Positions 1-64,000 of a stretch of DNA of 64,000 nucleotides are shown in pieces (the stretch's first letter is position 1; each line of letters opens with the position of its first letter). Both the position numbers and the translations under genes were made by a program. The notes beneath the pieces were generated by a model. That model saw only the letters and a list, made by a program, of their open reading frames with translations, had not been told where the DNA came from and did no database searches. Where the stretch lies: assembly GCA_016214655.1 (NCBI GenBank), contig JACROC010000004.1, positions 26,084 through 90,083 of the forward strand, in the 5' to 3' direction. Source of the stretch: Candidatus Harrisonbacteria bacterium (GTDB lineage Bacteria; Patescibacteriota; Minisyncoccia; UBA6257; 02-FULL-45-10c).

Positions 1-822
1 GGTTTTTTGGATTAGCAAGAAAAGCAAAAATACATAGACCGCATCCCTAAGCGACTCGGAGGAGGCAATTAAAAAAGCAATTGCCCCGCTTAAAATCGGG
101 CCGACAAAAGGAACGATTTCAAAGATACCGGCCAATAATCCCAAAATTAAACTGTATTTAACGCCAATAAACCACAATCCAATAAATACCGCGAAACCAA
201 CGCTCAAGCTAAGAAATATCTGCCCGTATAACCAGCTGCCGATTTTTGAACGAGTCCGGAAATAAACTTCTAAAACTTTTTCTTCATAACCAGCCGGCAT
301 CACTGCCAATAAAAATTTTTCTACTCCATCCCGGTCAACCGTCAGATAAAAGGAAAGTACAAATACCGCCACCGCCAAAGAAAGCCCCCCAACAAATTTA
401 GAAACAATATCAATAAAAGAAGCGCTGCCGCTTAAAAGAACATTAGTTAACTGGCTCAAACTATCATTGATTAATTTAATAACCCGTTCTGCCTCCGGAA
501 AACTGAAGGCCGGAGTCGGCAATTTGCCGACATTTTTTAAAAGAATGGTCAGTTCAGATAAAGCAAGCGGAACTACGGTATAAAGAATCATCGCGATAAT
601 AGTGATTACCACTATAAAAATACCCAGAGTGCCGACTATGCGCGGGATCCTCCTTCGTTCCAGCCAGCTAACCGAGGTATCCAGGCCCGAAGAAATAACA
701 ATCGATAAAAGAACCGCAATCCAAATATCCAAAGCAAAATAAAGTATGCCGATCAAAGTCAGCATACCCACAATACGCCATAGGCTAGTCCATGTAACTT
801 CAAAACCGCTACTTTTTTCCAT
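1..822 (-). CDS. AI-2E family transporter (PerM/UPF0118-like), partial; C-terminus lies beyond the window start
   Basis: My own minus-strand translation from the ATG at 822 gives a polytopic membrane protein (MEKSSGFEVTWTSLWRIVGMLTLIGILYFALDIWIAVLLS...EIVPFVGPILSGAIAFLIA). That pattern is typical of AI-2E/PerM permeases. No stop codon occurs before the window edge. Confidence 0.5.
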   Translation of the reverse strand, partial: MEKSSGFEVTWTSLWRIVGMLTLIGILYFALDIWIAVLLSIVISSGLDTSVSWLERRRIPRIVGTLGIFIVVITIIAMILYTVVPLALSELTILLKNVGKLPTPAFSFPEAERVIKLINDSLSQLTNVLLSGSASFIDIVSKFVGGLSLAVAVFVLSFYLTVDRDGVEKFLLAVMPAGYEEKVLEVYFRTRSKIGSWLYGQIFLSLSVGFAVFIGLWFIGVKYSLILGLLAGIFEIVPFVGPILSGAIAFLIASSESLRDAVYVFLLFLLIQKT

Positions 823-898
823 AAAAACAATTTATTTTACAACATTTCCTCATTTATTGCAACGTTCCAGCCCCGCTGTTTGTTTCCGAACCAAATTC

Positions 899-2170
899 TT
901 AAATTTTAAGGATTTTTTCAAATTCCTTTTTACCCCTGAAGGGTCCGATTATGGCCAGATTAAGATAATCTTTCCTGATAATATCTTTTGCAACTTTAAG
1001 CACGTCTTTAGCAGTTACCGTTTCAATCTTTTTAACCGCTTCACGGGGGGTCTGCAATTTCTTATAAAAAACTTCCTGCTGGCCATAAAAAGTCGCCAGC
1101 TCATCCGAAGTCTCCAAACCCATCAGAAATTGGCCGATGATATGATTTTTAGATTTTCTCAACTCCCGTTCACCGACTGGTACTTTCCGAATTTTATCCA
1201 ATTCTCCCAAAACCGCTTTAATAACTTCTGAGGCGCGCTTATTATCCAATCCCGCGCCAATGGCAAAAAATCCATGATCAGTATATAAATTAGATCCAGC
1301 CCTAACATAATATGCAGCTCCCATCTGATCACGAATCAACTGAAAAAGACGGGAGCTCATTCCTCCGCCGAGAACATCTTCCAGTACTTCAAGGGCATAC
1401 CGTCTTTTATCAAACATATTAAAAGCCCGGAATCCCAAGCGGATATGGGTCTGATCGGATTCTTTATAATGAACTAGGGTAGTTGGTTTTTTCTGACTAT
1501 CAACGGTTTTTGATTTGGAAAATTTCTTGGCAACAGGAGTATCTTTAAATAATTCCTTAATTTTTCCGAGTATTTCTTTTTCATTAAAAGCGCCCGCGAT
1601 AACTACGGTAGTGGCTTTGGCCACGTAATGCTGGCTGCGATACCTCACGATTTCCTCCCTTTTCAAAGAGCGGATAATCTCTTTTCTCCCGGCTATATCC
1701 CACCCCGCCGGCTGATCGCCGTAAAGGAGTTCAGAAAAAAGATCGCCGACTTTTCTCATCGGGTTATCTTCGTACATATTAATTTCTTCGATGATCACCC
1801 CCTTCTCTTTTTCTATCTCGGCCGGAACGAAAACCGGATTTAAATACAGATCAGAAACAATTTCCAGAACTTTACCCAGATGCTTGGAAGCAACCTTGGC
1901 AAAATAACCGGTCACCTCTTGCCCGGTAAAAGCATTAGAAACCGCGCCCAATGATTCCAATTCCGAATTAATCACTAAAGCTGTCGGTCTTTTCTTGGTG
2001 CCCTTAAAACACAAATGCTCCAAAAAATGCGAGATGCCATTGATATTCTTTTTTTCGTACTTCGAACCAGCTTCTACCAAAACCAAAACAGTTGAGGCCA
2101 GGCTTTGATGTTGCGGAACCAATACGACCCTCAAGCCGCTTGGCAATATATAACGCTTAAATAAATGCAT
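899..2170 (-). CDS. M16 family zinc peptidase (insulinase-like)
   Basis: 423 aa. The inverted zinc motif HFLEH (HxxEH) sits near the N-terminus within an M16-like peptidase fold. Confidence 0.8.
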   Translation of the reverse strand: MHLFKRYILPSGLRVVLVPQHQSLASTVLVLVEAGSKYEKKNINGISHFLEHLCFKGTKKRPTALVINSELESLGAVSNAFTGQEVTGYFAKVASKHLGKVLEIVSDLYLNPVFVPAEIEKEKGVIIEEINMYEDNPMRKVGDLFSELLYGDQPAGWDIAGRKEIIRSLKREEIVRYRSQHYVAKATTVVIAGAFNEKEILGKIKELFKDTPVAKKFSKSKTVDSQKKPTTLVHYKESDQTHIRLGFRAFNMFDKRRYALEVLEDVLGGGMSSRLFQLIRDQMGAAYYVRAGSNLYTDHGFFAIGAGLDNKRASEVIKAVLGELDKIRKVPVGERELRKSKNHIIGQFLMGLETSDELATFYGQQEVFYKKLQTPREAVKKIETVTAKDVLKVAKDIIRKDYLNLAIIGPFRGKKEFEKILKI

Positions 2171-2175
2171 TGTAT

Positions 2176-3507
2176 TTAACCTAATTTATCTTTAAGATAC
2201 CTTTTTAATTCGCCAATTTTGGTCCTCTCCTGCTTCATCGTATCCCGATCCCGCACTGTTACTGCATTATCTTCCAAACTTTCAAAATCAACTGTCACGC
2301 AATATGGAGTGCCTATTTCATCCTGCCGGCGGTAACGTTTGCCAATACTTTGCGTCTCATCATACTCACAAACAAGATCTTTGATCAGATCGGCGTAAAT
2401 CTCTCTGGCTTTGTCGGATAAGTTCTCTTTTTTTGATAACGGCAGAATCGCAACCTTAACCGGCGCCAGCCATTTTGGAAATCTCATCATCACCCGCAAA
2501 TCAGTCTCGCCCTCTTCTGCAGTCGGCGCCTGCTCTTCCTGATACGCCTCCAGCATCGCTACCAAAACCGTCCGGTCCACGCCCCAAGTCGGCTCAATAA
2601 CGTGCGGCAGAAACTTCTCCCCGGTTTCCGGATCAGTATATTCCAGATCCTGTCCGCTTTTTTCCATATGATTTTTCAAATCAAAATTTCCGCGATACGC
2701 TAAACCATAAAGCTCGCTTTCACCAAAAGGAAAGTTGTATTCAATATCCACGGTGCGCTTGGAGTAATGGGCGCGGTCTCCCTCCGGGATCTCGTGATAA
2801 TGAACTTTATCTCCAGCAACACCTAAATCTTTCAGCCATCTTTTCATCTCTTCCAGCCAATGGTTAAAGTAAGTCTCCCAATCTTTTTCTTCTATAAAAT
2901 ATTCAATTTCCATTTGCTCAAATTCCCGGGTGCGGAAAATGAAATTTCCCGGGGTAATCTCATTCCGGAAAGCCTTGCCAACCTGGGCAATGCCGAATGG
3001 CAGCCGTTTCCTGGATGTTTCCAAAATATTTTTAAAATTCACAAACATTCCTTGGGCAGTTTCCGGACGCAAATAAGCCAAAGCTGACTGGTCCTCAACC
3101 GGACCGATAAAAGTTTTAAAAAGCATATTGAACTGCCGCGGAGCGGTGAGTTCACCTCCGCAAGACGGACACTTGTCGCCCTTGACATGATCCCAGCGAA
3201 AACGGAGATGACAACTTCGGCATTCAACCAGCGGATCGGTAAAATGCTGAACATGGCCGACCGCTTCCCAGACTTTCGGGTTCATAATCAGGGCCGTATC
3301 CACGCCTAAAACATCCGGCCGATTATGGACAAACCTCCGCCACCACTCGCGTTTGATATTATTTTTCAGCTCTATACCTAAAGGCCCGTAATCCCAAGAA
3401 TTAGCAAGTCCGCCATAAATATCCGAACCGGGAAAAATAAAACCCCGCCTCTTGCATAAGGAAATAATCTTATTCATTAAATCATTGTTTTGAATATTTT
3501 TTTCCAT
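2176..3507 (-). CDS. glyQS: glycine--tRNA ligase (dimeric class II GlyQS type)
   Basis: 443 aa. The N-terminus CKRRGFIFPGSDIYGGLANSWDYGPLG and class II motifs match the bacterial single-chain GlyRS. Confidence 0.9.
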   Translation of the reverse strand: MEKNIQNNDLMNKIISLCKRRGFIFPGSDIYGGLANSWDYGPLGIELKNNIKREWWRRFVHNRPDVLGVDTALIMNPKVWEAVGHVQHFTDPLVECRSCHLRFRWDHVKGDKCPSCGGELTAPRQFNMLFKTFIGPVEDQSALAYLRPETAQGMFVNFKNILETSRKRLPFGIAQVGKAFRNEITPGNFIFRTREFEQMEIEYFIEEKDWETYFNHWLEEMKRWLKDLGVAGDKVHYHEIPEGDRAHYSKRTVDIEYNFPFGESELYGLAYRGNFDLKNHMEKSGQDLEYTDPETGEKFLPHVIEPTWGVDRTVLVAMLEAYQEEQAPTAEEGETDLRVMMRFPKWLAPVKVAILPLSKKENLSDKAREIYADLIKDLVCEYDETQSIGKRYRRQDEIGTPYCVTVDFESLEDNAVTVRDRDTMKQERTKIGELKRYLKDKLG

Positions 3508-3649
3508 ATTAAAATCCTGAATTCGAATATCAAAATCCTAAATAATAATTAAATTCTAATTTAAAAAATTCAAAACTTGTTTTAATCATTTGAGTTTATA
3601 AATTTTGGATTTGTTTAGAATTTCATGCTTAGTGCTTCGAATTTACAGC

Positions 3650-5350
3650 CTATGGCTGTATGACTCCTCCCTGCTGGCCGACTGTCACATCATCCGGAAG
3701 AGCGGTGGTAATTGGAAGATCGCTGCCCGCCAACTCCCGATTCGTAAAATTATCTAACGCCCGCAGATTAGATTGGCTGATCAGCTGCATATAGTTGCCA
3801 ATGCTTTCACTGGTCGGAATTGCCTCTATCTGGAAAATTGCTTCCAAGGGATTACTCACCACTCCTTGATTGGCTGAAACTTTATCAATCCGCCAGACAA
3901 TCTCATTGGTAGCCAACTCCATAAACGGCACGGAAGAAACATTGCTTTTCGGTTGGCCGACTATTTTAACATTATTACCCAGGGACGCGCGCACTTCAAC
4001 ATTAGAGATGTCAGTCGCAGAATTCTTCAAAACCCAGTGAATGGTAAAATTAGTGGGTTGACCGACTTTCGGCGGCATTGATCCTTTGTTCAAAATTCCC
4101 GATTCCGCATCGCGAAAAAAAGCGCGGGCATCTAAAACAACGTTTCCTAATACTTTAGTTTCTAATTTCTTCTTGCTGATAACCTTGCCGCCAGATTCAA
4201 TTTCAATATCAACCACCAGCAAAAAGTTTTTATCGCTAAACCGCCTGATCGGATAATTATCTTTGGTCTTAATATTAAAATTTATAACTCCGGCGCTCCC
4301 CGGATTAAGAACAGCAAGTGCTGGCGTATTAGCCGGGTTCCAAATCAGCATATTATCGGCAGACCGGAAAAATCCTTGAGTCTGAATAGTGCTTATATCA
4401 TACATTTCTCCCAGTAGCTGAGCGCGGATTACAACATCTCCGAGGGCGGCATCCGTATTATTAATGTAACTGATAGTATAGTTCAGCGTATCGCCGGATT
4501 TAGAAAAATATTCCGTATCACTATTCAAATGAATTGCCATTGATAGAGGGGACGAAGCAATCGTAACCGGCGCTGTCTTGGAATTCACCAAATAACTCTG
4601 CCCGGCGATTCCGGTAGAAAGGTTGGATTTAAATTCAAAAGTATCCCCCTCGCTTCCGATCAGACTGCCCTTAATGGTAAATTTGCCTTCGGAATTTTTC
4701 CGAAGATCGCCGAGCCGCCAAATATTATTCTCGCTGTCCGGCTTCAAAGAGGCACTGGCAAAGGAAAAACTTGGCGGATATTCCAACTTTAATTCTAAAT
4801 TGGAAAAATCGATATCGGAAATATTCCGATACACAACTCCAATCTCAAACGCATCCCCGCTCACCACCCTTTCCGGCGCCGTCATTTCCACATTAACACC
4901 CGAAGACTTCACAAACACCAAAATGGTTTTACTTTTTTCAAATCTGGCACCCAGAGATTGGGTGGCATAATTAATAGTGGCTTTAAATTCTTTGGTGCTT
5001 TTTTCCGGAGAAAAAACTGCCAAACGGTAACTCTCCTGTACCAGACCGCCTATACCAACATTACCGAGAAATTTATTATCAATGGTTTTCTTAGCATCAC
5101 TGCCAAAAAAAGCCGCCCCATCCGGAAGAGCAACGCTCAGCCGCGCGTCTTTCAGAACCGTTCCGGAATTATTACTGAAATTAATTTTCAAATCGAACGG
5201 TTCACCGCTGAATACTTCTGTTGGCGCCTCCAGATCAAAATTCAAGCCACGGATGCTTTGGAAGTGGTAAATATAAAATATACTGACAACGGAAATAACC
5301 GCCAAAATAGCGATGGCTGCCAGCGTTAAATTATTTCTAAACTTTTTCAT
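3650..5350 (-). CDS. hypothetical large membrane-anchored extracytoplasmic protein
   Basis: ORF 3650..5404. The likely start is the internal ATG at 5350 (MKKFRNNLTLAAIAILAVISVV signal-anchor), which abuts the RecO stop. No domain recognised. Confidence 0.45.
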   Translation of the reverse strand: MKKFRNNLTLAAIAILAVISVVSIFYIYHFQSIRGLNFDLEAPTEVFSGEPFDLKINFSNNSGTVLKDARLSVALPDGAAFFGSDAKKTIDNKFLGNVGIGGLVQESYRLAVFSPEKSTKEFKATINYATQSLGARFEKSKTILVFVKSSGVNVEMTAPERVVSGDAFEIGVVYRNISDIDFSNLELKLEYPPSFSFASASLKPDSENNIWRLGDLRKNSEGKFTIKGSLIGSEGDTFEFKSNLSTGIAGQSYLVNSKTAPVTIASSPLSMAIHLNSDTEYFSKSGDTLNYTISYINNTDAALGDVVIRAQLLGEMYDISTIQTQGFFRSADNMLIWNPANTPALAVLNPGSAGVINFNIKTKDNYPIRRFSDKNFLLVVDIEIESGGKVISKKKLETKVLGNVVLDARAFFRDAESGILNKGSMPPKVGQPTNFTIHWVLKNSATDISNVEVRASLGNNVKIVGQPKSNVSSVPFMELATNEIVWRIDKVSANQGVVSNPLEAIFQIEAIPTSESIGNYMQLISQSNLRALDNFTNRELAGSDLPITTALPDDVTVGQQGGVIQP

Positions 5351-5907
5351 ATCAAAATAAATTTTTCTTTTGAAACTTGGGAGCTTAAGGAACAGCTCCG
5401 GCAAACAAACAAATTATCGCTGGCATAAAAAAATTCCGGCTGAGACCCGAAACAAAACTGGCAATTAGCAAATTCCGGATCCAAACCCAAAAACTTTAAG
5501 ATATCCTTTTTGGTTGCCGAAACAGTTCCATCAATAATCTCATTTAAAAAATTCCAAAGTTCAAAGTCCGGAACAGCCTCCGGCACTATCCCAGCTAAAA
5601 AATCCAGAGCTACCAGCGCTTCGCGCAATTTGTTTACGCCAACCCGTTTGAATTCCGGCACATCAATTGCAAGCGCATCAACTAGCTGAAAACTCCTGCC
5701 GTCAAAAATATCTTTTTTTGAAACCAAGCGAACCGTAACTCGCCTGTGCGGCTCGAGATGAGAAGCTAATTTAGAAGTTATTTTTCTCAAGCTGGTTGCC
5801 TTAGTAGAAATTCTGCCCAGATCCTTGGTAAATAAAAAAACTCGGCTGTCATGTTCGCCAAGATCTTCTTTTTTTAAAACTATCGCCTCGGTAATGACTT
5901 CTATCAT
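5347..5907 (-). CDS. recO: DNA repair protein RecO
   Basis: 186 aa. It has an N-terminal OB-fold-like region and a C-terminal Cys4 zinc finger (CQFC...CRSC), as in RecO. Confidence 0.7.
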   Translation of the reverse strand: MIEVITEAIVLKKEDLGEHDSRVFLFTKDLGRISTKATSLRKITSKLASHLEPHRRVTVRLVSKKDIFDGRSFQLVDALAIDVPEFKRVGVNKLREALVALDFLAGIVPEAVPDFELWNFLNEIIDGTVSATKKDILKFLGLDPEFANCQFCFGSQPEFFYASDNLFVCRSCSLSSQVSKEKFILI

Positions 5908-5961
5908 ATTAAAGATTCTTTTATAAATTATAAACCAATTTTCAAAATAAAAAAACTCCTT

Positions 5962-6474
5962 TTAATCGGAGTTATTCTCTATTCTCATCTTTAACGGCGG
6001 TCCATTACCGACCGGATCGAGCACCAGCAAAACCGAAGTTATCTTCCCTTCCTTCAAAAGCCGCTCCGGCTCAAGCAGGTAAACCCGCACCAAGCTTCCT
6101 TTTCGGCTGCTCATCCAACGCCCGTCAATAGATAATTGAAGATCAACTATCACCCATCCAGATCTAGACTGCGTCAGCCAAACCCTGATGACTGCTTCAT
6201 GCCCCAAAACCGATTGCTCAAGCACGGCCATGGTTGGCGCAAACGGATCATTTAAATATGCGGTTGCCGAACCCAGTACCACTGAAACCGATGTGATGTA
6301 TTTATTTTTCCAATCCTGAACATCGTTGCTTGGAACCGCAGAAAATGGTTCCTGACTAGCAACTATAAAATTTTTCTTGTAATCCGGCCACACCAAAGTA
6401 CTGGAAGAAGTGTCAGCAAAAGAAAGTTCTGCCAGCCCGAATAATAAGCATAAAACCACAATGACTCTCTTCAT
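5962..6474 (-). CDS. hypothetical secreted protein
   Basis: 170 aa with an N-terminal signal peptide (MKRVIVVLCLLFGLAELSFA). Confidence 0.45.
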   Translation of the reverse strand: MKRVIVVLCLLFGLAELSFADTSSSTLVWPDYKKNFIVASQEPFSAVPSNDVQDWKNKYITSVSVVLGSATAYLNDPFAPTMAVLEQSVLGHEAVIRVWLTQSRSGWVIVDLQLSIDGRWMSSRKGSLVRVYLLEPERLLKEGKITSVLLVLDPVGNGPPLKMRIENNSD

Positions 6475-6786
6475 TACCCCTCTTATTTTTCAAATCACCT
6501 TGTTAAAATATAAGTCATACCAGAAAATAAGGCAATAGATAACCGGACAGCCAGAATTTTCTGAAAGCCAGATTTTGGTGCAGGATACTGAAAATAGTTC
6601 GAACCCATTTGCCCCGAAATTAAACGCGGCTCCGCCGCGCCGATAAAAACTGCCAAAGAACCTGTTAAAAACATCGGCTCGAACCATATTTTACGAAACC
6701 GCCAATTCCTTTTTGAGCCCAAAGTTCCGTATAACTTGGTCGCCGACCCCGCTTTTGCGGGGGAGGCGTGTTTGACATTTCCTAAA

Positions 6787-6872
6787 TGGTGCGCGAGAGA
6801 GGAGTTGAACCTCCACGCCCTTGCGGGCACAGCCACCTCAAGGCTGCGTGTATGCCGTTTCACCACTCGCGC
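6787..6872 (-). tRNA. tRNA-Leu(GAG), type II with long variable arm; CCA encoded
   Basis: I folded the reverse complement by hand. The acceptor GCGCGAG/CTCGCGC pairs, the D-stem is 3 bp, the anticodon loop is TTGAGGT, a long variable arm is present, the T-loop is TTCAACT, the discriminator is A, and CCA follows. Confidence 0.8.
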
Positions 6873-7021
6873 ATTATTTTATCTTTTGATTTACCACCGC
6901 CAACGCTTTTTCTATTTTTATGCGCTTGCGCGATAAACAAATAACGTCTTCATCATAATACAATTTAGGCAACAATTTCAATGATTCAGCCTTAGCATAT
7001 TTCAAAGGTATTTAGGCATAT

Positions 7022-7056
7022 AAAAACCGTCTGCTGGTTGGCGGACGGTTTTTATT
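7022..7056. terminator. hairpin flanked by T-runs on both strands; probable terminator of rplS
   Basis: AAACCGTC...GACGGTTTTTATT stem-loop immediately downstream of the rplS stop codon. Confidence 0.4.
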
Positions 7057-7378
7057 GGGAAGAACCGATTTTCTGGCGAGTCTCTTTTCTGGACAGATCC
7101 CGAATATAATATAATTTTGCCCGAGAAACCTTTTTGGGAGACTTTACAATAACTATTTTTTCTATAGCCGGTGAATTAATCGGGTAAACTTTCTCTACCC
7201 CCACCCCCGCTAAAGTCGCCCTGACCGTAAAAGTCGCACCCAGCTCACTGCCGTGCTTTCTGGCCAGCACCAAACCAGAAAATTGCGCAACGCGCTCTTT
7301 ATCTCCCTCCTTAACCTTCTCGAATACCTTAATTATTGCGCCTGATTTTATTTTTTCTAACACTTCTTTAGATAACAT
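7052..7378 (-). CDS. rplS: 50S ribosomal protein L19 (bL19)
   Basis: 108 aa. The sequence (ARKHGSELGATFTVR...VEKVYPINSP...VSRAKLYYIRD) matches bL19. Confidence 0.85.
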   Translation of the reverse strand: MLSKEVLEKIKSGAIIKVFEKVKEGDKERVAQFSGLVLARKHGSELGATFTVRATLAGVGVEKVYPINSPAIEKIVIVKSPKKVSRAKLYYIRDLSRKETRQKIGSSQ

Positions 7379-7418
7379 AATATAGTGTATATTCTAACTA
7401 AGATTAATAAAGGAGTCA

Positions 7419-9548
7419 ATGGTGGTTTTATGTTATTTTTATATTATGAATCCCAAGAAAAATATATCTAAATTAATCGCGGACATCAGACCTCCGTGCC
7501 AGCCAATAGCTATCCCGGAAGAAACTGCCTGGGAACAGACGAGGGCTGAACTGGCAGCTGAACTGCCGCCTCCACCGCCAAAGATTAAATTCCAACAAAA
7601 AACCCTCCGCAAAACCATCCCGTATCTTAAGATAACTTTTGCGGCTTTAGCCTTAACAACTGGAATATACGCAGCCGCGGTTATTGATTTTAAAGAAACT
7701 GCTATCAAATCTTTTTCAGTCGTATATCAAGAAGCTCATAAAATAAAGGCGGCTCTCATAAAATTTAAGCCCGACGAGATTATAAGTTCCCTAAAACTGA
7801 CGGAGCTAGAAATAAAATCAGTAAAAGAAAAGGCGGAAGTTATCGGCCTACCGGAAGCGTCGTCCCTGCTAGGCAATTTTATATCAAAATTAAAACCGGT
7901 GCGCGGGACAATAGAAAATTTATCAATTGCCAGCGAAAGGGCCAGAACCATTGCGGAAAATCTGAACTCAATTTTAAAAAGCAGCTCCAGCCTGATAACT
8001 AATAATCGAGGCCAGGAGCTGATCAAAATATTAAAACAAATATCCAGCGACCTGACACTTCTCGGAAATCTGGGTCCGGAATTTAAAAACCAAGTCACAA
8101 GTTTAAGTTCTCTTACTCCGGAGCTATCATCCTTGTCCGGACTGCTGGAAAAAAATTATATTCCCCTTAGTTTAAATATTTACCGGACCAGAGACTTTTT
8201 GGACGGACTGATTGCGCTCCTGGAATATCCGGGGGATAAACATATTTTACTTATATTCCAAAATCAAACCGAAATGCGCCCGGCCGGCGGATTTATAGGA
8301 AGTTATGGCGACCTGACCATCAACCGGGGCAATTTAAAAGATGTCAAAGTAGATGACATTTACAACGCCGACCGTCAGCTAAATCTGAAATTAATTCCAC
8401 CGCTGGAACTCCGGGGAATCACTAAAACTTGGGGCGCCCGGGACGCCAACTGGTTCTTTGATTTTCCAACCTCCGCAAGAAAAGTAACTGAGCTACTGGA
8501 ACAAGCCGATCTTCATTATTTAAATGGAATCAGGTTTGACGGAGCGATTGCAATAAATACCAAAGTTCTGGGAACTCTTATAGATTCAGCCGGACCGATC
8601 AGGCTGGCAAATTATAATCTAACCCTAAACCGGCAAAATTTCCTTCAAGAACTTCAATACGAAGTAGAAGCCGGACGCGATAAAAAGCCGGGCCAAAATC
8701 CTAAAAAAATCCTGTCCGCACTAACCCCCTTATTGTTGGAAAAATTAAATAACCTTTCGGAAACCCAGAAAGATGTTTTAGTTGAAAAAATCAAGAACCA
8801 TTTTCTGGAAAAAGATATCATGATTTATTTCAAAGACTTCGACCTGCAAAATTTCGTTGAAAACCTGGGAGTGGCCGGAGAGGTAGCGCATCTGCCAAGG
8901 AATTTCTCCGGAGATTATCTGGCGATCGTCAACTCCAATATCGCCGCCGGCAAAACCGACGCTTTCATTGATCAAAAGATCAAACTACAAAGCCAAATCT
9001 CAGCGGAGGGAAAAATTATCAACGACTTAGTGATTTCCCGCATGCATAACGGCCAGAACGAGAAAGACTGGTGGTATAAAGTAAATAACAAAAATTATTT
9101 AAAAATCTTGGTTCCGGAAAAATCCAAACTCGCTTACGTTCAGGGCAACGACCCGCCCCCGGCTGTAAATGCCGCCGATTATTCAAGCTACGAGTATGAT
9201 GCCGATCTGCAGGCCGTAGAAAAAACGGCGGTTTTCATAGATAAATTCAAAACCCAGGTTGAACGGGAATTCGGCAAAGTATCTTTTGGTACTTGGTCTA
9301 ACACCCCCGCAGGCAAAACTAAAAATTTGAAAATATCTTATGAAAACGGGGTGAAATTGTCGGTTAGAAGCGGCATGCCATATGAATTTATTTTTGAAAA
9401 ACAATCTGGCTCTGACAGTATGCTGGATTACTCCGTTACCGCCCCCCCGGGATATCACTGGAAAGAATCAGGGAAAGAAATCTTTGAATACAGCACCAAA
9501 GAGCTTAAGACCAGAGAAATTATAAAGCTCACATTGACTAACTCCTGA
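7419..9548 (+). CDS. DUF4012-like large membrane-anchored protein
   Basis: It has an N-terminal TM segment. The motif EMRPAGGFIGSYGDLTINRG resembles the DUF4012 signature (RPxGGFIGSYG). The start could instead be ATG 7446 or GTG 7422. Confidence 0.55.
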   Translation: MVVLCYFYIMNPKKNISKLIADIRPPCQPIAIPEETAWEQTRAELAAELPPPPPKIKFQQKTLRKTIPYLKITFAALALTTGIYAAAVIDFKETAIKSFSVVYQEAHKIKAALIKFKPDEIISSLKLTELEIKSVKEKAEVIGLPEASSLLGNFISKLKPVRGTIENLSIASERARTIAENLNSILKSSSSLITNNRGQELIKILKQISSDLTLLGNLGPEFKNQVTSLSSLTPELSSLSGLLEKNYIPLSLNIYRTRDFLDGLIALLEYPGDKHILLIFQNQTEMRPAGGFIGSYGDLTINRGNLKDVKVDDIYNADRQLNLKLIPPLELRGITKTWGARDANWFFDFPTSARKVTELLEQADLHYLNGIRFDGAIAINTKVLGTLIDSAGPIRLANYNLTLNRQNFLQELQYEVEAGRDKKPGQNPKKILSALTPLLLEKLNNLSETQKDVLVEKIKNHFLEKDIMIYFKDFDLQNFVENLGVAGEVAHLPRNFSGDYLAIVNSNIAAGKTDAFIDQKIKLQSQISAEGKIINDLVISRMHNGQNEKDWWYKVNNKNYLKILVPEKSKLAYVQGNDPPPAVNAADYSSYEYDADLQAVEKTAVFIDKFKTQVEREFGKVSFGTWSNTPAGKTKNLKISYENGVKLSVRSGMPYEFIFEKQSGSDSMLDYSVTAPPGYHWKESGKEIFEYSTKELKTREIIKLTLTNS

Positions 9549-9554
9549 AAACCA

Positions 9555-9585
9555 AAAGTCCCCCAAAGGAGGGACTTTTAGATTG
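9555..9585 (+). terminator. rho-independent terminator after the DUF4012 gene
   Basis: AAAGTCCC-CCAAAGGA-GGGACTTTTAGATT hairpin with a U-tail. Confidence 0.5.
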
Positions 9586-9694
9586 ATTATGAAAAGTATA
9601 CATTAAATTTTCAGAGTGTTTGTGAGGTTGATAGCACTCTAAAAATTCAATGTCTACATAATATGAAACCAGAATTCCAGTTAAAAAGTAACAG

Positions 9695-10039
9695 CTACTC
9701 CTTTCTCATCCACATGGATTTATAAGCAACCAGGCTCCTGCCCAAATCTCTTAAAATTAAAGCGAGTACGCCTAAGATAATTAAAATAGACACCTGCGTC
9801 AGCGGACGAGTACCCAGAAAAGATACCGCTAAATATTTTAAGACCGGCACGTAGCCATTCTCTGCCACCGTGCCGATATTCTGCAGCACCCGGCTGACAA
9901 ATACATTTTTAGCAAAAATCTGTATAGCAAGGGCAAAAAACAGAACCTGCAATAAAATCAGCGGCACAATCCGGCGGAAGAACCAAACTACATAAACTTT
10001 CCACAAAATACGATTTTTAACTGCTTCACTATTATTCAT
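9695..10039 (-). CDS. small polytopic membrane protein, possible anti-sigma factor
   Basis: 114 aa with TM segments. It lies immediately downstream of the ECF sigma factor gene on the same strand. The function is inferred from position only. Confidence 0.3.
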   Translation of the reverse strand: MNNSEAVKNRILWKVYVVWFFRRIVPLILLQVLFFALAIQIFAKNVFVSRVLQNIGTVAENGYVPVLKYLAVSFLGTRPLTQVSILIILGVLALILRDLGRSLVAYKSMWMRKE

Positions 10040-10049
10040 ATATCAATAT

Positions 10050-10601
10050 TTAGATATCAGTGCTCAATTTTTTAAATAATCTTTTAGCCCGGAAAAGGCG
10101 CATTTTTAATGTCGGAATGGAAATCTTTTCCAGTTTGCAAATATCAGCGTAGGATTTGTCATCCAAATAATAATATTTTAAAACCCTCCCCAGATGTTCC
10201 GGCATTTTGGCAATAACTTCCTGAACTGCGGATTTAGCATCGTGGATAGTCGCCAAATCGTGATTTTCTTCCAAAGTATCCTCATACAAAAGCGGGTCAA
10301 GATATTCCACATTGCTGCCGCTTTTCTTTAGTTTTTGATAATGAGTGAAAGCGGTATTCATCAAAATCTTATAAGCCCAACTCTTAAATTCAATGCCCTC
10401 TTCTTTTTTAAACTTGTGGCCATAACGGTAAATCTTGGCAAAAGTCTCCTGAACAATATCTTCCGATTCTTCCTGATTGCGCAAAACGCCAAGCGCCTTG
10501 CGTAAAAAAGCCGCCTGGTACTTATCTACCAGCAAAGAAAAATAAGACGGGTCGTCCTGAGACAAGCGTAAAATCTCTTCGTCTTTAAGCGTATTTTCCA
10601 T
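10050..10601 (-). CDS. ECF-type RNA polymerase sigma factor (sigma-70 regions 2 and 4)
   Basis: 183 aa. Region 2 reads DIVQETFAKIYR and region 4 reads SYADICKLEKISIPTLKMRLFRAKRL. Confidence 0.8.
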   Translation of the reverse strand: MENTLKDEEILRLSQDDPSYFSLLVDKYQAAFLRKALGVLRNQEESEDIVQETFAKIYRYGHKFKKEEGIEFKSWAYKILMNTAFTHYQKLKKSGSNVEYLDPLLYEDTLEENHDLATIHDAKSAVQEVIAKMPEHLGRVLKYYYLDDKSYADICKLEKISIPTLKMRLFRAKRLFKKLSTDI

Positions 10602-10662
10602 AATAGAACTATTATATATAACTACCAGGGAATTAAAAAGTTCCCGGAGAAAAAGAATAATT

Positions 10663-10737
10663 TGGTGCGCGGTAGAAGGATCGGACTTCTGGCCTCGTCG
10701 ATGTCAACGACGCGCTCTACCACTGAGCTAACCGCGC
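10663..10737 (-). tRNA. tRNA-Val(GAC); CCA encoded
   Basis: Reverse complement GCGCGGTTAGCTCAGTGGTAGAGCGCGTCGTTGACATCGACG...GCGCACCA forms a cloverleaf with anticodon loop TTGACAT. Confidence 0.8.
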
Positions 10738-10743
10738 AGAATG

Positions 10744-10815
10744 TGGGTGTGGAAGGAATCGGACCTTCGGCCTCTGTCTTATCAGGACAGCGTTCTACCA
10801 CTGAACTACACACCC
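10744..10815 (-). tRNA. tRNA-Ile(GAT); CCA not encoded
   Basis: Reverse complement GGGTGTGTAGTTCAGTGGTAGAACGCTGTCCTGATAAGACAG...CCACACCCA has anticodon loop CTGATAA. Confidence 0.8.
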
Positions 10816-11007
10816 TATTTTTTAAGTACTTCCTCTGCTTTCCCAATCTGGAATCGCACTACCGCCGCCTGTTCGACGGTTGTCCCTGAAAAGGCGCGAT
10901 TCAGTGTTCCAACTAAAAACTGAATGACAACCATCGAATACGCGGCAACTATGATAAACAGTAAAATACCAATTGTTAAAAAAGTCAATTGTCGCTTATT
11001 GTTCATA

Positions 11008-11574
11008 TTATTGCGAAAATACTTTTCCCCTCATGGTTATCTCAAATTCTTTCCCCTTTTGAATCAAATCCAGTAGGGTAAAGTTTACAAAGTATTGTCC
11101 GCTTTCTGCGGCTTTTAGAAAACGCAAAAAATTAGAATAGGATCCGTTGCTGGTTATTGTAAAATTATTAATTCCTGGCGCTAAGTCGGTAGACAAAACT
11201 TCCGACTCAAATTGAAAGCCGAAACCCAGCTGATTATCCTTAGCCAAATTCTCAAGATTTTTAGAAAAACCTATAAGCTGATCCTTGGTCGGAAGGGAAT
11301 TTTGCAGTTGATCGGATAATTTTTTGGCCCGTTCGGAATCAAAACGTAGAGTTGCCAGATAATTGAATACCTCGGACCGCTCTACCAAATCCCGCCTCTG
11401 CCGGATTACAGTGTCCAGTCTGCGGGAAATATCATTACCCAAAAGAATGGTTAATGCCACTAAAGCTAAAATTACACCGGACGCCACTCCGATATTCTTC
11501 AAAAGCCACCGATTAAAGTCAGTCATATTATTACTTTTATTGTACAATAATAATGGCCCTTGCCAAATTAACAA
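11008..11574 (-). CDS. hypothetical membrane-anchored protein (N-terminal TM plus coiled-coil; PilO/PilN-like topology)
   Basis: 188 aa with one N-terminal TM helix followed by a coiled-coil-rich region. No confident family assignment. Confidence 0.35.
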   Translation of the reverse strand: MLIWQGPLLLYNKSNNMTDFNRWLLKNIGVASGVILALVALTILLGNDISRRLDTVIRQRRDLVERSEVFNYLATLRFDSERAKKLSDQLQNSLPTKDQLIGFSKNLENLAKDNQLGFGFQFESEVLSTDLAPGINNFTITSNGSYSNFLRFLKAAESGQYFVNFTLLDLIQKGKEFEITMRGKVFSQ

Positions 11575-11601
11575 CTATATTACTATATTATATCAATATA
11601 T

Positions 11602-12615
11602 ATGAACAGCCAGCATAAGTATTACAACGCCCTGAATATCGTCTGTGGAGGCGATTATACCGAAATCAAAAGGACACTGGCAAAATCGCAAAACGCCCTA
11701 AAAACCTTAAACAAAAAAAGTGGTGTTGACGCGGAAAAAGAGTGGCAGCGCCTGGAAAAATTGGGAGCTTCTTTAATTTTAAAAGAGGATGACAACTATC
11801 CGGATCTCCTAAAACAAATCCCTTGGCCGCCCTTCGGCATCTACACCCTTGGGAACATCAATTATCCAACGCCGGCCATCGCAATCGTTGGCACGCGGTC
11901 AGCCACCCCTCAAGGAAAAGAATTATCAAGATATTTTGCCAACAACCTGGCGGCCGCCGGCCTGCCAATCATCAGCGGTTTAGCAATGGGCATTGATGAA
12001 CAAGCGCATCATGGGACCCTAGAAGCCGGTGGTAAAACCATTGCAGTTTTAGGAACTCCGTTAAATCGCCTCTACCCAAAACAAAACGAGCGGCTGGCCC
12101 TGGAAATATTAGGTAAAGATGGCGGGATAATTTCAGAGTTTCCACTGACACAAGAATACCACCCGCAAAATTTTTTAATCCGGAACAGAATAATCAGCGG
12201 CCTAACCAACGGTATATTGGTAATTGAAGCCCCGGAAAAATCCGGATCCCTGGCAACAGCCAAATTTGCGCTGGAACAAAACCGTGAAGTGTTTGTAATA
12301 CCCGGAAACATTGGAGCAAAAAATTACAAGGGCTCCAATGAACTAATCAAAGCCGGCGCTACGCCGGTAACCAGCCCGGACGATATATTAAATTATTTCA
12401 ACATCAATATCACCCAACAACGCAAGGAAAAAAATAATAAAACTGCGAATCCAGAAGAAAAAGCAATAATTGAATTGTTAAAAAATGGAGATAAATTAAC
12501 CGCTGAACAATTATGGCGCAATACTAAAATAGAAATAGCCAGCCTTAACAAAAATTTAGCCAAGTTAACGGTAAAGGGTATAATTAAAGAATCTAACGGA
12601 AAATATTATCTATGA
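11602..12615 (+). CDS. dprA: DNA processing protein DprA (Smf)
   Basis: 337 aa. The Rossmann-like DprA core reads GTRSATPQG...GLAMGIDEQAHHGTLEAGGKTIAVLGTPLNRLYP. Confidence 0.85.
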   Translation: MNSQHKYYNALNIVCGGDYTEIKRTLAKSQNALKTLNKKSGVDAEKEWQRLEKLGASLILKEDDNYPDLLKQIPWPPFGIYTLGNINYPTPAIAIVGTRSATPQGKELSRYFANNLAAAGLPIISGLAMGIDEQAHHGTLEAGGKTIAVLGTPLNRLYPKQNERLALEILGKDGGIISEFPLTQEYHPQNFLIRNRIISGLTNGILVIEAPEKSGSLATAKFALEQNREVFVIPGNIGAKNYKGSNELIKAGATPVTSPDDILNYFNINITQQRKEKNNKTANPEEKAIIELLKNGDKLTAEQLWRNTKIEIASLNKNLAKLTVKGIIKESNGKYYL

Positions 12616-14642
12616 AGCTCATTATTGTAGAGTCGCCAACTAAAGCCAAGACGATTTTTAAATTTATCAAAGGCGATTATCAGATAGAATCTTCCTACGG
12701 CCACATCCGCGATCTGCCCAAAAGCAAACTGGGAATTGATGTTGTGCATAATTTTGAACCGCAATACATCATCCCAATGAAGGCCAAAAAGGTGGTTAAC
12801 GGCCTTAAAAAAGCCGCGGCCGCCAGCGAGGGAGTAGTCCTGGCAAGCGATGAAGACCGCGAAGGAGAAGCGATTGCCTGGCATCTTATACAGGCGCTCG
12901 GCCTGAAAGACGAGAAAATTGAACGGATTGTTTTCCATGAAATCACCAAAAGCGCGATTGAAGAAGCGCTGAAAAACCCGCGAAAAATCAATGTAAACTT
13001 AGTGGACGCCCAGCAGGGCCGCAGGATTCTGGACCGCCTGGTCGGATACAAGCTCTCCCCATTTCTTTGGGAAAAAATTGCCCGGGGCCTTTCCGCCGGC
13101 CGCGTCCAATCGGCAGCGGTCCGCCTGATCGTAGAACGCGAAGAGGAAATTAAAAAATTCAAACCGGAAGAATACTGGACTCTATCAATTATATTCCAGA
13201 AAGAAACCGGCGAAACATTCGAGGCTTCGCTTCATAAGATAAACGAAAAGTCAGTTGAAAAATTCGATTTAAAAGATGAGTCTTCCGTTAATACAATTCT
13301 CAATGACTTAAAACAGACATTATTCCAGATAACCAACATAGAACGCAAAGAAACCCGCAAAAATCCGTCACCGCCATTCACCACTAGCACCCTGCAGCAG
13401 TCGGCCTCAAAACGGCTCGGATTCTCCGCAAAAAAAACCATGCTGATGGCTCAGCGCCTCTATGAAAAAGGCCTGATAACCTATATGAGAACCGATTCAG
13501 TAAATCTTTCCAAAGAATCATTGATCGCCGCTAAAGATTGGTTGGGAAAAGAATTGGGTCCGGAATATGCGGTCCAAGCGCCAAGGACATTCACCACTAA
13601 ATCGCGTTTAGCTCAGGAAGCCCACGAAGCCATACGGCCAACTGATATCAGAAAATTACCAGTCACCAAAAACATAAAAGAGCCGGGAGAAAAAAAGTTA
13701 TATGAATTAATCTGGACCAGATTTGTAGCTTCGCAGATGCCGCAAGCCTTATTCGATGCCACCCAGATAGATATCCGCAGCGGCAACTATCTGTTCAGGG
13801 CCAATGGCAACATCCTTAAATTTGACGGGTTCTTAAAAATCTGGGGGCAAAAATTTGAAGAGAAGGAATTGCCAAGTTTAATCCAGAATGAAACGTTGTC
13901 TGCAAAAGAATTCAAGCCAGAACAGCATTTTACTGAACCGCTACCCAGATACAATGAGGCCAGTTTAATCAAGGCGCTGGAGGAATATGGCATTGGCCGG
14001 CCCTCCACTTATGCTCCGATTATCTCCGTCATCCAAGATCGCCATTATGTTGAAAAACAAAATGGAAAATTTTTTCCGACCGAAATGGGTATTTTAGTCA
14101 ATAAAGTCCTGACGGAGAACTTCCCGGAAATAGTAGATATCGGCTTCACGGCTAAGATGGAGGGGGAATTGGATGAAATAGCGGAAGGAAAAAAGGATTG
14201 GCACGAAATTATTAAAACTTTCTATGAACCTTTTGCAAAAAATCTGGAAACGAAATATAAAGATGTATCCAAAGAAAAATTAATGATCAGCGAAAAGACA
14301 GATGTGCAATGTGATAAATGCGGTAAACCAATGGTAGTAAAATTTAGCCGCTTCGGAAAATTTCTGGCCTGCTCCGGTTTCCCAGAATGCAGAAATACTA
14401 AGCAAATAAAAGAAGAGCCGAAAAAAATCGGGATGCATTGTCCGAAATGCAGTGAAGGGGAAATAGTTGAACGCAAGGTGTCCAGAGGAAGAGTCCGCGG
14501 AAAAATTTTCTGGGGATGCTTAAGGTATCCAAAATGCGATTATGCATCTTGGACCAATCCACTCAATCTCCCGGTGGAAAAACTTACTGAAGATAAGGTT
14601 GAAGAAGGGGCTGGGGATAATAGTCAAGAAAATCAAGAATAG
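12612..14642 (+). CDS. topA: DNA topoisomerase I
   Basis: 676 aa. It has a TOPRIM N-terminus (MKLIIVESPTKAKTI...GHIRDLP) and C-terminal C4 zinc ribbons. Its start overlaps the dprA stop. Confidence 0.9.
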   Translation: MKLIIVESPTKAKTIFKFIKGDYQIESSYGHIRDLPKSKLGIDVVHNFEPQYIIPMKAKKVVNGLKKAAAASEGVVLASDEDREGEAIAWHLIQALGLKDEKIERIVFHEITKSAIEEALKNPRKINVNLVDAQQGRRILDRLVGYKLSPFLWEKIARGLSAGRVQSAAVRLIVEREEEIKKFKPEEYWTLSIIFQKETGETFEASLHKINEKSVEKFDLKDESSVNTILNDLKQTLFQITNIERKETRKNPSPPFTTSTLQQSASKRLGFSAKKTMLMAQRLYEKGLITYMRTDSVNLSKESLIAAKDWLGKELGPEYAVQAPRTFTTKSRLAQEAHEAIRPTDIRKLPVTKNIKEPGEKKLYELIWTRFVASQMPQALFDATQIDIRSGNYLFRANGNILKFDGFLKIWGQKFEEKELPSLIQNETLSAKEFKPEQHFTEPLPRYNEASLIKALEEYGIGRPSTYAPIISVIQDRHYVEKQNGKFFPTEMGILVNKVLTENFPEIVDIGFTAKMEGELDEIAEGKKDWHEIIKTFYEPFAKNLETKYKDVSKEKLMISEKTDVQCDKCGKPMVVKFSRFGKFLACSGFPECRNTKQIKEEPKKIGMHCPKCSEGEIVERKVSRGRVRGKIFWGCLRYPKCDYASWTNPLNLPVEKLTEDKVEEGAGDNSQENQE

Positions 14643-14712
14643 TGAATTAGGAATTAGGAAGTGAGTTTAAAATAAATTTCTTAATTCATAACTCCTTATT
14701 CATAATTCACTT
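14643..14712. repeat. imperfect inverted repeat in the topA-rel intergenic region
   Basis: GTGAATTAGGAATTAGGAAGTGAG ... CATAACTCCTTATTCATAATTCAC. The arms are roughly 75 percent complementary. Confidence 0.3.
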
Positions 14713-16404
14713 ATGTCGACCCCCAAAATCCAAGAACTTATCAAAAATAATGATTTCATCCGAAGGGCCTATGATCTTGCAAAAAAACAGCATGAGGGGC
14801 AAAAACGGCAAACTGGCGATCCGTATTTCAACCATGTCTCACAGACGGCAGAGTTTGTCGCCCAGTGGGGATTAGACCAGACTGCCATCGCCGCCGCCCT
14901 ACTGCACGACACGGTAGAAGATACCGGCTATTCTCTGGAGAAAATAAAAACGGAATTTGGTGAAGAAGTATCGTTTCTGGTTGATGGCGTAACTAAACTT
15001 GGTAAAATAAAATACCGGGGGGTGGAGAGACAGGTGGAAAACCTGCGGAAAATGATCTTGGCCCTAAGCCAAGATATTAGAGTTATTATCGTCAAACTCG
15101 CAGACCGCCTGCACAACATGCAAACCCTGAATGCTGTTCCCCCGCAAAAACAAAAGCGCATCGCCCTGGAAACAATGGAGATCTACGCTCCCCTGGCTTA
15201 TCGCCTTGGAATGCAAAAAATCAGCGGGGAATTGGAGGATTTATCTTTCCCCTACATCTACCCCAGAGAATACCGCTGGCTAATCGAACATGCCAAAGAG
15301 AAATATGAGGAACGGGAACGCTATACAGAGAAGGTAAAGCCGATCGTCATGGAAGCCATCAAAAAGGCTGGGATTGACGCATTGATGATTGATTCACGGG
15401 CAAAAAGATATTCCAGTCTCTATAAAAAATTACTGCGTTATGATATGGATATTGAAAAAATTTACGATTTAGTCGCCCTGAGAATAGTAGTCAAATCGGT
15501 AGCGGATTGTTATGCAGTGCTGGGAATCATCCACAATCTTTGGCCGCCCCTACCAAATCGGATCAAAGATTATATTGCCTTGCCCAAACCGAATGGCTAC
15601 CGCAGTATCCACACCACTGTATTCTGCGTTGATAATAAAATAACCGAAATCCAAATCCGCACCCAAGAAATGCACGATGAAGCGGAAACTGGCATCGCCG
15701 CCCATTGGGCATATGAACAATTCAAAGGCACTGAGGATTATTTGGATAAGAAATCCGTAACCGCAAACAAAAAAGAGCTCCAATGGGTTCAACAACTCAG
15801 AAGCTGGCAAAAAGAATTTGCACACCCGGAAGAATTTTTAGAATCCTTAAAAATAGATTTTTTCAAGGACCGTATTTTTGCCATCACCCCAAAAGGAGAA
15901 GTTATTGATTTGCCATCCGGCGCAACCCCAGTCGATTTTGCTTACCAAATCCACACCGAAATCGGCAACAGCTGCACCGGAGCAAAAGTAAATGGAAAAA
16001 TTGTATCCCTGGATTATCGTCTCCGGTCCGGAGATATCGTAGATATTATAACTCAGAAAAATAAAAAACCCTCGGAATCCTGGATTAACTTCATTAAAAC
16101 CTCTCATGCCCGGAATCATATCCGCGCAGCCATAAAAGGAAAAACTGTCCAGTTAAGCAAAAGGGAGCCAAAAGAAGTGGAGTTAAAAATCGTAGTGGAA
16201 GACCGGGTTGGCCTGCTTAAAGACGTCACTGTCATTATTTCCAGATCTCATATCAATATAATAGCAATCAATACCATCACCAATGCTAAATTCCCAATTC
16301 TGAAAATCCGTTGCGATATTACTAATAAAGAAAAAATAGAAAAATTGCTGGTAAAACTAAAGAAATTGAAAGAGATTAAAGAGATCGGCTATCAGCTGAT
16401 TTAA
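14713..16404 (+). CDS. rel: bifunctional (p)ppGpp synthetase/hydrolase, RelA/SpoT family
   Basis: 563 aa. It has an HD domain (HDTVEDT), a synthetase domain, a TGS-like region and a C-terminal ACT-like segment. Confidence 0.85.
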   Translation: MSTPKIQELIKNNDFIRRAYDLAKKQHEGQKRQTGDPYFNHVSQTAEFVAQWGLDQTAIAAALLHDTVEDTGYSLEKIKTEFGEEVSFLVDGVTKLGKIKYRGVERQVENLRKMILALSQDIRVIIVKLADRLHNMQTLNAVPPQKQKRIALETMEIYAPLAYRLGMQKISGELEDLSFPYIYPREYRWLIEHAKEKYEERERYTEKVKPIVMEAIKKAGIDALMIDSRAKRYSSLYKKLLRYDMDIEKIYDLVALRIVVKSVADCYAVLGIIHNLWPPLPNRIKDYIALPKPNGYRSIHTTVFCVDNKITEIQIRTQEMHDEAETGIAAHWAYEQFKGTEDYLDKKSVTANKKELQWVQQLRSWQKEFAHPEEFLESLKIDFFKDRIFAITPKGEVIDLPSGATPVDFAYQIHTEIGNSCTGAKVNGKIVSLDYRLRSGDIVDIITQKNKKPSESWINFIKTSHARNHIRAAIKGKTVQLSKREPKEVELKIVVEDRVGLLKDVTVIISRSHINIIAINTITNAKFPILKIRCDITNKEKIEKLLVKLKKLKEIKEIGYQLI

Positions 16405-16416
16405 AGATGGGTTCTG

Positions 16417-17316
16417 CTAAACCACGAATCCTCCCTGATCCATTGGCGGTAAGTCTGCCTTGCTTTCGGCTTCCGATTTAACTTGAGTTAATTTTTGGAT
16501 AATCCCCTGCAATTCTTCCGGTGAATAAAAACTAATCATTAATTTTCCTCCCTGCCCGTCTTTCTGAAGCTTAACCTTGGTACCCAACGCTTCCCTCAGC
16601 CGTTCTTCCAAATGTTCCAATTCGGGGTCTCCGATGAGCGGCGCCGATAAAAACGGCTTTTCCTTCTTAACCTGAATTCTGCTTCTAAGCTCCCGCACAC
16701 TTAAGTTATTATTCACCAGATCGTCAAAAATCGTTTGCTGTTCCTTCAGATCTGAAACCATAAGTAAAAGCCGGGCTTGGCTTTCATTAATTTGTCCGCC
16801 GGCAACCGCGTCTTGAATGTGGGATGGCAGATTTAAAAGCCGAATGACATTAGCAACTACCTCTCGGCTTTTGCCCACCCTAACCGCGATTTCCCGCTGA
16901 GTTAAACCGAATTGATCCTGAAGCTTGGCATAAGCCCGGGCAGTTTCAATCGGATTCAAATTCTCTCTTTGAATATTTTCAATAATCGCCATTTCCAGGC
17001 GCTCCTGCTCCGTTGGCATTTTCTTAACAATGGCCGGCACCCTCTCCAAGCCAATCATTTTAGCTGCCCGCCAGCGCCTTTCTCCGGAAATAAGGTGATA
17101 CTCGACAGTAGTCCCAAATTCAGTTGTCAATTCATGCTTAGTCACCACCAATGGATGCAATAAACCGAATTCCCTGATAGAACCAGCTAACTCCTTAAGC
17201 GCCTCTTCATCAAAGTCTCTTCTTGGTTGATGAGGATTGGGTCTAATCTTGTCTACCTCTATATGAAAAATCGGATCCGGCGCCTTTAATTGAGGCTCAA
17301 ATTGATTATTTTGCAT
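16417..17316 (-). CDS. parB: chromosome partitioning protein ParB/Spo0J
   Basis: 299 aa. The ParB box reads GLLHPLVV...GERRWRAAKMIGLERVPAIV and an HTH is present. Confidence 0.85.
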   Translation of the reverse strand: MQNNQFEPQLKAPDPIFHIEVDKIRPNPHQPRRDFDEEALKELAGSIREFGLLHPLVVTKHELTTEFGTTVEYHLISGERRWRAAKMIGLERVPAIVKKMPTEQERLEMAIIENIQRENLNPIETARAYAKLQDQFGLTQREIAVRVGKSREVVANVIRLLNLPSHIQDAVAGGQINESQARLLLMVSDLKEQQTIFDDLVNNNLSVRELRSRIQVKKEKPFLSAPLIGDPELEHLEERLREALGTKVKLQKDGQGGKLMISFYSPEELQGIIQKLTQVKSEAESKADLPPMDQGGFVV

Positions 17317-17359
17317 ATTTTATATTATACTTTAAAACAATCACCTAATAAAATGTAAT

Positions 17360-17444
17360 GCCGCCGTGGTGGAATTGGCAGACACGCACGACTCAAAATC
17401 GTGTGCTGAAAAGCATGTCGGTTCGACTCCGACCGGCGGCACCA
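17360..17444 (+). tRNA. tRNA-Leu(CAA), type II; CCA encoded
   Basis: GCCGCCGTGGTGGAATTGGCAGACACGCACGACTCAAAATCGTG...CGGCGGCACCA has anticodon loop CTCAAAA and a long variable arm. Confidence 0.85.
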
Positions 17445-17454
17445 AAATATTAAA

Positions 17455-17479
17455 ACCTGCTGTAAAGCAGGTTTTTTTA
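17455..17479 (+). terminator. rho-independent terminator after tRNA-Leu(CAA)
   Basis: CCTGCTGTAAAGCAGG followed by TTTTTTT. Confidence 0.55.
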
Positions 17480-18943
17480 TTAAGGTCTAAATTCAAAATT
17501 ACCAGGAAAACGGTGTCGCTTAGCATTCGGGTCATACGGCCCAAAGACTGTATGGGAAGAAAAGGGATTATTGATGCCGCCAAAATAAATAACTTTGGTT
17601 ATAGTCTTAGCGCTCTGCCAATCAAAATCCTGCAATTGCCTGCGTAAATTATTATCTCTCAGGCAGCGCCGGATAAACTCTCCCCTGCTCCTGGCCCGAG
17701 TTTGCGGAGCGTTAACAACCATTTCTTGAACCATTTTCGGATCAACCAAATGCTTTATCAAACCCCTCTCATTCAGCAGAGCAAATATGCTCTTCCGGGG
17801 AGAAGCGCTGATATTGTGGTATTCCATATTAATTTTAAATGCCTCCGAACTGTTAAGACCAAAATGCCATTTCTTCATTTGGTTTTCCAATAAAAACCAT
17901 TTGGTTGCCCAATCCAATTCGCCAACTAATTTTCTGACCGCCTTCGCTTTAAGTAATTCCAAAATCCTTTCCCATTCCTCCAAGCACTTTTTTTCCGCTA
18001 CTGATAATGGCTTAAGCTGTCTGGCGGCTCTCAGAAATAAATAATTATATTCAACCGCAGATATGGAGCGAGACTGGAGCTGAAAACGATAATCTAAATC
18101 AAATTTAGTATTAAAGCTATGAATATCAGCTATCGGCCGCTTCAGGGTCAGGCGATGTGGCAAGCGCCAGCCTTCTTCGGCTAAGCGCAAAACTAAATGA
18201 GTTATGGTGTCCACCAGCCAAGTCTGTAATTCACAGCGAGTCGCGTCTCGGGAAATCAAATGCATCCGGCTTAAACCACAGGAAGAATCCATCAACGGCT
18301 CTTCCCTGGTATTAATTATTGCGCGCTCCGCAGTCGTACATGAACCGGCCAGCCGCTCTAAGTGATTAGCGCGCTGGGAAAAACAATAAACAAATTTTCC
18401 TTCGTACACCTCATAGATATGGCCGTTTCCGCTCAAAGGCAGCGTAGCCGGTATAAAATTCAACAATAACCGTATAACCTCTTTCCGTTTCTCGATTGCA
18501 TAGGAATAATTGTGGTGGCTGCCATAGGTAACCTCTATAGAATTTCCTATTTCATCTTCACCAGGACCGACATTATTCTTGTAGAAATTAATTACTTTCA
18601 GGTGCCGGCTGTTAACAACCATTTGCGACGCGCGAAGCAGAATTAATTCGGTAGCCTTCTCTTGTAAAATACCGTCCAATGATCCGGCCAGATGTTCCGC
18701 GCCCGCTGCCTCTAATGACTGCTGATCCTTGTAAATTCTGGAACCGTTAGAAAGCCAATAATTGAAATCGGATTTAAAAGCCAAAGCCGGCGCAACTAAG
18801 GGAATTCTGGTAAGAACGGCGTCAATAATTGAATCTCTCCATTCCGAACGAACTTCATCATCATCCCGACAACTCCGCGGAATGGGAAAAATCGTAAGCC
18901 CATATTCTTGTTCTCGTCCGCAAAGCCGCTCTGGCATCGACAT
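17480..18943 (-). CDS. Pup-ligase family protein (PafA/Dop-like carboxylate-amine ligase), divergent paralog 1
   Basis: It contains the GxExEYG N-terminal motif (LCGREQEYGL) plus FYKNNVGPGE, SHHNYSY, INTREEPLMDSSCGLSRMHLISRDATRCE and PPQTRARSRGEFI. It shares roughly 45-50 percent identity with the adjacent paralog by eye. The ORF runs to 19063, but the likely start is ATG 18943 (MSMPERL). Confidence 0.7.
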   Translation of the reverse strand: MSMPERLCGREQEYGLTIFPIPRSCRDDDEVRSEWRDSIIDAVLTRIPLVAPALAFKSDFNYWLSNGSRIYKDQQSLEAAGAEHLAGSLDGILQEKATELILLRASQMVVNSRHLKVINFYKNNVGPGEDEIGNSIEVTYGSHHNYSYAIEKRKEVIRLLLNFIPATLPLSGNGHIYEVYEGKFVYCFSQRANHLERLAGSCTTAERAIINTREEPLMDSSCGLSRMHLISRDATRCELQTWLVDTITHLVLRLAEEGWRLPHRLTLKRPIADIHSFNTKFDLDYRFQLQSRSISAVEYNYLFLRAARQLKPLSVAEKKCLEEWERILELLKAKAVRKLVGELDWATKWFLLENQMKKWHFGLNSSEAFKINMEYHNISASPRKSIFALLNERGLIKHLVDPKMVQEMVVNAPQTRARSRGEFIRRCLRDNNLRRQLQDFDWQSAKTITKVIYFGGINNPFSSHTVFGPYDPNAKRHRFPGNFEFRP

Positions 18944-19023
18944 TCCTATTTTCAAGAAGCTAGTATCTACTATAATTTGGCTGGCAGCATTTGGCAAACC
19001 CCCGCCACAATAAAAAACCCGCA

Positions 19024-20571
19024 TTACTGCGGGGTATCCTTTTTTAAATTCAAATCCCGACAAAGCTTATCAATAGAAGAACTAGTGGGAACAAACGGGT
19101 TATCCTTTTCGCCAAAATAAATCATATCTTGATAATTATTGAATTTGGCCCCGTCCCAATTGAAACGAGTCACTTGATACCAAAGGCGGGAATTAGTTTT
19201 TATTAATTCCAAAAGATCGCCGCGGCATCTTGCGCGAGTTGGCGGCGGAACCAACATCGTCCGTACAATTTCCTCTTCATCTACTAAATGCTGAATATAT
19301 CCCCGCTCCTCTAATCTCGCATACCAGCTTAGATTCGGATCGTTGCTGATATTATGGTACTCCATGTCAATAAGCCAAGCTTGCGGATCGGATAATTCAA
19401 ATCCCTCCCTTTTCATCTGTCTTCGAAGCAATTTCCATTTGGTAACCCAATCCAGCTTACCGACTAATTTATTAAAGGCCCGAGCCATTAACAATTCCAA
19501 AATTTCCTCCCAAGCCTCCAGAGCTTTCTTTTCATTATCAGAAAGCGGGCTTAATTGTTTCGCCAGATCTAAAAACAAATAATTATATTCAAATAAATCC
19601 TTTTTACCGGACAAAAGAGCCAGATAGGGGACGGCGAGGCGTACCTGATAATCAAAATTGGCTTCCAGTGAAAAATTAATTGCTTCTAATTCTGCTCTCG
19701 GATCCTTTAAATCCGGCGGCAGAACTTTTTCGTCTTCAACCTCCTCGGCTATGCGCAAAACCAAATGCATAATAGCATCCACCAACCAAGTTTGGAATTC
19801 GCAGCGCGTAGCATCATGAGAAATAATATGCAAACGACTCAACCCGCAAGACAGATCCATCAATGGCTCATCACGAGTATTGACGATCCCCCTGTCTCCT
19901 CTCAAAGTACCGGATGATTTAAGAAGATTAATATGGGGTACGCGCTGAGAAAGAGTAAAACAAAACTGATTGCCAACGCCCAAACGATGGCTGCGATAAA
20001 CATGTCCGCTGCCGGTCAAAGGAAGACTGGCCGGAATAAAATTAGTCAGCAAAGCATACACCCTTTCCCTTTTGTTTGTCTGGTAAGAATAATTATGGTG
20101 ACTGGCATAACTCACTTCGTCATAGATATCGCCGCGCTCCCCTGGGCCGACGTTATTCTTAAATAGTGAAAATTCTTGCAATCCTCTCTCTGCGATCACT
20201 TTTTCTAAAGCCCTGTTCAGAATCCTTTCAGAGGCTTTTTCTTGCAAAACACCATCCAGAGAACACGGCTCATATTCGGCGCTAGCAAATTCCAGAATTG
20301 AACCAAGGTCAATATATGTTAAACCTCCATTTCTAAGCCACAAGCGATGATTATTAGATCTGGCGTCAAAAAAATAAGCACTTTCCGATTGCATTATCTT
20401 GAAAATAATTTCACTTACAAACTCGGCTCGCCATTGCTCGCGTAAAGCTTGGACACTCTGCACAAACTCCTGCTGCGTAAGAACAGTTAGGGGCGGGAAG
20501 GGAGGGGGCATAAAAACTGGAATAATCTTCATAGCATATTCCTGCTCGCGGCCCACAAGACGATTCTGCAT
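19024..20571 (-). CDS. Pup-ligase family protein (PafA/Dop-like), divergent paralog 2
   Basis: 515 aa. Motifs: MQNRLVGREQEYAM, LFKNNVGPGE, SHHNYSY, VNTRDEPLMDLSCGLSRLHIISHDATRCE, PPPTRARCRGDLL. The HPEY segment of canonical PafA is replaced by ILEFASAEYEP. Confidence 0.7.
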   Translation of the reverse strand: MQNRLVGREQEYAMKIIPVFMPPPFPPLTVLTQQEFVQSVQALREQWRAEFVSEIIFKIMQSESAYFFDARSNNHRLWLRNGGLTYIDLGSILEFASAEYEPCSLDGVLQEKASERILNRALEKVIAERGLQEFSLFKNNVGPGERGDIYDEVSYASHHNYSYQTNKRERVYALLTNFIPASLPLTGSGHVYRSHRLGVGNQFCFTLSQRVPHINLLKSSGTLRGDRGIVNTRDEPLMDLSCGLSRLHIISHDATRCEFQTWLVDAIMHLVLRIAEEVEDEKVLPPDLKDPRAELEAINFSLEANFDYQVRLAVPYLALLSGKKDLFEYNYLFLDLAKQLSPLSDNEKKALEAWEEILELLMARAFNKLVGKLDWVTKWKLLRRQMKREGFELSDPQAWLIDMEYHNISNDPNLSWYARLEERGYIQHLVDEEEIVRTMLVPPPTRARCRGDLLELIKTNSRLWYQVTRFNWDGAKFNNYQDMIYFGEKDNPFVPTSSSIDKLCRDLNLKKDTPQ

Positions 20572-20635
20572 TTTCTTTCTTATTTTATGTCAAACAACTT
20601 ATACCCACTATACGAGCCAGCCAGAAAAAATACAA

Positions 20636-20667
20636 TAGAATCAAAAGGGTCCGACTGGGTCGGACCG
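20636..20667 (-). terminator. hairpin plus U-run just downstream of the Pup-like gene (possible attenuator or terminator)
   Basis: On the minus strand, GGTCCGACCCAGTCGGACC is followed by CTTTTGATT. Confidence 0.35.
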
Positions 20668-20675
20668 ATATATAA

Positions 20676-20873
20676 TTATTCTCCACTCTTCTGCCGGTAT
20701 TCCTGATTAAGCTCTTGCGGATCGCGGTTGCGCGCATTCTTCAGAATATTGCCAAGCTCTTCATCCGCTTCCAAATCCTTCTCTTCTTCCTCTTCTTCCT
20801 CTTCGCCATTTTTCTTCTTCTTTTTAGGCTCTTCCTTCTTTGGCGGTTTCTCCGGCGGCTTTTGCTCGCTCAT
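20676..20873 (-). CDS. pup: Pup-like prokaryotic ubiquitin-like protein with C-terminal QKSGE
   Basis: 65 aa. The N-terminal half is Lys/Glu-rich and looks disordered. The C-terminus ELNQEYRQKSGE resembles the mycobacterial Pup C-terminus (YVQKGGQ) and ends in Glu. The gene lies between PafA/Dop-family genes on the same strand. Confidence 0.65.
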   Translation of the reverse strand: MSEQKPPEKPPKKEEPKKKKKNGEEEEEEEEKDLEADEELGNILKNARNRDPQELNQEYRQKSGE

Positions 20874-20891
20874 TCTTCGCTTTTTAAACCA

Positions 20892-22361
20892 TTAAAGTCC
20901 TAAAATGGATTGTAGCACAACGGCCGTAGAATTATCAAGTACCGGATCCATCAGATCAACGGAAATATCCACTGAATCATTTACCCTAATCTTAATCCCA
21001 GACCAATCAACTTCCACCACCCGATCGCCTAATTTCTTCAAAAGTCCGCTTCTCAAAAACGCACGAGTATTAGCCGGCGCATCAAATTTAGCCGCCAGAA
21101 TCTGTTCATCCGTTACCAGCCGCTTGATTTTGCCAGATTTTACCAATTCGTAATAAAGGCCGTCACTAGCCACCTTCCGGAACAGCTTACTAAAGCCCAG
21201 TGCGGCATCCGGCTGCAATTTTGTAAGCGCCCAAGTGGTAGTCCAATCTAAATATCCGAAAGTTTTCATTGGATCCTTCTCTAGAATCTCCGACAACTCT
21301 AAAGCTTTTGCGACCGCCTGAGTATGCTGATCGGTCATTGGATGCACATTCAAATATTTTCCGGCAGCCAATAAGTACTTTCTCAATATTTCTAGACCAG
21401 TCATTCGCTGACCACCCTCTAAATCAATCATTTCTTTGAATCTGAGGTCGCGCGAGATTTTGATAATTGCTTCAACCGGTTTTTTAGGCAGCAACACTTC
21501 TTCCAAAAACCGGTCTTCAATCATGGCCAGAACTACTTGAGTCAAGGCAATCCGCAAAAAATCCGCGTATTCGCACATCAAGGCATCAGTAGAAATATCA
21601 TGAAGGCGGAAATATTTTTTAGCCGTAGCATGCGGTTCGTCACGCAAATTGAAAATCGGGCGGCTTTCCATGGTATTAATAGCCACCAATCGTTCAAAAA
21701 AATCTGCTCGCTGAGATAACTGGAAAGCGCAAGATGGGCGGTCATTTTCACTGCCGACTTTACCGCCTCCGGTCAAAATAATTCTGCTGATTTGGAATGG
21801 TAAATAATGTTGCAATAAATAAAGAAAGTTATCTTTCTCGGAAACCAAATCCCGGCTTAAAAGAATATTGAGATGGGAACCATAACTCTTGCCGGCGCCA
21901 TCGCTGTTATTTTTATGAAGCACAATTCTGTCCTTGCGGCTGGCCAGTTGGTTTAAATAAAGCCGCAAAGCATCCATCATCACCAATTCGCTGGCTTTGT
22001 CATGAACGACCAAATCCAACGGATTCAGGCACTCTGGGGTGGAATATTCCGGATGATCAACGTCCATATAAAATCGAGCGCCATTGCCCAAAAATCCGTC
22101 CAATTCCGGACCGATATTATCTGCTAGGACGTCATGAGCCGTTTCTTTAAAAAGACCGGCTACATCTTCCAAGGTAATAACGCTGGTTCGGCGGGCTTCT
22201 TTAGATTTATCATGACGGACTGCTTTTTGATATTTCAAAAATTCTTTTACAAAACTGCGCAAAATCTCCCGATATTCATCTCCCAACAATTGATTCCCGC
22301 CTTGGTCAAGAACTGAAAAACCGAATTCATTTTCTATCCCGCAAACCTTAGAGATAGCCAT
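20892..22361 (-). CDS. Pup ligase/deamidase family protein (PafA/Dop), canonical-like
   Basis: 489 aa. Strong matches to PafA signature blocks: CGIENEFGF, GNGARFYMDVDHPEYSTPEC, LHKNNSDGAGKSYGSHLN, FQLSQRADFF, SRPIFNLRDEPHATAKKYFRLHDISTDALMCEY. It sits immediately upstream of pup, as dop does in actinobacteria. Confidence 0.8.
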   Translation of the reverse strand: MAISKVCGIENEFGFSVLDQGGNQLLGDEYREILRSFVKEFLKYQKAVRHDKSKEARRTSVITLEDVAGLFKETAHDVLADNIGPELDGFLGNGARFYMDVDHPEYSTPECLNPLDLVVHDKASELVMMDALRLYLNQLASRKDRIVLHKNNSDGAGKSYGSHLNILLSRDLVSEKDNFLYLLQHYLPFQISRIILTGGGKVGSENDRPSCAFQLSQRADFFERLVAINTMESRPIFNLRDEPHATAKKYFRLHDISTDALMCEYADFLRIALTQVVLAMIEDRFLEEVLLPKKPVEAIIKISRDLRFKEMIDLEGGQRMTGLEILRKYLLAAGKYLNVHPMTDQHTQAVAKALELSEILEKDPMKTFGYLDWTTTWALTKLQPDAALGFSKLFRKVASDGLYYELVKSGKIKRLVTDEQILAAKFDAPANTRAFLRSGLLKKLGDRVVEVDWSGIKIRVNDSVDISVDLMDPVLDNSTAVVLQSILGL

Positions 22362-22420
22362 GTTCTCATATTCCTTTCTTAAAGAATCTGAACATACTTT
22401 AAACTAAAATTGCTATTAAT

Positions 22421-22449
22421 ACAAACAAAAACCCGACTTCCGTCGGGTA
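22421..22449 (-). terminator. rho-independent terminator after the ARC ATPase gene
   Basis: On the minus strand, ACCCGACGGAAGTCGGGT is followed by TTTTTGTTTGT. Confidence 0.45.
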
Positions 22450-22457
22450 CTAATTAC

Positions 22458-24281
22458 TTAACCAGCAAATCCTGTAATCGGCTTATTCACAGCTTCCTTG
22501 AAATTGTTTTTCAATCTTTCGACCTCTTCATCAATAGCCATGAAAAAATCCTTCTTTTTGATATCGGCAACCGGGTCCTTTTCACCAGCTACTTTTGATC
22601 TATGATATCTTTCTAATGCAATCATTTTGGCGCCATCAACGATACTCTTAATAATCGCACCGGAAAGATAGTTCTTCAACATCACATCTTCATTGCCCTT
22701 TACAGTTTCAACCCGGAAAATATTATTAACTGTCAATTCGGTGCCATCGCTAAATCTGATTTTAACTTCTCTGCCAGTATACGCCAATCGCTTAGCAATA
22801 AGATCGATGAAATGCTCGCGAATTTTTTCTAAATCACCACTCAGAACTACCTCCTCCTCTTCACCACTACCAAAAGAATCAATATATTTGTAAATATGGT
22901 TTTCAAGATATTTTCTAGAAAACGGGAGGTCGGCAGCAAGATAAATCCGGAGGATTTCTTTGACATCCCGCATGGTTTTAGGACGAGGAATAAAAACATC
23001 AACACCTAATCTTCCGGGACGTAAAATTGCCTTGTCCACTAAGTCCTTACGATTAGTCGCGGCCAAGACCAAGATATTTCCCAGGGGATCCACTCCATCA
23101 AGAATTTGATTAAACTGACCAATGTCGGTCGCCATCCAAGGCTCATGCTCCGAGGTGTCACGGCTCCGAAAAAGCGAGTCGATTTCATCTATGAAAACTA
23201 CCACTAGCGCTCCTTCAGCTGCCTTTTCTTTGGCTCTAGCAAAAACTTCCCGGATTTTTCTGGCAGTTTCGCCTACATATTTATGGGTAAGTTCTGCTCC
23301 GCCAATATTCATGAAAAAGCAAGGCAAACCCAACGATCGTCCGAGGTCCGCACCGATGGCTTTAGCGCAAAGAGTTTTTCCGCAGCCCTCTGGCCCATGA
23401 AGAATCAAGCCCTTGGGCATATCCTTTCCCTTAAAAACCTTCACGTAAACTTCTCTCTCTTTAAATGGCAAAAGGATGCGCTGGATTTTCTTAACCGATT
23501 TGGAAAGGCCGCCAACCTGATCCCAAGTGATATCGCTGACATTCTGCAGATCTAAAAAGTGCTCTGACTCTTCGGTTTTGGGTAAAACCCGAATCAGCAC
23601 CCCGCCGCAATTCAAAAGCCGGTCTCCGTCTTTTAATCTCGTTTCTTTCAAATCTGGACTGATATAGCATTGCTGTATCTCGTTATGAGAACTCTCGACT
23701 TCTGCCAATTCCGGATTAATATATGACCGGAAAGTAACAGCCGAGCCCCAATTCCAATATAGCTTAGTCACTTCCACGACCTGACTCTTCCCGTTAACAC
23801 CCACTTCCCAGCCGGATTTTAAATCAGTAGCCTTCGTATTTGGTATTGCCAGCGGCAATTTTCTAAACTGTCCTTCAATTAATACATCAACCTCTTCCAG
23901 TTTGCCGCCGGGATGAGGCCGGACGAATATGCCGTAAGTAAGAGGCGGAGAAGCTAATTGCTCCCGCCATTTCTTACGCCAATTCTCGACCTCCTCCAGC
24001 GCCTTTTTATAACGCTCTTTTTCCTTGGCGCACTCTACCAGTCTCTTCAACAGCCTCTGAATCTCCTCTGATAGCTGGACCCGCTCATGGCGAAGCTGTT
24101 GATTCTCCTCCGCCTTCGCCTCAAGACGCTTGATTCTTTCGTGTGCATCTTGTAATTGATTTAGTAATTCTTTCTCTTGGTGATTCTCCTTTTGGGCGTT
24201 TCCACTTTTCCCTTTTCGTAAACGCTCGAGAAAAACACTTAAATCAGACATTTTCCATTTCATATCCAAATCCCTTATCAA
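22458..24281 (-). CDS. ARC/Mpa-like AAA+ ATPase (N-terminal coiled coil, OB-like region, single AAA module)
   Basis: 607 aa. The N-terminal coiled coil reads ELLNQLQDAHERIKRLEAKAEENQQLRHERVQLSEEIQRLLKRL. It is followed by a beta-rich OB-like region, Walker A GPEGCGKT and Walker B VVFIDEIDS. The C-terminus is ...KPITGFAG, with no GQYL/HbYX tail. Confidence 0.75.
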   Translation of the reverse strand: MIRDLDMKWKMSDLSVFLERLRKGKSGNAQKENHQEKELLNQLQDAHERIKRLEAKAEENQQLRHERVQLSEEIQRLLKRLVECAKEKERYKKALEEVENWRKKWREQLASPPLTYGIFVRPHPGGKLEEVDVLIEGQFRKLPLAIPNTKATDLKSGWEVGVNGKSQVVEVTKLYWNWGSAVTFRSYINPELAEVESSHNEIQQCYISPDLKETRLKDGDRLLNCGGVLIRVLPKTEESEHFLDLQNVSDITWDQVGGLSKSVKKIQRILLPFKEREVYVKVFKGKDMPKGLILHGPEGCGKTLCAKAIGADLGRSLGLPCFFMNIGGAELTHKYVGETARKIREVFARAKEKAAEGALVVVFIDEIDSLFRSRDTSEHEPWMATDIGQFNQILDGVDPLGNILVLAATNRKDLVDKAILRPGRLGVDVFIPRPKTMRDVKEILRIYLAADLPFSRKYLENHIYKYIDSFGSGEEEEVVLSGDLEKIREHFIDLIAKRLAYTGREVKIRFSDGTELTVNNIFRVETVKGNEDVMLKNYLSGAIIKSIVDGAKMIALERYHRSKVAGEKDPVADIKKKDFFMAIDEEVERLKNNFKEAVNKPITGFAG

Positions 24282-24359
24282 AACAGCTATATTTACTTTA
24301 CCCGAATTTTCTCAATGAAGTCAAACAAAAAATCACCGGTGCTTATTTCGGTGATTGGA

Positions 24360-24968
24360 TTAATCAGCGCTTGCTCTGCAGCCGGGACACAGACATCCCT
24401 CAGCCTTTTTCCATCGCGGATACCTATAAAGGCCGCCGGATAAACAAGTTAGATAGGTGTGAAATCCGGATCTGCCGGTAAAATGCAGATCCACTTCCCG
24501 CATCTTCCAAGTATCGCCTCCTGGCCAAGCCTGTAGGGGATTATTTAATGAATACCAGACTCCGTCACGCTCTTGCCAGCGATCAGAAACCCAGCCTAAA
24601 GTGTAACGATAGCTGCCAGGAACCAACTCAAATTCAACTTCTTTGCAGCTTTTAAGCTGTTCGTAAGATTCGATTAAATTTCCAATTACCGGAAAAAGCT
24701 TTAATATCCCAAACACAAAATTCCTAAGCAGATCAATTCGTAACAAGAATCCGGTTAAATAAAGAAAAGCTGCAACCAGAGATACATTAAATAAAAAATT
24801 AAGGAAAAGGTTTCCGGTAAAAGAAAATCCTATTTTCTCAAAAAGCCCCCAGGCCAACACCCAAAGATAGTATAAAACATAGGCAAGTATAGAAAAGATT
24901 GCCCAAAAAAGAAGCCCTTCTTTCTGAATCGCCGACTGCCTAGCCCAAAATCCCTTCTTCTCTCCCAT
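24360..24968 (-). CDS. hypothetical polytopic membrane protein
   Basis: 202 aa with several TM helices. No family recognised. Confidence 0.4.
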   Translation of the reverse strand: MGEKKGFWARQSAIQKEGLLFWAIFSILAYVLYYLWVLAWGLFEKIGFSFTGNLFLNFLFNVSLVAAFLYLTGFLLRIDLLRNFVFGILKLFPVIGNLIESYEQLKSCKEVEFELVPGSYRYTLGWVSDRWQERDGVWYSLNNPLQAWPGGDTWKMREVDLHFTGRSGFHTYLTCLSGGLYRYPRWKKAEGCLCPGCRASAD

Positions 24969-25503
24969 CTACCGCTCCGGAGATTTTTTTAACTTGATAT
25001 GGTTCTAGGATTAACCTTACTACATAAACACTGAAACTGGCAACCACTGCTCCGCTGACAACATCCAATGGCCAATGGACTCCAACCCAAACCCTCGCCA
25101 ACCCGATCGAAACCGCTACCGCAATGCTATACCAGCCGATTTTTTTATTAATAAAAAATAACGGGATTGCCAGCGCAAAATAAAAAGCCGCGTGTCCGGA
25201 CGGAAAAGCGCCTTTATCGGCTTGGCTGATGAGTGAATTAAATCCTAATGCTAAAAAAGGCCTCTCCTTAAAATAAATAAGCCGGATTGCTTCAGTTAAA
25301 ATACCGCGCGAAAGAACAACTGATAGAATTATCCAGGCAAAATAATAAAATCTCTTTTTCCATTCATTTAAAGCCGAAATCAAAATAATCGCCGCTACAA
25401 TTAAGAAATAACCTGCGTACTCCGCAAAAAATATCGCCAAAAAATCCAATAACCGGCTTTTGCCGGCTAAGTTATGAATAAATAAAAAAAGTTGCTGATC
25501 CAT
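24940..25503 (-). CDS. PAP2 family phosphatase (undecaprenyl-diphosphatase-like)
   Basis: 187 aa membrane protein with the PSGH motif (KGAFPSGHAAFYFA). Confidence 0.7.
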   Translation of the reverse strand: MDQQLFLFIHNLAGKSRLLDFLAIFFAEYAGYFLIVAAIILISALNEWKKRFYYFAWIILSVVLSRGILTEAIRLIYFKERPFLALGFNSLISQADKGAFPSGHAAFYFALAIPLFFINKKIGWYSIAVAVSIGLARVWVGVHWPLDVVSGAVVASFSVYVVRLILEPYQVKKISGAVDGREEGILG

Positions 25504-25510
25504 TACTAAA

Positions 25511-25723
25511 TTAGCGACGGGTAAATGGCAAAAGTCCTAGAAACCTGGCGCGCTTGACCGCCTGAGACAAACGGCGCTGATGCTTGGCGCAGGTACCAGT
25601 AAATTTCGGGTCAATTATTTTTGCCTGGGAAGAAACGAATTTCTTTAACAATTCAGCTTCCTTATAATCAACCTCATTTAAATTTTGCGAACAGAAATAA
25701 CACTGTCTCATATTAAAAATCAT
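25511..25723 (-). CDS. rpsR: 30S ribosomal protein S18
   Basis: 70 aa. Sequence CYFC...IDYKEAELLKKFVS...RRLSQAVKRARFLGLLPF. Confidence 0.85.
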   Translation of the reverse strand: MIFNMRQCYFCSQNLNEVDYKEAELLKKFVSSQAKIIDPKFTGTCAKHQRRLSQAVKRARFLGLLPFTRR

Positions 25724-25726
25724 AAA

Positions 25727-26167
25727 TTAAAACGGTAAATCTTCCGACTTAATTTCTCCTTCACCGACATCGATAGTTGGCAAAGTTTCGGCTGCAGCTT
25801 GATCAACACCGGAACTAACACCTCCGGCTTTAGCCCCCGCTGGCCGGGGACCCAACTGCATTCTCTCACAAATTATCTCAGTCGTCCTCCGCTTCTGCCC
25901 GTCCTTTCCCTCCCATTCCCGAGTCTGCAATCTCCCCTCAATCAGAACCAAACTTCCTTTAGTTAGAAAACGGCTCGCAACTTCGGCTTGGCGCCCCCAA
26001 ACTACCACATTATGAAATTCTGTAGCATCCTTTTTTGCGCCAGATTGATCTGTCCAAACGCGGTTGGTTGCAACACCAAAACTAGCTACCTGCTGGCCGC
26101 TATTAGTAGAACGAAGCTGTGGATCGGCAGTCAATCTGCCCAAAACAAAAACTTTATTAAGATTCAT
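25727..26167 (-). CDS. ssb: single-stranded DNA-binding protein
   Basis: 146 aa. It has an OB fold (NKVFVLGRLTADPQLR...FHNVVVWGRQAE), a disordered Gly/Ala linker and an acidic DLPF C-terminal tip. Confidence 0.85.
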   Translation of the reverse strand: MNLNKVFVLGRLTADPQLRSTNSGQQVASFGVATNRVWTDQSGAKKDATEFHNVVVWGRQAEVASRFLTKGSLVLIEGRLQTREWEGKDGQKRRTTEIICERMQLGPRPAGAKAGGVSSGVDQAAAETLPTIDVGEGEIKSEDLPF

Positions 26168-26171
26168 TTGT

Positions 26172-26606
26172 TTATTTTAATATTTCTTCTAATTTTTCTT
26201 CTAATGCCTCATTAGTCAACGCGCCGCTGGATTTAGACGAGTCAACAGCCGCTGTGGCATCCGCCGGCCTGGGGCGTAATTTAGAAGATTCTGCTAAACC
26301 GCGCTGCCTTCCTACATTTTTAGTAATCGGCGGCGTCACTATCAAAAATCGCAGGAGCGCCGAATTTAAATTCAATATTTTGGCTAATTTCTCGGCATTC
26401 TCCGGCAAAGCCCGAAAATGAAAGTATCCGAAAAGCGCTTGATTATACTTCTTAATGGGATACGCCAGCCTCGTTTCCACGACGGAACCAGTGTATAAAA
26501 CTTCCGCCTCGCTCTGAACGAAGGCAGTCTCCAGGGTATTTAAACTATCCCGGCTCTTCAACAGAAAAGAAAGTTCGTATTCTTTTTTATCGTGTTTTAA
26601 TTCCAT
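26172..26606 (-). CDS. rpsF: 30S ribosomal protein S6
   Basis: 144 aa. It is called by its position in the conserved rpsF-ssb-rpsR operon and by an S6-like N-terminal domain with a C-terminal extension. Confidence 0.65.
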   Translation of the reverse strand: MELKHDKKEYELSFLLKSRDSLNTLETAFVQSEAEVLYTGSVVETRLAYPIKKYNQALFGYFHFRALPENAEKLAKILNLNSALLRFLIVTPPITKNVGRQRGLAESSKLRPRPADATAAVDSSKSSGALTNEALEEKLEEILK

Positions 26607-26736
26607 TACTATAGTTTTATTATCTAGAATAATCTATCAAAAGTTAAGCCAACTGTCCAGCCCCGTACCATAACAAGAATCTGGAGCTCATTAACTGCGG
26701 GCAATTCTTATCATGGTCACGGGATCCAGCCCATCT

Positions 26737-29700
26737 TTATTCTGCATCTTCAGAAACATCCTCCGCTACCTCGCCGCCTAACGCCGAATAACCAGTTCCA
26801 ACCGGAATAAGCTTACCAATAATAACATTTTCTTTAAGGCCTCGTAACACGTCTACCTTGCCTTCGCTGGCAGCAGTAATAAGTACTCTGGCGGTTTCTT
26901 GGAAAGAAGCGGCAGATAAAAAGCTTTGGGTAGACAAAGCAACTTTAGTAATACCCAAAAGCAATTGTTGGGCTTTAGCCGGCTGTTTACCGGCTTTTTT
27001 CATTTCCCGGTTAATCTCCAAGAATTTTGATTTTTCTATAATTTCCCCCCTGACAAAATCAGTGTCGCCGGATTCTTTTATCTTCACCCGAGAAAACATT
27101 TGCCGAACAATGATTTCGATGTGCTTATTATTCATCGAAGAACCCTCCGAGTTATAAATTCTCAATACCTCGTTAATAACATACTTCTCCACTGCCCGGC
27201 TTCCTCTCAAAATAAATAAATCTTTCAAATCAAGAGCTCCCTCGCAAAGCTGATCGCCTTTCTTGACTGGATCTCCGATCTTCACAAAAAGAATAGTCAA
27301 GCGCGGAACTAAATATTCATAAACTTTTTCTTTCTTAGTTTTCCCGAAAGCTTTTAACCGAATAACTTTTAAGAGCCCCTTATCTTCAATACCATCAATG
27401 ATCCCCTCTTCTTCAGCCAGATAGGCGCGGCCCTTTGGCGGACGGCACTCGAATAATTCCTCTACTCTCGGCAAACCGTGCGTGATATCGGCGCCCGCCA
27501 CACCGCCAGTATGGAATGTCCTCATAGTCAGCTGAGTACCCGGTTCACCGATAGATTGCGCAGCCACAATGCCTACTGCCGCACCCATTTTGATTGACTG
27601 ATTATTACCCAGATCAAAACCGTAACACCCGGAACAAAGCCCATAGAGAGTCTTACAAGTAATCGGTGAACGGACCTTAACCTCTTCTACTTTAGACTGC
27701 TGTAAAACTCCGGCAGTTTTCTTATCAATAATTTCTCCGGCTTTTACAACTGTTTTTCCGTCTACTTTAATGTCTTCCAGGGCCGTCCTGGAAAACACCT
27801 GATCCGCGAAATTCAAGCCGAATTGCATACCCTCCGAGCGGGTTATTTCGATGCCCTCTTTGGTTTTGCAGTCTTCCTCGCAGATCACTAGATCTTGAGA
27901 TACATCTATCAGACGACGAGTCAGATAACCGGCAGAAGCGGTCTTCAGCGCCGTATCGGTGGTTCCCTTTCTGGCTCCGTGAGTTGAAATGAAATATTCC
28001 AGCACCCCCAATCCTTCTTTTAAAGAAGACTTAACTGGCAATTCAATGATTTCATTTTTCGGATTAGCCACCAAGCCTTTCATTCCAATCATTTGCACCG
28101 GCTGAGCCCAGGAACCTCTGGATCCGGAGTCAATAATGGAATAAATCGGGTTATGTTCCGAAAGTGATTTGGGAACTAATTTACTAAGCGCATCCTTGGT
28201 ATTCGCCCAAACGCTTAAAACCCGAGTTCTTCTTTCTGGTTCGGTTAAAAGGCCATCTTCATATTGCTGGCGGATATTCGTAATTTCTTCTTCCGCCTTA
28301 GCTAACAACGCCGGCTTATCGCCTGGCGTAGTCAAATCACCCATTGACCAAGTTATGCCCGAGCGAGTGGCATATTCGAAACCAAGTTTTTTCATGGAAT
28401 CAAGATACGCGCTGGATTTTTCGTTGCCATATCGATGAATCAACTCGCCGACTAAGGCGGTAATATCTTTCTTACGCAACATCCGGTTTACAAACTCAAA
28501 ATCCTCCGGTAAAATGTCATTAAATAAGATCCGCCCGCAGGAAGTTTCGATCTTCCCGCCATCGATCACTACCATTATCGGGGCGTTAACATCAATAACG
28601 CCATTTTCATAAGCAACCGTTACCTCTTCCGGACCAGAAAATTGCATACCCGCGCCTCGCGCGTCTTTTTTTAATTTGTTTAAATAATAGATTCCAAGAA
28701 CAATGTCATTGGTTGGATAAACAATCGGATCGCCAGTTGCCGGCTTTAAAAGATTACGGCTGGAAAGCATGATCTCCGAGGCCTCTTTCTGCGCCTCCGC
28801 GGAAAGCGGCAAATGGACTGCCATCTGGTCGCCATCAAAGTCTGCATTAAACGCCGTGCAAACCATTGGCGGAATACGGATGGCCAGATCTTCGATCAGA
28901 ACCGGCTTAAATGCCTGGACGCCAAGACGATGCAAGGTTGGCGCGCGATTCAAAAGCACCTTTCTATCGGCGATAACTTCTTCCAAAATCGCCCAGATTT
29001 CCGGCGGCGCTTGTTCAATCAAACGATTAGAATTGCGGATATTATGAGCTAAACCCCGTTCAATAACTTTATTAATCACAAAAGGCTTAAAGAGTTCCAG
29101 GGCCATCTTTTTCGGCAGACCGCATTCATGAAGCTTCAAATCTGGGCCGATTACGATAACCGAACGGCCGGAATAATCAACTCTTTTACCAAGTAAATTC
29201 TGACGGAAGCGGCCGGTTTTCCCTTTGAGTTGATCAGCCATTGACTGCAACGGCCGGCGCTGGCTGGACATTTGCTGAGTTCCGAATCTGGCTGAATTAT
29301 CAATCAAAGCATCCACCGCTTCTTGAAGCATTCTTTTTTCGTTTACAATAATGACATCCGGCGCATTCAGTTCTAAAAGCTTTTTCAAACGGTTATTTCG
29401 ATTAATAACCCGGCGATAAAGATCGTTCAGATCCGAAGTAGCATAACGCCCGCCGTCTAAAGCCACCATCGGACGCAGATCTGGAGGCAGAACCGGTAAA
29501 ACATCTAAAATCATCCACTCGGGACGCATGTCCTCTTTGGCCATCGCCCTCACTATTTTAAGCCGTTTTAAAAGCCTACGCTCGGAAATTGTATCTTTGC
29601 TAGTTTCTAATCCTTTTTCAATCTCTTTGGCAAGTTTATCTAAATCGATCTGACTGAGAATTTTCCGGATCGCCTCCGCTCCAGTTCCAGCCTCAAAAAC

Positions 29701-30309
29701 ATCGCCATACTTTCTCGCTAAATTATAATATTCCGTTTGATTTAAAATCGTCCCCATTTTCAATAATTCAACTTCTTTCTTGCTTTCGGATAATCCGCTG
29801 CGCAGCTCGGCGGTTTTTACCCCCTCTTTCCTGGCAGTTTTCTTCCGAGCCTCAAATTCCTTCTCTAATTCTTTAAGCACTCTTTCTTTATTATCCTCAT
29901 TCAAACTAGTAATGATATAAGAAATGTAATAAATAACTTTCTCTAATTTAGGCAAAGGAACATCTAATAAGAGACTGAGCTTTGATGGAGAACTTCTTAA
30001 AAACCAAATATGAGCTACCGGCGTAGCCAATTTGATATGCCCCATTCTCTCTCTTCTGACTACCGAACGCGTCACCTCGACTCCGCAACGATCACAAACA
30101 ATTCCCTTGTAACGGATCCGCCGGTATTTTCCGCAATAACACTCCCAATCTTTAGTTGGTCCGAAAATTCTTTCGGAAAAAAGGCCGTCCTTTTCCGGTC
30201 GCTGCGTACGATAATTAATTGTTTCCGGCTTGATAATTTCTCCATGAGACCATTTCAAAATATCGTCCGGGGAAGCTATTTTTAGTTTTATCGCCTGTAA
30301 ATTTTCCAT
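26737..30309 (-). CDS. rpoC: DNA-directed RNA polymerase subunit beta prime
   Basis: 1190 aa. It has the NADFDGDQM catalytic motif and a zinc-binding N-terminus (CYCGKYRR...CDRCGVEV). Confidence 0.95.
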   Translation of the reverse strand: MENLQAIKLKIASPDDILKWSHGEIIKPETINYRTQRPEKDGLFSERIFGPTKDWECYCGKYRRIRYKGIVCDRCGVEVTRSVVRRERMGHIKLATPVAHIWFLRSSPSKLSLLLDVPLPKLEKVIYYISYIITSLNEDNKERVLKELEKEFEARKKTARKEGVKTAELRSGLSESKKEVELLKMGTILNQTEYYNLARKYGDVFEAGTGAEAIRKILSQIDLDKLAKEIEKGLETSKDTISERRLLKRLKIVRAMAKEDMRPEWMILDVLPVLPPDLRPMVALDGGRYATSDLNDLYRRVINRNNRLKKLLELNAPDVIIVNEKRMLQEAVDALIDNSARFGTQQMSSQRRPLQSMADQLKGKTGRFRQNLLGKRVDYSGRSVIVIGPDLKLHECGLPKKMALELFKPFVINKVIERGLAHNIRNSNRLIEQAPPEIWAILEEVIADRKVLLNRAPTLHRLGVQAFKPVLIEDLAIRIPPMVCTAFNADFDGDQMAVHLPLSAEAQKEASEIMLSSRNLLKPATGDPIVYPTNDIVLGIYYLNKLKKDARGAGMQFSGPEEVTVAYENGVIDVNAPIMVVIDGGKIETSCGRILFNDILPEDFEFVNRMLRKKDITALVGELIHRYGNEKSSAYLDSMKKLGFEYATRSGITWSMGDLTTPGDKPALLAKAEEEITNIRQQYEDGLLTEPERRTRVLSVWANTKDALSKLVPKSLSEHNPIYSIIDSGSRGSWAQPVQMIGMKGLVANPKNEIIELPVKSSLKEGLGVLEYFISTHGARKGTTDTALKTASAGYLTRRLIDVSQDLVICEEDCKTKEGIEITRSEGMQFGLNFADQVFSRTALEDIKVDGKTVVKAGEIIDKKTAGVLQQSKVEEVKVRSPITCKTLYGLCSGCYGFDLGNNQSIKMGAAVGIVAAQSIGEPGTQLTMRTFHTGGVAGADITHGLPRVEELFECRPPKGRAYLAEEEGIIDGIEDKGLLKVIRLKAFGKTKKEKVYEYLVPRLTILFVKIGDPVKKGDQLCEGALDLKDLFILRGSRAVEKYVINEVLRIYNSEGSSMNNKHIEIIVRQMFSRVKIKESGDTDFVRGEIIEKSKFLEINREMKKAGKQPAKAQQLLLGITKVALSTQSFLSAASFQETARVLITAASEGKVDVLRGLKENVIIGKLIPVGTGYSALGGEVAEDVSEDAE

Positions 30310-30317
30310 ACTTAATT

Positions 30318-33300
30318 TTATTTTCTTCGCCTTAGCCTACCTTCCGATTGTTCACGATCAGTGATTAAATCGACGTTTAATCCCAATGCCTTTAATTCGC
30401 TAACCAGTACATTGAAAGAAGCTGGAATATTCGGACTACGAATCGGCTCGCCGCGAATGATTGACTCATAAGCAGCAGATCGGCCTAAAACATCGTCAGA
30501 TTTAATCGTAAGCATTTCTTGCAAAGTATGAGCGACGCCATAACCCTCCAAAGCCCAGACTTCCATTTCACCAAAACGCTGACCGCCAAATTGGGCTTTA
30601 CCACCGAGCGGCTGCTGAGTAATTAATGAATAGGGACCAATAGAGCGCATGTGAATCTTGTCTTCCACCAAATGATTCAATTTCATCATATAAATAACGC
30701 CAACCATGACCTCCTGATGGAATGGTTTGCCAGTTCTGCCGTCATATAATTTTACTTTTCCAGACCGAGACAAACCAGCTTTCTCCAGCTCATCTTGAAT
30801 CTGTTCCCAGGTCGCGCCAGCAAGAGCCGGAGTATAAGCACGATATCCAAGATGAGCTGCCGCCCAACCTAAATGAGTTTCAAAAATTTGTCCAAGATTC
30901 ATACGCGACGGGACGCCAAGAGGATTAAGAACAACATCTACAGGAGTGCCGTCCTCTAAATAAGGCATGTCCTCTACTGGACGGACCTGGGAAATAACTC
31001 CCTTATTTCCATGACGACCAGCCAGCTTATCACCCGCCATCACTTTGCGCAATTGAGCAACTTCTACTTGAATTCTTTTGATAATTCCCGGCTCTAATTT
31101 GTCTCCGCGCTCCCGATCAAATACCTTAATTCCAACCACGTGTCCAAATTTACCATGAGGCATGGTCAATGAGGTATCTTTAACATCTCTGGCTTTCTCA
31201 CCGAAAATAGCGCGCAATAATCTTTCTTCAGCGGTTAGCTCGCTTTCACCTTTCGGAGAAATTTTACCAACTAAAATATCGCCGGATCTCACTTCGGCTC
31301 CAACGCGAATTATACCCTCTTCATCAAGATTCTTAAGTTTCTCTTCAGAAACATTAGGGATATCGGGGGTGGTTATTTCCGGGCCAAGTTTCGTATCACG
31401 GACATCAATATAAAAATCTTCAATGTGAATAGAGGTGAACAGGTCATTCTGCACAACTCTTTCCGAAAGAACAATGGCATCTTCAAAATTGGCGCCCTCC
31501 CAAGAAGCGAATGCAACCACTAAATTCTGGCCGAGCGCCAATACGCCATTATCCGTGGATGGGCCGTCAGCCATCAAATCGCCTTTTTTAACCTTTTGAC
31601 CCGGTAATACTAATGGACGCTGAGAAATGCAAGTATACTGGTTTGAACGCTTAAATTTATTTAAGCCGTACTTTTTAACTCCAGATTTGGTTTTTAAAAC
31701 AATTTCTTTTGCATCCACCGACATCACTTCGCCAGACTCTCCGGCAATGATTAAATGCCCAGAATCCCGCGCCGCCTTCTCTTCCATGCCAGTACCGACA
31801 TACGGGGCATCGGATTTTATCGAAACCACGGCTTGGCGCTGCATATTTGAGCCCATTAATGCCCGGTTGGCATCATCATGTTCCAAAAAAGGAATAAGCG
31901 CAGTGGCAACGCTGATTAATTGATTGGGGGCGACATCAATTAAATCAACCTCATTCTTCAGACAATTGCCCGGCTCACCATTAATTCTGGCCTCTACTAC
32001 TTCCGGAATAATTTCATAAGTTTCGAGATTAAAAGGAACGCCGGCGTGAGCAATTTTATTTTTTTCTTCTTCTAAGGCATTAAGCCAAACAACCTCGGAA
32101 GTTATCTTGCCCTTCTTCACCACCACATAAGGAGTTTCCAAAAATCCTAACTCGTTGACCTTCGCATATCCGGCTAAATGATTGACCAAACCGATGTTTG
32201 CACCTTCTGGAGTTTGGATTGGGCAAATGCGGCCATAGTGAGAACTATGCACATCGCGGACTTCAAAGCCAGCGCGTTCGCGGGTCAGACCACCTGGTCC
32301 CATAGCGGAAATCCGGCGCTTATGCTCCAACTCCGCAAGCGGGTTAACCTGATCCATAAATTGCGAAAGTTGTGAAGAAGAGAAAAATTCCTTTACAACG
32401 GAGATCACCGGCCTGGAATTAACCAGCTGGACCGATGACAGTGTATTGATATCTAAGGTGGACATCCGATCCTGGACAATACGCCGCAACCGAGCAAGTC
32501 CGACACGCAACTTATTTTGCAGAAGCTCACCCACCGGCCGGACACGGCGATTTCCCAAATGATCAATATCGTCCGGCTCAACCGATTGATCATTATTCAG
32601 CCGAATAACCTCCTTTAAAATGGCCACAATATCTTGAAGCTCCAATAATCGGCTGTTACCGCCAAGTCTTAACCGCTGATTAACCTTAAACCGCCCAACC
32701 TGAGAAAGATCGTAACGGTCAAATCTGGTAAGCATAGCGTCAATTAAACTCTTTGCATTTTCAGCGGTAGCCAAATCTCCCGGCCTGATTCTCTTATAAA
32801 TTTCAATATATGATTCTGCCATATCTTTGGCTGAATCCTTCCTGAGGGTAGTCTCTAGATATTTGATTTCTCCGACATCTATATCACTAAAATTATCCGC
32901 AATTTCTGCCGGATCTTCCATGCCGAAAATTCTAAGCAAAGTAGTAGCGGCAGCTTTTCTTTTCCGGTCTATCTTAATGCCGATAAAACCATCAGGATCG
33001 GTTTCAAACTCGATCCAAACGCCACGATTCGGGATAATTTTTGCACCGAAGAGCTTTCTGCCCTTCCACATGTTGGCCGTAAAATAAACGCCAGATGAAC
33101 GAATAAGCTGGGAAACCACCACCCTTTCCACGCCATTAATAATAAAAGTTCCTCGGTCGGTCATTACCGGAAAATCACCCAGATAAACTTCTTGTTCTTT
33201 TTTATCCTTAGTTTTCCTATTGATCAGCTTGAACTTTACACGCAACGGCGCTTCATAAGTTAAATCTTTGTAACGAGAGTATTCTTCATCATATTTCGGG

Positions 33301-33506
33301 TCATCAAAATAAAAATCATCAAAATGAAGTTCTAAATCCTTGCCGGTATAATCCTTAATGGGAGAAATTTCCTCAAAGAGTTCTTTCAGCCCGGCCTTTA
33401 AAAACCACTTATACGAAGCGGTTTGAATCTCAACCAAGTTTGGCTGAGCAATCAACTGACCAGGATGCGAAGAAAATACTTTAGAAGGCAGTTTGGGCAT
33501 AAGCAA
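30318..33506 (-). CDS. rpoB: DNA-directed RNA polymerase subunit beta
   Basis: 1062 aa. Conserved rpoB blocks are present (GPGGLTRERAGFEVRDVH, NMQRQAVV). Confidence 0.95.
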   Translation of the reverse strand: MLMPKLPSKVFSSHPGQLIAQPNLVEIQTASYKWFLKAGLKELFEEISPIKDYTGKDLELHFDDFYFDDPKYDEEYSRYKDLTYEAPLRVKFKLINRKTKDKKEQEVYLGDFPVMTDRGTFIINGVERVVVSQLIRSSGVYFTANMWKGRKLFGAKIIPNRGVWIEFETDPDGFIGIKIDRKRKAAATTLLRIFGMEDPAEIADNFSDIDVGEIKYLETTLRKDSAKDMAESYIEIYKRIRPGDLATAENAKSLIDAMLTRFDRYDLSQVGRFKVNQRLRLGGNSRLLELQDIVAILKEVIRLNNDQSVEPDDIDHLGNRRVRPVGELLQNKLRVGLARLRRIVQDRMSTLDINTLSSVQLVNSRPVISVVKEFFSSSQLSQFMDQVNPLAELEHKRRISAMGPGGLTRERAGFEVRDVHSSHYGRICPIQTPEGANIGLVNHLAGYAKVNELGFLETPYVVVKKGKITSEVVWLNALEEEKNKIAHAGVPFNLETYEIIPEVVEARINGEPGNCLKNEVDLIDVAPNQLISVATALIPFLEHDDANRALMGSNMQRQAVVSIKSDAPYVGTGMEEKAARDSGHLIIAGESGEVMSVDAKEIVLKTKSGVKKYGLNKFKRSNQYTCISQRPLVLPGQKVKKGDLMADGPSTDNGVLALGQNLVVAFASWEGANFEDAIVLSERVVQNDLFTSIHIEDFYIDVRDTKLGPEITTPDIPNVSEEKLKNLDEEGIIRVGAEVRSGDILVGKISPKGESELTAEERLLRAIFGEKARDVKDTSLTMPHGKFGHVVGIKVFDRERGDKLEPGIIKRIQVEVAQLRKVMAGDKLAGRHGNKGVISQVRPVEDMPYLEDGTPVDVVLNPLGVPSRMNLGQIFETHLGWAAAHLGYRAYTPALAGATWEQIQDELEKAGLSRSGKVKLYDGRTGKPFHQEVMVGVIYMMKLNHLVEDKIHMRSIGPYSLITQQPLGGKAQFGGQRFGEMEVWALEGYGVAHTLQEMLTIKSDDVLGRSAAYESIIRGEPIRSPNIPASFNVLVSELKALGLNVDLITDREQSEGRLRRRK

Positions 33507-34021
33507 TCCTAAACTTTATTAAAAAGTTTTAGTTAAAAGTATTTAATTTTAATTAATTGTTGACCACTTAATTAATTTTGCCCCGATAATTTTCTTGAGG
33601 GCCGCGGAAAACAAAATTTATTATTACGTAAAAATAAAAAACCAATCCCTTACAGAATGGACTGATTGTGTATTAAAAAGACATGTAAAATACATTATAG
33701 CAGAACCCAAAATCTTGTCAAGCCCCGTATTCATTCATGACATATTTTCAAATTTTTATTTAATTGCTAAAATCAGACTAGAAAGTAGGCTACTGGAGTT
33801 TAGTTCACGGATTAAACTCGCCGAAATCTCTAAATCCCTATTGCCAGAATCCTATGGATCACGGTTCATAAGAGCGCGCAGAAAGATTTAGCAAAATTCT
33901 TCTACACTACTTGTTGGTTTCCAGTGGAGGTGTCTAATAAATATTGGACTGCTCCCACATAAAATGCAAAAGAGATAGCGAAGCTAAATCTTTGGTGTCC
34001 TGGATGGAAATCAACAACTCG

Positions 34022-34139
34022 CGGCTCACGGTACAATAAGTTCGACGACAACGTGCCGAATCTGTACCTGAACGACGGCGTACCCTCGCTGAACAACAAC
34101 TGGGCTGACAACAGCAATCCGAACTGGGGGTCTGCCTCC
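34022..34139 (+). repeat. DGR template repeat (TR)
   Basis: A GC-rich segment of about 118 nt aligns with the reverse complement of 35812..35929. In my hand alignment, every mismatch falls at a TR adenine. Confidence 0.75.
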
Positions 34140-34185
34140 GCGTGGTAGCTTTTAAGAAAGAAAAGGTGCCTTGAGAGGCGCTTTT

Positions 34186-34578
34186 TCATTTTTCCGAAAC
34201 CGATTTCAGCCAGCCACCGAGCATTCTTCCGATTTCCTGCAGCAGCGATTGGAGCCGGACATATTTTTTCGCATCAATAATTTTTATTTCCTTCAAAAGC
34301 CTCACTAATATTTTCAAAGTATCAAACTTAGAACTAGCCTTCTGAAGAGCAACGTATTTGCCGGACTTGTTAATGCCGGCCGCAAAAAGAATCAGCTCTA
34401 AAAATTCTAAGGCGGCATCTTCACATCTTTTACCAAGAGTATAGCGATCTTTCTTTGGAAAAAGTTCTGCATAGGAATAAAATAACTTATAAAAATCGTA
34501 AATTTTCTGTACGATAGGAGTATCCAGATGCAATCCCTCTTCTTGAATATGAAAATTGTCCATAATATTTTTGATCAA
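34186..34578 (-). CDS. Avd-like four-helix-bundle accessory protein (23S rRNA-intervening-sequence protein family)
   Basis: About 130 aa, helical, similar to four-helix-bundle proteins found beside DGR reverse transcriptases. It starts at TTG 34578 or ATG 34563. It is divergent from and slightly overlaps the RT gene. Confidence 0.55.
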   Translation of the reverse strand: MIKNIMDNFHIQEEGLHLDTPIVQKIYDFYKLFYSYAELFPKKDRYTLGKRCEDAALEFLELILFAAGINKSGKYVALQKASSKFDTLKILVRLLKEIKIIDAKKYVRLQSLLQEIGRMLGGWLKSVSEK

Positions 34579-35592
34579 ATTATTTCTTTAGAAAACCTTT
34601 TTCACGCCTGGGATATATTTAAAGTCGGCAAAAGAAGCAAGGCCGATGTCCAGGAATTTGAAAGAAATCTTGAAGATAATATTTTTGCGCTGCATAAAGA
34701 ATTAGAAGATAAAACTTATATTCATAGAGGCTATACCTCTTTTTACATAACCGATCCCAAAGTCCGCCATATTCATAAAGCCCTGGTAAGAGATCGCGTG
34801 ATCCACCACGCTCTCTTTAATGTGCTCTATCCGATTTTTGATAAGACCTTTATCTCTGAATCGTATTCCTGCCGTATCAATAAAGGTACTCATAAAGCAG
34901 TGGATCGCTTCCAAATATATTCGCAAAAAGTAACTAAAAATCACACTAAAAAATGTTTTGTCTTGAAATGCGATATTCAAAAGTTTTTTGCGAGCATTGA
35001 TCATGCTATTTTAAAAACGTTTATAGAAAATAAAATTAAAGATAAAAACGTCTTATGGCTTATAAATATAATTATTGATAGTTTTCACTCAGAAGTAGGG
35101 CTGAATAAAGGCGCGCCAATTGGCAATTTAACTTCTCAATTATTTGCCAATATCTATCTCACTGAACTTGATCAATTTATAAAACAAAACTTAAAAATCC
35201 CTTACTACATTCGATACACGGATGACTTTGTTATCTTGAGTGAAAGTAAAGAATTTTTAATAAAGCTTATCCCAATAATTGAAAAATTCCTGAAATCCAA
35301 CTTAAAACTCACTTTGCACCCCAATAAAATCAGTATCAGGCCATATCATCAGGGAATTGATTTCTTGGGTTACGTACTGTTTCCCCATCATCGCACTCCA
35401 AGGACTCGCACCCGAAGGAGAATCTTTAATAAATTGGAATCTAATATAGCGCTTTGTAAAAATGAGAAGATTCCTATCACCACCCTTGATAATTCTTTGC
35501 AATCTTACTTTGGGTTTTTGAAGCACGCGAATTCCTACAAACTAACGCAAAAATTAAAAAACCAGATTTGGTTCTGGCTGCAAGAAAAATAA
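34528..35592 (+). CDS. diversity-generating retroelement reverse transcriptase
   Basis: 354 aa. RT motifs are present, including YIRYTDDFVIL (YxDD). The DGR-specific motif 4 reads IGNLTSQLF (IGxxxSQ, in place of the group II QGxxxSP). The N-terminus is typical of DGR RTs. Confidence 0.85.
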   Translation: MQSLFLNMKIVHNIFDQIISLENLFHAWDIFKVGKRSKADVQEFERNLEDNIFALHKELEDKTYIHRGYTSFYITDPKVRHIHKALVRDRVIHHALFNVLYPIFDKTFISESYSCRINKGTHKAVDRFQIYSQKVTKNHTKKCFVLKCDIQKFFASIDHAILKTFIENKIKDKNVLWLINIIIDSFHSEVGLNKGAPIGNLTSQLFANIYLTELDQFIKQNLKIPYYIRYTDDFVILSESKEFLIKLIPIIEKFLKSNLKLTLHPNKISIRPYHQGIDFLGYVLFPHHRTPRTRTRRRIFNKLESNIALCKNEKIPITTLDNSLQSYFGFLKHANSYKLTQKLKNQIWFWLQEK

Positions 35593-35626
35593 ATACCCGA
35601 CCTTTTTATTGCCTAATAAAAATTTT

Positions 35627-35665
35627 GGATGGATGGATGGATGGATGGATGGATGGATGGATGGA
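35627..35665. repeat. (GGAT)n tetranucleotide microsatellite, about 9-10 units
   Basis: Perfect GGATGGATGG... run lying between the convergent RT and target genes. Confidence 0.9.
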
Positions 35666-35807
35666 AACGGAAACCGCTTTTCATTTTATTATTTTAACTT
35701 ATTTTTTATAAAAAAAGAATGGGGCGTCTCGCATGTCGCAAAACGCCCCGATGTCCAAGGTCCAAGTACCAAGGCACAAGTGCCAAGATACAAAGACCGA
35801 AGACCTA

Positions 35808-36530
35808 CTACACTACCGCCTCGGAGGCAGACCCCCAGCCCGGAAGCCTGACGCCAGCCCAGCGGCCGTCCAGCGAGGGCACGCCGTCGCGCAGGTACAG
35901 ACCCGGCACGCTGTCGCCGAACCTACCGCACCGCGAGCCGGAAAGATCAACGTAGTGATCCTTCAGAAGGTCAGGGTTTTCGCGATATAGCGCGAGTCCC
36001 TTGACCGTCATCAGACCTCTCCGGTTGTTCCTTCCGAACTCCTCAATGGCGCTGTTCGGCGACCAGTTCAGCATCTTCTTGCCGTTCTCCACTCCGTAGA
36101 TCCAGCCCCATCGGCCTTGCGGCTTCGGGTGCAGATCCTCGTGATAGCTGAGGTCCAGGTAGTTCTTGATGCCAAGCAACTGGCACTGCCTGTCGATCGG
36201 CGTCTCGTAATCCACCAGGAGCGCCAGGCCAAGCTTCAGCTTGGCCTCATCCGGGAGCGAAATATCCTTCTCGTCGAAGGCATAGCCCCGCGCCAGGAGA
36301 TGCTCCACCTGGAACTGCCGGACTTTTTCAGGTTCGCTCTGGAGCTTTGCCGAAAGCTTCTTGATAGAAGCCACGATGTCGGCTTGGAACTCGCCGCCTT
36401 TGCCAATAAGTTGCTGGAGCCCGTCCTTGTCGAGACCGGCTTCCTTACGCGCTTTCTCGGCAGCGTCCTCAACGAACCGCTTGTACTGCTTCTCCTGTCC
36501 GGATGTGATCGATGTTTTCATCGTCATCAT
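35808..36530 (-). CDS. DGR target protein with a C-terminal variable region
   Basis: 240 aa. The gene is GC-rich, in contrast to the flanking sequence. The last ~40 codons (...SRCGRFGDSVPGLYLRDGVPSLDGRWAGVRLPGWGSASEAVV) are encoded by the VR. Confidence 0.7.
   Translation of the reverse strand: MMTMKTSITSGQEKQYKRFVEDAAEKARKEAGLDKDGLQQLIGKGGEFQADIVASIKKLSAKLQSEPEKVRQFQVEHLLARGYAFDEKDISLPDEAKLKLGLALLVDYETPIDRQCQLLGIKNYLDLSYHEDLHPKPQGRWGWIYGVENGKKMLNWSPNSAIEEFGRNNRRGLMTVKGLALYRENPDLLKDHYVDLSGSRCGRFGDSVPGLYLRDGVPSLDGRWAGVRLPGWGSASEAVV
35812..35929 (-). repeat. DGR variable repeat (VR)
   Basis: It matches the TR with substitutions only at TR adenines. Most are A to G, some A to C or A to T. A shared GC-rich 3' element, CTGGGGGTCTGCCTCC, is present in both. 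Confidence 0.75.
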
Positions 36531-36656
36531 CCTCCTTTATGTTAGATCATCGTGCTATTAAGCAACGATGTACTAAATATAGTAAAGCACACTTAAAGCT
36601 ATTTTGTCAAGTTCGCCACGATGCCTCAGTAACTTGGTACCCTACAATCACTTCCT

Positions 36657-37787
36657 TTATTTTCCGAATAAATCTACATATTCGTGCAACTCAAAAGACC
36701 GGTTGCGCGAGAAGCCGGTTTTTTCTTTTAGCACCCCTTTCTGCTCAAACTCATTTACGAGACGAGTTGCCGTTACGAATGCAACTCCGAGTTTTTCGGC
36801 AATCTGGTTTATATTCATAATCGGCTGGGAAAAGAGCCTGAGCAATAATTGCTGACCCAATTCGGCGCGACGCCCCATAGCAACAATTTTTCTTTCGTAA
36901 CGCTGTCGGAGAATGATAATTTTTTCAAATGTTTCTTTTCCTTTTGTTGCCGTTTCAATGACGCCCGATAAGAAGAACTTGATCCATTGTTCGATATTGT
37001 CCGAAGCTCGAACCACCATAAGCGAATCGTAATATGCCCCCTTATTTCTTTCAAAGAAATCTGAAAGATATAAAGTCGGTTTTTGAAGCACGCCTGCTTC
37101 CACCAGTTGCAGGGTGATAAGTAAGCGTCCAACCCTACCATTGCCGTCAAGAAATGGGTGGATAGTTTCAAATTGATAATGACTCATCGCCATCTTAATC
37201 AAAAGCGGAATATCAAGTATTTTATTGTGCCAGAACTTTTCAAGATCGGAAAGCAGCTCTGACACTTCGCTTGGATGCGGCGGGATGAAGAACGCGTCTT
37301 TCAAACTTGAACCGCCAATCCAATTCTGGCTTACCCGTATTTCTCCCGGAGTTTTATATTCGCCACGGACACTTGTAAGCAACATTTTATGCGCACCCCT
37401 TAATAAACGCATCGAGAGGGGCAAGCTCTGAAGTTCTTTGATTGCATGATTTATAGCCGCAATATAATTTTGCACCTCTTTCCAATCATCGCGTCTTTCC
37501 GGATTTACGTCCTCTCTCCGCAGAAGCACCTCGTCAATTCCCGTTTTAGTTCCTTCAATGCGGCTGGAAGTCGTTGCTTCTTTTGCTATGTGCATTTTAA
37601 TGAAATAGTCGACATCCGGCACAAGCGTCGAATAAGCATTCAGTTCGCCCAAAAGCCGCATTGCTTCGCTTAAAAGTAAATTAATCTTGGCATCTTGCCA
37701 CTTAAAAGGCTTGTTGATTGCAGATGGGCTGAAGCTCTTGTATTCCAACTGTTGTTTATACGCACCCGCCTTAAATGATTGTTCCAT
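36657..37787 (-). CDS. Fic family protein (Fic/Doc, probable AMPylase) with C-terminal winged helix
   Basis: 376 aa. The canonical Fic motif [14 protein letters not shown] (HPFx[DE]GNGRxxR) is present. Confidence 0.8.
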
Positions 37788-37893
37788 ATATGAAAGTATA
37801 TATTTTTATATTTTCACTTTAGCATATGAAGTGAAAATATGCAAATTCATGTTTCCACTTCTTGATAATTGATATTAGCGATCTACTGAATGA

Positions 37894-38937
37894 CTAAGCG
37901 CCTAAATACTTTGCCCTATTATAATTATGTTCATCTAAATCTTTACTAAAAATCGTCTTCTTGGTCTTTGGGTCAGAAAGATAGTATAAATATTCCGAAA
38001 CGATTGGGTCAATCGCCGCCCTAACCGCCTCCAGCCCGGGGTTCCCGATCGGTCCGGGCGGAAGTCCATAATATAAGTAGGTGTTATACTTTGACTGAAA
38101 TTCTAAATCTTTCCTATAAACCTTCGGGTCCTGACAAGTTAAAAATGCTCCGCCGCATTTTGCGTAAGTGATAGTCGCATCCACCTGAAGTGGTATTCCT
38201 AGTTTCAATCTCTTATATATAATTCCGGCAATAATTTGCCGGTCTTTAAATTCGGGCGCTTCTTTTTCAAGCAAAGACGCGATTATCAGTATTTCCGATA
38301 AACTAAACTCTCTGCACTTTACGCTTTTTACTTTGCACCCCTGAAAAACCGGCCAGGCTTTTTTCTTAAAATTATCTAAAATTTTTTCAACGATTTCCCT
38401 GGTTTCACCCCCAATAAAAAAACGGTAAGTATCCGGGAATAAAAACCCCTCTAAACTATTTGCATCTTTAAGAAATTCGTATTCTGTCGTCAATTCCTTA
38501 AAAGAATGACGGGCTAAAGAACCTGGTGACAAAAATTTATCTTGGCTCAAAGCCTCATCAACATCTTTCAGGGTTATGCCTTCAGGAAAAATTATTTGCT
38601 TGTCGATTTCCGGACCGACCACCAATGCCCTTATAATACTGGGCGTGGTAGAACCGCTACTTAAAGAATAATTTCCCGGCTTTAACTGATGCGCCGAACC
38701 GGAAATAATACCGTAAATCACAAATGCGCGCGGGGAACGGATTATGCCTTTTTCATACAAAGACCGAGATATGTCCCAAAAACCAGTTCCTCCTCTTATT
38801 TCCACCGATCTATGTTGCGAATTACTGCTAGCCGGACTGAGTAAGAAAAAAAACAGCGCAATATTCAGGCTGATCAAAGACCAAAATATGAAAAATAATT
38901 TTGACATGTATATTCTAAAATCTACGATGAACAACAA
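37894..38937 (-). CDS. mltG: endolytic murein transglycosylase MltG (YceG-like)
   Basis: 347 aa. It has an N-terminal TM segment and a YceG-like domain (IIASLLEKEAPEFKDRQIIAGIIYKRLKLGIPLQVDATITY). Confidence 0.8.
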   Translation of the reverse strand: MLFIVDFRIYMSKLFFIFWSLISLNIALFFFLLSPASSNSQHRSVEIRGGTGFWDISRSLYEKGIIRSPRAFVIYGIISGSAHQLKPGNYSLSSGSTTPSIIRALVVGPEIDKQIIFPEGITLKDVDEALSQDKFLSPGSLARHSFKELTTEYEFLKDANSLEGFLFPDTYRFFIGGETREIVEKILDNFKKKAWPVFQGCKVKSVKCREFSLSEILIIASLLEKEAPEFKDRQIIAGIIYKRLKLGIPLQVDATITYAKCGGAFLTCQDPKVYRKDLEFQSKYNTYLYYGLPPGPIGNPGLEAVRAAIDPIVSEYLYYLSDPKTKKTIFSKDLDEHNYNRAKYLGA

Positions 38938-39985
38938 TACTCTGTATCATTCCGACCAACAATGCATTGATCAGTAAATTAGATCCGCCATAACTTAAAA
39001 AGGGGAAGGGGACGCCAATCACTGGCAACAGACCCAAATTAGAACCGACATTTAAAGAAAAATGCAATAACCACAACATAGAGACGCCTAAGCAAAGTAG
39101 TTTAGCAAAATTGCTGTCTGCATTCAATCCTATTTTCATAATTCTGAATAACAAGAACAAGAAAGCCGCCGTAATGGCAATTCCGCCAATTGCGCCCCAC
39201 TCTTCAATAAATGCCGCGAAGATGAAATCAGTCTGCGACTCCGGCAAAAATCCCAGCTGAGACTGCGTTCCTTGTCCGAATCCCTTGCCCCAAAAACCAG
39301 CTGAGCCAACGGCAATCTTAGCTTGAATAACGCTGTAATTAACCCCCAACGGATCGCGCTCGGGATTAAAAAGGCCGATAATCCGTTCCTTCTGGTACGG
39401 TTTCAGAAAACTAGTCCATAAAAATACTAAAGTTATCGCGAATAAAGCAGCCGCCAAAAAAATATGTTTCCAACGAAGACCACTGACTAATAAATAGCCG
39501 AACCAAATGCCGAAAAGAATTAGAGCTGTGCCCATATCCGGCTGGGCCATTATCAATCCCGCTGGTATTAAGAAATATATCAGCGATACTCCTACGGTAC
39601 TCAAATGCGCAATGCCGATATGCTGTTTTGCAAAGAAATACGAATACAGCAGGATCAAGGAAAGCTTGGCTAATTCAGAAGTTTGAAACTGAAACAACCC
39701 GAAGGACAGCCAAGCACGTACTCCCCTTACCGGAACTGCGGCAAAATAAGTAATAAGCAAAAGCAGGATAGCAACCGTATATATGCCAAAAATAAACCAG
39801 CGATAAGTGACAAAGGGCCGCCAGTCAAAGTTAGCCAATAGAATTACAATCCCTAACCCGATAACTCCCCAAAGTAGCTGAAACCAAGCCAAAGAGGAAG
39901 CGGTACTTGAAAGCGACAAAATTCCAGCGGCAAATAAAAAAAGGGTTTCAAAGTTTAAAAGCCAATCAAGACTTTTGATGCGCAT
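38915..39985 (-). CDS. SEDS family peptidoglycan polymerase (FtsW/RodA)
   Basis: 356 aa polytopic protein. It carries the SEDS signature GSAGFWGKGFGQGTQSQLGFLPESQTDFIFAAFIEEWG. Confidence 0.85.
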   Translation of the reverse strand: MRIKSLDWLLNFETLFLFAAGILSLSSTASSLAWFQLLWGVIGLGIVILLANFDWRPFVTYRWFIFGIYTVAILLLLITYFAAVPVRGVRAWLSFGLFQFQTSELAKLSLILLYSYFFAKQHIGIAHLSTVGVSLIYFLIPAGLIMAQPDMGTALILFGIWFGYLLVSGLRWKHIFLAAALFAITLVFLWTSFLKPYQKERIIGLFNPERDPLGVNYSVIQAKIAVGSAGFWGKGFGQGTQSQLGFLPESQTDFIFAAFIEEWGAIGGIAITAAFLFLLFRIMKIGLNADSNFAKLLCLGVSMLWLLHFSLNVGSNLGLLPVIGVPFPFLSYGGSNLLINALLVGMIQSIVVHRRF

Positions 39986-40010
39986 AAATCATCTATATCA
40001 ATTAAAGACC

Positions 40011-40820
40011 TTATTTGAATACTTCTACAAAAACCCCTTTAGTGGTTTCTTCCATATCCACCAAACCCAATAATTCCTCGTCAGCCGGAATAAAAATCTT
40101 GAAACTCTGCACCCGGAAAGGACCGACGTCTCGGAATTCGGTTTTTGAAGCGCCAATCTTGTCCCCCAGCCGATCAATTAAAAAAGAGTTGATAATAACT
40201 TTGGATAGAAGAAAATTATTCGGGTTAGTTATATTTCCGCTGACCACAATTTGATTATCCTCTGCAGTTACCACAACGCCTTCCAAATTATATGGCGGAG
40301 CGGATAAATTTTCTGCTCTCACCCAGACAACGCTAGTATTATCAATTTTTATTTCCGCTCGCTTAGGAATCCCGGCAGTAATTCTTACCCCGGCTTCAAT
40401 GATGTCTTTTGACCCGCCGCCAGAAATAAAAGAATTGTTTTTAACGGTTTTTAAAATCTTATCGGCTGAATCATAAAAATCAAATTCATAGTCAAAACTT
40501 TTAGCGGCAAAAGCGGTATTAAGATTCCTAACTTCGGCAATAGCGGAAAAAAGCCGGTCAGCAGTAAATAACTTCGCCTCGCCAACGGATAAATCTTGAA
40601 TATTTTTCTCCTCGCAGGATATGCAAGAAGCCCCGCCGCAATCTACGCCGGTTTCATCCTGATTTTGCTGATTATCAAAACAGGTTGGAGCGGGCTTTGG
40701 AATCAAAAAATAAATAACCCAGATAACTAGGCCTAGAATTAACAGGTAAAGACCGCCGTAAAAAATATGTTTCATTAAACGCATGATTAATCTTATTATA
40801 AACGCAATGTCTAAAAACAA
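40011..40820 (-). CDS. hypothetical membrane-anchored extracytoplasmic protein
   Basis: 269 aa with an N-terminal TM segment and a Cys-rich patch (CGGASCISC). Confidence 0.4.
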   Translation of the reverse strand: MFLDIAFIIRLIMRLMKHIFYGGLYLLILGLVIWVIYFLIPKPAPTCFDNQQNQDETGVDCGGASCISCEEKNIQDLSVGEAKLFTADRLFSAIAEVRNLNTAFAAKSFDYEFDFYDSADKILKTVKNNSFISGGGSKDIIEAGVRITAGIPKRAEIKIDNTSVVWVRAENLSAPPYNLEGVVVTAEDNQIVVSGNITNPNNFLLSKVIINSFLIDRLGDKIGASKTEFRDVGPFRVQSFKIFIPADEELLGLVDMEETTKGVFVEVFK

Positions 40821-40842
40821 AAAATCCGCGTATTATTTTGAC

Positions 40843-40963
40843 CCCTAGCAAATCCTACTTTCTCGCCAACTCGAAGTCGGTAATATCATCGGAGATATAG
40901 GCTTTCACTTCCGAGTTCGGAATGGGATCGGGTGGGACACCTATAGCTAAATCACTAGGAGAC
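40843..40963 (-). rRNA. rrf: 5S ribosomal RNA
   Basis: The reverse complement contains GTCCCACCCGATCCCATTCCGAACTCGGAAGTGAAA, matching the 5S consensus. It lies about 60 nt downstream of the 23S 3' end. Confidence 0.8.
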
Positions 40964-41023
40964 AAAATAATACACGGATTTTAAAAAAATGTAATTAAGA
41001 ATGAATACTAACTTAAGAGGTCA

Positions 41024-44372
<3,349 letters not shown>

Positions 44373-44613
44373 TAAGTCAGTATTCATTCATCTTCTACTC
44401 AACGATCTAACTAGATCGCCGATTCTACACCCCATGCAGAATCTCGCAATGTATTGGAAAATGCGAATATAATACATTGCTTAAATTTTACTTATATAGT
44501 TTTTCCGCTTTCGCAGAAAACATTTTCAAAATTCAGGAACTTCAATCACGTCTTCAATCTCTCCCATATCTTCCTATGGTCGATCATAGAAAGATATGGG
44601 AAAAATCGACAGA

Positions 44614-44643
44614 GTATTTAAAAAGCTGCGCGAGGCGCAGCTT
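44614..44643 (-). terminator. rho-independent terminator downstream of the 44747..45640 gene
   Basis: On the minus strand, AGCTGCGCCTCGCGCAGCT is followed by TTTTAAAT. Confidence 0.4.
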
Positions 44644-44746
44644 TTCTATGACAAAAAGTTAACGATTTATAAGGCCGCGCTGGTTTGAGTATGTAATATA
44701 GTAACCATTAGTTGTACTAACTATTATACTCGCCAGAAAAATTCTG

Positions 44747-45640
44747 TCAAGGGTCTGTCGCCTGCTTTAACTTGCGAAATTCCTCCAGTAATTTTTCTAA
44801 AGATTTCAACGTGGCGTCAAGATCAACTTCGGGATATTTTCCCTTTAGTAATTCGGGATTTTCTTTTACACGTGCAAGAACAAAGCGGAGCCAGCGAAGA
44901 GCAAACATTTCTAAAATATGAGTAGCAACATTGGGATAATTCTCTTCTCCGAAAGCTCGTTTCCCATGCTTATAATCGGTACGTTTATGGATAGCTTCCT
45001 CGATAATTTCTAAAAATCCGTCTCCGGCTTCACCATTCGGCCATCCAAGCGGCTCTTCTATCATATATCCGAATAGTTGCTGGACCTCTTTCGGAAAACG
45101 GAACCGTGAAACATAATCCATCAGAATCGCGCCGTTTAAATCTAATTTTTCCTCCGCGAAAAGCTCGTCACAATATCGCCACACATCCGTATCCGGAATT
45201 TGGAGCAGTTTTGCAACTTCCTGCACATAAATTATCTTTTCATGATGCTGCCATAAATTCTCGCCGCTACTGACTCTTTTAAAAATATCCAGAATCGCAT
45301 TCTTCCAGCCCAGATTCTGCCAGCGTTCTTTATTCGCTTCAGCAGCCTTCTTAATCAAGCTTTCTCTGACTTTTTTAATCGCCGGACAGCGATACTCATC
45401 TTTGTCAGAAGAACGCACCGTGCCCACCCGCCATTTTCCATCGCCGCATTTCATCCTTTTCCTTTGATAATCAAAGTAACATTCGCAATGGAGCTGTTCT
45501 CCGAAAAACGGCTCGTCTCTGACGTTGATCCCCCTGTATTCCATCCAAGCAACTTCATGTCCATTTTCAATCCAGCTTTGCAGAATCTTCCAGCGAATGC
45601 CGCCCGGCTCCCTAAGATTCCGCCTGTTAATCGCCATCAA
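44747..45640 (-). CDS. hypothetical protein
   Basis: 297 aa soluble protein. No family recognised. Confidence 0.45.
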   Translation of the reverse strand: MMAINRRNLREPGGIRWKILQSWIENGHEVAWMEYRGINVRDEPFFGEQLHCECYFDYQRKRMKCGDGKWRVGTVRSSDKDEYRCPAIKKVRESLIKKAAEANKERWQNLGWKNAILDIFKRVSSGENLWQHHEKIIYVQEVAKLLQIPDTDVWRYCDELFAEEKLDLNGAILMDYVSRFRFPKEVQQLFGYMIEEPLGWPNGEAGDGFLEIIEEAIHKRTDYKHGKRAFGEENYPNVATHILEMFALRWLRFVLARVKENPELLKGKYPEVDLDATLKSLEKLLEEFRKLKQATDP

Positions 45641-45752
45641 AGATCCATTTCAATGATTCTATGCTGGATATTAATTCAAAAATCCCAATATTGCAAACAA
45701 AAAATCTTCAGCCTCACACTGAAGATTTTCTGCTAAATTCTAGATTCTAAAT

Positions 45753-46436
45753 TTATCTTCCCTCCATCGTGTCCTGCAATTTTTGCATAAGATGCGCGGC
45801 ATAATCTTTACCGCCCAGTCCGAACGCAAGTCCGCCGGCTAATGCCATCATGGCAATTAAACCGGTAATAACAGTGTTAATGATGGCTACCGCTATGCCT
45901 AATTGGGATAAGGCTGCCAGCCCACCAAATACCATTACTGACCACCACGCGACGGCTCCCAGGAATTTTGCCGCATGGAGTTTCGCGCTCATTACTGAAG
46001 CCTGAGCCAAGTGCCTGACTAAATTCGCCACTACTGCTGCCGCGGCCATGATCAAGACCGCAATAGCCACGTTAGGCAAATACAAAAGCACATCACGCAA
46101 GAAATTAGAAAGAGCAAAGAAGCCTAATATATCAGAAGCGGCCAGCAAGAAGGCTAAGGCCAAAAACCAATATACCACCTGACCGAGAAAATGGCCGGAG
46201 TTTAATTCCATACCAGCTCTCTTGGTATATTCTTCTAAGCCCAATCTCCTTAGGAGATTATCCAATTTTAATGCGGCAACCACTTTTTCAACTAAAGAGC
46301 CGAGTCCGGCCGCAACGACCAAACCGACTACAAATACTACTGCGGCGCCAATTAAATTTGGCAACCAGGATAATACCTCCAGCCAAAGACTTTGTAATGA
46401 ACTTACTACCACATCAGTCCAAGTTTGAACTAACAT
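45753..46436 (-). CDS. membrane protein with repeated conserved TM helices (MscS-N-terminal-like TM_helix repeats)
   Basis: 227 aa with several similar TM segments. The family assignment is tentative. Confidence 0.45.
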   Translation of the reverse strand: MLVQTWTDVVVSSLQSLWLEVLSWLPNLIGAAVVFVVGLVVAAGLGSLVEKVVAALKLDNLLRRLGLEEYTKRAGMELNSGHFLGQVVYWFLALAFLLAASDILGFFALSNFLRDVLLYLPNVAIAVLIMAAAAVVANLVRHLAQASVMSAKLHAAKFLGAVAWWSVMVFGGLAALSQLGIAVAIINTVITGLIAMMALAGGLAFGLGGKDYAAHLMQKLQDTMEGR

Positions 46437-46565
46437 ATTTTAAATAATACTGAATTAAGTATTCGACCTTTAAATTACGTAATTTAAAGGCTGCCCGTCG
46501 GCAACCTAATATTAAGTATAGCAAATTAGATGTTTTTGTGGAGAAAATCGGTTGTGGATAATTGT

Positions 46566-46635
46566 GGACCCAGCGAGAATCGAACTCGCGCCTCGGCAAT
46601 GCGAATGCCGCGTAATACCACTTTACTATGGGCCC
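46566..46635 (-). tRNA. tRNA-Ala(CGC); CCA not encoded
   Basis: Reverse complement GGGCCCATAGTAAAGTGGTATTACGCGGCATTCGCATTGCCG...CTGGGTCCA. The G3:U70 Ala identity pair is present. The anticodon loop is TTCGCAT. Confidence 0.8.
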
Positions 46636-46656
46636 AATCTAAAATTAGATTCTAAA

Positions 46657-47688
46657 TTATCTAGTAAAATAAAAAAATTCTAGTATAATCAGCACCAACC
46701 AACCAATTTGCAATATGAAAAATCCCCAGATCTGGATGAGTTCCAATCTCTGCATCCGGGACATTCCAAGATTCTCGGAAGCAATAGAATAAACGTCTTC
46801 CAAAGAATCCAATTTTTCTTTGATTCTTTCTCGCCAATCTTCCAATCGGAATTTTTTAGAAAGTAAATCATAAAGCCGGGCCAAATACCAGTCGCCGATC
46901 AGTTTAATTTCTCTTTCCAGCCCCTCAAATTGGGTAACGGATTGAGATCGTACTCTTATAACTTCCCGAAATTCTTGCGTAACCTCTCTTGACGGCCATA
47001 GCCACTTTCTTCGCTTATCCTCGGCCTGAATCAACTTTGACATCTGCCTCATGCGCTCGTCTAAATCTTCATCTAAAATTCTGTATCTCAAGAGTTGATA
47101 ATTTGCTAATTCAAAAAGCTCTATAGTTTCTTCAAATTCACCCTCCGGATCAAAAACAAATGCTCCATCCCAATCCACAATAATTAAATCATCTTTCGCA
47201 TATTTAAACTGAGAAGCTAAGGTGTGTTCTACTTCTTTTTCATCCAATTCCAATTTTTCGGATTTTAAAAGTCCGGCAATTTTTGCAGCATGGCCTTTTA
47301 AAAATAATTCCGGGTCTCCTTTATAGCCGGAAATCTGATAAACCGCGTATTCTTCTGCCGGCTCATCTTTGCCGCCATTCTTTTTGGCAAATTCATAACA
47401 AGCTTCGTGAACTTTATCTTTTAATTCAATCAAGCCATCGTTTTCAAAAATATTTTCAACTTCAAAAGTCCCTTCCACTAAGATAGCATCCGGATGATAA
47501 GTTTTGGCCGCCAATACAATCTCCACCCCATCAACCTTAATCTTTTCCTGGCCCAGAATATGCTGAGCCGGAACAGATTTCTCAAAATAATGCGGGGCGC
47601 TTTTCGCCGGCGGACCCGGGGGCAGCTCCTTGCCGCGCTTAACTCGATTTGCTTCTACTATAATAAATGAGGTGATTTTATGGGCCAT
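46657..47688 (-). CDS. hypothetical protein with C-terminal TM anchor
   Basis: 343 aa, acidic and helical, with a hydrophobic C-terminal tail. Confidence 0.45.
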   Translation of the reverse strand: MAHKITSFIIVEANRVKRGKELPPGPPAKSAPHYFEKSVPAQHILGQEKIKVDGVEIVLAAKTYHPDAILVEGTFEVENIFENDGLIELKDKVHEACYEFAKKNGGKDEPAEEYAVYQISGYKGDPELFLKGHAAKIAGLLKSEKLELDEKEVEHTLASQFKYAKDDLIIVDWDGAFVFDPEGEFEETIELFELANYQLLRYRILDEDLDERMRQMSKLIQAEDKRRKWLWPSREVTQEFREVIRVRSQSVTQFEGLEREIKLIGDWYLARLYDLLSKKFRLEDWRERIKEKLDSLEDVYSIASENLGMSRMQRLELIQIWGFFILQIGWLVLIILEFFYFTR

Positions 47689-47711
47689 ATATACCTATTA
47701 TAACCCGGATG

Positions 47712-48413
47712 CTACCTATTCAATAAAATCGCGACCGCAACCATTCCGGCAGTTTCCGTGCGCAATACCCGCGAACCTAGAGAAACAATCTTTACGCCAT
47801 TTTCTTTTGCGACTTTCAACTCTTGCTCGGTCCAACCGCCTTCGGGACCAACAAGCACATTTAGGGTATAGGGTTTAGGGGTTAGTGTGTAGTTTTTAAT
47901 AGATATGCCCGATTTATCCAACAAAATTTTTTCTCCGGTTAAATTTTTAATAACATCTTCAAAATTTTGCGCCTCTGAAAGTTTCGGAATCATTCCTCTT
48001 TCTGATTGCTCGGCTGCTTCTTTTAAAATTTTTTCCGCTCGTTCAAAATTTAATCCTAATTTTTCGGTTCGCTCCGTAATCACCGGAACAAATTCCAAAA
48101 TACCTACCTCCGTTCCTTTTTGTAAAATCCATTCAAACTTATCTTTTTTGCAAAGCGCCTGATACAAAGTAACTTTCAACTCCGGCTCATTTTTATTTTC
48201 GCTTGTTTCCAAAATTTCTCCGCGCATCAGATTCTGGCCCAATTCCTGAATTTTGGTTTTATATTCCTTCCCGCTGTTATCCAACAAAATCAAATCATCC
48301 CCGGTTTTTAAACGGAGTACTTTTTTCATTTGACTTATAACTTCTTTGTCGGTAACTATAATCCTATTACCGCTCACGGCTTTTGAATCAATGAAAAAGC
48401 GGTATAAACGCAT
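47712..48413 (-). CDS. rsmE: 16S rRNA (uracil-N3)-methyltransferase RsmE
   Basis: 233 aa. It has a PUA-like N-terminus and a SPOUT C-terminus (LNVLVGPEGGWTEQELKVAKENGVKIVSLGSRVLRTETAG). Confidence 0.8.
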   Translation of the reverse strand: MRLYRFFIDSKAVSGNRIIVTDKEVISQMKKVLRLKTGDDLILLDNSGKEYKTKIQELGQNLMRGEILETSENKNEPELKVTLYQALCKKDKFEWILQKGTEVGILEFVPVITERTEKLGLNFERAEKILKEAAEQSERGMIPKLSEAQNFEDVIKNLTGEKILLDKSGISIKNYTLTPKPYTLNVLVGPEGGWTEQELKVAKENGVKIVSLGSRVLRTETAGMVAVAILLNR

Positions 48414-48445
48414 ATATTATTTATATATTATATAATAGGTATTGT

Positions 48446-50782
48446 ATGGCAGAAATAACAGAGATTGGCCACACTAACGTTACTTTAGCCCGAACCCTTG
48501 GTCCTGGGTCTATTATTTTATTGGGCATCGGCTCCCTCTTGGGAGGCGGCATTTTTACTTTACTGGGCCCGGCAGCAGGATTGGCTGGTCCGGGGTTATT
48601 CTTAGCCATGATTCTGGGAGCTGGAATAGCCTTTTTAAACCTGCAAATGTATCTCGCCCTCGGCACTACTTTTCCAGAAGCCGGCGGCGGTTATTTATGG
48701 GTAAGAAAGGGACTTGGAAATTTCCAGGGATTTTTAGCGGGTTGGCTTAGCTGGTTTGCGCACGCGGCCGCCTGCGGCGTGTATGCTTTAAGCTTCGGAT
48801 TTTATGCTCACCAGCTTTTTAAAATCGCCGGCTTCAATTTAAATCTTAGTCTAGACGGAATATCCAACGAAAAACTTATTGCTGCTTTGGTTGTTTTAAT
48901 TTTTGGATATATTAATTGGCGGGGCACTCAAACCACTGGCCAAGCAGGCAACTACATTACCAGCGGCCTACTCGGCATCCTGGCACTCTTTATTATTTCT
49001 GGCATTTATCGGGTACTTACTGCCCCCATCCCATTAGCGAATTTCACCCCGCTCTTGCCATCGGGATTATTAGGAATAGTGGCCGCTGCCAGCTTTTTCT
49101 ACATTGCCTTTGAGGGATCGGAAATACAGGTCCAAGCCGGCGAAGAAACTAAGAATCCAACCCACGACTTAAAAGTGGGATTAATAACTTCTTGGGCCGT
49201 CGTATCTGTTATCTACGTTTTAATAAGCTTAGTAATCATTGGGGCCACTCCCGCCACAGACAAGCCGGTGTGGGAATTGCTTGGTTCTTTTGGAGAAGGC
49301 GCCATCGTTGAAGCGGCCCATAATTTTATGCCGCTTGGCGGAATAATAATGATTATCGGCGGATTACTGGCAAACCTTGCAGCGCTGAATGCCACCATTT
49401 ATTCTTCTAGCCACGTCGCCTTTGCCCTCGCCAGAGATAAAAATATCTGGACCCACTTTGCCCAAATTCATAATAAAAACTTGACTCCGCATTTAGCGGT
49501 AATCGTATCGGTAATTCTAATCACCGCCATGGTACTTACCCTCCCGCTTTTTGATGTAGCCAGCGCAGCCAGCTTACTTTTCGTGCTTTTATTTTTACAG
49601 CTGAACATTGCGGGCACTCAAATTCACTTTAAATTCCCAGATATCAAATGGAATTATAAAATCCCTTTTTTCCCGCTCACCCCGGTATTGGCGATTATTC
49701 TCTATGCCCTGCTGGCTATCACAATGCTAAAAGTTAACCTGAATGCCTGGGTAGTAACAGTTATCTGGACGCTTTTAGGATTAGTGAATTATTTAAGTTA
49801 TGCCGCAACTCAAAGCCGGGAACAATTTGAAAAAGAAATCGTATATGAAGAAGCGGTCCGGGTCGGCCCGAAAACCGGAAAAAGAATTCTCATGCCCATT
49901 GCTCCAGAAACCACCAGCGAAGAACTACGCAATCTTTCGGAAGCAGCCTTCACCTTAGCCAGCGAATTCAGCGGGGAAATCATCGCAGTCAAAATTCATC
50001 AAGTACCGCAACCGCTTATGCTGTTAGATGGAGCCACCATGGCCCATGACCGCCAAATCTTTGAAAATTTAAAAAATTGGGTGAATGAATGGAATGCCAA
50101 AATGCCCGACGTGAAAGATGTCAACCTGCATAGCCTGCTTCTAGTAGGCCGCGACATAGTCCAAAGTATTTTAGATGTAATTAAAATGGAAGATTGTGAT
50201 CTCCTTTTACTTAACTGGGAAGGGTACACGAAAACTAAAGGTACAATTTTTGGAAGTAAAATCGATCGTATCTTACGCGAATCAAAATGTGATCTGATTG
50301 TTATTAAAAATCCAAAACCCATTACTTCTTTAATACTGGCGGCTCATCCAGCCGGAGACAATCCATATCTTTCCTTAATTGGCGAAATTTTTACTGCTTT
50401 TAAGAATTACTATAAGCCGAAAACCGAGCTTTTAAGTATTTTAAATTGGGACACGCCGTTTTATCTAAAGCCAGATCCGCAAATATTACTCAAACCGCTT
50501 CAGCTTAAAAGAAAAGATTTTGATGAAGTTGAATTCTTTAAAGCGAAATCAATCACTACCGCTATAATCGACGAAGCCAAAACCAAAGAAGCAAGCATGG
50601 TTCTCATCACCGCCTCCAGACCGAAACTACTCGGAGAAATCCGTTTTGGCAATATTCCTGAATTACTTGCCAAGCACTCGGATACTTCATTAATGATCGT
50701 CCGAGGCCATCAAAATGTTGCTGAGGCATTCTGGGAAAAGATAATAAAAAAAGCTAGTTTTACAAAAAAAGAAGCAATATAA
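48446..50782 (+). CDS. APC-family amino acid permease fused to C-terminal universal stress protein (UspA-like) domains
   Basis: 778 aa. The N-terminal two-thirds has about 12 TM helices with an amino acid permease signature. The C-terminal third has two Usp-like alpha/beta modules. Confidence 0.75.
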   Translation: MAEITEIGHTNVTLARTLGPGSIILLGIGSLLGGGIFTLLGPAAGLAGPGLFLAMILGAGIAFLNLQMYLALGTTFPEAGGGYLWVRKGLGNFQGFLAGWLSWFAHAAACGVYALSFGFYAHQLFKIAGFNLNLSLDGISNEKLIAALVVLIFGYINWRGTQTTGQAGNYITSGLLGILALFIISGIYRVLTAPIPLANFTPLLPSGLLGIVAAASFFYIAFEGSEIQVQAGEETKNPTHDLKVGLITSWAVVSVIYVLISLVIIGATPATDKPVWELLGSFGEGAIVEAAHNFMPLGGIIMIIGGLLANLAALNATIYSSSHVAFALARDKNIWTHFAQIHNKNLTPHLAVIVSVILITAMVLTLPLFDVASAASLLFVLLFLQLNIAGTQIHFKFPDIKWNYKIPFFPLTPVLAIILYALLAITMLKVNLNAWVVTVIWTLLGLVNYLSYAATQSREQFEKEIVYEEAVRVGPKTGKRILMPIAPETTSEELRNLSEAAFTLASEFSGEIIAVKIHQVPQPLMLLDGATMAHDRQIFENLKNWVNEWNAKMPDVKDVNLHSLLLVGRDIVQSILDVIKMEDCDLLLLNWEGYTKTKGTIFGSKIDRILRESKCDLIVIKNPKPITSLILAAHPAGDNPYLSLIGEIFTAFKNYYKPKTELLSILNWDTPFYLKPDPQILLKPLQLKRKDFDEVEFFKAKSITTAIIDEAKTKEASMVLITASRPKLLGEIRFGNIPELLAKHSDTSLMIVRGHQNVAEAFWEKIIKKASFTKKEAI

Positions 50783-50807
50783 AAACCTCAATTACTTGAG
50801 GTTTTTA
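50783..50807 (+). terminator. rho-independent terminator after the permease gene
   Basis: AACCTCAATTACTTGAGGTT followed by TTT. Confidence 0.5.
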
Positions 50808-50821
50808 ATAACAATACTCGT

Positions 50822-51275
50822 CGGACTGCTGGGAATCGAACCCTTGGACCTTATTTTAATAATAGCTCTCGCCGCGTTGTTAGCCAAAATGAAATAGATC
50901 AAGGCATTCCGACGAGCTGGTGGTTTATACCACAACGAGGAGGAATAACGAAGAGATATTTCATTTTGGCAACAACCCTTTGGGACGCGCCCATTTTATT
51001 ACATCACTTCGTTACTCGTCGGAAAGGTAGCTATAGCTACGATTTCCTCCTCGCGCCTTGCGCTAATAATAAAATAGGCAGCGTCGCGGCAGAGATTAAT
51101 ATTAAAATAAGGTCCTACCTCACACACCCGAAGTCCTGTTAGAAGTTGATATGTCGGGCTGCTGGGAATCGAACCCAGCCCTCGCGCACCCGAAGCGCGT
51201 ATACTACCGATATACTACAGCCCGGTAAAACTTCTAACGGGACAAGCGTGCATACTGCCGGTATACTACAGTCCG
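50822..51275 (-). other. fragmented second tRNA-Pro-like gene enclosing an intact tRNA-Pro (5' piece, middle piece and 3' piece separated by two insertions)
   Basis: The 5' piece (51275 to 51244) is CGGACTGTAGTATACCGGCAGTATGCACGCTT. The middle piece (51132 to 51111) is TTCGGGTGTGTGAGGTAGGACC. The 3' piece (50850 to 50822) is GGTCCAAGGGTTCGATTCCCAGCAGTCCG. The outer acceptor strands CGGACTG and CAGTCCG are perfectly complementary. The three pieces are homologous to parts of the intact tRNA-Pro. Confidence 0.4.
51155..51224 (-). tRNA. tRNA-Pro(CGG); CCA not encoded
   Basis: Reverse complement CGGGCTGTAGTATATCGGTAGTATACGCGCTTCGGGTGCGCGAGGGCTGGGTTCGATTCCCAGCAGCCCGA. It has the Pro-typical C1:G72 pair, anticodon loop TTCGGGT and T-loop TTCGATT. 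Confidence 0.8.
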
Positions 51276-51307
51276 ATAAACTCATTTATACTATAATAAA
51301 GGTAAAT

Positions 51308-52063
51308 ATGAAAAAACAACAACCCCTGAAAAAAACTATTCAGAAAATTAAAGAAAGGGGGCAAGAAGAACGCCGGAAAATCAAGAAATTGATCATCAAA
51401 AGAAAAGATGATTTTTTGACTGCGCTGGAAAAAAACTGGCGCGACTGGGCTTTACAGCCGCTGACTAAACTTTTTTACAGAATCGGAGTTACCGCCAACC
51501 AGATAACTTATCTCGGATTTATTTTAATCGGCATGGCAGTCTGGATGTATCTCCAGCAAATTAATTTTCAATGGCAATTACTAATCCTAATCCTCGCGGG
51601 CATTAGCGACGCCATTGACGGCCCAACTGCCAGAAATAATAACAACGTAACCGTCCTCGGCACTTGGCTGGATCATATACGAGATGGAGCGCTTATGATT
51701 TGGGGATCTTATTTGATATACAAATATAATCTTTTAGACTTGGAAACTATCTTAATAATTTGGGGGCTGCAACTGGTGCTAATTTGGATCACGCTTAAGG
51801 ATTTCTTAATTCGTTATCTTAGGGGGCTGCCCAGCGAAGAAGCGGAAGAATTAGTCAGTCATTTTTCTTTAGATAACTTGCAAGCATCAGTTATCGGCCG
51901 GCTTCAATTTTTTTGCTGGACCGTGGGATATTTACTGCTATTGCTTTTTCTTATTACCGCCAATACCTACTTATTAACCATTGGCCAAACCCTCATCTTC
52001 TTGGAAATTCTATTTACCGCACTAAACATTTTAGAAAGCTACCAAAAAGTTGTGCCGAAATAA
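51308..52063 (+). CDS. CDP-alcohol phosphatidyltransferase family protein
   Basis: The ORF nominally starts at 51146 but overlaps the tRNAs; the likely start is ATG 51308 (MKKQQ). The CDP-OH transferase motif is DAIDGPTARNNNNVTVLGTWLDHIRDG (DGx2ARx8Gx3Dx3D-like). Confidence 0.7.
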   Translation: MKKQQPLKKTIQKIKERGQEERRKIKKLIIKRKDDFLTALEKNWRDWALQPLTKLFYRIGVTANQITYLGFILIGMAVWMYLQQINFQWQLLILILAGISDAIDGPTARNNNNVTVLGTWLDHIRDGALMIWGSYLIYKYNLLDLETILIIWGLQLVLIWITLKDFLIRYLRGLPSEEAEELVSHFSLDNLQASVIGRLQFFCWTVGYLLLLLFLITANTYLLTIGQTLIFLEILFTALNILESYQKVVPK

Positions 52064-52094
52064 AAATCCCCTAAAATCTTTAGGGGATAAATTT

Positions 52095-52634
52095 TTACTC
52101 AAAAACACTTCTTTTTTTTCTAGGAAATTTTTCCATTTCATCTATAAATTCTCTGGCGGACTTTTCAATTAAGGGATCGAAAATATTTTTATTAACATCG
52201 GGCCACACAACCGTTGTTCCTTCGGGATATTTCTTATGAATTAATTTTTCCAGATCGGAATAACTGCATAATACCTTGAAAAATAAGGCGCCTTTAACCC
52301 CGTAGCCGGCGATGAAAATCGTCGGCTCTCCTATATCTTCAAAAATTAATGACTTTTTTCTTACGAATGCTAAAAAAATTCCTTTCCCCAAATAGTCCCC
52401 TCGTATACCTCGTTTTTGTGCCTGTTTATTTATTTCCTCCGGCCATTTTATTTCAAAATATAAAAATGGCCCTACGCTCTCTTGCGATTGAAGTGGATAC
52501 AGAACAACATTAGATTCAACTTTTGAACTAAAATGTCTAGAAGAAAGAAAATTATATTGAGCCATTGCTCCAAGTTTCATTCCAACAAGAAATGCTATAA
52601 CTAATACAGCAATGCCAGCCCAAACTTTTTTCAT
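52095..52634 (-). CDS. hypothetical secreted protein
   Basis: 179 aa with an N-terminal signal/TM segment (MKKVWAGIAVLVIAFLVG). Confidence 0.4.
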   Translation of the reverse strand: MKKVWAGIAVLVIAFLVGMKLGAMAQYNFLSSRHFSSKVESNVVLYPLQSQESVGPFLYFEIKWPEEINKQAQKRGIRGDYLGKGIFLAFVRKKSLIFEDIGEPTIFIAGYGVKGALFFKVLCSYSDLEKLIHKKYPEGTTVVWPDVNKNIFDPLIEKSAREFIDEMEKFPRKKRSVFE

Positions 52635-52730
52635 TGTCTTATTTAATTTTCAAAAAATAATCTAATAAGAGGTTAAATTAGATTTTAAACCATGTCAAAT
52701 GAGTGTACTGAAATTGCATACTCAAATTCA

Positions 52731-54272
52731 TTAAATAAAATACTTTTTCTTAATCTCTTCCTCAATTCTCCCCTGCGCTTCGTCGGCGGATTTTTTGGCA
52801 AACTTAGCCATTTCTGCAAGCTGCTTTTCTTCCATCTGTCCCAAAGCTTTGATTCGCTCAATTAATTTTTCCTTTTCATTTAAAATTGGGTCATCTAATA
52901 CCTCTTCTAAAAGAATAGACAAAACAAAACCGATTTTAGGTCCAGGCTGAATATTAGCTTCCCGCATCACGTCCGCGCCATTCACTTTCAGCATTTTTGC
53001 GCTGATTGGGTCTTGGCTGACTTTTTCAACTCGGAATTTCAAATGGCGCAGACGATATGGTTGCGCTTTAGGCACGCCAGACCCGATCCGGTCTGCTTCC
53101 CGCAATTTGAATAGATCATCAATATTTTCTTTCCCAACCCTGCGAAGCAAGCGCCTCGCACCGGCATCGGTAAACGTTTCCGGATCATAAACAAACATAT
53201 GTTCCCGGACTAATAAAGCAATTTTTTCAACATCCTCGCGGGAAAAATGCAATCGGTCTAAAATTTCTAAGGCCATTTTCTCTCCAACTACCTGATGGCC
53301 GTAAAAAGTGGAGTCTGGTCCATCTCCGCGCTTTGCGCGAGGCTTTCCGACATCATGCAAAAGTGAAGCTAATCTGAGATGTAATGGAAAATTCTGCTTA
53401 ATCGCATAATCCAGTGACCGGACATTATGTTCAAAAACGCTATAAATATGATGCTTGTTTTGTCCCATCTCAACGCCTTCGGTTAATTCCGGAAGGGCTT
53501 GCTTTAGTAAGCCTAACTCCTGCATTTTCCGGATTCCGTCTGCGGCGTTCTCGGTCATTAATAATTTAGACAATTCATCCCTGACTCTTTCTTTAGAAAT
53601 AAATTCCAGCAAACCGGAGTGCTTTTTAATTGCCTCTCCGGTTTCTGCTTCAATCGTAAAACCAAGCTGAGCCATAAAACGCACCGCCCTCATCATTCTT
53701 AAGGCATCCTCTTGGAATCTTTCTTCCGGATTGCCGACTGCCCGGATTATTTTATTTTTTAAATCATTTTTACCGCCGTACGGATCAACTAATCCGTATT
53801 CATTCGTATCATTAGCACGCATTCGTATATTAGTATCACATCTCAACGCCATGGCGTTGATAGTAAAATCTCTGCGAGATAAATCTTCTTCTACGGTTTT
53901 TGCAAATCTGACTTCGTCCGGATGGCGTTTATCGGTATATTTCCCTTCCAGCCTATAAGTTGTGATTTCTACGATTTTTAAAGCAGAGTCTTCAGAGCCA
54001 GTTTTTACTCCGACAGTGCCGAACTGGTTTTCGTAAACACTTTCCGGAAATAACTTCTGTAACTCCTCCGGTTTAGCATTTGTGGCCACATCCCAGTCCT
54101 TCGGTTCTTTGCCAATCAAAAGATCGCGCAGGCACCCGCCGACTAAATAGGCCTCAAAATTGGCTTTTTCTAATGCCAAGCCAATATCTAAAATTTCTTT
54201 CTTTTGCAGTTTTTCCATCTCTCTTATTTTACCCATTTCCTTAGAAATTTTTCCATATCTAAAAATTAACAT
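52731..54272 (-). CDS. cca: CCA-adding tRNA nucleotidyltransferase with HD domain
   Basis: 513 aa. The Pol-beta-like head reads GGCLRDLLIGKEPKDWDVAT. The HD domain reads HDVGK.... Confidence 0.8.
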   Translation of the reverse strand: MLIFRYGKISKEMGKIREMEKLQKKEILDIGLALEKANFEAYLVGGCLRDLLIGKEPKDWDVATNAKPEELQKLFPESVYENQFGTVGVKTGSEDSALKIVEITTYRLEGKYTDKRHPDEVRFAKTVEEDLSRRDFTINAMALRCDTNIRMRANDTNEYGLVDPYGGKNDLKNKIIRAVGNPEERFQEDALRMMRAVRFMAQLGFTIEAETGEAIKKHSGLLEFISKERVRDELSKLLMTENAADGIRKMQELGLLKQALPELTEGVEMGQNKHHIYSVFEHNVRSLDYAIKQNFPLHLRLASLLHDVGKPRAKRGDGPDSTFYGHQVVGEKMALEILDRLHFSREDVEKIALLVREHMFVYDPETFTDAGARRLLRRVGKENIDDLFKLREADRIGSGVPKAQPYRLRHLKFRVEKVSQDPISAKMLKVNGADVMREANIQPGPKIGFVLSILLEEVLDDPILNEKEKLIERIKALGQMEEKQLAEMAKFAKKSADEAQGRIEEEIKKKYFI

Positions 54273-54339
54273 AAAAAAGAAGGGCCGAATACCGCCGTTT
54301 AACTAAACCTCGATGCAAGTTAATCTAAATTTAAAAAAA

Positions 54340-54900
54340 TTAATGAGGCGACTCAAAAGTTCTGGGCTGTTCGCCTTTTCGAAATTGTTCTTTTATTTTT
54401 CTTATTTCAACTTCTGCTTTTAAAACTGCGGCGTGCGGCTCTGGATCACTTATTTTCTCGTTTGCCTGGCGACCAACATCAAAATTCCCAGCCTCCATTG
54501 CATTGATGGCGATTTGTACTAAAGCCCAGGAACGGTCAACTGGATCCTCTATCATGTCTGCCGACCGGATAGCAAGATCCAAGGCCTCTGGGCGTCTATA
54601 AGCTCTGGCGATTTCCGAATAATACCGGGCGCGCCTGCTGGGATCCTCTATTTCCTTTGCCCGCCCCAGGGCTCTTTCTCCGCTTTCCATTTCTTGTCTT
54701 ATGCGCTCAATCCGTTCTTTCGTTAAAATCAGCACCCTCTCGCCCATTCCGGCAGTTTCATAAATTGCACCTTCTTCTAAAAGCTTTTTTTCTGTTTGTT
54801 TGCGCTGCTCCTCAATATTAGCAATCTCCCCAGGAGCCCGCCTTGGTAATTCTTCGGATATCATAATCTCATGATATCCTTCCTCCCGCAGCATCGTCAA
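54340..54900 (-). CDS. hypothetical helical protein
   Basis: 186 aa, rich in Arg/Glu, helical. No family recognised. Confidence 0.4.
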   Translation of the reverse strand: MTMLREEGYHEIMISEELPRRAPGEIANIEEQRKQTEKKLLEEGAIYETAGMGERVLILTKERIERIRQEMESGERALGRAKEIEDPSRRARYYSEIARAYRRPEALDLAIRSADMIEDPVDRSWALVQIAINAMEAGNFDVGRQANEKISDPEPHAAVLKAEVEIRKIKEQFRKGEQPRTFESPH

Positions 54901-55012
54901 ATGAATGAAAAATTACTTGTAGAAAAATTAAAAATTTAATAATGTTGATATAAGCCCTCGTAGCCCCGACGCTTACGATCGGGGTCCCGACTGAAACGTC
55001 AGGACTTAAAAT

Positions 55013-55084
55013 GTCCCCGTGGTGAAACGGATATCACGCATGGCTTCGAACCATGAAGTCCGGGTTCAACTCCTGGCGGGGACA
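55013..55084 (+). tRNA. tRNA-Arg(TCG); CCA not encoded
   Basis: GTCCCCGTGGTGAAACGGATATCACGCATGGCTTCGAACCATGAAGTCCGGGTTCAACTCCTGGCGGGGACA. The acceptor and D stems pair. The anticodon loop is CTTCGAA. Confidence 0.8.
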
Positions 55085-55093
55085 CAAAATATA

Positions 55094-55119
55094 AATCATC
55101 CGCCAACCGGCGGATGATT
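55094..55119. terminator. bidirectional hairpin between tRNA-Arg and the convergent Cys-rich protein gene
   Basis: AATCATCCGCC-AACC-GGCGGATGATT perfect stem. A U-run lies on the minus-strand side. Confidence 0.5.
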
Positions 55120-55125
55120 TCATTA

Positions 55126-56910
55126 CTACGGCTGCTGATATTGCTGCTGATACTGCTCTTGATATTTCTGATACTGTTGCTGGTATTCCGGCGGAATCTG
55201 CTGCTGATATTTTTGTAAATCCTCCGGCGAAGGAGCTCGGAATCCGGCTGGCGGAGTAAAACCTTCCGACGGCTTAAACCCTTCCGGTAATTTGAGTCTC
55301 TCGGGTGGCTTAAAGCCCTCAGGGATTTTAATCCCTTCTGGCGGCTTAAATTCTTCTGGCATAGAACCTCTTGATGTTTTAAAACTTTCCGGTATTGGTT
55401 TACCTTCTGGCCACTGAGACGCTCCCGGCAGCCAACAAACTTTATATCCCATATTATCAACTGATAATACTGTGCCGGGTTGCTCAATATCGCATTGTTC
55501 TTGAGTAATGGCGCAATAACTGCGATTAGTTTTAGTATTGATTTCTTGATTCCAGCCGCGGCTGCATTTTCCGCCGCCAGAAGGACTGCCGGTTGGACCA
55601 AAATAAGGCATATTATACCCTCCGGGAACTCCCGGGAAACCGCTAGGCGACTTGAAACCCTTGCACTCTTCAGGATTCGCTTGGCAATAGGCAGTACATT
55701 CTTCCATGGACGAACAGCCGCCCGGACCCTTAAATCCGGTTTCGGTACCTGGCGGCGCGGATTTCTGACATTGTTCATTTTTCGGATCTGACTGACAATA
55801 AGAAGAACATTCTTCAAAACTCTTACAGCCGCCGGGACCAGAAAATTCACCATTCTCTTTAAATTGCCCGAATCCCGGAGGAATAGATTTCTCAAAACAA
55901 GACTTCATTTTTTCGCCGATATCTCTGCTGCCGAAAGGCTTTCCGGCTTCCAGCTTATCCAAACCGCCAGGCCCCAGAACCGCTTCAATGCATTCTTTAA
56001 TTTCCGGCGGCGCTTTCCCTAAATCACGCTTAATAAAATCCCGCCCTTGCTGCATCCTTTGTAAATCCACTTCTTTAATCAAGCCGTTCTCTTTGGCAAA
56101 TTCAAAACAAGTTTCTTGGTTTGCCGGATCTTCACAAAAGACTTTACAAGCCCGGCCGCGGCAGCCGCCTGGACCGCGACCGCCGGTTTTTTTGACTATC
56201 TCCGCTTCCTCTTTGGAAATAAAACCGGCCTTTTCCGCGAAAGAAACACATTCTTCGGCGTGGCTCTCATCTTCGCAATAAGCCTCGCAAGCCCCCTTAG
56301 ATTTGCAGGCGCCCGGCGTTTCGCCCCTTTTCATAAGCGGTAAAATCTTTTTAGCCTCTCCCAATTCTTCTTGGCTAATTATTCCTGCATCCTCTGCAAA
56401 TGCCAGACACTCATCCGCATTGTCCGGATTACCGCAATAACTCTCACAAGATTTTTTATCGCCGCATCCCCCCGGCAACTTAGCGCCTCGCTTGATAGCC
56501 CCCTGAACCTTCTTTGCTTCTTCTAACTGGCCTTGATCCATCAGTCCATTCTTTTCGGCAAATGACAAACACTCATCTACATTATCAATATCATCACAAA
56601 AAGATTCGCAAGATTTTTGGGAATTGCATCCGCCTGGGCCATTTTTCACTTCTGCTAATTTTTCTGCTTTCTTCAATTCATCTTCCGGCAGAAGATTATA
56701 TTTCCTAGCAAAACTCAAACAAGGTTTGGCATTTTCCGGTTTATCGCAAAATGCCCGGCAATCAGTTTCGCTCTTGCAGTTATTTAATTCCGCAACCGGA
56801 AATTTGATGTCTGCCGACGAAGCCGCTAAGACATCCCAAACTAAAAATAAAGAGATTAAAATTCCCATCATTAAAATACTGATTGATATATTTTTTGTGC
56901 TGATAAACAT
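55126..56910 (-). CDS. secreted modular cysteine-rich repeat protein with Pro-rich and Gln/Tyr-rich C-terminal tail
   Basis: 594 aa with a signal peptide. It has about seven modules of the form C-x5-C-x3-C-x7/8-C (for example CKSETDCRAFCDKPENAKPC, CNSQKSCESFCDDIDNVDEC). Several are followed by LSFAxKxGL. Then come PEGFKPPE-type proline repeats and a QQYQKYQEQYQQQYQQP tail. It is the last gene of the znuCB operon on this strand. Confidence 0.6.
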   Translation of the reverse strand: MFISTKNISISILMMGILISLFLVWDVLAASSADIKFPVAELNNCKSETDCRAFCDKPENAKPCLSFARKYNLLPEDELKKAEKLAEVKNGPGGCNSQKSCESFCDDIDNVDECLSFAEKNGLMDQGQLEEAKKVQGAIKRGAKLPGGCGDKKSCESYCGNPDNADECLAFAEDAGIISQEELGEAKKILPLMKRGETPGACKSKGACEAYCEDESHAEECVSFAEKAGFISKEEAEIVKKTGGRGPGGCRGRACKVFCEDPANQETCFEFAKENGLIKEVDLQRMQQGRDFIKRDLGKAPPEIKECIEAVLGPGGLDKLEAGKPFGSRDIGEKMKSCFEKSIPPGFGQFKENGEFSGPGGCKSFEECSSYCQSDPKNEQCQKSAPPGTETGFKGPGGCSSMEECTAYCQANPEECKGFKSPSGFPGVPGGYNMPYFGPTGSPSGGGKCSRGWNQEINTKTNRSYCAITQEQCDIEQPGTVLSVDNMGYKVCWLPGASQWPEGKPIPESFKTSRGSMPEEFKPPEGIKIPEGFKPPERLKLPEGFKPSEGFTPPAGFRAPSPEDLQKYQQQIPPEYQQQYQKYQEQYQQQYQQP

Positions 56911-56912
56911 AA

Positions 56913-57167
56913 TTATTGAGAAAATGGATTCCTATATTTAAATGGGTTGGTTTTTTCCACTGGATTTAATTCCGGAAGCTTTCCTTGCACTGGATTGGAT
57001 TGAATCTCAATTTCGGGAACAGCCGGAGTTTCAGTTATAGCCTGAAGGGCCTCGCCAATATTTTCAACCGGCTTAACTTCTTTTTTCCCCAAAAACCACC
57101 AATAAAAAATTCCGATCCCGACCAAGGCCACTGCTAAGATTACTAATATAACAAGTCGCTTATTCAT
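56913..57167 (-). CDS. small membrane-anchored protein
   Basis: 84 aa with an N-terminal TM segment (LVILVILAVALVGIGIFYWWFL). Confidence 0.35.
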   Translation of the reverse strand: MNKRLVILVILAVALVGIGIFYWWFLGKKEVKPVENIGEALQAITETPAVPEIEIQSNPVQGKLPELNPVEKTNPFKYRNPFSQ

Positions 57168-57196
57168 AGATCTATTATAACAAATATAAAAAATTT

Positions 57197-57976
57197 TTAC
57201 CTTTGCCGCCCAATCAAAGCCCGCCAGACAAAAGACAAAATGAATATTCCCGTCCCAACTAAAATAAAAATAGGGCCCGGTGCCTGATTGTATAAACTGG
57301 ATAAATAAACTCCTAAAACGGCGGATGACACCCCAAACAGGACGCTTAAAAACATAAATTCATTCAAACTTTTGGAAACATTTTTAGCCGCTGCCGCCGG
57401 AATAATAATCAAAGCACCCATTAAAAGCGCGCCGATGAATTTAATCCCCAAAGCCACTCCCAACGCAAACAGCAATAAATAAATTAACTCCAATTGCTTA
57501 GAGCGGATGCCGATAGAGGAAGATAACTCATGAGATACCATATGTAGGGCCAATTTTTTATGAACCGCTAAAAGAACCGCGATCAAGATAGCCGATAATC
57601 CAACAGAAACCAAAACGTCGTTAAAACTTAACTTGGCAATATCTCCGAAAAGCGCCTCTAAAAGTTCCAGCTGCGGAATAAGCAAGGCGCCAACCGCCAA
57701 AGAAGCCGTAAAAAATACCCCCACAATCGTTTCTACTGAAAGCTTGGTACGGTATTCCAATGCCCAAATGCCAAAGGCAGATAAGAACAAAAATGCCAAT
57801 GCTCCCAAAAAAGGATTAACTTTAAAGAAAATAGCCAAGGCAATTCCGGGCAATGCCACGTGAGAAAGAGCATCGCCTACCAGCGACATTCTCTTCAAAA
57901 TTGCAAACACGCCGAGCAGGCTTGCAGCGGCCGATATGAAAATTCCAACGATTAATTGAGGTAAAATATCAGTCAT
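57197..57976 (-). CDS. znuB: metal (Zn/Mn) ABC transporter permease
   Basis: The ORF runs to 58102, but the likely start is ATG 57976 (MTDILPQLIVGIF), just after the ATPase gene. The polytopic profile is typical of ZnuB/MntB. Confidence 0.75.
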   Translation of the reverse strand: MTDILPQLIVGIFISAAASLLGVFAILKRMSLVGDALSHVALPGIALAIFFKVNPFLGALAFLFLSAFGIWALEYRTKLSVETIVGVFFTASLAVGALLIPQLELLEALFGDIAKLSFNDVLVSVGLSAILIAVLLAVHKKLALHMVSHELSSSIGIRSKQLELIYLLLFALGVALGIKFIGALLMGALIIIPAAAAKNVSKSLNEFMFLSVLFGVSSAVLGVYLSSLYNQAPGPIFILVGTGIFILSFVWRALIGRQR

Positions 57977-57990
57977 ATATTTAGAGATAA

Positions 57991-58716
57991 TTAATGCTGA
58001 TGGCCGTCGGCATGCCCAAAGTGATGGTAAAACGCATGCTCGCCGCCATACAATTTCTGCATTTGAACCGGACTTAATACATCTTGCGGGGAACCGAAAC
58101 AAATCTTCTGCCGATTAAGGCATAATACTTTTTCGGCATATTTATAAACAACATTTAAATCGTGAGAAATAAGTATGATGGTTAAATTATATTTATCCTG
58201 CAGATGATGAAGAAGCTGATAAATTGATTCTTGGCCCCGTATGTCAATGTCCGCAGTCGGCTCATCAAACAGCAATACCCGCGGCTTCCCCAATAATGCC
58301 CAGGCGATTAAAATTCTCTGGCGCTGCCCCACGGAAATCTCTCCAAGCCCGAAATTTAAAATTTCTTCCGGCAATAAAACAGATCTTACTGCGTCGTGGG
58401 CTTTCTCTTCCGAAAAATTTTCGCTTCCCCGAAGGCGCAAAAACTCCCTGATCGTTAAAGGAACGTCGGTTTCTATTTCCATTCTTTGCGGCACATAACC
58501 GATTCTAATTCCATCTTCCCATTTAATATCGCCATGATACGGGGTCATCCCCAGAAGCGCCTTGAATAAGGTGGTCTTTCCGGCTCCATTTGGACCGATT
58601 ACCGCCAACACATCGCCTTCCCTAACTTCAAAATCGAGGTCCTCAATAATTTTATCTTCGTCAAAACTGACAGTTAAATTAGCAACTTTTAATACTAGCT
58701 TGTTATCGGCTGGCAT
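57991..58716 (-). CDS. znuC: metal ABC transporter ATP-binding protein
   Basis: 241 aa. Walker A GPNGAGKTT, signature LSGGQ-like (ISVGQRQR), Walker B LLFDEPT. Confidence 0.85.
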   Translation of the reverse strand: MPADNKLVLKVANLTVSFDEDKIIEDLDFEVREGDVLAVIGPNGAGKTTLFKALLGMTPYHGDIKWEDGIRIGYVPQRMEIETDVPLTIREFLRLRGSENFSEEKAHDAVRSVLLPEEILNFGLGEISVGQRQRILIAWALLGKPRVLLFDEPTADIDIRGQESIYQLLHHLQDKYNLTIILISHDLNVVYKYAEKVLCLNRQKICFGSPQDVLSPVQMQKLYGGEHAFYHHFGHADGHQH

Positions 58717-58752
58717 AATATACTAATTTTAAACTTAATAATTACATTATAT

Positions 58753-59325
58753 ATGGAATCAGTGCTTTTGTCTTATCTCAATTACTGGGAGCCGTTGAAA
58801 TACATAATAATTTTTCTCGGCATGATGGTAGAAGGCGATACCGTGCTTTTTATAGCTTCTTTTCTGGCCCACCAAGGACTCATAGATCCGACCGCCATGC
58901 TACTTACCGCTCTCTGGGGCATGATTCTCGGAGATAATTTGTGGTATTCGGCCGGATTAAAATTAAGAAATTCTTCGTCTTGGCTTAATCAATGGGCGGA
59001 AAAACTCGCTAAACCATTTGATGAACACTTGATTAAAAAGCCGTTTCGTACAATTTTTATTGCAAAATTCACTTATGGAATCAATCACGCAATTATCCTC
59101 CGTGCGGGAACCCTAAGAACAAAATGGAGCGAGATAGAAAAAAGCGATATTCTGGCCACGTTGCTTTGGATGATTATAGTTGGAGGCCTAGGTTACTTTT
59201 CAAGCGCTTCCTTCTCTTATGTCAGACATTATTTAAAATTTGCTGAAGTGGCCCTTCTTCTCGGCTTGCTGATTTTTTTCAGTTTAGAATATTTAATTAC
59301 CAAAGGAACCAAGAAAAATCTATAA
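58753..59325 (+). CDS. DedA/TVP38 family membrane protein
   Basis: 190 aa with a DedA-like motif (GMMVEGDTVLFIASFLA). Confidence 0.65.
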   Translation: MESVLLSYLNYWEPLKYIIIFLGMMVEGDTVLFIASFLAHQGLIDPTAMLLTALWGMILGDNLWYSAGLKLRNSSSWLNQWAEKLAKPFDEHLIKKPFRTIFIAKFTYGINHAIILRAGTLRTKWSEIEKSDILATLLWMIIVGGLGYFSSASFSYVRHYLKFAEVALLLGLLIFFSLEYLITKGTKKNL

Positions 59326-59443
59326 AGATATCCTAAATCTGCAATCTGGAATTATATAACTCTGATTAAACCTATTTTGCAAGAATTACTGAAAATTGAA
59401 AAACGTTCCGCTCCGCCGCCAAGATTTTAATCTTATAGCACCA

Positions 59444-59992
59444 TTACTCTGGCGAAACCCAGACTTCACGTTTTGCGTCCCAATAATTGCCATCTGGCGA
59501 AACCCAGACTTCACGTTTTGCGTCCCAATAATTGCCATCTGGCGAAACCCAGACTTCACGTTTTGCGTCCCAATAATTGCCGCTTTGATCTATCCACACA
59601 CTTCGTTTATCATCCCAGACCGAATCCCCTTGATCAGTTTGCGCGAATGCATACTGTATGCCCAAAAGAGTCAAAAAATCATTTTTAACATCTAGAAACG
59701 CGCCGGGAGTTTTAAGAATTTTTTGATTAGACGAAGGAGCTGATTTAGGACTAGAAGAAGGTGCAGAAATGGGAGCTGATTTAGGACTAGAAGAAGGTGC
59801 AGAAATGGGAGCTGATTTAGGACTAGAAGAAGGTGCAGAAATGGGAGCTGATTTAGGAGGTGCCACTGAATTTATTAATTTTGATTTCTGCCACCAATAA
59901 ACTCCACCACCCAGTATGATTCCTATAAACATTAAAATAATAATGGTAGCTATTGGCGCTAAACTATTTTTAAACTTTAAGCCACTAAACAT
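59444..59992 (-). CDS. membrane-anchored tandem-repeat protein
   Basis: 182 aa. An N-terminal TM segment is followed by SAPISAPSSSPK x3 and then WVSPDGNYWDAKREV x3. The protein is built from two DNA tandem repeats. An alternative +strand ORF (59396..59695) overlaps it and looks less coherent. Confidence 0.45.
   Translation of the reverse strand: MFSGLKFKNSLAPIATIIILMFIGIILGGGVYWWQKSKLINSVAPPKSAPISAPSSSPKSAPISAPSSSPKSAPISAPSSSPKSAPSSNQKILKTPGAFLDVKNDFLTLLGIQYAFAQTDQGDSVWDDKRSVWIDQSGNYWDAKREVWVSPDGNYWDAKREVWVSPDGNYWDAKREVWVSPE
59450..59584. repeat. 45-bp direct tandem repeat x3
   Basis: The unit TGGCGAAACCCAGACTTCACGTTTTGCGTCCCAATAATTGCCATC occurs three times in a row. The third copy is slightly diverged. 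Confidence 0.85.
59737..59860. repeat. 36-bp direct tandem repeat x3 plus a partial copy
   Basis: The unit GAGCTGATTTAGGACTAGAAGAAGGTGCAGAAATGG occurs three times in a row. Confidence 0.85.
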
Positions 59993-60204
59993 ATTTTTCT
60001 TACATTAACGATAAATTATAATTTATGATATTGCTTATAATTTACTCACTCAACAATTTTACCACATCAAGCCCGTTAATTAAATCATCAATAATAACCT
60101 GAAAACCTCCACTTGAATCGCCTCTCGTTGCTGCTGCAACTCGAGACCTTCAGTCTCTCTTCGAGACTTGCGGCCCGCGGTTCGATCCCAAGAAGAAAAT
60201 TTAA

Positions 60205-60230
60205 AAAGAAGGCTATAGCCTTCTTTTTAA
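60205..60230. terminator. hairpin with flanking T-runs downstream of tRNA-Lys
   Basis: AAAGAAGGC-TATA-GCCTTCTTT followed by TTAAATTTT. Confidence 0.5.
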
Positions 60231-60236
60231 ATTTTG

Positions 60237-60307
60237 TGCCCTCACTTGGAATCGAACCAAGGTACTTCGCTTAAGAGGCGAGTGCTTTACCACTAAGCTA
60301 TGAGGGC
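60237..60307 (-). tRNA. tRNA-Lys(CTT); CCA not encoded
   Basis: Reverse complement GCCCTCATAGCTTAGTGGTAAAGCACTCGCCTCTTAAGCGAAGTACCTTGGTTCGATTCCAAGTGAGGGCA. The anticodon loop is CTCTTAA. There is one C-A mismatch at positions 27:43. Confidence 0.75.
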
Positions 60308-60370
60308 TTTTTGTATTGCTGATGTTTTTTAAAATAACATAACGGCTAAAATCTTTCCAATGTGTCCTAT

Positions 60371-60398
60371 ATTGATTTTAGCTAAAATCTGGTATAAT
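60371..60398 (+). promoter_or_regulatory. sigma-70-like promoter with extended -10 upstream of recG
   Basis: TTGATT, then a 16-nt spacer, then TGGTATAAT (TGnTATAAT). The ATG at 60414 follows. Confidence 0.45.
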
Positions 60399-60413
60399 AT
60401 ATACATCTTAATT

Positions 60414-62534
60414 ATGAATCTACAGACTGACCTCGCCTCTATACCGGGAATCGGCCTGAAATTTAGCGCCAGGCTTAAAAAACTCGGGATTAAAACGGTA
60501 AAAGATTTACTTTGGCATTTTCCTTTCCGTTATGAAGACTATACAAAAATAGTGCCTATCGGAGAACTGGCGATCAACCAATCGGCAACTATTAAAGGGC
60601 AAATACACCAAATCAGCACCAGAAGAACTTGGAAAAAAAATCTTTTAATCACTGAGGCAATTATCGTAGACGAAACCGGGGGCATTAAAGCTGTCTGGTT
60701 CAACCAACCATACGTAAATAACATTCTCCGGGAAGGCAATTATTATAATTTCGCCGGCAAGGTAACCGGCTCCAAGCGGGAAATCTACCTGGCCAGCCCA
60801 TCCTATGAGCCGATTGAAGCTAGGGGCGAAACCAAGCATACCGCCGGATTAATTCCAATCTATCCGGAAACCAGAGGCCTAACCTCTAAGGGCCTAAGGT
60901 ATCTTATTAAGCCGATCCTTAAAAATCTTGAGCCAATAGAAGATTTTATCCCGGAAGAAATCCTTAAAGAAAATAAATTCCCGGATATTAATCTGGCATT
61001 AAAAAGAATCCATTTTCCACTGCAAGCTATGGATGCCGAAAACGCCAAAAAAAGATTTGCTTTTGAAAATTTATTTTTGCTCCAGCTCAATAATCTTAAA
61101 ATCAGATCGCGGCTGGCAGAAAAAAAGACAGCTCCAATTAAAATTACCCAGGATGAAATTCCCAAGATTATCGGGCAGCTCCCGTTCCAGCTGACCAATT
61201 CCCAAAAAATCAGCTTAGAAGAAATCATGGCTGATATCCAACATCCCCATCCAATGAACCGTCTACTTCAAGGCGATGTCGGATCTGGTAAAACAGTTAT
61301 TGCGGCAATAGCCGCAATACTGGCCGCAAAAAATGATCTGCAGGCAGTTTTTATGGCGCCCACCGAAGTTTTAGCCGGCCAACATTACCGGACTATTACC
61401 AAAACCTTCGATAAATTTAATAAAGGAATTGCTTTATTAACCGCCAATAAAAGCGAGCTTGATTACGGCGATAAACTCAATGCCAAAATTTCTAAAAACA
61501 AACTTTTAAAAGAAATAGAATCCGGTAATGTGAAAATTATTGTCGGAACTCATGCTGTCATCCAAAAAGGGGTGAAATTTAACAACCTATCTCTGGCCAT
61601 AGTCGATGAACAACATCGCTTTGGAGTAGCCCAGCGGGCTGCCTTAGCCAACCAATCCAACCAAGAAATTTCGCCTCATTTCTTATCTATGTCAGCGACT
61701 CCAATTCCCAGAACTTTATCCCTTACGGTTTTCGGCGACCTAGACCTTTCCACTATCACCGAATTGCCGGCAGGCAGAAAAGAAATCATCACCAAAATCG
61801 TTGCCCCAGAAAACCGCCTCAAGGCCTATGCCTTCATAAGAGAACAGGTTAAAAAAGGCCGGCAGACTTTTGTCATCTGCCCACGCATAGAACCGGGCGC
61901 AGTAAAAGAAGGTGAAATTTTGACCGAAGCCAAAAAGAAAGCTCTGGAATTAAAATCAGTTAAAGAAGAGTTTGAAAAACTCTCCACCAAAATATTCCCC
62001 GATCTTAAAGTCGTAATGCTGCACGGAAAAATGAAAGGCAAAGAAAAAGATCAGATTATGAAAGATTTTCAGGACAAAAAATACGATATTTTAGTTTCCA
62101 CTTCGGTTATTGAAGTCGGCGTTGATGTGCCTAATGCCACCATTATGATGATTGAAGGCGCAGAAAGATTCGGCCTAGCTCAGCTTTATCAATTCCGCGG
62201 ACGGGTAGGGCGCGGAGAACACCAATCATTCTGCCTGCTTTTTACGGACTCTGATTCCGAAAATGTACAAACAAGATTAAATTATCTCCTGACTGCTAAA
62301 AACGGTTTTGAACTTGCGGAAAAAGACTTGCTAATCCGGGGTCCCGGACAATTTTTAGGCCAAGAACAAACCGGCCTCCCCGATGTCGCTATGGATGCAT
62401 TAAAAGATATACAACTGGTAAAAGTCAGCCGAGATGCCGCCAAGAATGTTCTTTCTAACGATCCGGAACTGAAAAATTATCCTGCGCTTGCCACCAAATT
62501 CTCTGAATTCCAAAAAGAAATACATTTAGAATAA
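60414..62534 (+). CDS. recG: ATP-dependent DNA helicase RecG
   Basis: The ORF runs from 60360, but the likely start is ATG 60414 (MNLQTDLASIPGIG). It has a wedge domain, helicase motifs DVGSGKT and VDEQHRFG, and a C-terminal domain. Confidence 0.85.
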   Translation: MNLQTDLASIPGIGLKFSARLKKLGIKTVKDLLWHFPFRYEDYTKIVPIGELAINQSATIKGQIHQISTRRTWKKNLLITEAIIVDETGGIKAVWFNQPYVNNILREGNYYNFAGKVTGSKREIYLASPSYEPIEARGETKHTAGLIPIYPETRGLTSKGLRYLIKPILKNLEPIEDFIPEEILKENKFPDINLALKRIHFPLQAMDAENAKKRFAFENLFLLQLNNLKIRSRLAEKKTAPIKITQDEIPKIIGQLPFQLTNSQKISLEEIMADIQHPHPMNRLLQGDVGSGKTVIAAIAAILAAKNDLQAVFMAPTEVLAGQHYRTITKTFDKFNKGIALLTANKSELDYGDKLNAKISKNKLLKEIESGNVKIIVGTHAVIQKGVKFNNLSLAIVDEQHRFGVAQRAALANQSNQEISPHFLSMSATPIPRTLSLTVFGDLDLSTITELPAGRKEIITKIVAPENRLKAYAFIREQVKKGRQTFVICPRIEPGAVKEGEILTEAKKKALELKSVKEEFEKLSTKIFPDLKVVMLHGKMKGKEKDQIMKDFQDKKYDILVSTSVIEVGVDVPNATIMMIEGAERFGLAQLYQFRGRVGRGEHQSFCLLFTDSDSENVQTRLNYLLTAKNGFELAEKDLLIRGPGQFLGQEQTGLPDVAMDALKDIQLVKVSRDAAKNVLSNDPELKNYPALATKFSEFQKEIHLE

Positions 62535-62536
62535 AA

Positions 62537-62566
62537 GACCCCTACATTAGTAGGGGGTCCAGATTT
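62537..62566 (+). terminator. rho-independent terminator after recG
   Basis: GACCCCTAC-ATTAGTA-GGGGGTC followed by CAGATTTT. Confidence 0.5.
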
Positions 62567-62853
62567 TAGAAGTAAGGAACAGTCCAGACTTCGCCATCTT
62601 TATCAAGCAGGGTATCGTAGCTAAAATGAATCTGAAATTGGAAAAAGCCAAATTCTCTAAGCGCTGCCCCCACCGACTCTCTCAAAGAATTATCCGGCGG
62701 CTTCTGAAAACAATCGATCGTAACAACCGTGTGAAGCCTGATGGAATCATCCTGATTCAACATCGGCGGAAAATCCAGATTAACCTTTCTAACCAATGGC
62801 AACATTTCCAGATGCCTCATAACTCTTCCAATTCGATCCGTATCTTTATCCAC
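62566..62853 (-). CDS. hypothetical small protein
   Basis: 95 aa. No family recognised. Confidence 0.3.
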   Translation of the reverse strand: MDKDTDRIGRVMRHLEMLPLVRKVNLDFPPMLNQDDSIRLHTVVTIDCFQKPPDNSLRESVGAALREFGFFQFQIHFSYDTLLDKDGEVWTVPYF

Positions 62854-62917
62854 TTATCCCTTCTTAACTGATCTCGTGCTAGTGAATATCTTAAAATAAA
62901 AAATATGTGTGTGTCAA

Positions 62918-64000
62918 TTAATTCGCCGGAGTAGAAGAAACTGAATCGTCGGAAGATTGAACAGTAGAAACATCGTCATCAGATGGCTGAACATCGGTGC
63001 TGCTTTCTGAATCTGTATTACTGCTTTCTGAATTTACATTTTGAGATCCGCACTCACCCTTAGTCTTTTCAAATTCGCCATTCACAATACTCACACAATA
63101 TAAGTCGCCGGTCGCTTTATCACGAAGCTCTAACTCATCCGTAGTTACTTTCTTGGCAACTAAATTCTTTAAAGTAACCAAGCCATCTTCAATAAATATC
63201 TTCATGCTTTCCAGCCATCCCTTAACTACATTGATTACTGATGCCAAAAGACCATCGCCTGATTCATTATTAACCGGAGCATTCCAATAACTAAGATCAG
63301 CAAAGACCATAACCTTACCCCGATTTTCTTCATTCTGACCGGCATAATTACCTAAAGCATATCCTATTATCTTGCCTGATTCAGTAGCCTTCTTTCCTAC
63401 TCCTGGTATAGAGGAAATGGTGATAGGGTCTCCGATTTGGATATCTCCTCCTTCCAGATTGACCTTGACTGGGATCCGGCCGGATAAGGCGAGCGGGGCT
63501 TTGCCTGGGGTGGGATTATATTGTCCTCCAAGAGCTTTGAGTCCTGATCCTTCAAATACGATAGCTGGGGAGGTGGAGATGACGCCAGCAAGCAAGTTAT
63601 CAGTTGTTTGGGTAGCTTTTTGGAGATGAACAGAATTCTGACCATCAAACATGACAATATCTCCCGGTTCTAGTTGTTCGGTGGTTGGATATAACTCAGC
63701 TAGGTCGTTAAGGGCGCAGGCAGCGGCACCGTCAGAATCTCTGCAGGTATCATCCGCGTCTACGGCTATAGCCACATTACCATCCCCCATGCCTCCGGCT
63801 TTGATGAGAAAGGCGGGTTTGGTGTTATCTCCGGTATTTTCTACTGCTAGAGCTGCCTGAGGAGAGGTGGTGCCGATACCAACGTGTCCACTGGCATCTA
63901 TAACGAGAATCCCCTGATTAGTAGAAGTTGCAATCTGGAAGAGATTCTGTCCAGTCGATCCATTTATAACAAGACTGAAAGATGGCGTTGTAGTTCCAAT
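62918..64000 (-). CDS. surface or tail-fibre-like protein, partial; N-terminus lies beyond the window end
   Basis: The frame is open to the window edge. The upstream portion reads ...STGQNLFQIATSTNQGILVIDASGHVGIGTTSP..., a motif common in phage tail-fibre / S74-chaperone-type proteins. The C-terminus is a Ser/Asp/Thr-rich tail. Confidence 0.45.
   Translation of the reverse strand: MGTTTPSFSLVINGSTGQNLFQIATSTNQGILVIDASGHVGIGTTSPQAALAVENTGDNTKPAFLIKAGGMGDGNVAIAVDADDTCRDSDGAAACALNDLAELYPTTEQLEPGDIVMFDGQNSVHLQKATQTTDNLLAGVISTSPAIVFEGSGLKALGGQYNPTPGKAPLALSGRIPVKVNLEGGDIQIGDPITISSIPGVGKKATESGKIIGYALGNYAGQNEENRGKVMVFADLSYWNAPVNNESGDGLLASVINVVKGWLESMKIFIEDGLVTLKNLVAKKVTTDELELRDKATGDLYCVSIVNGEFEKTKGECGSQNVNSESSNTDSESSTDVQPSDDDVSTVQSSDDSVSSTPAN

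Follow-up and report, generated by a model that had tools for sequence, protein, structure and literature searches.

The 64-kb stretch of DNA analysed here (the window) comes from an NCBI MAG of Candidatus Harrisonbacteria (Patescibacteria/Parcubacteria group), a groundwater bacterium with a tiny genome, in line with the Patescibacteria-like genome recognised in an earlier note on this DNA. Positions 17480-24281 hold five co-directional ORFs, as that note had claimed, all on the minus strand, which in order of transcription encode an Mpa/ARC-type ATPase, a Dop-type enzyme of 489 aa, a 65-aa tag, and two PafA-like paralogs that we call par2 and par3 (Table 1). The order is the canonical mpa-dop-pup-[prcB-prcA]-pafA minus prcBA and with pafA duplicated, bearing out the proposed actinobacterial arrangement without 20S genes: prcBA lie between pup and pafA in every reference locus, and only ~100 nt separate the tag gene from par2 in the window.

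Table 1. Features of the five-gene cluster and its downstream border (window coordinates)
Feature	Position	Strand	Remarks
Mpa/ARC-type AAA+ ring ATPase, ORF of 607 aa	22458..24281	-	start probably the ATG at 24263
Terminator-like hairpin and T-run, directly 3' of the ATPase stop	22431..22448	-	consensus scan, pattern match only
Dop-type enzyme, 489 aa, MBI4991818.1	20892..22361	-	'PafA2 family' in NCBI; predicted deamidase/depupylase
Pup/UBact-like modifier (tag), 65 aa	20676..20873	-	gene position, C-terminal motif, profile-profile alignment
Terminator-like hairpin GGTCCGAC-CCA-GTCGGACC and T-run, directly 3' of the modifier gene	20648..20666	-	consensus scan
par2, divergent PafA-leaning Pup_ligase paralog, 515 aa	19024..20571	-	PF03136 209 bits; predicted ligase
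Terminator-like hairpin across the par2 stop codon	19018..19033	-	consensus scan
par3, second divergent PafA-leaning paralog, 487 aa	17480..18943	-	PF03136 230 bits (527-aa ORF)
Bidirectional terminator-like hairpin, gap between par3 stop and tRNA-Leu(CAA); cluster end	17452..17475	.	scan
tRNA-Leu(CAA)	17360-17444		convergent with par3

The ATPase combines an N-terminal coiled coil, an OB region, and a single AAA module. Pfam recognises AAA (2.8e-30) and, weakly, Prot_ATP_ID_OB_N (3.4e-4; 20.7 bits, under the 23.4 cut-off), and in NCBIfam it matches pup_AAA TIGR03689 best, with 283 bits, short of the cut-off of 504, as against 169 bits for PAN. Among PDB chains, only Mpa spans the coiled-coil/OB/AAA arrangement (residues 59-454; Mtb Mpa 7px9), so the ARC/Mpa-type ATPase of the earlier note stands. 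Alignment to six reference Mpa sequences locates Walker A (GPEGCGKT), the pore loop (KYVGE), Walker B (FIDEID), and RPGR, and shows that the last ~45 Mpa residues are missing, including GQYL, a documented 20S-docking motif (PMC8223512). A C-terminal tail with GQYL or GHYF is present in 66/66 reference Mpa, and the whole tail is missing in all nine CPR ATPases (eight aligned orthologs plus that of L167, a near-complete Harrisonbacteria genome). In all nine the C terminus varies, apart from a G-F dipeptide lying 1-12 residues from the end (ITGFAG, the conserved end found here, and IVGFK, IPGFSQ, RIGFDS.., PLGFMPEK, IGFTK, IPGFTP, PIGFIKNE, and EIGFKS..), and this conserved xGF tail may still dock onto some partner.

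The 489-aa protein had been taken for a PafA/Dop ligase; its family holds, with 341 bits to PF03136 Pup_ligase (gathering threshold 25 bits), but the ligase assignment does not. Scores favour Dop over PafA in both NCBIfam (TIGR03688 297.6, TIGR03686 241.6) and hhalign (815 vs 585), and the next-best named database matches outside its own clade (33-41% identity) are annotated as Dop, PafA2, Pup amidohydrolase, or generic proteasome accessory factor A, none of them as Pup ligase. The protein contains an 80-aa insert, of Dop-loop length. It also shows Dop states at experimentally validated Dop/PafA discriminator positions (PMC7947786, Table 1): the catalytic Asp is followed by no extra residue (YMD-VDHPEYSTPE), and the alpha-loop opens with 'FF'. 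For its AF2 model (pLDDT 90.7), the top six PDB matches in Foldseek are all Dop (TM 0.83-0.85). By predicted activity the enzyme is thus of the depupylase/deamidase type and not a ligase, and for this reason a conjugation assay using it would probably fail.

The tag has a disordered, Lys/Glu-rich N-terminal half (poly-Lys/poly-Glu) and the C terminus ...ILKNARNRDPQELNQEYRQKSGE, its last residues being ...YRQKSGE. All nine distinct orthologs (60-71 aa) end in [YFK][RK]Q[KR][SPGA]G[EQ], with a final E in five and Q in four, the window copy having Glu; the occurrence of both forms implies a working deamidase. Neither Pfam Pup nor NCBIfam UBact NF033388 matches the 65-aa tag significantly, and NF033388 gives at most 9 bits on any CPR tag (cut-off 35). 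A profile of the nine orthologs aligns end to end with 60 genuine Pups in hhalign (probability 77%, score 28.4; column-shuffled controls 8.4 +/- 1.5, maximum 11.8). In addition, ILKNARNRDPQELNQEYRQKSGE is 45% identical over 22 aa (hhalign E 1e-3) to the C terminus of a UBact sequence, LLKRMRRVDPDQAKRYRQRTGE; that UBact sequence itself scores 77 bits on NF033388. The label "Pup-like" therefore survives through profile-profile alignment, C-terminal motif, and gene position (always after the Dop-type gene and before the first PafA-like one), the only ties of the tag to Pup, and fails at the level of HMM matches. The failure on both curated HMMs and the xG[EQ] ending instead of GG[EQ] count against a functional tagging module.

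The Pup-ligase HMM recognises all three large proteins (341, 209, and 230 bits for the Dop-type enzyme, par2, and par3), and GCS2-type ligases are not the better match, the AF2 models having TM 0.74-0.85 to Dop/PafA and ~0.4 to YbdK/GCS2-type ligases. The earlier "two extra PafA paralogs" are thus family members, but not both extra: par2 and par3 occupy the canonical place of pafA after prcBA loss, so the system amounts to Dop plus a duplicated PafA-like gene, with one enzyme extra. In the ORF list par3 is a 527-aa frame from a TTG at 19063; translation almost certainly begins at the ATG at 18943 (MSMPERLCGREQEYG, 487 aa), which matches all ortholog N termini and removes the overlap with the par2 stop and hairpin. 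The two paralogs form one clade (support 100%), within which they are not reciprocally monophyletic, and par2 belongs to a rare clade (~36 clusters at 90% identity and 18 full-length representatives at 50%, among 1.8 billion proteins).

Both paralogs, like the Dop-type enzyme, keep the GhExE motif, the catalytic Asp, and other active-site-cradle residues invariant in 59 reference Dop/PafA sequences. In PafA numbering, par2 retains E9, E11, Y55, D57, E63, E68, K110, N112, H123, N125, R171, R187, R205, H207, D212, and E217, and has lost the family-invariant R53, H61, P62, D114, E124, R130, R148, H197, and R204; the core catalytic residues of par3 are all kept in 6-8 of eight orthologs. PafA-type states in par2 are the single extra residue that follows the catalytic Asp (YID-LGS-), A-S/T-A-E, and His174 ('HI'). 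The extra residue is missing in most par3 orthologs, and par3 scores 172 on TIGR03686 PafA and 157 on Dop (NCBIfam). The 515-aa and 487-aa proteins are the candidate ligases, a predicted new subfamily, and the proposed split into ligase and depupylase roles draws on discriminators, Dop-loop length, annotations, hhalign, and Foldseek.

It is also conceivable, if unlikely, that par2 and par3 are not tag-protein ligases, but catalyse another ATP-dependent carboxylate-amine/amide reaction on other substrates or form a regulatory pseudo-ligase pair, the tag being handled by the Dop-type enzyme, perhaps in a bifunctional form. Many residues invariant in PafA and Dop are replaced in both, their profile is remote from either family (hhalign 457 and 421, compared with 947 for Dop vs PafA), and the alpha-loop is predicted to be loop- or strand-like, resembling that of Dop. 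Since Dop variants can be engineered to ligate, the ligase/hydrolase boundary is soft (PMC7947786); par2 and par3 are eroded in L167, where the ATPase, Dop-type, and tag genes are intact; and a related tandem pair sits on an unrelated contig (L168) with no tag gene visible. What speaks for ligases is that the core catalytic set is intact in both, that PafA-specific states occur beside the catalytic Asp and at His174, that in every locus the gene pair follows directly on the tag gene, and that no other ligase candidate is present, the Dop-loop of the Dop-type enzyme disfavouring ligation. Several observations on the paralogs also count against a tagging module as such: the loss of the HP of HPEY, the H of DEPHAD, R130, R148, and R204, invariant in PafA and Dop, and, in par2, an alpha-loop that is not the long helix described for PafA and no Foldseek preference for PafA over Dop (AF2 model, pLDDT 90.3; TM ~0.75 to both alike).

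Custom-built PrcA/PrcB HMMs return a best E of ~4-7 in the 64-kb window (positive controls 390-495 bits) and, with working controls, nothing in 15 CPR loci; in all, 16 related loci, inspected over ~20 kb around each, show no 20S subunit gene, and PF00227 is absent from every annotated flank. The reported absence of prcA and prcB from the 64 kb thus extends to the related loci, with no 20S gene adjoining the cluster in any of them. The system could nonetheless be degradative, the ATPase unfolding substrates and handing them to a protease encoded elsewhere, either a 20S outside the sequence inspected (64 kb of this genome and ~20 kb per related locus) or a ClpP/HslV type reached through the [I/L/P]-x-G-F tail. 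The G-F dipeptide common to 9/9 orthologs is reminiscent of IGF/LGF, the tripeptides with which ClpX, ClpA, and ClpC dock to ClpP, although these are internal loops and not tails. We judge this reading improbable: the prcBA site holds ~100 nt here, a search of the window and 272 kb of related loci, run without a positive control, turned up nothing ClpP-like, Pfam scans of 20 mid-sized window ORFs detect no peptidase, and the GQYL tail is gone entirely, which speaks against docking to a 20S (PMC8223512). The missing tail also lends independent support to the idea, raised in the earlier note, of unfolding without proteolysis.

The cluster occurs in the same core-gene synteny in at least eight independent assemblies from four data sources (NCBI, ENA, JGI, and Logan), between rpoBC-S6-SSB-(S18)-PAP2 and ParB-RelA/SpoT-TopA-DprA. 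The complete five-gene order is found in the window, L001, L002, L003/L004, L005, L091, and L167, and a partial one in L089 and L095, with 40-81% protein identity between loci. Given the same genes in the same order at this divergence, the cluster appears to be vertically inherited and under selection. Pupylation genes are typical of Actinomycetota, and L167 has a par2 without the C-terminal domain and a par3 with a frameshift, as might be expected of an artefact or relic (contamination, a mis-binned contig, or pseudogenes after recent horizontal transfer). The L167 damage, which counts against a functional module as well, reflects either assembly errors or dispensability of the paralogs there. 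The artefact or relic explanation is nevertheless effectively refuted, and we give it next to no credence: the cluster shares a contig with its core-gene flanks and a CPR-style 23S rRNA 17 kb away, GC is 40-47% across the whole window without a compositional break at the cluster, the proteins are only 31-41% identical to any actinobacterial homolog, and the orthologs have reading frames without breaks and preserve the catalytic residues. Because independent assemblies repeat the CPR core-gene synteny, the actinobacterial contamination that had been considered unlikely is excluded; with this, each of the three doubts voiced in the earlier note (the Pup-ligase HMM, adjoining 20S genes, and contamination) is settled in favour of its reading.

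Compared with the actinobacterial Pup-proteasome system (mpa/arc-dop-pup-prcB-prcA-pafA), order and orientation are the same once prcBA is removed. Both systems have the coiled-coil/OB/AAA architecture and KYVGE pore loop, a Dop with Dop-loop and HPEYSTPE motif, ligase-family enzymes with GhExE and the catalytic Asp, and a small, disordered tag ending in x-Q-K-x-G-[EQ] with Glu and Gln forms. Unlike its actinobacterial counterpart, the cluster lacks prcBA; its ATPase has no C-terminal tail/GQYL and carries two lineage-specific insertions of 17-18 aa; its tag is missed by the Pup HMM, begins with a poly-Lys/poly-Glu half, and shows [SPGA]G for GG; and in place of a single pafA there are two genes, both ~31-33% identical to PafA and without the HP and H noted above. 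All cluster proteins miss the NCBIfam equivalog cut-offs by a wide margin.

Proteasome-less loci (arc-dop-pup-pafA) are already known from Corynebacterium and Micrococcus, which lowers the surprise of a CPR cluster with the same reduced logic and predicted tag/unfold (ARC)/untag (Dop) outcome (PMC8223512). In contrast to those loci, the present one belongs to Patescibacteria with genomes well below 1 Mb, and it carries a duplicated, strongly modified PafA-like gene. Pupylation enzymes diverge most in lineages that lack the proteasome (PMC3511204), and the CPR cluster follows this trend. Orphan lineages of PF03136 also fall outside the Dop/PafA dichotomy, with ~29-31% identity to both Dop and PafA; among them are the lone Dop/PafA homolog described for Planctomycetes (PMC7947786) and the L168 pair. 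The latter scores 230-280 bits on the par2/par3 profile and shares the motifs LRLAEEG, LSPL..E...L..WE, and LVG.LDW.TKW, yet keeps HPEY, unlike par2 and par3; neither an ATPase nor a tag gene is visible on its contig (46% GC, 3.5 kb). UBact (NF033388; Lehmann et al. 2017, BBRC 483:946), found in Nitrospirota, Verrucomicrobiota, and others, resembles the CPR tag in its C-terminal segment and in its non-actinobacterial hosts with Mpa, Dop, and PafA homologs, and differs in that the CPR tags fall far below its HMM cut-off.

We hold with moderate confidence that the cluster encodes a functional, vertically inherited, highly divergent Pup/UBact-type tagging module that works without a 20S proteasome. 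In this model, whose steps we infer from homology, the disordered modifier would be made conjugation-competent by the Dop-type enzyme, which would deamidate Gln-ending orthologs; the Glu-ending window copy would need no such step. par2 and/or par3 would phosphorylate the gamma-carboxylate of the C-terminal Glu with ATP and ligate it to target lysines, two ligases allowing two target ranges. The Mpa-like hexameric ATPase would capture the tag on its coiled coil and thread its Lys/Glu-rich N-terminal part through the KYVGE pore, unfolding or disassembling the tagged protein, and the Dop-type enzyme would strip off and recycle the tag. Because the ATPase lacks the GQYL tail and no 20S genes lie nearby, the outcome would be remodelling or disassembly rather than proteasomal proteolysis, the same as proposed for C. 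glutamicum, which lacks prcBA and where ARC is proposed to unfold pupylated ferritin and Dop to recycle it (PMC8223512).

The system is thus predicted to be a proteasome-independent, Corynebacterium-like tag/unfold/untag pathway. UBact loci as described by Lehmann et al. in 2017 reportedly include proteasome genes, and some Parcubacteria-type candidate phyla are said to be listed there as UBact carriers; if so, a tag of this kind would not be entirely new in CPR.

The ORF listing shows five ORFs arranged head-to-tail, encoding an Mpa/ARC-like ATPase, a Dop-type enzyme, a small Pup/UBact-like modifier (hereafter the tag), and two divergent Pup_ligase paralogs, par2 and par3, separated by gaps of 96, 18, 104, and ~80 nt. 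We dropped the TTG start of par3 at 19063 in favor of the ATG at 18943, treating the longer ORF as over-called, because the Pfam match begins at residue 82 and all orthologs start at the internal MSMPERLCGREQEYG. Four GC-rich terminator-like hairpins within and after the cluster suggest graded read-through or separate transcripts, not one simple operon, and a convergent tRNA-Leu bounds the cluster beyond par3. The gene on the ATPase side encodes a predicted membrane protein without a Pfam match, a similar unannotated 197-aa gene being present in one orthologous locus from the Candidate Phyla Radiation (CPR; L002) and absent from two others (L001 and L005). This protein and the PAP2 gene were considered as parts of the system and rejected, as neighbors not kept in all loci; the membrane protein is probably not part of the tagging system.

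Positions of the cluster genes, their sequence elements, and other features of the window
Feature	Position	Strand	Remarks
Five-gene cluster	17480-24281	-	
Predicted membrane protein gene	24360-24968	-	202 aa; directly upstream of ATPase gene
Mpa/ARC-like ATPase ORF	22458-24281	-	607 aa
ATPase C-terminal tail	22458-22490		
Terminator-like hairpin and T-run	22431-22448	-	After ATPase gene
Dop-type enzyme gene	20892-22361	-	489 aa
Tag gene	20676-20873	-	65 aa
Tag N-terminal half	20784-20850		
Terminator-like hairpin and T-run	20648-20666	-	After Dop-type gene and tag block
par2	19024-20571	-	515 aa
Terminator-like hairpin and T-run	19018-19033	-	After par2
par3	17480-18943	-	487 aa; as-called ORF 17480-19063, 527 aa
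Terminator-like hairpin and T-run	17452-17475	.	After par3
Reverse transcriptase gene	34528-35592	+	354 aa
Small ORF	34186-34578		Adjoins reverse transcriptase gene, opposite strand
5S rRNA	40843-40959	-	After 23S rRNA
23S rRNA	41013-44351	-	3339 nt

Proteins identical to the tag and the enzymes occur in an NCBI MAG of Candidatus Harrisonbacteria bacterium, on a 109-kb contig (e.g., MBI4991818.1; Patescibacteria group, Parcubacteria group). Related contigs from ENA, JGI, NCBI, and Logan, reached via homologs of the paralogs, all have the order AAA / Pup_ligase / small ORF / Pup_ligase / Pup_ligase, flanked by rpoB-rpoC-S6-SSB-(S18)-PAP2 on one side and ParB-RelA/SpoT-TopA-DprA on the other, with RecO/ProRS upstream instead in one sub-lineage. 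The shared order and flanks in other assemblies exclude contamination and mis-assembly; together with ortholog identities of 40-81% and a uniform GC content (40-47% across the window, with no compositional break at the cluster), they settle the question of actinobacterial contamination, which the earlier note had thought unlikely. The comparison shows a cluster that is vertically inherited, with purifying selection, within one CPR lineage. Elsewhere in the window, the 23S rRNA gene holds ~400 nt of inserted sequence relative to the 2925-nt model, and no 16S rRNA is found anywhere in the 64 kb; rRNA genes of this genome are unlinked and insertion-bearing, as is often described for CPR bacteria. 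The window also encodes a reverse transcriptase (Pfam RVT_1, 7.8e-23), which may belong to a retron, a group II intron, or a diversity-generating retroelement (DGR), with no direct repeats of at least 40 nt of the DGR template/variable type within 32.5-38 kb around its gene.

The lineage is rare: among 5.8 billion proteins, we find ~40 clusters of the Dop-type enzyme and ~36 of the paralogs, and wide score gaps separate both clades from their canonical relatives (at least 469 bits vs 301 for canonical Dop, and at least 295 bits vs 150 for canonical PafA). Scanning 1.84 billion representatives exhaustively with HMMER and the par2/par3 profile retrieved 18 full-length members, followed by a small tier at 230-280 bits. 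Genome contigs were further scanned with the Dop-type alignment, which supplied our reference sets of Dop, PafA, Pup, Mpa, and PrcAB and is not a measure of distribution across GTDB; the matches listed were canonical Dop loci (33-39% identity), none of them in a CPR genome. Neither the tag nor the 489-aa enzyme had an exact-sequence match in the contig index.

The assignment of the three larger enzymes to the Pup-ligase family, made in the earlier note from sequence alone, is confirmed by PF03136 scores far over the gathering threshold of 25 bits (341 for the 489-aa enzyme, 209 for par2, and 230 for par3). Each carries the GhExE motif and the catalytic Asp equivalent to PafA D57 / Dop D95 on the beta-sheet cradle, which we used as a criterion for the family: GIENEF and D100 in the 489-aa enzyme, GREQEY and D88 in par2, and GREQEY and D73 in par3, with both elements kept in 8/8, 9/9, and 8/8 orthologs, respectively. 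AlphaFold2 (AF2) models of the 489-aa enzyme and par2 (pLDDT 90.7 and 90.3) match Dop and PafA structures in Foldseek with TM scores of 0.74-0.85. The idea that these proteins might be other carboxylate-amine ligases fits worse, the next fold, YbdK, reaching a TM of ~0.4 compared with ~0.75 to both Dop and PafA for the par2 model.

The earlier note had put forward the 489-aa enzyme for reconstituting Pup conjugation, a ligase role that we do not assign to it, since its character states, scores, and structure matches are all Dop-like. Six lines of evidence concur that this enzyme is of the Dop type. It scores 297.6 bits with TIGR03688 (Dop; under the 492.3 cut-off) vs 241.6 with TIGR03686 (PafA), and 815 vs 585 for Dop and PafA in hhalign. 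Outside its own clade, its annotated hits (33-41% identity) are named Dop, PafA2, Pup amidohydrolase, or proteasome accessory factor A, and none is named Pup ligase; the NCBI pipeline labels the enzymes of the cluster "PafA2 family." The six best PDB matches of the model are all Dop. The insert between the GhExE strand and the NG.R.Y.D strand, corresponding to the Dop-loop, spans 75-83 aa in CPR Dop-type enzymes (80 in the 489-aa enzyme), vs 63-76 in Dop and 38 in PafA; its acidic residue E55 is at least 90% conserved over CPR and canonical Dop sequences, and it has low pLDDT in the model, as expected of a mobile loop. Finally, the positions that discriminate hydrolase from ligase were established experimentally by Hecht et al. 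(PMC7947786), in whose Table 1 Dop has nothing inserted behind the catalytic Asp, Ser-Thr-Pro following HPEY, and an aromatic residue in place of His174; all eight Dop-type orthologs have YxD-xxHPEYSTPE and "FF." In a neighbor-joining (NJ) tree, the Dop-type clade joins par2/par3 with a bootstrap of 85%. We rejected this grouping as most likely long-branch attraction, because the Dop-type enzyme scores 815 against Dop and 320 against par2/par3 in profile-profile comparison.

At the discriminator positions, both paralogs appear to lean toward PafA. In PafA, one residue is inserted, with Gly-Ser, behind the catalytic Asp, and the further states are Ala65-Thr66-Ala67 and His174 (PMC7947786, Table 1). 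Of the par2 orthologs, 8/9 have the insertion (D-L-G-S), 8/9 have "HI," and most have A-[TS]-A-E; among those of par3, the insertion is present in 2/8 and "HI" or "HL" in 6/8, and most have A/S-x-A-E. The par2/par3 profile agrees weakly with this lean, with scores of 457 for PafA, 421 for Dop, and 320 for the CPR Dop-type clade; with TIGR03686 (cut-off 551.3), par2 and par3 reach 158 and 172 bits, the Dop score of par2 being equal (157.5). Of the residues invariant in 59 reference Dop/PafA sequences, both paralogs keep those of the catalytic cradle, E9, E11, Y55, D57, E63, E68, K110, N112, H123, N125, R171, R187, R205, H207, D212, and E217 (PafA numbering), and family-invariant H61/P62 of HPEY, D114, E124, R130, R148, H197, and R204 are replaced in both. 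A helical alpha-loop is the prime discriminator of ligase and hydrolase (PMC7947786). The corresponding residues of the par2 model (211-226, pLDDT ~82) form a three-residue helix, then a strand and a loop, resembling the Dop-type model, a comparison in which AF2 secondary structure has no power to tell ligase from hydrolase.

In the NJ tree, par2 and par3 fall into a single clade (100% support) without being reciprocally monophyletic, and both copies in the CPR locus L005 are par3-like with identical N termini. By these sequence and score comparisons, they are a distinct and rare PafA-like subfamily. Canonical loci are ordered mpa-dop-pup-prcB-prcA-pafA, and acceleration has been described in proteasome-lacking actinobacteria (PMC3511204); the simplest history would start from this order, with deletion of prcBA, duplication of pafA, and then acceleration. 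Just outside the clade, in the 230-280-bit tier, a 3.5-kb Logan contig (SRR22387871, 46% GC; L168:115-3091) holds a tandem pair of Pup_ligase genes (492 and 502 aa, with an 11-nt overlap), which has LRLAEEG, LSPL..E..L.WE, and LVG.LDW.TKW in common with par2/par3 but, unlike them, keeps HPEY. In a near-complete Harrisonbacteria genome (GCA_016192685.1; 608-kb contig JACPTS010000001.1, L167:10001-12749), par2 ends after ~380 aa with the C-terminal domain gone, and par3 is frameshifted into 363 and 99 aa, the ATPase, Dop-type, and tag genes being intact; this damage is either an assembly error or real erosion.

The tag has nine distinct orthologs of 60-71 aa, always located between the Dop-type gene and par2. 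They end in D[IL]G.IL.D......[QE][IL]...[YF]RQK[SPGA]G[EQ], with the penultimate Gly and a terminal Glu (5/9) or Gln (4/9) in all of them; in 8/9, Ser, Pro, or Ala stands in place of the first Gly, and GGQ occurs in the CPR locus L004 only. The coexistence of Gln- and Glu-ending tags, as in Pup, would imply a working deamidase. In the N-terminal half, a Lys run (KKKKK) is followed by eight or nine Glu, a block-polyampholyte layout that is kept in the nine orthologs and is unlike actinobacterial Pup; with these lysines as acceptors, tag-on-tag chains could form.

The Pup-like nature of this protein, as described in the earlier note, stands in part: its position, size, terminal G[EQ], and a profile-profile match speak for it, and a match to the Pup HMM is missing. 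PF05639 gave no tag match even at E <= 10 (threshold 27 bits; 71.7 bits for a control Pup from the reference locus L060), and UBact NF033388 (cut-off 35) gave none for the window tag, the best CPR tag (P0002) reaching 9.3 bits (E 1.3). A profile of the tags aligns with that of 60 Pups from the reference loci, C terminus to C terminus, at 77% probability and a score of 28.4, compared with 8.4 +/- 1.5 after column shuffling and 18.1 when the profile is reversed. Over its last 22 residues, the tag has 45% identity to a UBact sequence that is validated solely by its 77 bits on NF033388. We conclude that the tag is probably a remote member of the Pup/UBact class, in neither curated family. Among the reference loci, no UBact gene lies next to dop in four Nitrospirota/Rokuibacteriota loci (L065, L024, L066, and L068). 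Two of these (L065:9758-14321, Nitrospirota, and L024:9926-14991, Rokuibacteriota) are ordered mpa-dop-prcB-prcA-pafA, with no recognizable G[EQ]-ending small ORF between dop and prcB or elsewhere in the flanks and, in L024, a gap of ~600 nt without an assigned gene between dop and prcB; their tag gene must be elsewhere or atypical.

For the ATPase, TIGR03689 is the best-scoring family (283.4 bits over profile positions 18-390 of 512, under the 504.75-bit cut-off; 169 bits with the PAN model), and Mycobacterium tuberculosis Mpa is the only solved structure that aligns through its N-terminal region (residues 59-454). The OB_N match is weak (3.4e-4). Aligned with six reference Mpa sequences, from which its coiled coil was read, it has a heptad-rich coiled-coil segment, both OB blocks, Walker A GPEGCGKT, KYVGE, Walker B, and RPGR, and thus appears to possess the Mpa/ARC architecture of N-terminal coiled coil, tandem OB domains, single AAA module, and aromatic pore loop; two insertions of 17-18 aa are CPR-specific relative to reference Mpa. 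The C termini differ: reference Mpa proteins end in GQYL (64/66) or GHYF (2/66), and the CPR ATPases end ~45 residues short of Mpa, with GQYL and the preceding ~40 residues missing in 9/9. GQYL is the motif inserting into the 20S alpha-ring pockets (PMC8223512). The CPR tails are variable, but all 9/9 have a conserved [I/L/P]-x-G-F situated 1-12 residues before the C terminus (in no assigned order, ITGFAG, IVGFK, IPGFSQ, RIGFDS.., PLGFMPEK, IGFTK, IPGFTP, PIGFIKNE, and EIGFKS.. in the window, L001, L002, L004, L005, L089, L091, L095, and L167). This xGF element resembles the IGF/LGF tripeptides of ClpP docking, and it may dock another partner. A tblastn search of 272 kb of CPR loci with an E. 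coli ClpP sequence gave no match and, having had no positive control, is uninformative; Pfam scans of 20 further window ORFs contained no peptidase.

That prcA and prcB are lacking from the 64 kb, as had been noted from the sequence alone, holds with dedicated models. Our HMMs for PrcA (69 reference-locus sequences) and PrcB (70), with Pfam-verified seeds, recover control subunits from Nitrospirota, Rokuibacteriota, and Omnitrophota at 390-495 bits and cross-detect the other subunit at ~20 bits. Run on every ORF of 40 aa or more from the window and from 15 CPR loci, they gave no match (E >= 4), and PF00227 is absent from the precomputed Pfam annotation of any examined flank. The lack of 20S proteasome genes from the window and related loci and the lost docking tail therefore support a proteasome-independent system.

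From homology, the Dop-type enzyme would deamidate Gln-ending tags and take tags off targets, par2 and/or par3 would join the terminal Glu of the tag to lysines, and the tail-less ATPase would bind and thread the tag and unfold or disassemble the target, with no handover to a 20S core after unfolding. The predicted deamidase/depupylase activity has indirect evidence in the Gln-ending tags of 4/9 orthologous clusters. The template for such a tag-unfold-untag cycle is the ferritin model of proteasome-less Corynebacterium glutamicum (PMC8223512). Several features do not fit this cycle neatly: par2 and par3 are without several residues invariant in PafA and Dop, the alpha-loop predicted for par2 is non-helical, both paralogs are damaged in L167 next to three intact genes, and the conserved xGF tail of the ATPase may signal docking elsewhere. 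A more radical reading, which we consider unlikely, is that Harrisonbacteria have a third bacterial ubiquitin-like system distinct from Pup and UBact, with a poly-Lys/poly-Glu xG[E/Q] tag, two specialized and non-redundant ligases of the PafA-like subfamily, and a tail-less Mpa-like unfoldase that is either stand-alone or rewired through xGF to a non-proteasomal partner such as ClpP; if true, pupylation would here have diversified for the first time into several ligases, in an "E3-like" manner.

Under the preferred reading of a remote, proteasome-independent pupylation system, part of the picture is familiar. Pupylation is seen as an essentially actinobacterial trait that Nitrospirota and a few other phyla acquired by sporadic transfer (PMC7947786, PMC3511204), and its function is mostly framed around the 20S proteasome. 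Proteasome-less pupylation in itself is already known; the novelty lies in the joint occurrence of a CPR host, a tag that the Pup and UBact models miss, an Mpa without its tail, and a conserved pair of strongly modified PafA-like enzymes. In the full-text literature, we found no open paper tying pupylation to CPR, Patescibacteria, Parcubacteria, or Harrisonbacteria. Some Parcubacteria-type candidate phyla are reportedly among those that the 2017 UBact paper may name. With this cluster, two PafA-like enzymes are for the first time seen to be conserved within one operon, and its naturally divergent Dop-like and PafA-like sequences are a test of the published hydrolase/ligase rules. Modified lysines would carry a mass signature of +273.096 Da (the Ser-Gly-Glu remnant), by which substrates could be sought in existing groundwater metaproteomes. 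These bacteria, whose genome type ranks among the smallest known, spend ~7 kb, ~1% of the genome, on tagging, untagging, and unfolding, and dispense with the protease and the docking tail; the cluster is kept under extreme genome reduction, and we therefore argue that a proteasome-independent function of pupylation is valuable to them.

Follow-up and report, generated by a model that had tools for sequence, protein, structure and literature searches.

Candidatus Harrisonbacteria (Parcubacteria/CPR) is a groundwater bacterium with a tiny genome, and we asked what two divergent PafA-family paralogs, lying in tandem in a chromosomal segment of this genome (64,000 nucleotides, hereafter the window), are there to do: are they active enzymes, or has the alteration of their HPEY motif, singled out in an initial annotation, made them into something else? 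Both genes lie on the minus strand and follow a family member of more conventional type, where that annotation had placed them: paralog 1 (19024..20571) encodes 515 aa with a pI of 5.7 and a net charge of about -9, and paralog 2 (17480..18937) encodes 485 aa from the ATG at 18937, with a pI of 9.1 and a net charge of about +11. All three proteins matched Pfam Pup_ligase (PF03136) far beyond chance, at 1.1e-101 for the conventional 489-aa protein, 2.2e-61 for paralog 1 (208.6 bits) and 5.9e-68 for paralog 2 in its 487-aa form (230.3 bits; gathering score 25). Paralog 1 is 100% identical to an NCBI protein of 'Candidatus Harrisonbacteria'. The paralogs share 46% identity with each other over 497 columns (BLASTP E 2e-132), about 25-29% with the 489-aa protein and ~27% with PafA or Dop. 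Of the blocks first listed as identical between them, NNVGPGE and SHHNYSY are, but the long block agrees at only 23 of 29 positions (VNTRDEPLMDLSCGLSRLHIISHDATRCE versus INTREEPLMDSSCGLSRMHLISRDATRCE) and the last reads PPPTRARCRG in one copy and APQTRARSRG in the other.

The open reading frame of paralog 2 extends to a TTG at 19063 and there overlaps the end of paralog 1 (18938..19063, minus strand). This extension, 40 codons of it (18944-19063) lying before the ATG at 18943, is spurious, since homologues begin M-x-x-RLCGREQE; its dismissal in the initial annotation was sound, but the start chosen instead, at 18943, gives way to a second ATG two codons further inside, at 18937 (MPERLCG...), with AGGA six bases 5'. 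Across the stop codon of paralog 1 lies a terminator-like hairpin (CCCGCAGTAATGCGGG, then TTTTTTA; 19018..19033, minus strand), and 3' of it a promoter-like site (18997-18969, minus strand), so that expression of paralog 2 may be partly independent; these two and a terminator-like hairpin directly 3' of the tag gene (20648..20666, minus strand) are consensus matches only. Similar hairpins, again only as consensus matches, occur 3' of the AAA gene (22448-22431) and of paralog 2 (17475-17452).

The pair closes a cassette of five genes, in the order Mpa-like AAA ATPase, Dop-like enzyme, Lys-rich tag, paralog 1 and paralog 2, which is syntenic in at least 12 loci (the window, L001, L002, L003/L004, L005, L006, L008-L011 and L087-L090). 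Across these loci the paralogs are always both present and adjacent, the tag gene is strictly adjoined by paralog genes, and the pair occupies the place of prcB-prcA-pafA in canonical operons. Both paralog copies look disrupted in L006, a related MAG. The initial annotation had missed the tag gene and the ATPase context, as well as the charge dichotomy described below.

The first gene in all loci encodes an Mpa/ARC-like AAA ATPase (22458..24281, minus strand; a 607-aa ORF with a TTG start, the true start probably lying a few codons inside), which matched Pfam AAA (2.8e-30), the proteasomal-ATPase OB N-domain (3.4e-4) and NCBIfam pup_AAA (TIGR03689; 3.4e-84, 283 bits, below the 505-bit cut-off). 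Its C-terminus shows neither the GQYL (Pup type) nor the NQII (UBact type) end of canonical loci, and the tails are not conserved across loci. A phmmer search with PrcB and PrcA, taken from UBact loci and confirmed to belong to Pfam Proteasome, likewise found nothing in the window and 12 related CPR loci (64 kb plus flanks), so that both marks of a Pup-proteasome system, 20S genes and a docking-motif ATPase end, were missing from these loci.

The second gene (20892..22361, minus strand) encodes the 489-aa Dop-like Pup_ligase member, to judge from its sequence probably the deamidase and tag-removing enzyme. Its best solved relatives are Dop chains (1.3e-65 versus 4.3e-45 for PafA), its NCBIfam score is higher for Dop (TIGR03688; 297.6 bits, cut-off 492.3) than for PafA (241.6), both below cut-off, and in database ranking ~40 CPR orthologues are followed by Dop at 37% identity. 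It carries the Dop discriminators F208, S101 and P103 and has no beta3/4 insertion; Trp47 of the Dop-loop is His in this protein and Tyr in 74% of its relatives.

Adjoining the 3' side of the Dop-like gene, a 65-aa protein (20676..20873, minus strand; 'hypothetical protein' in the source record) with 12 Lys and 21 Asp+Glu ends in ...EYRQKSGE, the Gly-[Glu/Gln] terminus of a small Pup-like tag, and a 60-71 aa ORF ending in G[EQ] holds this position in every related locus read. This 65-aa tag is disordered, rich in Lys and Glu, and bipolar, with a Lys block and a Glu block; the CPR tags have a median of 13 lysines versus 4 in Pup and UBact. Six of them gave no hit at E <= 10 with the curated models for Pup in Pfam and for UBact in NCBIfam, and their database matches comprised only 8 clusters, all unnamed or 'hypothetical'. 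By profile, however, the CPR tags are nearer to Pup, matching an alignment built here with a probability of 91.5% (hhalign, E 8.4e-7), than to UBact (~24%, E 8e-4). We read the cassette as a lineage-specific Pup/UBact tagging variant, without a proteasome in the 64 kb plus flanks covered.

The paralogs belong to a clade of about 36 protein clusters, so far all in Parcubacteria-type contigs. Orthologue identity is 48% at position 1 and 48.5% at position 2 (54% for the Dop-like and 52% for the AAA gene), and by this comparison the two paralogs evolve at equal rates, as do the neighbouring Dop-like and AAA genes. Paralogs within a genome are sometimes more alike than orthologues (68% in L002), and a neighbour-joining tree did not resolve positions 1 and 2 as two clean orthogroups. 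AF2 models of paralog 1 (pLDDT 89.3, pTM 0.91) and paralog 2 (pLDDT 89.0, pTM 0.90) had Dop and PafA as best Foldseek matches, at TM 0.75-0.84 and 0.76-0.82, respectively (E 1e-27 to 1e-31 to 7oxy, 4b0r and 4bjr), and the two-domain PafA/Dop fold, including the C-terminal domain, is confidently predicted for both.

The initial annotation had allowed that the unusual HPEY region could be an artefact of a shifted mapping, with all catalytic residues in place. In our alignment the catalytic residues are indeed all conserved, but the mapping is not shifted and His, Pro and Tyr are truly replaced. The region reads DLGSILEFASAEYEPC in the 515-aa protein (20275-20310 encoding DLGSILEFASAE), DQQSLEAAGAEHLAGS in paralog 2 (18695-18727 encoding DQQSLEAAGAE) and DVDHPEYSTPEC in the 489-aa protein. 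The beta3/4 loop and the start of beta4 run D88-LGSI-L-E94-FASA-E99 in paralog 1 (20275..20310, minus strand), where HPEY has become ILEF and the loop has PafA-like length with a one-residue insertion, and D-QQS-L-E-AAGA-E in paralog 2 (18695..18727, minus strand), where HPEY has become SLEA and the loop has Dop-like length without the insertion; loop length is inconsistently tied to gene position (4/3 residues in 7/12 pairs). Both paralogs keep the Glu of the motif and the catalytic Asp. Throughout the aligned clade the consensus at this site is x[LIF]Ex, with only Glu invariant, and on these sequences the clade as a whole has lost His, Pro and Tyr. The four residues of HPEY do not make up a catalytic quartet: Glu is the only named active-site residue among them, E70 of beta4 (bioRxiv 10.64898/2026.04.10.717840), and other branches of the family carry HLEY, HLEW, DLEY, QLEL or YVEW. 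On the other hand, the His is at least 97% conserved in canonical PafA and Dop, and its loss could weigh more than we assume in reading the paralogs as active ligases.

Around this site the catalytic set is complete. Paralog 1 has E9, E11, D88, E94, E99, H158, N160, R210, R227, R233, E235, R246, H248 and D253, the set is likewise conserved in paralog 2, and both retain GxExE, the catalytic Asp, the HPEY Glu, the AE Glu, HxN, the SQR/R/NxR arginines and RLH..D. All of ~44 aligned clade members keep GxExE, the catalytic Asp, the HPEY Glu, the AE Glu, KNN, HxN, SQR, R221, RLH and x4D, the Arg of NxR being R or K and followed by Glu in about 73% of them. The five motif classes of the superfamily (Iyer et al. 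2008, PMC2588565), namely GhExE in strand 1, acidic residues in strands 2-3, [HQ]x[NH] in strand 4, [QH]x4D in strand 6 and two arginine fingers, all occur in both copies and are near-invariant in the clade (GREQEY; D..LE....AE; SHHNY; RLHIISHD or RMHLISRD; SQR / R / NTR). From the about 90 columns that are at least 97% conserved in 158 canonical PafA and Dop sequences, the clade keeps G6, E8, E10, N87, G88, Y92, D94, E99, E104, K116, E119, K142, N143, N144, H155, N157, R205, R221, N225, R227 (R/K), E229, R239, H241, D246 and E251 and, outside the catalytic core, W343, D362, W363, K366, H394, T432, R433 and R437. This set covers the PafA-essential residues D64, R201, R207 and T197: the Asp (D64 in C. 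glutamicum) and R221 (=R201) are present in 100% of the clade, and R227 (=R207) is R in 82% and K in 18%. Near the nucleotide pocket the clade shows H231->L, A232->M, N248->T and G245->R, and given the first and the last two of these changes its nucleotide specificity may be altered.

Which type of enzyme these residues serve is suggested by the positions that separate PafA from Dop, where PafA has His188, Ala72, Thr73, Ala74, the Val65 insertion, Gly66-Ser67, the Ser50-Ser51 hinge, Trp190, Glu191, Ser194-Ser195 and Arg199 (Hecht et al. 2020, Table 1, PMC7947786). His188, Ala72 and Ala74 occur in 89%, 86% and 82% of the clade, respectively; the insertion plus G-S occurs, within the window, in paralog 1 only, and the SS hinge, W190 and E191 have been lost. 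At the Dop-type discriminators Phe/Tyr208, Ser101 and Pro103 both paralogs have H, A and A. With part of the PafA set present and part of it lost, the states at 188, 72 and 74 suggest a PafA-type, that is ligase-type, assignment of the pair. NCBIfam scores do not reach equivalog level (PafA TIGR03686: 158.3 and 172.5 bits, cut-off 551.3), those for Dop (157 bits) being no higher than those for PafA.

The target-facing side has changed. PafA recognizes substrates through a positively charged rim of R137, R218, R442 and K444 (PMC10465538), and its beta3/4 loop and hinge touch the substrate; in the clade, R137 is replaced by T/A/S/I, R218 by S and R442 by G/S, the K444 equivalent alone is kept, and the beta3/4 loop is rebuilt. 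In addition, the paralogs differ in charge: position 1 is acidic or near neutral (pI 5.2-7.1, one locus 8.7) and position 2 strongly basic (pI 8.9-9.8) in 10/10 loci, the pI distribution of the clade is bimodal, and the median pI is 6.0 for canonical PafA and 5.2 for Dop. Net charge was the only consistent position-specific trait that we found. Since the charge difference extends across the entire surface and is not centred on the active-site rim, heterodimerisation or localisation fits it as well as substrate choice.

At a probability of roughly 55%, we favour that both paralogs are active, specialised tag ligases, an activity predicted from sequence. The conserved residues and the predicted fold suggest that each would act as an ATP-dependent ligase that phosphorylates the gamma-carboxylate of the C-terminal Glu of the tag and transfers the activated tag to lysines, with the conserved beta3/4-loop Asp as the putative base. 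The HPEY change would then be part of a clade-wide rebuild of the target-facing rim, comprising the hinge, the beta3/4 loop and the three rim arginines, that left metal, phosphate and catalytic residues intact. The paralogs would be non-redundant and, given their opposite net charge and by analogy with electrostatic recognition by PafA, would most likely address different acceptor populations; alternatively, each may act on a region of its own in the bipolar Lys-block / Glu-block tag, and tag-on-tag chains might be among the products. Among the roles floated in the initial annotation, a changed acceptor specificity is thus the one that the lost arginines, the rebuilt loop and the acidic/basic split favour.

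A less likely alternative is an obligate heteromeric ligase, in which the acidic and the basic paralog would form one enzyme by charge complementarity, for example as a heterodimer or with domains swapped as in the PafA dimer, using one or both active sites and clamping the bipolar tag in between. The constant co-presence and adjacency of the genes and the opposite, surface-wide charges are consistent with this, as is the 68% identity within L002, which fits co-evolving partners or gene conversion; PafA is known as a domain-swapped dimer via beta1/alpha1, GCS2 superfamily relatives are dimeric, and paired PafA paralogs were suggested to be heterodimers by Iyer et al. (PMC2588565). However, the pair so predicted proved to consist of PafA and Dop, which are distinct enzymes (PMC3511204), the full catalytic set that both copies have would be superfluous in an obligate scaffold partner, and the putative hairpin and promoter-like site between the genes hint at separate expression.

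We consider it unlikely that one copy, presumably the basic second one, is a pseudo-enzyme acting as regulator or substrate adaptor, a role that the initial annotation had offered for both copies. Some second-position copies do have a degenerate NTRDEP segment (L003 position 2, P0026), a few lack parts of it or carry H241->Q (L003 position 2, P0026/P0246), and the basic copy is farthest from the usual charge of the family. Yet the [QH]x4D motif accommodates H241->Q (PMC2588565), and the lost HPEY His, missing equally from both copies, cannot mark one of them as dead. The window's copy has all the catalytic residues of the superfamily, as do most copies at the second position; in the clade alignments, which include second-position copies, D, E, E, H, N, R, R and D do not vary, and positions 1 and 2 evolve at equal rates. 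With the PafA/Dop fold predicted for both, neither copy looks dead.

That one copy runs the reaction backwards or otherwise, removing tags as a second hydrolase or passing them on as a transferase, so that the cassette would comprise one ligase plus two hydrolases with different substrate ranges, appears quite improbable to us. Direction is evolutionarily labile, since twenty substitutions suffice to turn Dop into a ligase (PMC7947786), PafA itself can move Pup between substrates (PMC5358908), and in the window's paralog 2 the loop has Dop-like length. But loop length does not consistently follow gene position, both paralogs have the PafA-type alpha-loop His188, the alpha-loop being the discriminating element, together with Ala72/Ala74, and a conventional Dop-like enzyme is already in the cassette. 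It is very improbable that the paralogs act as carboxylate-amine ligases on a small molecule or peptide and only happen to adjoin the cassette, as their low equivalog scores and rebuilt rim might suggest, in view of the strict adjacency to the tag gene in all loci, the full two-domain architecture predicted (TM only about 0.4-0.5 to YbdK/GCL) and the retained residues outside the core.

UBact (Lehmann et al. 2017, BBRC) is the Pup-like system of several Gram-negative phyla, Nitrospirae and Verrucomicrobia among them. Parcubacteria-type candidate phyla are reportedly also carriers; we know of no report of duplicated ligases in this system. The UBact and CPR tags are both Pup-like and non-actinobacterial, with similar C-termini (...YRQRTG[EQ] in UBact, ...YRQK[SPG]G[EQ] in CPR), but in the canonical UBact loci recovered here PrcB/PrcA lie between the tag and the one PafA, and the AAA ends in ...NQII. 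Corynebacterium and Bifidobacterium have kept pupylation with the ARC ATPase and without the 20S particle. They thus resemble the CPR cassette in having tag, ligase, depupylase and AAA without 20S, but differ in their canonical PafA, Dop and Pup and their single ligase. A tag system without 20S genes implies a fate other than the proteasome, namely unfolding/remodelling or transfer to a different protease.

The actinobacterial Pup-proteasome locus (Mpa - Dop - Pup - PrcB - PrcA ... PafA) shares with the cassette the family, the order AAA - Dop-type - tag, the catalytic residues and the G[EQ] tag end, and the CPR tag profile resembles the C-terminal half of Pup. By contrast, the CPR loci have no prcB/prcA and no GQYL end, their ligase-type proteins depart from PafA in overall sequence, at HPEY and at R137/R218/R442, and their tag has about three times more lysines; PafA is called the 'sole ligase' in PMC10465538 and PMC12053664, whereas the CPR have two ligase-type genes. 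The deep-branching Pup_ligase homologues known from Planctomycetes and Plesiocystis (Iyer 2008; Hecht 2020) are, like the CPR pair, divergent, non-actinobacterial and unlinked to proteasome genes, and the nearest representatives outside the clade in our search have the Q variant of [QH]x4D typical of such proteins. These, however, keep HPEY-like motifs (DHPEY, SHLEY) and are single copy, some with transmembrane insertions, whereas the CPR proteins are an acidic/basic tandem pair beside a Dop orthologue. As the initial annotation had supposed, we found no description of such a tandem divergent PafA-family pair in the searchable literature. The cassette is best read as a new variant of a known system, Pup tagging, in which two divergent ligase-type enzymes, one acidic and one basic, stand side by side where textbook systems have a single ligase.

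On the minus strand, an ORF of 607 aa with AAA and proteasomal-ATPase OB N-domains (22458-24281; Pfam), encoding a Mpa-like ATPase, is followed by a 489-aa ORF (20892-22361; Pup_ligase PF03136, Pfam E 1.1e-101), a 65-aa ORF encoding a putative Pup-like tag (20676-20873; MSEQKPPEKPPKKEEPKKKKKNGEEEEEEEEKDLEADEELGNILKNARNRDPQELNQEYRQKSGE), a 515-aa ORF (paralog 1, 19024-20571; PF03136, E 2.2e-61) and a second paralog first called as 527 aa (paralog 2, 17480-19063; PF03136, E 5.9e-68), with ParB coming next. Paralog 1 and the 489-aa protein each match a Candidatus Harrisonbacteria protein at 100% identity, which assigns the window to the Parcubacteria group within the Patescibacteria (CPR). The two paralogs are 46% identical to each other (E 2e-132), and each shares only ~25-29% identity with the 489-aa protein and ~27% with solved PafA and Dop. 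Re-reading of the window sequence showed the motif strings cited for these enzymes in the initial annotation to be exact, and its doubt about a 40-codon 5' extension of the paralog 2 ORF was justified, the extension being spurious (relatives start M-x-x-RLCGREQE). The internal start that it proposed for this ORF also stands, but at the ATG at 18937 instead of 18943; because AGGA is found six bases upstream of this ATG, paralog 2 is taken to be 485 aa long (17480-18937). The tag gene had been overlooked: it lies in the 320 bp that separate the gene of the 489-aa protein from that of paralog 1.

GC-rich hairpins with T-runs lie on the minus strand after the AAA (22431-22448), tag (20648-20666), paralog 1 (19018-19033) and paralog 2 (17452-17475) genes, such terminator-like sites being consensus matches only (19 found versus 9.8 expected in the region). 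Sigma70-like sites, again consensus matches only, occur on the same strand upstream of the tag gene (20938-20909) and of paralog 2 (18997-18969). The cassette may be transcribed in tuned segments and not as one unit. Opposite in strand to the cassette, a tRNA-Leu(CAA) gene (17360-17444, plus strand) separates the end of paralog 2 from parB, and the hairpin at 17452-17475 could act as a bidirectional terminator for both genes. Elsewhere in the window, the 23S rRNA gene (41013-44351, minus strand) measures 3339 nt versus 2925 nt for the model, with ~400 nt extra, as has been reported for CPR rRNAs; a 5S gene (40843-40959, minus strand) comes after it, and no 16S gene adjoins it within the window.

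The initial annotation had raised the possibility that the two paralogs are pseudo-enzymes, in view of the HPEY motif at the start of beta4, which reads ILEF in paralog 1 and SLEA in paralog 2. We compared the clade formed by the pair and its relatives with 158 canonical PafA and Dop sequences, in which ~90 columns are at least 97% conserved. In Dop numbering, the clade retains G6, E8 and E10 (GhExE), N87, G88, Y92, the catalytic Asp D94, the HPEY Glu E99, E104, K142, N143, N144, H155 and N157 (HxN), Q204, R205, R221, N225, R227 (R or K), E229, R239, H241, D246 and E251, and, outside the catalytic core, W343, D362, W363, K366, H394, T432, R433 and R437 among others. The retained residues span all five motif classes of the superfamily (Iyer et al. 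2008, PMC2588565) and include those that are essential in PafA by experiment, namely D64 as base, R201 and R207, and the alpha-loop Thr and Arg. The HPEY Glu (E70) is a named beta4 active-site residue (bioRxiv 10.64898/2026.04.10.717840), and no role is stated for the His, Pro or Tyr of this motif in the PafA/Dop literature searched; their loss is uniform throughout the clade (x[LIF]Ex), and kindred variants (HLEY, HLEW, HIEW, DLEY, QLEL and YVEW) exist elsewhere in the family. The predicted models of paralogs 1 and 2 are confident (pLDDT 89.3 and 89.0; pTM 0.91 and 0.90, respectively), with Dop and PafA as closest structural matches (TM 0.75-0.84), and mean orthologue identity is 48.1% at position 1 and 48.5% at position 2, similar to the 53.7% of the 489-aa protein and the 52.4% of the AAA protein. 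Equal conservation at both positions, together with the retained catalytic set and the predicted PafA/Dop fold, does not fit the pseudo-enzyme idea, which we regard as disfavoured.

The 489-aa protein is closest to Dop. It matches the solved structures of Dop at 1.3e-65 and of PafA at 4.3e-45, its next database relatives after ~40 CPR orthologues are Dop proteins at 37% identity, and at positions discriminating Dop from PafA (Hecht et al., Table 1, PMC7947786) it agrees with Dop, having F208, S101 and P103 and no beta3/4 insertion. In the clade of the paralogs, the three positions that carry most information are in the PafA state (His188, 89%; Ala72, 86%; Ala74, 82%), its alpha-loop consensus SQRAxHI....S..TT..R...N is PafA-like and unlike that of Dop (SQRADFFEVEVGLETTLKRPIIN), and the pair sits in the prcB-prcA-pafA slot by synteny; on these grounds both copies were called PafA-type. 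Both score far below the cut-off of the PafA equivalog model (158 and 172 bits, respectively, versus 551), and a neighbour-joining tree puts the clade outside canonical PafA and Dop, a placement that may reflect long-branch attraction. The Dop-like enzyme and its ~40 orthologues carry changes of their own, with HLN[IMV]L in place of HENY, RLHDISTD in place of RLHVIxGD and either His or Tyr for Trp47 of the Dop-loop. In addition, W343 is changed to A, K366 to A/S/T, D390 to L and H394 to R, four positions that are conserved in canonical PafA and Dop and in the paralog pair.

Several otherwise conserved positions are altered throughout the clade of the paralogs: H97, P98 and Y100, E156 (to H/Q), R162 (PafA R137; to T/A/S), R180 (to S/A), K188 (to H), H231 (to L), A232 (to M), R238 (PafA R218; to S), G245 (to R) and N248 (to T), and the position of PafA R442 is G/S. 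R137, R218 and R442 are among the rim residues of PafA for the recognition of protein substrates and leave free-lysine chemistry unaffected (PMC10465538). In a cryo-EM complex, PafA contacts its substrate through the beta3/4 loop (63-66), the SS hinge and the extended loop (196-216) (bioRxiv 10.64898/2026.04.10.717840); the clade has a longer variable segment instead of the SS hinge, a variable beta3/4 loop and lineage-specific insertions and deletions in the extended loop. Since H231, replaced by Leu, stacks in the nucleotide pocket of Dop, a changed nucleotide preference is conceivable. The length of the beta3/4 loop (PafA- versus Dop-like) was rejected as a marker of tandem position, as it held in only 7 of 12 pairs and was swapped in one.

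The clade is small. A search of 5.8 billion proteins gave ~36 clusters (90% identity), the next matches being actinobacterial PafA at 31% identity, and one of 1.84 billion proteins gave ~19 representatives (50% identity) out of a family total of 4431 members (E <= 1e-3). The 185,579 species genomes screened yielded three loci (Ca. Paceibacter, Ca. Harrisonbacteria and a 'bacterium'), and JGI metagenomes yielded nine more (L008-L015 and L038, with L012 and L003 being one and the same contig). The order AAA, Dop-like, tag, Pup_ligase, Pup_ligase is seen in all loci of sufficient length, i.e. the window and the related loci L001, L002, L003/L004, L005, L006, L008-L011 and L087-L090. The cassette is usually flanked by rpoBC-rpsF-ssb-PAP2 on one side and parB-relA/spoT-topA-dprA on the other, a core chromosomal context; in L088, an inserted gene (10389-11549) for a 386-aa protein of PF03417 (AAT), a family of Ntn-hydrolases, separates the second paralog from parB. 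The Dop-like gene of L003 is split (8263-9723; 403 and 78 aa) and that of L004, whose contig carries the same downstream proteins, is intact (7187-8647; 486 aa), so that the split is likely a sequencing frameshift and pseudogenes should be called from these assemblies with caution. In L006 (a 608-kb contig of a Ca. Harrisonbacteria MAG) the Dop-like gene is intact and both ligase-type genes look disrupted (8001-10749), the first by an internal deletion of approximately residues 378-450 with a frame change and the second by a frameshift near residue 363, which could be either lineage decay or a MAG assembly error.

At the tag position, every related locus has an ORF of 60-71 aa that ends in [YF]RQK[SPGA]G[EQ] or similar, with Gln as the last residue in several of them. 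The same extraction applied to unrelated loci recovered canonical Pup (...NAEEFVRSYVQKGG[QE]) and UBact (...KRMRKVDPKQAERYRQRTG[EQ]). The Pfam Pup and NCBIfam UBact models did not match the CPR tags even at E <= 10, and when the aligned tags were used as a database query, just 8 relatives were retrieved, each either unnamed or labelled 'hypothetical'. The assignment of the tag thus relies on gene position, the C-terminal G[EQ] and local hhalign comparisons, in which the CPR tags matched Pup in its C-terminal half at a probability of 91.5% (E 8.4e-7) and UBact only weakly, at 24% (E 8e-4). CPR tags contain a median of 13 Lys, versus 4 in Pup and UBact, arranged as a Lys block followed by a Glu/Asp block. 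The window tag is likewise bipolar, having 12 lysines, with a Lys-rich block, a run of 8 Glu and a Pup-like C-terminal third. As its gene is annotated in the source record only as 'hypothetical protein HZB99_01215', the system is hidden from standard annotation.

No PrcA or PrcB homologues were detected in the CPR loci or in the whole 64-kb window. Canonical UBact loci, recovered by the same scan, encode one PafA, and their PrcB and PrcA genes lie between it and the tag gene. Pup-type ATPases end in ..TGQYL and those of UBact type in ..NQII, whereas the CPR AAA proteins have no conserved extreme C-terminus (22458-22500, minus strand, in the window); they share an internal [IL]GF (window and L001-L090), a few residues before the variable tails. 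Such variable C-termini fit ATPases that either lack a 20S partner or have another partner instead. A 202-aa ORF between PAP2 and the AAA gene (24360-24968, minus strand) was considered as a hidden protease or proteasome subunit and rejected, being a predicted membrane protein that matches no family; present in L001 and absent in L002, and so from some loci, it probably lies outside the cassette.

The two copies differ in charge. In 10 of 10 loci, which are related and hence allow no probability to be attached, the protein at position 1 is acidic to near neutral (pI 5.2-7.1, one locus 8.7; charge -19 to +5) and that at position 2 basic (pI 8.9-9.8; charge +8 to +31). The pI distribution of the clade is bimodal (25 proteins <= 6.8 and 18 >= 8.2), the median being 6.0 in canonical PafA and 5.2 in Dop, and the mean difference of ~23 charges between copies is distributed along the whole chain, with no focus on a single loop. 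Within genomes, the two tandem copies are 41% to 68% identical, at times more so than orthologues are: identity reaches 68% in L002 (10001-12992) and 53% in L005 (7995-11095), compared to 44-54% for orthologues between genomes, which suggests gene conversion or repeated duplication. The charge asymmetry is retained in these recently homogenised pairs. A split into two orthogroups was rejected, as the neighbour-joining tree does not cleanly separate positions 1 and 2 and groups the L002 and L005 pairs within themselves; the tree was not used for functional inference.

In the best-supported reading, the cassette would be a CPR version of the Pup/UBact system, its PafA-type ligase having been duplicated and both copies kept as active, specialised enzymes. 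The Dop-type enzyme would deamidate the tag, a role suggested by the Gln-ending tags of several relatives, and remove it, with the Mpa-like unfoldase as reader and no 20S particle in the locus. By analogy with the documented electrostatic substrate choice of PafA, the opposite net charges suggest that the copies might serve complementary acceptor pools. Alternatively, the two enzymes might differ in how they engage the Lys and Glu blocks of the tag, and might also build chains on this lysine-rich protein. Proteasome-independent Pup-like tagging in CPR by two dedicated ligases of opposite charge, which would either split the proteome by surface electrostatics or jointly use the bipolar, lysine-rich tag to build tag-on-tag chains for an Mpa-like unfoldase to read, is a tentative proposal to which we give a probability of roughly 0.3. 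The main rival to the best-supported reading is that the copies would form one heteromeric ligase, associating through their complementary charges. Readings as a pseudo-enzyme, a second hydrolase or an unrelated small-molecule ligase are disfavoured.

The enzyme family, its chemistry and the existence of Pup-like tags beyond Actinobacteria are known (Iyer 2008; Hecht 2020). In the literature searched, to which the 2017 UBact paper did not belong, we found nothing relevant on pupylation in CPR, Parcubacteria or Patescibacteria and no prior report of a conserved tandem ligase-type pair of opposite charge, of a clade-wide x[LIF]Ex motif with a rebuilt rim, of a lysine-rich tag that escapes current models, or of a proteasome-less five-gene cassette. 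The UBact paper reportedly lists Parcubacteria-type candidate phyla among the carriers. Pupylation is described as a one-ligase system in which PafA alone tags hundreds of substrates and substrate selection is an open question (PMC10465538; bioRxiv 10.64898/2026.04.10.717840). The cassette represents a natural experiment in which the chemistry is kept and the rim rebuilt, with two ligase-type genes of opposite charge and no proteasome genes in the locus, and it bears on the way this fold encodes specificity, as well as on the purpose of tagging without a 20S particle. A very reduced genome here keeps five genes for a ubiquitin-like pathway and, if the proposal of two dedicated ligases is true, this would be the first ligase diversification in the Pup world, with an E3-like division of labour.

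Follow-up and report, generated by a model that had tools for sequence, protein, structure and literature searches.

A likely divergent Pup/UBact-superfamily tag encoded in a conserved gene cluster of CPR bacteria

To our knowledge, nearly all work on pupylation, which uses Pup, the counterpart of ubiquitin in bacteria, concerns Actinobacteria, and a small open reading frame in Candidatus Harrisonbacteria raises the question of whether a Pup-type tag is also encoded in CPR/Patescibacteria, where minimal genomes make each retained pathway informative. The ORF (HZB99_01215) lies on the minus strand at 20676–20873 of the 64-kb window, by which we mean the whole stretch of DNA that was analysed, and encodes 65 residues plus a stop codon from an ATG start. 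Its translation, MSEQKPPEKPPKKEEPKKKKKNGEEEEEEEEKDLEADEELGNILKNARNRDPQELNQEYRQKSGE, runs from an N-terminal Lys block through a Glu block to a helix-forming C-terminal region that ends in YRQKSGE, with totals of 12 Lys, 21 Asp plus Glu and one run of eight Glu. An earlier, sequence-only reading of this DNA had counted about a dozen lysines in KPPEKPPKKEEPKKKKK; that string holds nine, and 12 is the number for the whole protein. The Lys/Glu-rich N-terminal half that it described is present and is kept across the family of orthologues. In the public annotation, the product is a "hypothetical protein" (Candidatus Harrisonbacteria).

We asked whether the ORF is a gene at all. It is short and of low complexity, its annotation is merely hypothetical and it matched no curated protein family, as would suit a fortuitous reading frame in the gap between two enzyme genes, where the true element is a terminator or a regulatory RNA. 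Comparison with the 75%-identical orthologue from locus L001 reveals 10, 5 and 33 differences at codon positions 1, 2 and 3, respectively, a bias to third positions that corresponds to a pN/pS of 0.16 (pS = 0.81, pN = 0.13). We give pN and pS here instead of dS, which is not estimable because synonymous sites are saturated. Constraint is seen in both halves of the ORF, including the low-complexity N-terminal half. Each related locus has an orthologous small ORF at the corresponding position, with length and motif kept despite the saturated synonymous divergence, and gene callers have predicted the ORF independently in several sources. A known RNA element was also considered for 20676–20873 and rejected, since no Rfam family overlaps the ORF. 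The conservation data effectively refute a chance frame, to which we give a negligible probability. The ORF is thus a real gene and evolves as a protein.

The gene lies in a cluster on the minus strand in the order AAA+ ATPase, Dop-like enzyme, small ORF, PafA-like paralogue 1 and PafA-like paralogue 2. This order is kept in six further loci, in which the Dop-like protein is 47–57% identical, within the syntenic string rpoBC–S6–SSB–PAP2–ATPase–enzyme 1–small ORF–enzyme 2–enzyme 3–parB–relA/spoT–topA. The cluster is embedded, with conserved synteny, between rpoBC/S6/SSB and parB/relA/topA. The exceptions are L091, which has other genes upstream of the ATPase, and L090, which ends just past the small ORF. 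Recent horizontal acquisition of the cluster was rejected on base composition, as the GC content is even (0.39–0.47) over the cluster and its flanks.

The gene preceding the small ORF (20892–22361, minus strand) encodes a 489-residue member of the Pup-ligase family (PF03136, 341 bits), and its stop codon lies 18 nt before the ATG of the small ORF. The protein is Dop-like, scoring 297.6 bits against TIGR03688 Dop (cutoff 492.3) versus 242 bits, likewise below cutoff, against TIGR03686 PafA, and matching Dop at 225 bits and PafA at 157 bits among PDB sequences. It shows a Dop-loop-length insertion before the catalytic Asp, the D-xx-HPEYSTPEC motif without the extra residue of PafA, and SQRADFFE, judged by the Dop/PafA discriminating features of Hecht et al. 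(PMC7947786). A crude neighbour-joining tree positions the Dop-like clade close to the Dop/PafA split. We predict that this enzyme is a depupylase, and additionally a deamidase in those relatives with a Gln-ending tag. Several phyla with Dop/PafA homologues are given by Hecht et al. 2020, with no CPR lineage among them (PMC7947786).

The sequence-only reading had placed two ligase paralogues downstream of the small ORF, and both are found there on the minus strand. PafA-like paralogue 1 (19024–20571, 515 residues; PF03136, 209 bits) matches PafA and Dop in the PDB at about 100–109 bits and the neighbouring Dop-like protein at 60 bits, while PafA-like paralogue 2 (17480–18943, about 487 residues; PF03136, 230 bits) has PDB matches of 96–111 bits. 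The mechanical ORF of paralogue 2 begins at a TTG (19063) within the preceding gene, and we infer that the Met at 18943 is the start, based on the alignment of MSMPERLCGREQEYGL with the N-termini of the paralogues. TIGR03686 PafA scores 158 bits for the gene at 19024–20571 and 172 bits for that at 17480–18943, where the cutoff is 551. Both proteins carry the PafA-type SQRxxH[IL] (SQRVPHI in paralogue 1, which also has D-LGS) and retain GhExE, the catalytic Asp and most of the nucleotide/Mg ligands. They have lost the His and Tyr of HPEY and the His of EPHA, which are invariant in the reference Dop/PafA set, so their activity as enzymes is not assured. They keep 59 of the 92 reference-invariant columns, versus 75 of 92 in the Dop-like protein. 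The divergence is also apparent in their matches to the Dop-like protein (56–88 bits, compared with 172–273 bits for Dop/PafA of other phyla) and in the crude NJ tree, where they form a deep separate clade. Public annotation names both the Dop-like enzyme and paralogue 1 "PafA2 family protein". By its sequence, paralogue 1 is a candidate ligase for the tag.

The first gene of the cluster (22458–24281, minus strand) encodes a 607-residue Mpa/ARC-like AAA+ ATPase, with 283 bits to TIGR03689 pup_AAA (cutoff 505) and a weak OB-domain match to PF17758. Residues 59–454 align with Mpa (7px9) at 194 bits, from the coiled coil through the OB domain to the AAA region, and we predict that the protein is the recogniser and unfoldase of tagged proteins. 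Mpa has a GQYL tail, whereas the CPR ATPase lacks GQYL and terminates in ...KPITGFAG, and its relatives share P-x-x-G-F near the end.

Proteasome genes were sought with prcA/prcB tblastn searches, for which the best E value was 0.33 across the 64-kb window and eight CPR loci. In every control locus, whether from Actinomycetota, Nitrospirota or Poribacteria, the next genes are prcB and prcA (E ≤ 1e-59), whereas these do not follow the CPR tag gene. Corynebacterium carries out pupylation via Pup, PafA, Dop and ARC without a 20S proteasome. The CPR cluster resembles that arrangement in having a predicted tag, ligase, depupylase and ARC-type unfoldase without an adjacent 20S, and Corynebacterium provides a precedent for unfolding or remodelling, instead of degradation, as the outcome in CPR. 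However, Pup, PafA and Dop of Corynebacterium are canonical in sequence, while no CPR component reaches its equivalog cutoff and the putative ligase is present in two divergent copies. The divergent PafA-like pair, combined with the apparent absence of the proteasome, makes the clade suited to testing whether such tags can act without degradation or through another protease.

Extraction from the related loci and two large protein searches yielded about 15 orthologues of the 65-residue protein, every one from relatives of the same CPR lineage. They are 57–84 residues long and share a common layout of a Lys-rich block, an Asp/Glu-rich block, a short amphipathic D-E-L-G-x-I-L and a tail of the pattern [FY]-[RK]-Q-[KR]-x-G-[EQ]. 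No Pfam domain is annotated on any family member, and all are unannotated. A word-indexed homologue search with the single 65-residue query found two proteins, an exhaustive HMMER search with a two-sequence profile against 1.84 billion representatives found three, and a metagenome scan gave two short contigs. The few matches in the large searches indicate that the tag family is small and fast-diverging.

Comparison of the tails places the end of the window protein in context. The sequence-only reading had described a non-canonical QKSGE end in which the penultimate Gly is Ser. The unusual end is real, but the assignment was off by one: Ser occupies the antepenultimate (-3) Gly position of GGQ/GGE, while the Gly at -2 and the terminal Glu are retained. 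Nor is this an isolated oddity, since -3 varies between Gly, Ser, Pro and Asp in the family. The tail is SGE in the window protein, P0002, P0126 and L089, SGQ in P0125, PGQ in P0123 and P0127, PGE in P0129, P0131 and P0132, and DCE in L090 and P0134. The Gly-Gly-Gln/Glu end of canonical Pup is found as GGQ in P0124 and P0128 and as GGE in P0130 and P0133. The N-terminus of P0124 is almost word for word that of the window protein, yet P0124 ends in YRQKGGQ, compared to YVQKGGQ in Pup of M. tuberculosis. As some members end in GGQ or GGE, we regard SGE as one variant at a relaxed -3 position. Every tail closes with Glu or Gln, and in a 10-sequence alignment the Gln at -5 is invariant (the Q of xQ[KRQ]xx[EQ]). 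With Ser, Pro and Asp tolerated at -3 and also Cys at -2, the family supplies natural variants for examining the Gly-Gly requirement of PafA/Dop.

We compared the family to canonical Pup at the level of single sequences and of profiles. PF05639 (Pfam Pup) had no match at E ≤ 10 to the window protein or its CPR relatives, either at full length or as the C-terminal half; canonical Pup controls scored 65–80 bits against it, a 31-residue fragment included. These canonical Pups were taken next to Dop in comparator loci. A contig scan with the Dop-like query provided distant Dop loci as Pup controls; the matches listed were all at ≤ 38% identity, with no CPR locus among them. A Pup HMM that we built from 17 such Pups gave the window protein 2.8 bits. 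NCBIfam had no match to the 65-residue protein, full length or without its low-complexity half, and a direct Pfam scan of the full-length protein likewise had none. The profile comparison gave a different result, with hhalign aligning a 10-sequence CPR profile to a 17-sequence Pup profile at a probability of 94.4% (E 8.9e-8, score 38.8). In this register, CPR residues 37–65 correspond to Pup 35–66, with both C-termini aligned. Because both profiles are acidic, we repeated the alignment with column shuffles, which scored 8.5 ± 2 (maximum 20.2), and the real score was reached by 0 of 400. CPR tags and Pup are both acidic and short, so the likeness rests on about 29 columns. Similarity to Pup HMMs, the lack of which the sequence-only reading had named as refuting its proposal, does not show in a single-sequence search, and the homology appears at the profile level only. 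Its proposal of a Pup-family protein is borne out by the gene context, the close orthologues ending in YRQKGGQ, and the profile-profile match with a clean shuffle control.

The C-terminal region of Pup folds onto PafA/Dop and onto the coiled coil of Mpa. Pup of Actinobacteria (PF05639) is likewise about 60–70 residues long and predicted to be disordered, and the C-terminal Q-[KR]-x-G-[QE] is common to both (YVQKGGQ in Pup, YRQKSGE here). As in Pup loci, a Dop-like gene immediately precedes the small gene, and genes for an Mpa/ARC-like ATPase and PafA-like enzymes lie close by. There are also differences: Pup has Gly at -3 where the window protein has Ser and its relatives also Pro or Asp, none of the canonical Pups that we collected has an N-terminal half built of a Lys block and then a Glu block, and Pup loci have one PafA whereas the CPR clusters have two very divergent PafA-like paralogues.

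The sole curated model touched by the 65-residue protein is PF20513, the Pfam model of UBact. UBact was reportedly described by Lehmann et al. in 2017 as a Pup homologue of Nitrospirae and of other Gram-negative and candidate phyla; the candidate phyla listed there are said to include Parcubacteria-type ones, and UBact is said to occur along with proteasome genes. The tag could belong to the UBact branch, form no separate branch and be covered by the 2017 UBact report (BBRC 483:946). The K-S-G-E tail of the window protein fits [RK]-[ST]-G-E, which we take to be the UBact ending, and UBact is similarly a Pup homologue outside Actinobacteria with an end of the Ser/Thr-Gly-Glu type and a terminal Glu. 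PF20513 matches the window protein with 14.9 bits (E 0.024), a match that appears solely after removal of the low-complexity N-terminal half, and its two nearest relatives, P0002 and P0125, with 18.6 and 15.4 bits, respectively. All of these scores lie below the gathering cutoff of 27.8, and PF20513 had no match to the remaining family members. The matches are confined to model positions 21–43 of 43, hence to the last 23 positions at the C-terminal end of the model, and the poly-Lys/poly-Glu N-terminal half of the CPR tags lies outside it. The CPR clade also mixes GGQ/GGE with SGE/PGE tails, several members ending in the Pup type, and no proteasome genes were seen in the window or the eight CPR loci. 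In the Nitrospirota loci, prcB and prcA come straight after dop; neither a small ORF nor one ending in [RK][ST]GE lies within about 7 kb. We consider simple membership of the UBact branch possible but rather doubtful.

The family is, on the sequence comparisons, within the Pup/UBact superfamily, yet outside both curated families as now defined. Since the family escapes the present Pfam and NCBIfam models and is left "hypothetical", a new profile would mend annotation in such genomes. Pup homologues outside Actinobacteria are already known (UBact), and we regard the CPR tag clade as a further branch of an established system instead of a system of a new kind. What sets the clade apart is its tail, its N-terminal architecture, its enzyme complement, the apparent lack of a proteasome and its being missed by existing models. 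Our literature search found no paper joining pupylation with Patescibacteria.

We propose, with good though not full confidence, that the protein belongs to the Pup/UBact superfamily as a divergent prokaryotic ubiquitin-like tag, that it is confined to a small CPR (Parcubacteria-type) clade, and that it functions in a Pup-type cycle. The tag gene is translated and its product is under selection as a protein; at the profile level, its C-terminal ~29 residues are homologous to the part of Pup that contacts PafA/Dop and Mpa. One or both PafA-like enzymes would then use ATP to activate the terminal Glu by phosphorylating its side-chain (gamma) carboxylate, and would couple the activated Glu to lysines of target proteins, as suggested by the retained catalytic residues and the mechanism of the family. 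As the sequence-only reading had stated, the tag needs no deamidation because it already ends in Glu, which follows from the established mechanism of Pup. The Dop-like enzyme would mainly remove the Glu-ending tag, and in relatives would also deamidate Gln-ending tags. The Mpa/ARC-like ATPase may bind the helical region of the tag and thread or unfold the tagged protein, beginning at the disordered N-terminal Lys/Glu block. As the cluster contains no 20S gene and the ATPase has its own P-x-x-G-F in place of GQYL, the outcome may be unfolding/remodelling or hand-over to another protease, encoded elsewhere.

The same features could instead describe a charged, disordered partner that binds the ATPase or the ligase-family enzymes non-covalently, as an adaptor, a regulator or a nucleic-acid-binding protein that is no longer conjugated and retains its Pup-like tail by descent. 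The conserved Lys block followed by a Glu block, without counterpart in the collected canonical Pups, the relaxation of the tail at -3 and -2 (DCE included), the otherwise invariant residues lost by the PafA-like enzymes and the lack of a nearby proteasome would all be consistent with such a role. However, the tags without exception end in Glu or Gln, and the Gln at -5 is invariant in the 10 sequences; conjugation chemistry requires this, and another explanation is hard to find. GhExE, the catalytic Asp and nucleotide/Mg ligands are present in all three enzymes, and Gln-ending orthologues make sense only with a deamidase/ligase cycle. We therefore judge a non-covalent role to be improbable and favour the Pup-type tag.

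A bolder form of the tagging model would have the CPR system as a proteasome-independent third branch beside Pup and UBact, comprised of a zwitterionic tag, two specialised and highly divergent PafA-like ligases, a Dop-like remover and an ARC-like unfoldase as reader. We put this forward tentatively, as something that may well prove not to hold. If true, the Gly-Gly requirement would be relaxed, the many lysines of the tag might permit tag-on-tag chains, and the ATPase reader would use the P-x-x-G-F motif conserved near its C-terminus. The core-housekeeping setting of the cluster would then point to a major regulator of the proteome in ultra-small, host-dependent bacteria. Poly-Pup chains, and the Lys/Glu block as a very strong ATPase-engagement signal, had been raised from the sequence at the outset and are speculation.

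Finally, we investigated the region 3′ of the tag gene, where the sequence-only reading had noted a hairpin plus U-run and suggested attenuation. The hairpin was confirmed at 20666–20648 as GGTCCGAC-CCA-GTCGGACC, with a stem of 8 bp including six G-C pairs, followed by the T-run CTTTTGATT. The complete intrinsic-terminator-like element (20639–20666, minus strand) begins 10 nt past the stop codon of the tag gene, and the hairpin folds at -13.9 kcal/mol (z = -2.97 versus shuffles). A GC-rich hairpin and T-run follow the small ORF in 8/8 loci with differing stem sequences, which supports a real terminator. The spacer ahead of PafA-like paralogue 1 (20572–20638, minus strand) contains a -10-like TATAGT at 20612–20607 and GTTTGACA at 20595–20588. 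Alignment of the spacers from seven loci shows an invariant TATA.T, with TTTGC about 17 nt upstream and TTTTTGAYA downstream, and we infer a promoter function for this element from that conservation. With a promoter-like element placed after the hairpin, termination and re-initiation fit at least as well as attenuation, and the seven aligned spacers favour a terminator with a separate downstream promoter. The dop-like and tag genes are tightly coupled across the 18-nt gap, the conserved terminator comes after the tag gene, and the two PafA-like genes are probably under their own promoter. Either arrangement, attenuation or terminator plus promoter, would let tag and ligase levels vary separately, which was the functional point of the sequence-only reading. 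Terminator-like hairpins are also found after the ATPase gene and after each of the PafA-like paralogues 1 and 2.

The tag gene is followed by two very divergent tandem PafA-like paralogues in all related CPR loci with enough sequence (L084, L086, L088, L089 and L091), as in the window, where they lie 3' of it on the minus strand at 19024–20571 and 17480–18943. These paralogues retain GhExE and the catalytic Asp, while the HPEY and EPHA histidines are gone. In some third-position copies (L089, L091) the GhExE or RDE motifs are degenerate. A crude NJ tree pairs the two PafA-like copies of L084 as each other's nearest neighbours, and likewise those of L086, a hint of repeated duplication or of gene conversion.

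The spacer between the terminator and the first PafA-like gene (20572–20638, minus strand) has a conserved layout in an alignment of seven loci (A5). It comprises TTTGC, ~17 nt, TATA.T, AGATAxTAG and TTTTTGAYA, all ahead of that PafA-like gene's ribosome-binding site, with TATA.T invariant across all seven. The spacer probably combines a dedicated promoter with a 5'-UTR element. Further downstream, a terminator-like hairpin (19033–19018) spans the stop codon of this first paralogue. For the last PafA-like gene, the mechanical ORF begins at a TTG at 19063 (minus strand), giving a 40-nt overlap with the previous gene; aligned N-termini (MSMPERLCGREQEYGL vs MQNRLVGREQEYAM) point to the Met at 18943 as the likely start. 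Directly past the last PafA-like gene, on the opposite strand, is a tRNA-Leu(CAA) gene (17360–17444, plus strand). Between the two sits a 10-bp palindromic hairpin (17452–17475) that has flanking T-runs on each strand and probably terminates transcription in both directions.

We compared the C-terminus of the ATPase (22458–22550, minus strand) with those encoded in L084–L091. The CPR ATPases share a conserved end, ...K-P-[ILM]-x-G-F plus 0–7 residues (longer in L091), which stands in place of the GQYL tail of Mpa or of an HbYX tail. The Nitrospirales comparator ATPase ends in ...GHYF. The CPR tail could be a docking motif for a partner. Between the ATPase and PAP2 genes lies a 202-residue ORF annotated as hypothetical (HZB99_01230, 24360–24968, minus strand), whose product appears hydrophobic from its sequence and has no Pfam or NCBIfam match. 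Where PAP2 and the ATPase keep this arrangement in the related loci (L084, L086, L088–L090), there is no gene call at this position.

A full reading of the Nitrospirales locus L075 (5096–9874) shows prcB-prcA coming straight after mpa-dop, without an intervening small ORF. All eight comparator loci from Nitrospirota (L075, L034, L065, L071, L073, L074, L077 and L079) lack a plausible ORF with a GG[QE] or [RK][ST]GE ending within ~7 kb, so their Pup/UBact gene must be located elsewhere.

Two members of the tag family, an ORF in the related CPR locus L090 (9596–9868) and the orthologous protein P0134, end in ...[FY]PQKDCE, so that -3 is Asp and -2 is Cys in place of Gly-Gly. Both have a longer N-terminus (84 residues), rich in Arg, Lys and Glu. 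The unusual DCE tail is conserved in these two independent sequences.

Follow-up and report, generated by a model that had tools for sequence, protein, structure and literature searches.

In the usual account, pupylation is how bacteria direct proteins to the proteasome, and proteasome-free Actinobacteria are the main known exception. A 64,000-nt stretch of DNA from Candidatus Harrisonbacteria (CPR, Parcubacteria group), referred to here as the window, encodes an ARC/Mpa-like AAA ATPase without the C-terminal motif by which Mpa docks onto the 20S core. This raises the question of whether the ATPase belongs to a Pup-like tagging system that operates without a proteasome, and whether such a system ever had a 20S partner.

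The ATPase gene and all protein features described below are located on the minus strand. The listed open reading frame (22458–24281) encodes 607 amino acids from a TTG at 24281. The true start is more probably the ATG at 24263, giving a coding sequence of 601 amino acids (22458–24263), because an AAGGGA Shine–Dalgarno-like box lies 7 nt 5′ of this ATG and the resulting N-terminus, MKW…, is also that of the NCBI protein P0001 and the homologue P0002. Residue numbers refer to the 601-residue form unless stated otherwise. The C-terminus reads …NKPITGFAG and is followed by a TAA stop codon at 22458–22460 and, 10 nt after it, by an intrinsic-terminator-like hairpin with a T run (22431–22448, minus strand).

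The ORF product is an Mpa/ARC homologue. The AlphaFold model (pLDDT 82.5) comprised a coiled coil, two OB barrels and one AAA module, and its best 30 Foldseek matches in the PDB were all M. tuberculosis Mpa (E 1e-37 to 7e-31), with alignments spanning approximately 490 columns. BLASTP indicated 30% identity to M. tuberculosis Mpa over residues 53–550. The Mpa/ARC architecture claimed in the original prediction was thus borne out by the model and its closest structural matches. Against the NCBIfam profile pup_AAA (TIGR03689), the protein scored 283.4 bits, far below the equivalog cutoff of 504.75 bits, and covered only positions 18–390 of the 512 in the profile; this counts against the functional assignment that we favor below. 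Membership in the Cdc48/Cpa group was rejected, as only one AAA stretch is present in place of a tandem D1 and D2, and Cdc48 matches aligned twice to this one module.

The N-terminal coiled-coil helix (residues 27–104; 23952–24185) is continuous over 78 residues in the AlphaFold model and aligns by BLASTP, from residue 53, with the coiled-coil region of Mpa, which is the Pup-binding element of that protein. Strands within residues 109–226 (23586–23939) form two tandem OB domains, as indicated by the model and the alignment, and these carry the clade-specific motif FVRPHPGG; the match to the Pfam family Prot_ATP_ID_OB_N was below threshold (20.7 bits vs. a cutoff of 23.4). The single AAA module (residues 254–441; 22941–23504) was identified by Pfam, alignment and model, with the Pfam AAA match at residues 292–432 in the 607-residue numbering. 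It contains Walker A (GPEGCGKT, 290–297), the pore loop (KYVG, 328–331), Walker B (VVFIDE, 355–360), sensor-1 (N404) and the Arg fingers (R415 and R418). These catalytic motifs are all intact and are invariant across the family (alignments A1 and A3).

The C-terminus differs from that of Mpa by more than a motif. The window protein ends at the alignment column of Mpa G578, and approximately 31 residues equivalent to Mpa 579–609, comprising β18, a linker and GQYL, are absent. In Mpa, β18 of the beta-grasp domain aids 20S docking, and function with the 20S requires both the beta-grasp domain and GQYL (PMC9599533). The same alignment column is the stop point in 26 of 26 clade members, which come from independent assemblies (the 25 other sequences were from NCBI, JGI, ENA and Logan assemblies where a source was listed), and the GQYL-type Gly-x-Tyr-x end is missing in every one of them. 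One member, P0008 (…VGFK), is the single case with a penultimate Phe, not Tyr. Nearly all of the next-best homologues outside the clade end in GQYL, GQYI or GHYF.

As all 26 members end alike, we take the absence of the tail as characteristic of the lineage rather than artefactual. The chance that a canonical GQYL end is concealed by a frameshift, by a miscalled stop or by an error in sequencing is negligible: all three frames 3′ of the ATPase stop codon were translated, each stops within a few codons and none holds a penultimate-Tyr tail, the terminator hairpin lies 3′ of the stop codon, and the other 25 sequences share the end point. The claim that the protein lacks a GQYL/HbYX motif stands, and the loss exceeds what had been claimed.

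The region preceding the truncation point has also changed. A β-hairpin inserted in the lid (residues 457–473; 22845–22895; alignment and AlphaFold model) is absent from M. tuberculosis Mpa and from Rokubacteria-type homologues. A four-stranded sheet (residues 500–528; 22680–22766), identified from the alignment, the model and published work on Mpa (PMC9599533), consists of a clade-specific hairpin (EVKIRFSDGTELTV) and the equivalent of the Mpa β16–β17 beta-grasp hairpin; the positions matching the 20S-contacting tip (Mpa N502, D504, K505 and E506) are not conserved and vary within the clade. The last helix (residues 570–593, DFFMAIDEEVERLKNNFKEAVN; 22485–22556) is strongly conserved in the clade and is followed by the disordered eight-residue end KPITGFAG (22461–22484), which aligns with Mpa R572–G578 and includes the clade-conserved pair G598–F599. 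Of a putative beta-grasp domain, the β16–β17 equivalent and the final helix are present and β18 is absent, according to the alignment and the AlphaFold model.

A Gly-Phe near the C-terminus occurs in 25 of the 26 clade members, usually with I, L or M before it. Its I-x-G portion derives from the ISGKKGE junction of canonical ARCs, and the sole novelty is the Phe, which is clade-specific and replaces the Lys found at that position in canonical ARCs. An HbYX-like reading of this pair was rejected, since the Phe lies 0–9 residues from the end (most commonly 2) with no fixed penultimate site. The surface exposed by the loss of β18 is probably covered in this clade by the additional hairpin in the lid together with the conserved Gly-Phe end. 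The conserved Gly-Phe could also dock a different partner, an observation that counts against our best explanation. In that case, [I/L/M]-x-Gly-Phe on a flexible end may be a docking peptide. A tentative analogy with the IGF/LGF loops of ClpX and ClpA points to a ClpP-type peptidase as a candidate partner, and such docking would lead from Pup to non-proteasomal degradation. The near-universal occurrence of the pair in the clade, its predicted disorder and its clade-specific Phe are consistent with this, but the I-x-G is inherited, and no ClpP, Lon or HslV gene was found in the window or any related locus; we regard such a role as quite improbable. Similarly slim is the probability that the CPR ARC is no mere degenerate Mpa but has a C-terminal face rebuilt, through two new hairpins and the flexible Gly-Phe end, for a non-20S partner. 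Candidates for this partner include a membrane protease, a ClpP-like protease and the second PafA-like paralogue described below. If true, it would mean that ultrasmall CPR bacteria run a previously unknown Pup-dependent pathway.

The genes directly downstream of the ARC gene, all on the minus strand, are a Dop-like gene of the Pup_ligase family with a Dop-loop insert (20892–22361, 489 aa), a Pup-like ORF at the position of pup (20678–20873, 65 aa) and two PafA-like genes of the Pup_ligase family (19024–20571, 515 aa; and 17480–19063, 527 aa, where the listed ORF overlaps the first). A terminator-like hairpin (20666–20648) is located near the Pup-like ORF. The latter encodes a Lys-rich stretch, then poly-Glu, and ends in …EYRQKSGE. 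Pup-like ORFs gave no match to the Pfam families Pup and UBact, even at E ≤ 10, which is a further observation against the favored assignment; their designation as Pup-like is a putative one, based on position, composition and a G-[EQ] end.

Eight CPR relatives, whose ARCs are 44–67% identical to the window protein, showed the order rpoBC-S6-SSB-PAP2-ARC-Dop-Pup-PafA(-PafA)-ParB without 20S genes. These are the loci with at least approximately 3.4 kb downstream of ARC; in a ninth, L009, the sequence breaks off after 2.2 kb. The ARC-Dop-Pup-PafA order was strictly kept in every CPR locus examined, and the complete module is present within a conserved core-genome neighborhood (rpoBC … parB) in several Parcubacteria-group lineages, whose genomes are reduced. 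This conservation bears on whether the ATPase may be a general unfoldase or chaperone that acts without the Pup-like tag, with the neighboring ligase genes serving another purpose. Such a reading would accommodate a Pup-like ORF without family matches, and also those clade members in which most of the coiled coil is swapped for a second OB1–OB2 pair. It is nevertheless unlikely, given the strict gene order and the 78-residue coiled-coil helix that the window protein retains.

20S genes were searched for in the 64-kb window and in 10-kb flanks of related loci. A Pfam scan of 46 ORFs of the window assigned none of them to the proteasome, ClpP, Lon or HslV families. A tblastn search with Pfam-verified PrcB and PrcA yielded no match in the window or in CPR loci L001–L010, and no PF00227 genes were called in loci L090 and L091. 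The canonical slot between pup and pafA lacked prcBA in all eight CPR loci extending that far.

The comparison of ARC C-termini between proteasome-containing and proteasome-free species, set out in the original prediction, gave a divided answer. In line with the expectation, the Streptomyces and M. tuberculosis ARCs end in GQYL, and the Micrococcus Pup locus (L092) has no PF00227 gene and an ARC ending in …TAGAGA. By contrast, the Methylacidiphilum fumariolicum operon includes prcB-prcA although the ARC that it encodes ends in …SGVV, and a second verrucomicrobial locus (L013) likewise combines prcB-prcA in the operon with an ARC ending in …SAVV. Cpa also binds the 20S in vitro without a penultimate-Tyr motif (PMC6466877). 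Since Verrucomicrobia keep prcBA without the penultimate Tyr and Cpa binds the 20S, non-canonical 20S docking exists, and the Methylacidiphilum operon means that a missing GQYL alone is not diagnostic of 20S absence. The Rokubacteria ARC P0036, the nearest GQYL-bearing homologue, stands alone with no dop, pup or prcBA nearby and is uninformative on 20S linkage; the contig of P0105 ends directly after the ARC gene. The proteasome-independent role proposed for the window ATPase is thus supported by the loss of the tail and by the lack of 20S genes in the window and the eight loci, but not by the absence of GQYL on its own.

These cases also bear on a further reading, in which a 20S is encoded elsewhere in the genome and the ARC docks through a non-canonical interface without GQYL, as Verrucomicrobia would need if their ARC works with the 20S of the same operon. 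The two verrucomicrobial operons and the Cpa precedent make it conceivable, and the 20S search in the source genome was confined to the 64-kb window. However, the verrucomicrobial ARCs retain β18 and a conserved tail, both of which the CPR clade has lost, and the 20S-contacting hairpin-tip residues vary in the clade. The empty slot between pup and pafA in 8/8 loci also argues against it, as does the small and reduced nature of CPR genomes, and we assign this reading a low probability.

The original prediction also took the missing motif to support the reading that the system never had a 20S partner, which the comparisons do not bear out. A penultimate aromatic residue is kept in most other ARC lineages, and also in the PAN and Rpt ATPases. 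The CPR protein retains the Mpa-specific β16–β17 hairpin, and immediately ahead of the truncation point it still has the I-x-G junction. In a neighbor-joining tree (unbootstrapped, Cdc48-D2 outgroup), the CPR clade nests inside other ARCs with short backbone branches, which lends weak support to secondary loss. Based on the aromatic ends elsewhere, the retained hairpin and junction, and the nested position, we infer that the tail was most likely lost secondarily, which is more parsimonious than a system that never had a 20S partner.

Taking these lines of evidence together, we consider, with moderate confidence, that the window ATPase serves as the Mpa-type unfoldase (ARC) in a Pup-like tagging system of a CPR bacterium that works without a proteasome. 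In such a system, a PafA-like ligase would couple the C-terminal Glu of the small disordered Pup-like protein to lysine residues on target proteins. The ARC hexamer would catch the tag on its N-terminal coiled coils, and ATP hydrolysis would drive the threading of the tag through the ring of double OB domains and the pore of the AAA module, by which the tagged protein would be unfolded or complexes pulled apart. The Dop-like enzyme would then take the tag off. Most likely, the tagged proteins are remodelled or disassembled, in the way suggested for ferritin and the C. glutamicum ARC, and are not delivered to a proteasome, because the 31-residue 20S-docking segment is lost and the operon has no prcBA. 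The literature searched contained nothing relevant on pupylation in CPR, Parcubacteria or Patescibacteria.

The CPR ATPase lacks every element known to touch the 20S, and no 20S genes are located nearby. If these genomes are 20S-free, they would provide independent evidence that Pup and ARC have a selectable, degradation-independent function that is kept even in minimal genomes, and the clade would offer a natural minimal ARC for studies of tag-driven unfolding. When proteins of this kind are annotated as “proteasome ATPase” or “proteasome-associated ATPase”, the label can be misleading; conversely, the absence of GQYL is no proof of the absence of a proteasome.

Among known systems, the archaeal PAN and eukaryotic Rpt1–6 ATPases share the coiled coil-OB-AAA layout and rank second to Mpa as structural matches. 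In these ATPases there is one OB domain, the beta-grasp element is missing and the C-terminus is HbYX (PMC9599533, PMC8223512), whereas in the window protein the OB domain is doubled and neither HbYX nor a penultimate Tyr is present. Mpa and the actinobacterial ARCs share with it a coiled coil, a double OB ring, a single AAA module and the same Walker, pore-loop and Arg-finger motifs. Mpa, its best structural match with 30% identity over approximately 500 residues, also shares the β16–β17 lid hairpin and a gene position directly upstream of dop and pup. The window protein differs in stopping at the Mpa G578 equivalent, without β18, linker or GQYL, and in having two extra lid hairpins and a longer coiled coil; its operon has no prcBA after pup.

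The UBact-type Verrucomicrobia (M. fumariolicum SolV) have a comparable non-actinobacterial operon of ARC, Dop, small tag and PafA. Their tag ends in …RYRQRTGE, resembling the …EYRQKSGE of the window, and neither ARC has a penultimate Tyr. By contrast, the PF00227 genes prcB and prcA are part of the verrucomicrobial operon, its tag is recognized by the Pfam UBact family (78.5 bits), and its ARC keeps β18 and a conserved …SGV[IV] end.

The closest functional analogue is the ARC of proteasome-free Actinobacteria. C. glutamicum and Micrococcus have a prcBA-less Pup locus and a GQYL-less ARC, as do the window and the related CPR loci. In C. glutamicum, which lacks prcBA, pupylated ferritin has been proposed to be taken apart by ARC and not degraded (PMC8223512, PMC12288473), and tag-dependent disassembly without degradation is known only for this species (PMC8223512). 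The ARCs of proteasome-free Actinobacteria, however, keep β18 and stop soon after it, whereas the CPR ARC stops before β18 and carries insertions that probably compensate. The CPR operon further differs in its two PafA-like genes and in a Pup-like protein outside Pfam Pup, and the neighbor-joining tree, which has no bootstrap values and a weak backbone, places the CPR clade apart from the cluster that contains Micrococcus. A GQYL-less ARC in a Pup locus without proteasome genes is thus already known, and the CPR form is a more extreme case of it.

The ORF of the ARC/Mpa-like ATPase (22458..24281, minus strand) encodes 607 aa when read from a TTG codon. Translation likely begins at ATG 24263 and yields 601 aa, the form to which residue numbers below refer. 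This codon is preceded, at 7 nt, by an AAGGGA box, and the resulting MKW... is the N-terminus of the identical NCBI protein P0001 and of the closest homologue. The record of P0001, whose contig is 109 kb long, is titled “AAA family ATPase [Candidatus Harrisonbacteria bacterium]”; in the NCBI taxonomy the source organism belongs to the Parcubacteria group of Patescibacteria/CPR. As originally predicted, the protein ends in KPITGFAG (...NKPITGFAG, then a TAA stop codon) without the penultimate Tyr of GQYL, the C-terminal motif by which Mpa docks to the 20S proteasome core. A check for a hidden tail or extended ORF, translating all three frames 3′ of the stop codon, met stops within a few codons and gave neither a Tyr-containing tail nor GQYL, so a frameshift cannot restore such an end. 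A terminator-like 7-bp GC-rich hairpin with a T run (22448..22431) lies ten bases past the stop codon. On both counts, the explanation of the missing tail as an artefact is effectively refuted.

The predicted Mpa/ARC architecture of coiled coil, OB region and one AAA module was borne out by Pfam, AlphaFold, Foldseek and BLASTP. Pfam identified a single AAA domain, with a match to the proteasomal-ATPase OB domain that fell below threshold, and the AlphaFold model (mean pLDDT 82.5) comprises a 78-residue coiled-coil helix (residues 27–104), two OB barrels (109–226), a single AAA module (254–441), and a lid. The best 30 Foldseek PDB matches were all M. tuberculosis Mpa chains (E 1e-37 to 7e-31, ~31% identity), followed by Rpt subunits; BLASTP gave 30% identity to Mpa (sequence taken from PDB) over residues 53–550. 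Walker A, the pore loop (KYVG), Walker B, sensor-1, and the two Arg fingers are all preserved, and none of them varies within the family. The NCBIfam “proteasome ATPase” equivalog reached 283 bits, below its cutoff of 505, and covered only profile positions 18–390 of 512. A subgroup of CPR-type ARCs (P0012, P0015, P0016, P0019, and P0020; 665–721 aa; e.g., at CPR loci L006, 10001-12157, and L009) carries a second N-terminal OB1-OB2 copy that replaces most of the coiled coil, so that each subunit has four OB domains.

Alignment with canonical homologues and Mpa placed P-I-T-G-F-A-G of the window protein against Mpa R572-I-S-G-K-K-G578. The protein thus ends at the G578 column and lacks the equivalent of Mpa 579–609, which comprises strand β18 (ERIVYIRTL), a linker of ~20 residues, and GQYL; the loss exceeds the four-residue motif. 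The Mpa-specific β-grasp domain consists of helix α13 and strands β16–18, and productive 20S engagement requires both this domain and GQYL (PMC9599533, PMC12288473). The β16–β17 hairpin is kept in the window protein, and the equivalents of the 20S-contacting tip (Mpa N502, D504, K505, E506) are unconserved within the clade of CPR-type ARCs. Two extra lid hairpins (residues 457–473 and 500–512) give a four-stranded sheet in the AlphaFold model, which predicts the last eight residues to be disordered. Most simply, the clade-specific hairpin and Phe599, itself among these eight residues over which the model is not confident, may cover the surface bared by the loss of β18. A GHYL-ending ARC, P0105 (L089, 3920-5689), has a lid insertion at the position of the clade’s first hairpin insertion and did not group with the clade in the neighbor-joining (NJ) tree; shared ancestry and convergence are both possible for this insertion.

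The clade was sharply set apart in the homology search, with members at 498 bits or more and the next homologues from 246 bits down. Its 26 members (23 from this search and three cluster representatives from an exhaustive search) all end at one alignment position, which makes the truncation a lineage trait rather than an accident. They share the motif DFFxAIDEExxRLK...[I/L/M]xGF, with Gly-Phe in 25 of the 26. Its distance from the C-terminus varies between 0 and 9 residues, 2 being the commonest, which rules out Gly-Phe as a fixed-position HbYX analogue. The Gly-Phe end resembles the IGF loops of ClpX and might dock another partner, e.g., a ClpP-type peptidase; this is very unlikely. Pfam detected no ClpP, Lon, HslV, or proteasome family among the 46 window ORFs scanned. 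The next-best homologues (Rokubacteria/Methylomirabilota and others) nearly all end in GQYL, GQYI, or GHYF.

Downstream of the ATPase gene on the same strand are a Dop-like gene (20892..22361), a Pup-like ORF of 65 aa (20678..20873; Lys-rich/poly-Glu, ending ...EYRQKSGE), two PafA-like genes (19024..20571 and 17480..19063), and parB; upstream are genes for a PAP2 phosphatase, SSB, S6, rpoC, and rpoB. Nine related CPR loci (L001, its duplicate L002, L004, L006, L008, L009, L010, L090, and L091) encode ARCs 44–67% identical to the window protein. The eight in which at least ~3.4 kb follows the ARC gene (2.2 kb in L009) share the order rpoB-rpoC-S6-SSB-(S18)-PAP2-ARC-Dop-Pup-like-PafA-like(-PafA-like)-ParB, and none of them has anything in the slot where prcB-prcA canonically lies, between pup and pafA. 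Searches by tblastn with Pfam-verified PrcB and PrcA found no match in the window or in L001–L010, and no gene called in L090 or L091 carries PF00227.

The Pup_ligase family is represented by three tandem paralogues (17480..22361, minus strand): a Dop-like one, which carries a Dop-loop insert, and two PafA-like ones. In Actinobacteria there is a single Dop and a single PafA. The PafA-like duplication also occurs in L001, L004, L090, and L091; in L010 both PafA-like genes look split or truncated, with ORFs of 380, 363, and 99 aa. A 202-aa predicted membrane protein (24360..24968, minus strand) between the PAP2 and ARC genes, overlapping the PAP2 stop, had no Pfam or NCBIfam match; L004 has a 197-aa counterpart and L006 has no room for one. 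In several of the CPR relatives, synteny with the Pup module extends to RelA and TopA. Near the window locus are a Fic/DOC protein (36657..37787, minus strand), a full-length RelA/SpoT homologue (14713..16404, plus strand), and DprA (11602..12615, plus strand). The lone plus-strand ORF upstream of rpoB (34528..35592) has a reverse-transcriptase domain (RVT_1, 81.7 bits) and may be part of a group II intron, retron, or DGR. The 23S rRNA gene (41013..44351, minus strand) is 3339 nt against the 2925-nt Rfam model, indicating ~400 nt of insertions, and adjoins a 5S rRNA gene (40843..40959, minus strand); the window contains no 16S rRNA gene, so the rRNA genes are unlinked.

Small Pup-like ORFs of the relatives (L001, 13417-13611; L004, 13361-13549; L006, 13768-13986; L010, 12174-12386) are likewise Lys-rich at the N-terminus, run through poly-Glu in the middle, and end in G-E or G-Q. 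None of the CPR ORFs matched Pfam Pup or UBact even at E≤10, although the window tag’s end resembles ...RYRQRTGE of UBact; they may represent an undescribed class of Pup-like tag. A literature search returned no paper on pupylation in CPR bacteria; the 2017 UBact paper reportedly listed some candidate phyla.

Among representatives of 50%-identity clusters, an exhaustive search yielded ~70 ARC-like proteins. A penultimate Tyr is present in ~27 of them, one a Streptomyces protein that ends in NTGQYL; Mtb Mpa ends in NLGQYL. Verrucomicrobial ARC homologues (L012, 8834-15514; L013; L011–L087) have a conserved ...SGV[IV] end in place of GQYL. The Methylacidiphilum fumariolicum SolV operon (ARC-Dop-UBact-PrcB-PrcA-PafA; PF00227 at 92.6 and 22.4 bits, UBact at 78.5 bits) encodes an ARC ending ...KKMVSGVV, and the ARC of L013, also with prcBA in its operon, ends ...GVSAVV. 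In Chthoniobacterales the conserved ARC end is ...SGVI, and most loci of this group showed neither UBact nor prcBA in the 10 kb downstream. A missing penultimate Tyr alone is therefore not evidence against a 20S partner, and the prcBA-linked Verrucomicrobia lend something to the idea that a 20S encoded elsewhere in the genome is docked non-canonically. This is nevertheless unlikely for the CPR ARCs, for which the stronger evidence is that β18 is also lost and that the prcBA slot is empty in the relatives reaching that far.

The window ARC is thus probably a stand-alone, tag-dependent unfoldase; an ATPase function independent of any tag is improbable. A PafA-like ligase would conjugate the Pup-like protein via its C-terminal Glu; in some relatives its last residue is Gln, which Dop would have to deamidate beforehand. 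By analogy with Mpa and C. glutamicum ARC, the coiled coil would capture the tag, the AAA ring would thread and unfold or disassemble the target without degradation, and the Dop-like enzyme would recycle the tag.

The original prediction is accordingly supported in part: its proteasome-independent role draws support from the lost β18 and the empty prcBA slot rather than from the missing motif alone, and its further claim that the system never had a 20S partner is not supported. A penultimate aromatic residue is kept in most ARC lineages and in the PAN and Rpt outgroups. The CPR protein still has the Mpa-specific β-grasp hairpin and, immediately ahead of the point of truncation, the conserved I-x-G junction, and its operon is the canonical order minus prcBA. 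In the NJ tree (Cdc48 D2 root) the long-stemmed, monophyletic clade is nested among other ARCs rather than basal, a weak indication given short backbone branches and no bootstrap. Secondary loss, which has also been proposed for proteasome-free Actinobacteria (PMC8223512), is the more parsimonious history.

The proposed comparison of C-termini between species with and without 20S genes also turned up, besides the Tyr-less Verrucomicrobia with prcBA, a Micrococcus case that fits the prediction. A coherent group of shorter ARCs stops just past β18 without Tyr, among them a Micrococcus sp. protein annotated “proteasome ATPase” that ends ...TAGAGA, and its Pup locus (arc-dop-...-pup-pafA-pafBC) contains no PF00227 gene. 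According to reviews, a subgroup of Actinobacteria lacks prcBA; one names C. glutamicum explicitly, for whose ARC a non-degradative disassembly of pupylated ferritin has been proposed (PMC8223512, PMC12288473). GQYL loss in proteasome-free Pup systems is thus an existing pattern, to which the CPR clade, with a probably proteasome-free ARC, adds a more radical case: the shorter actinobacterial-type ARCs end after β18, whereas the CPR ARCs end before it.
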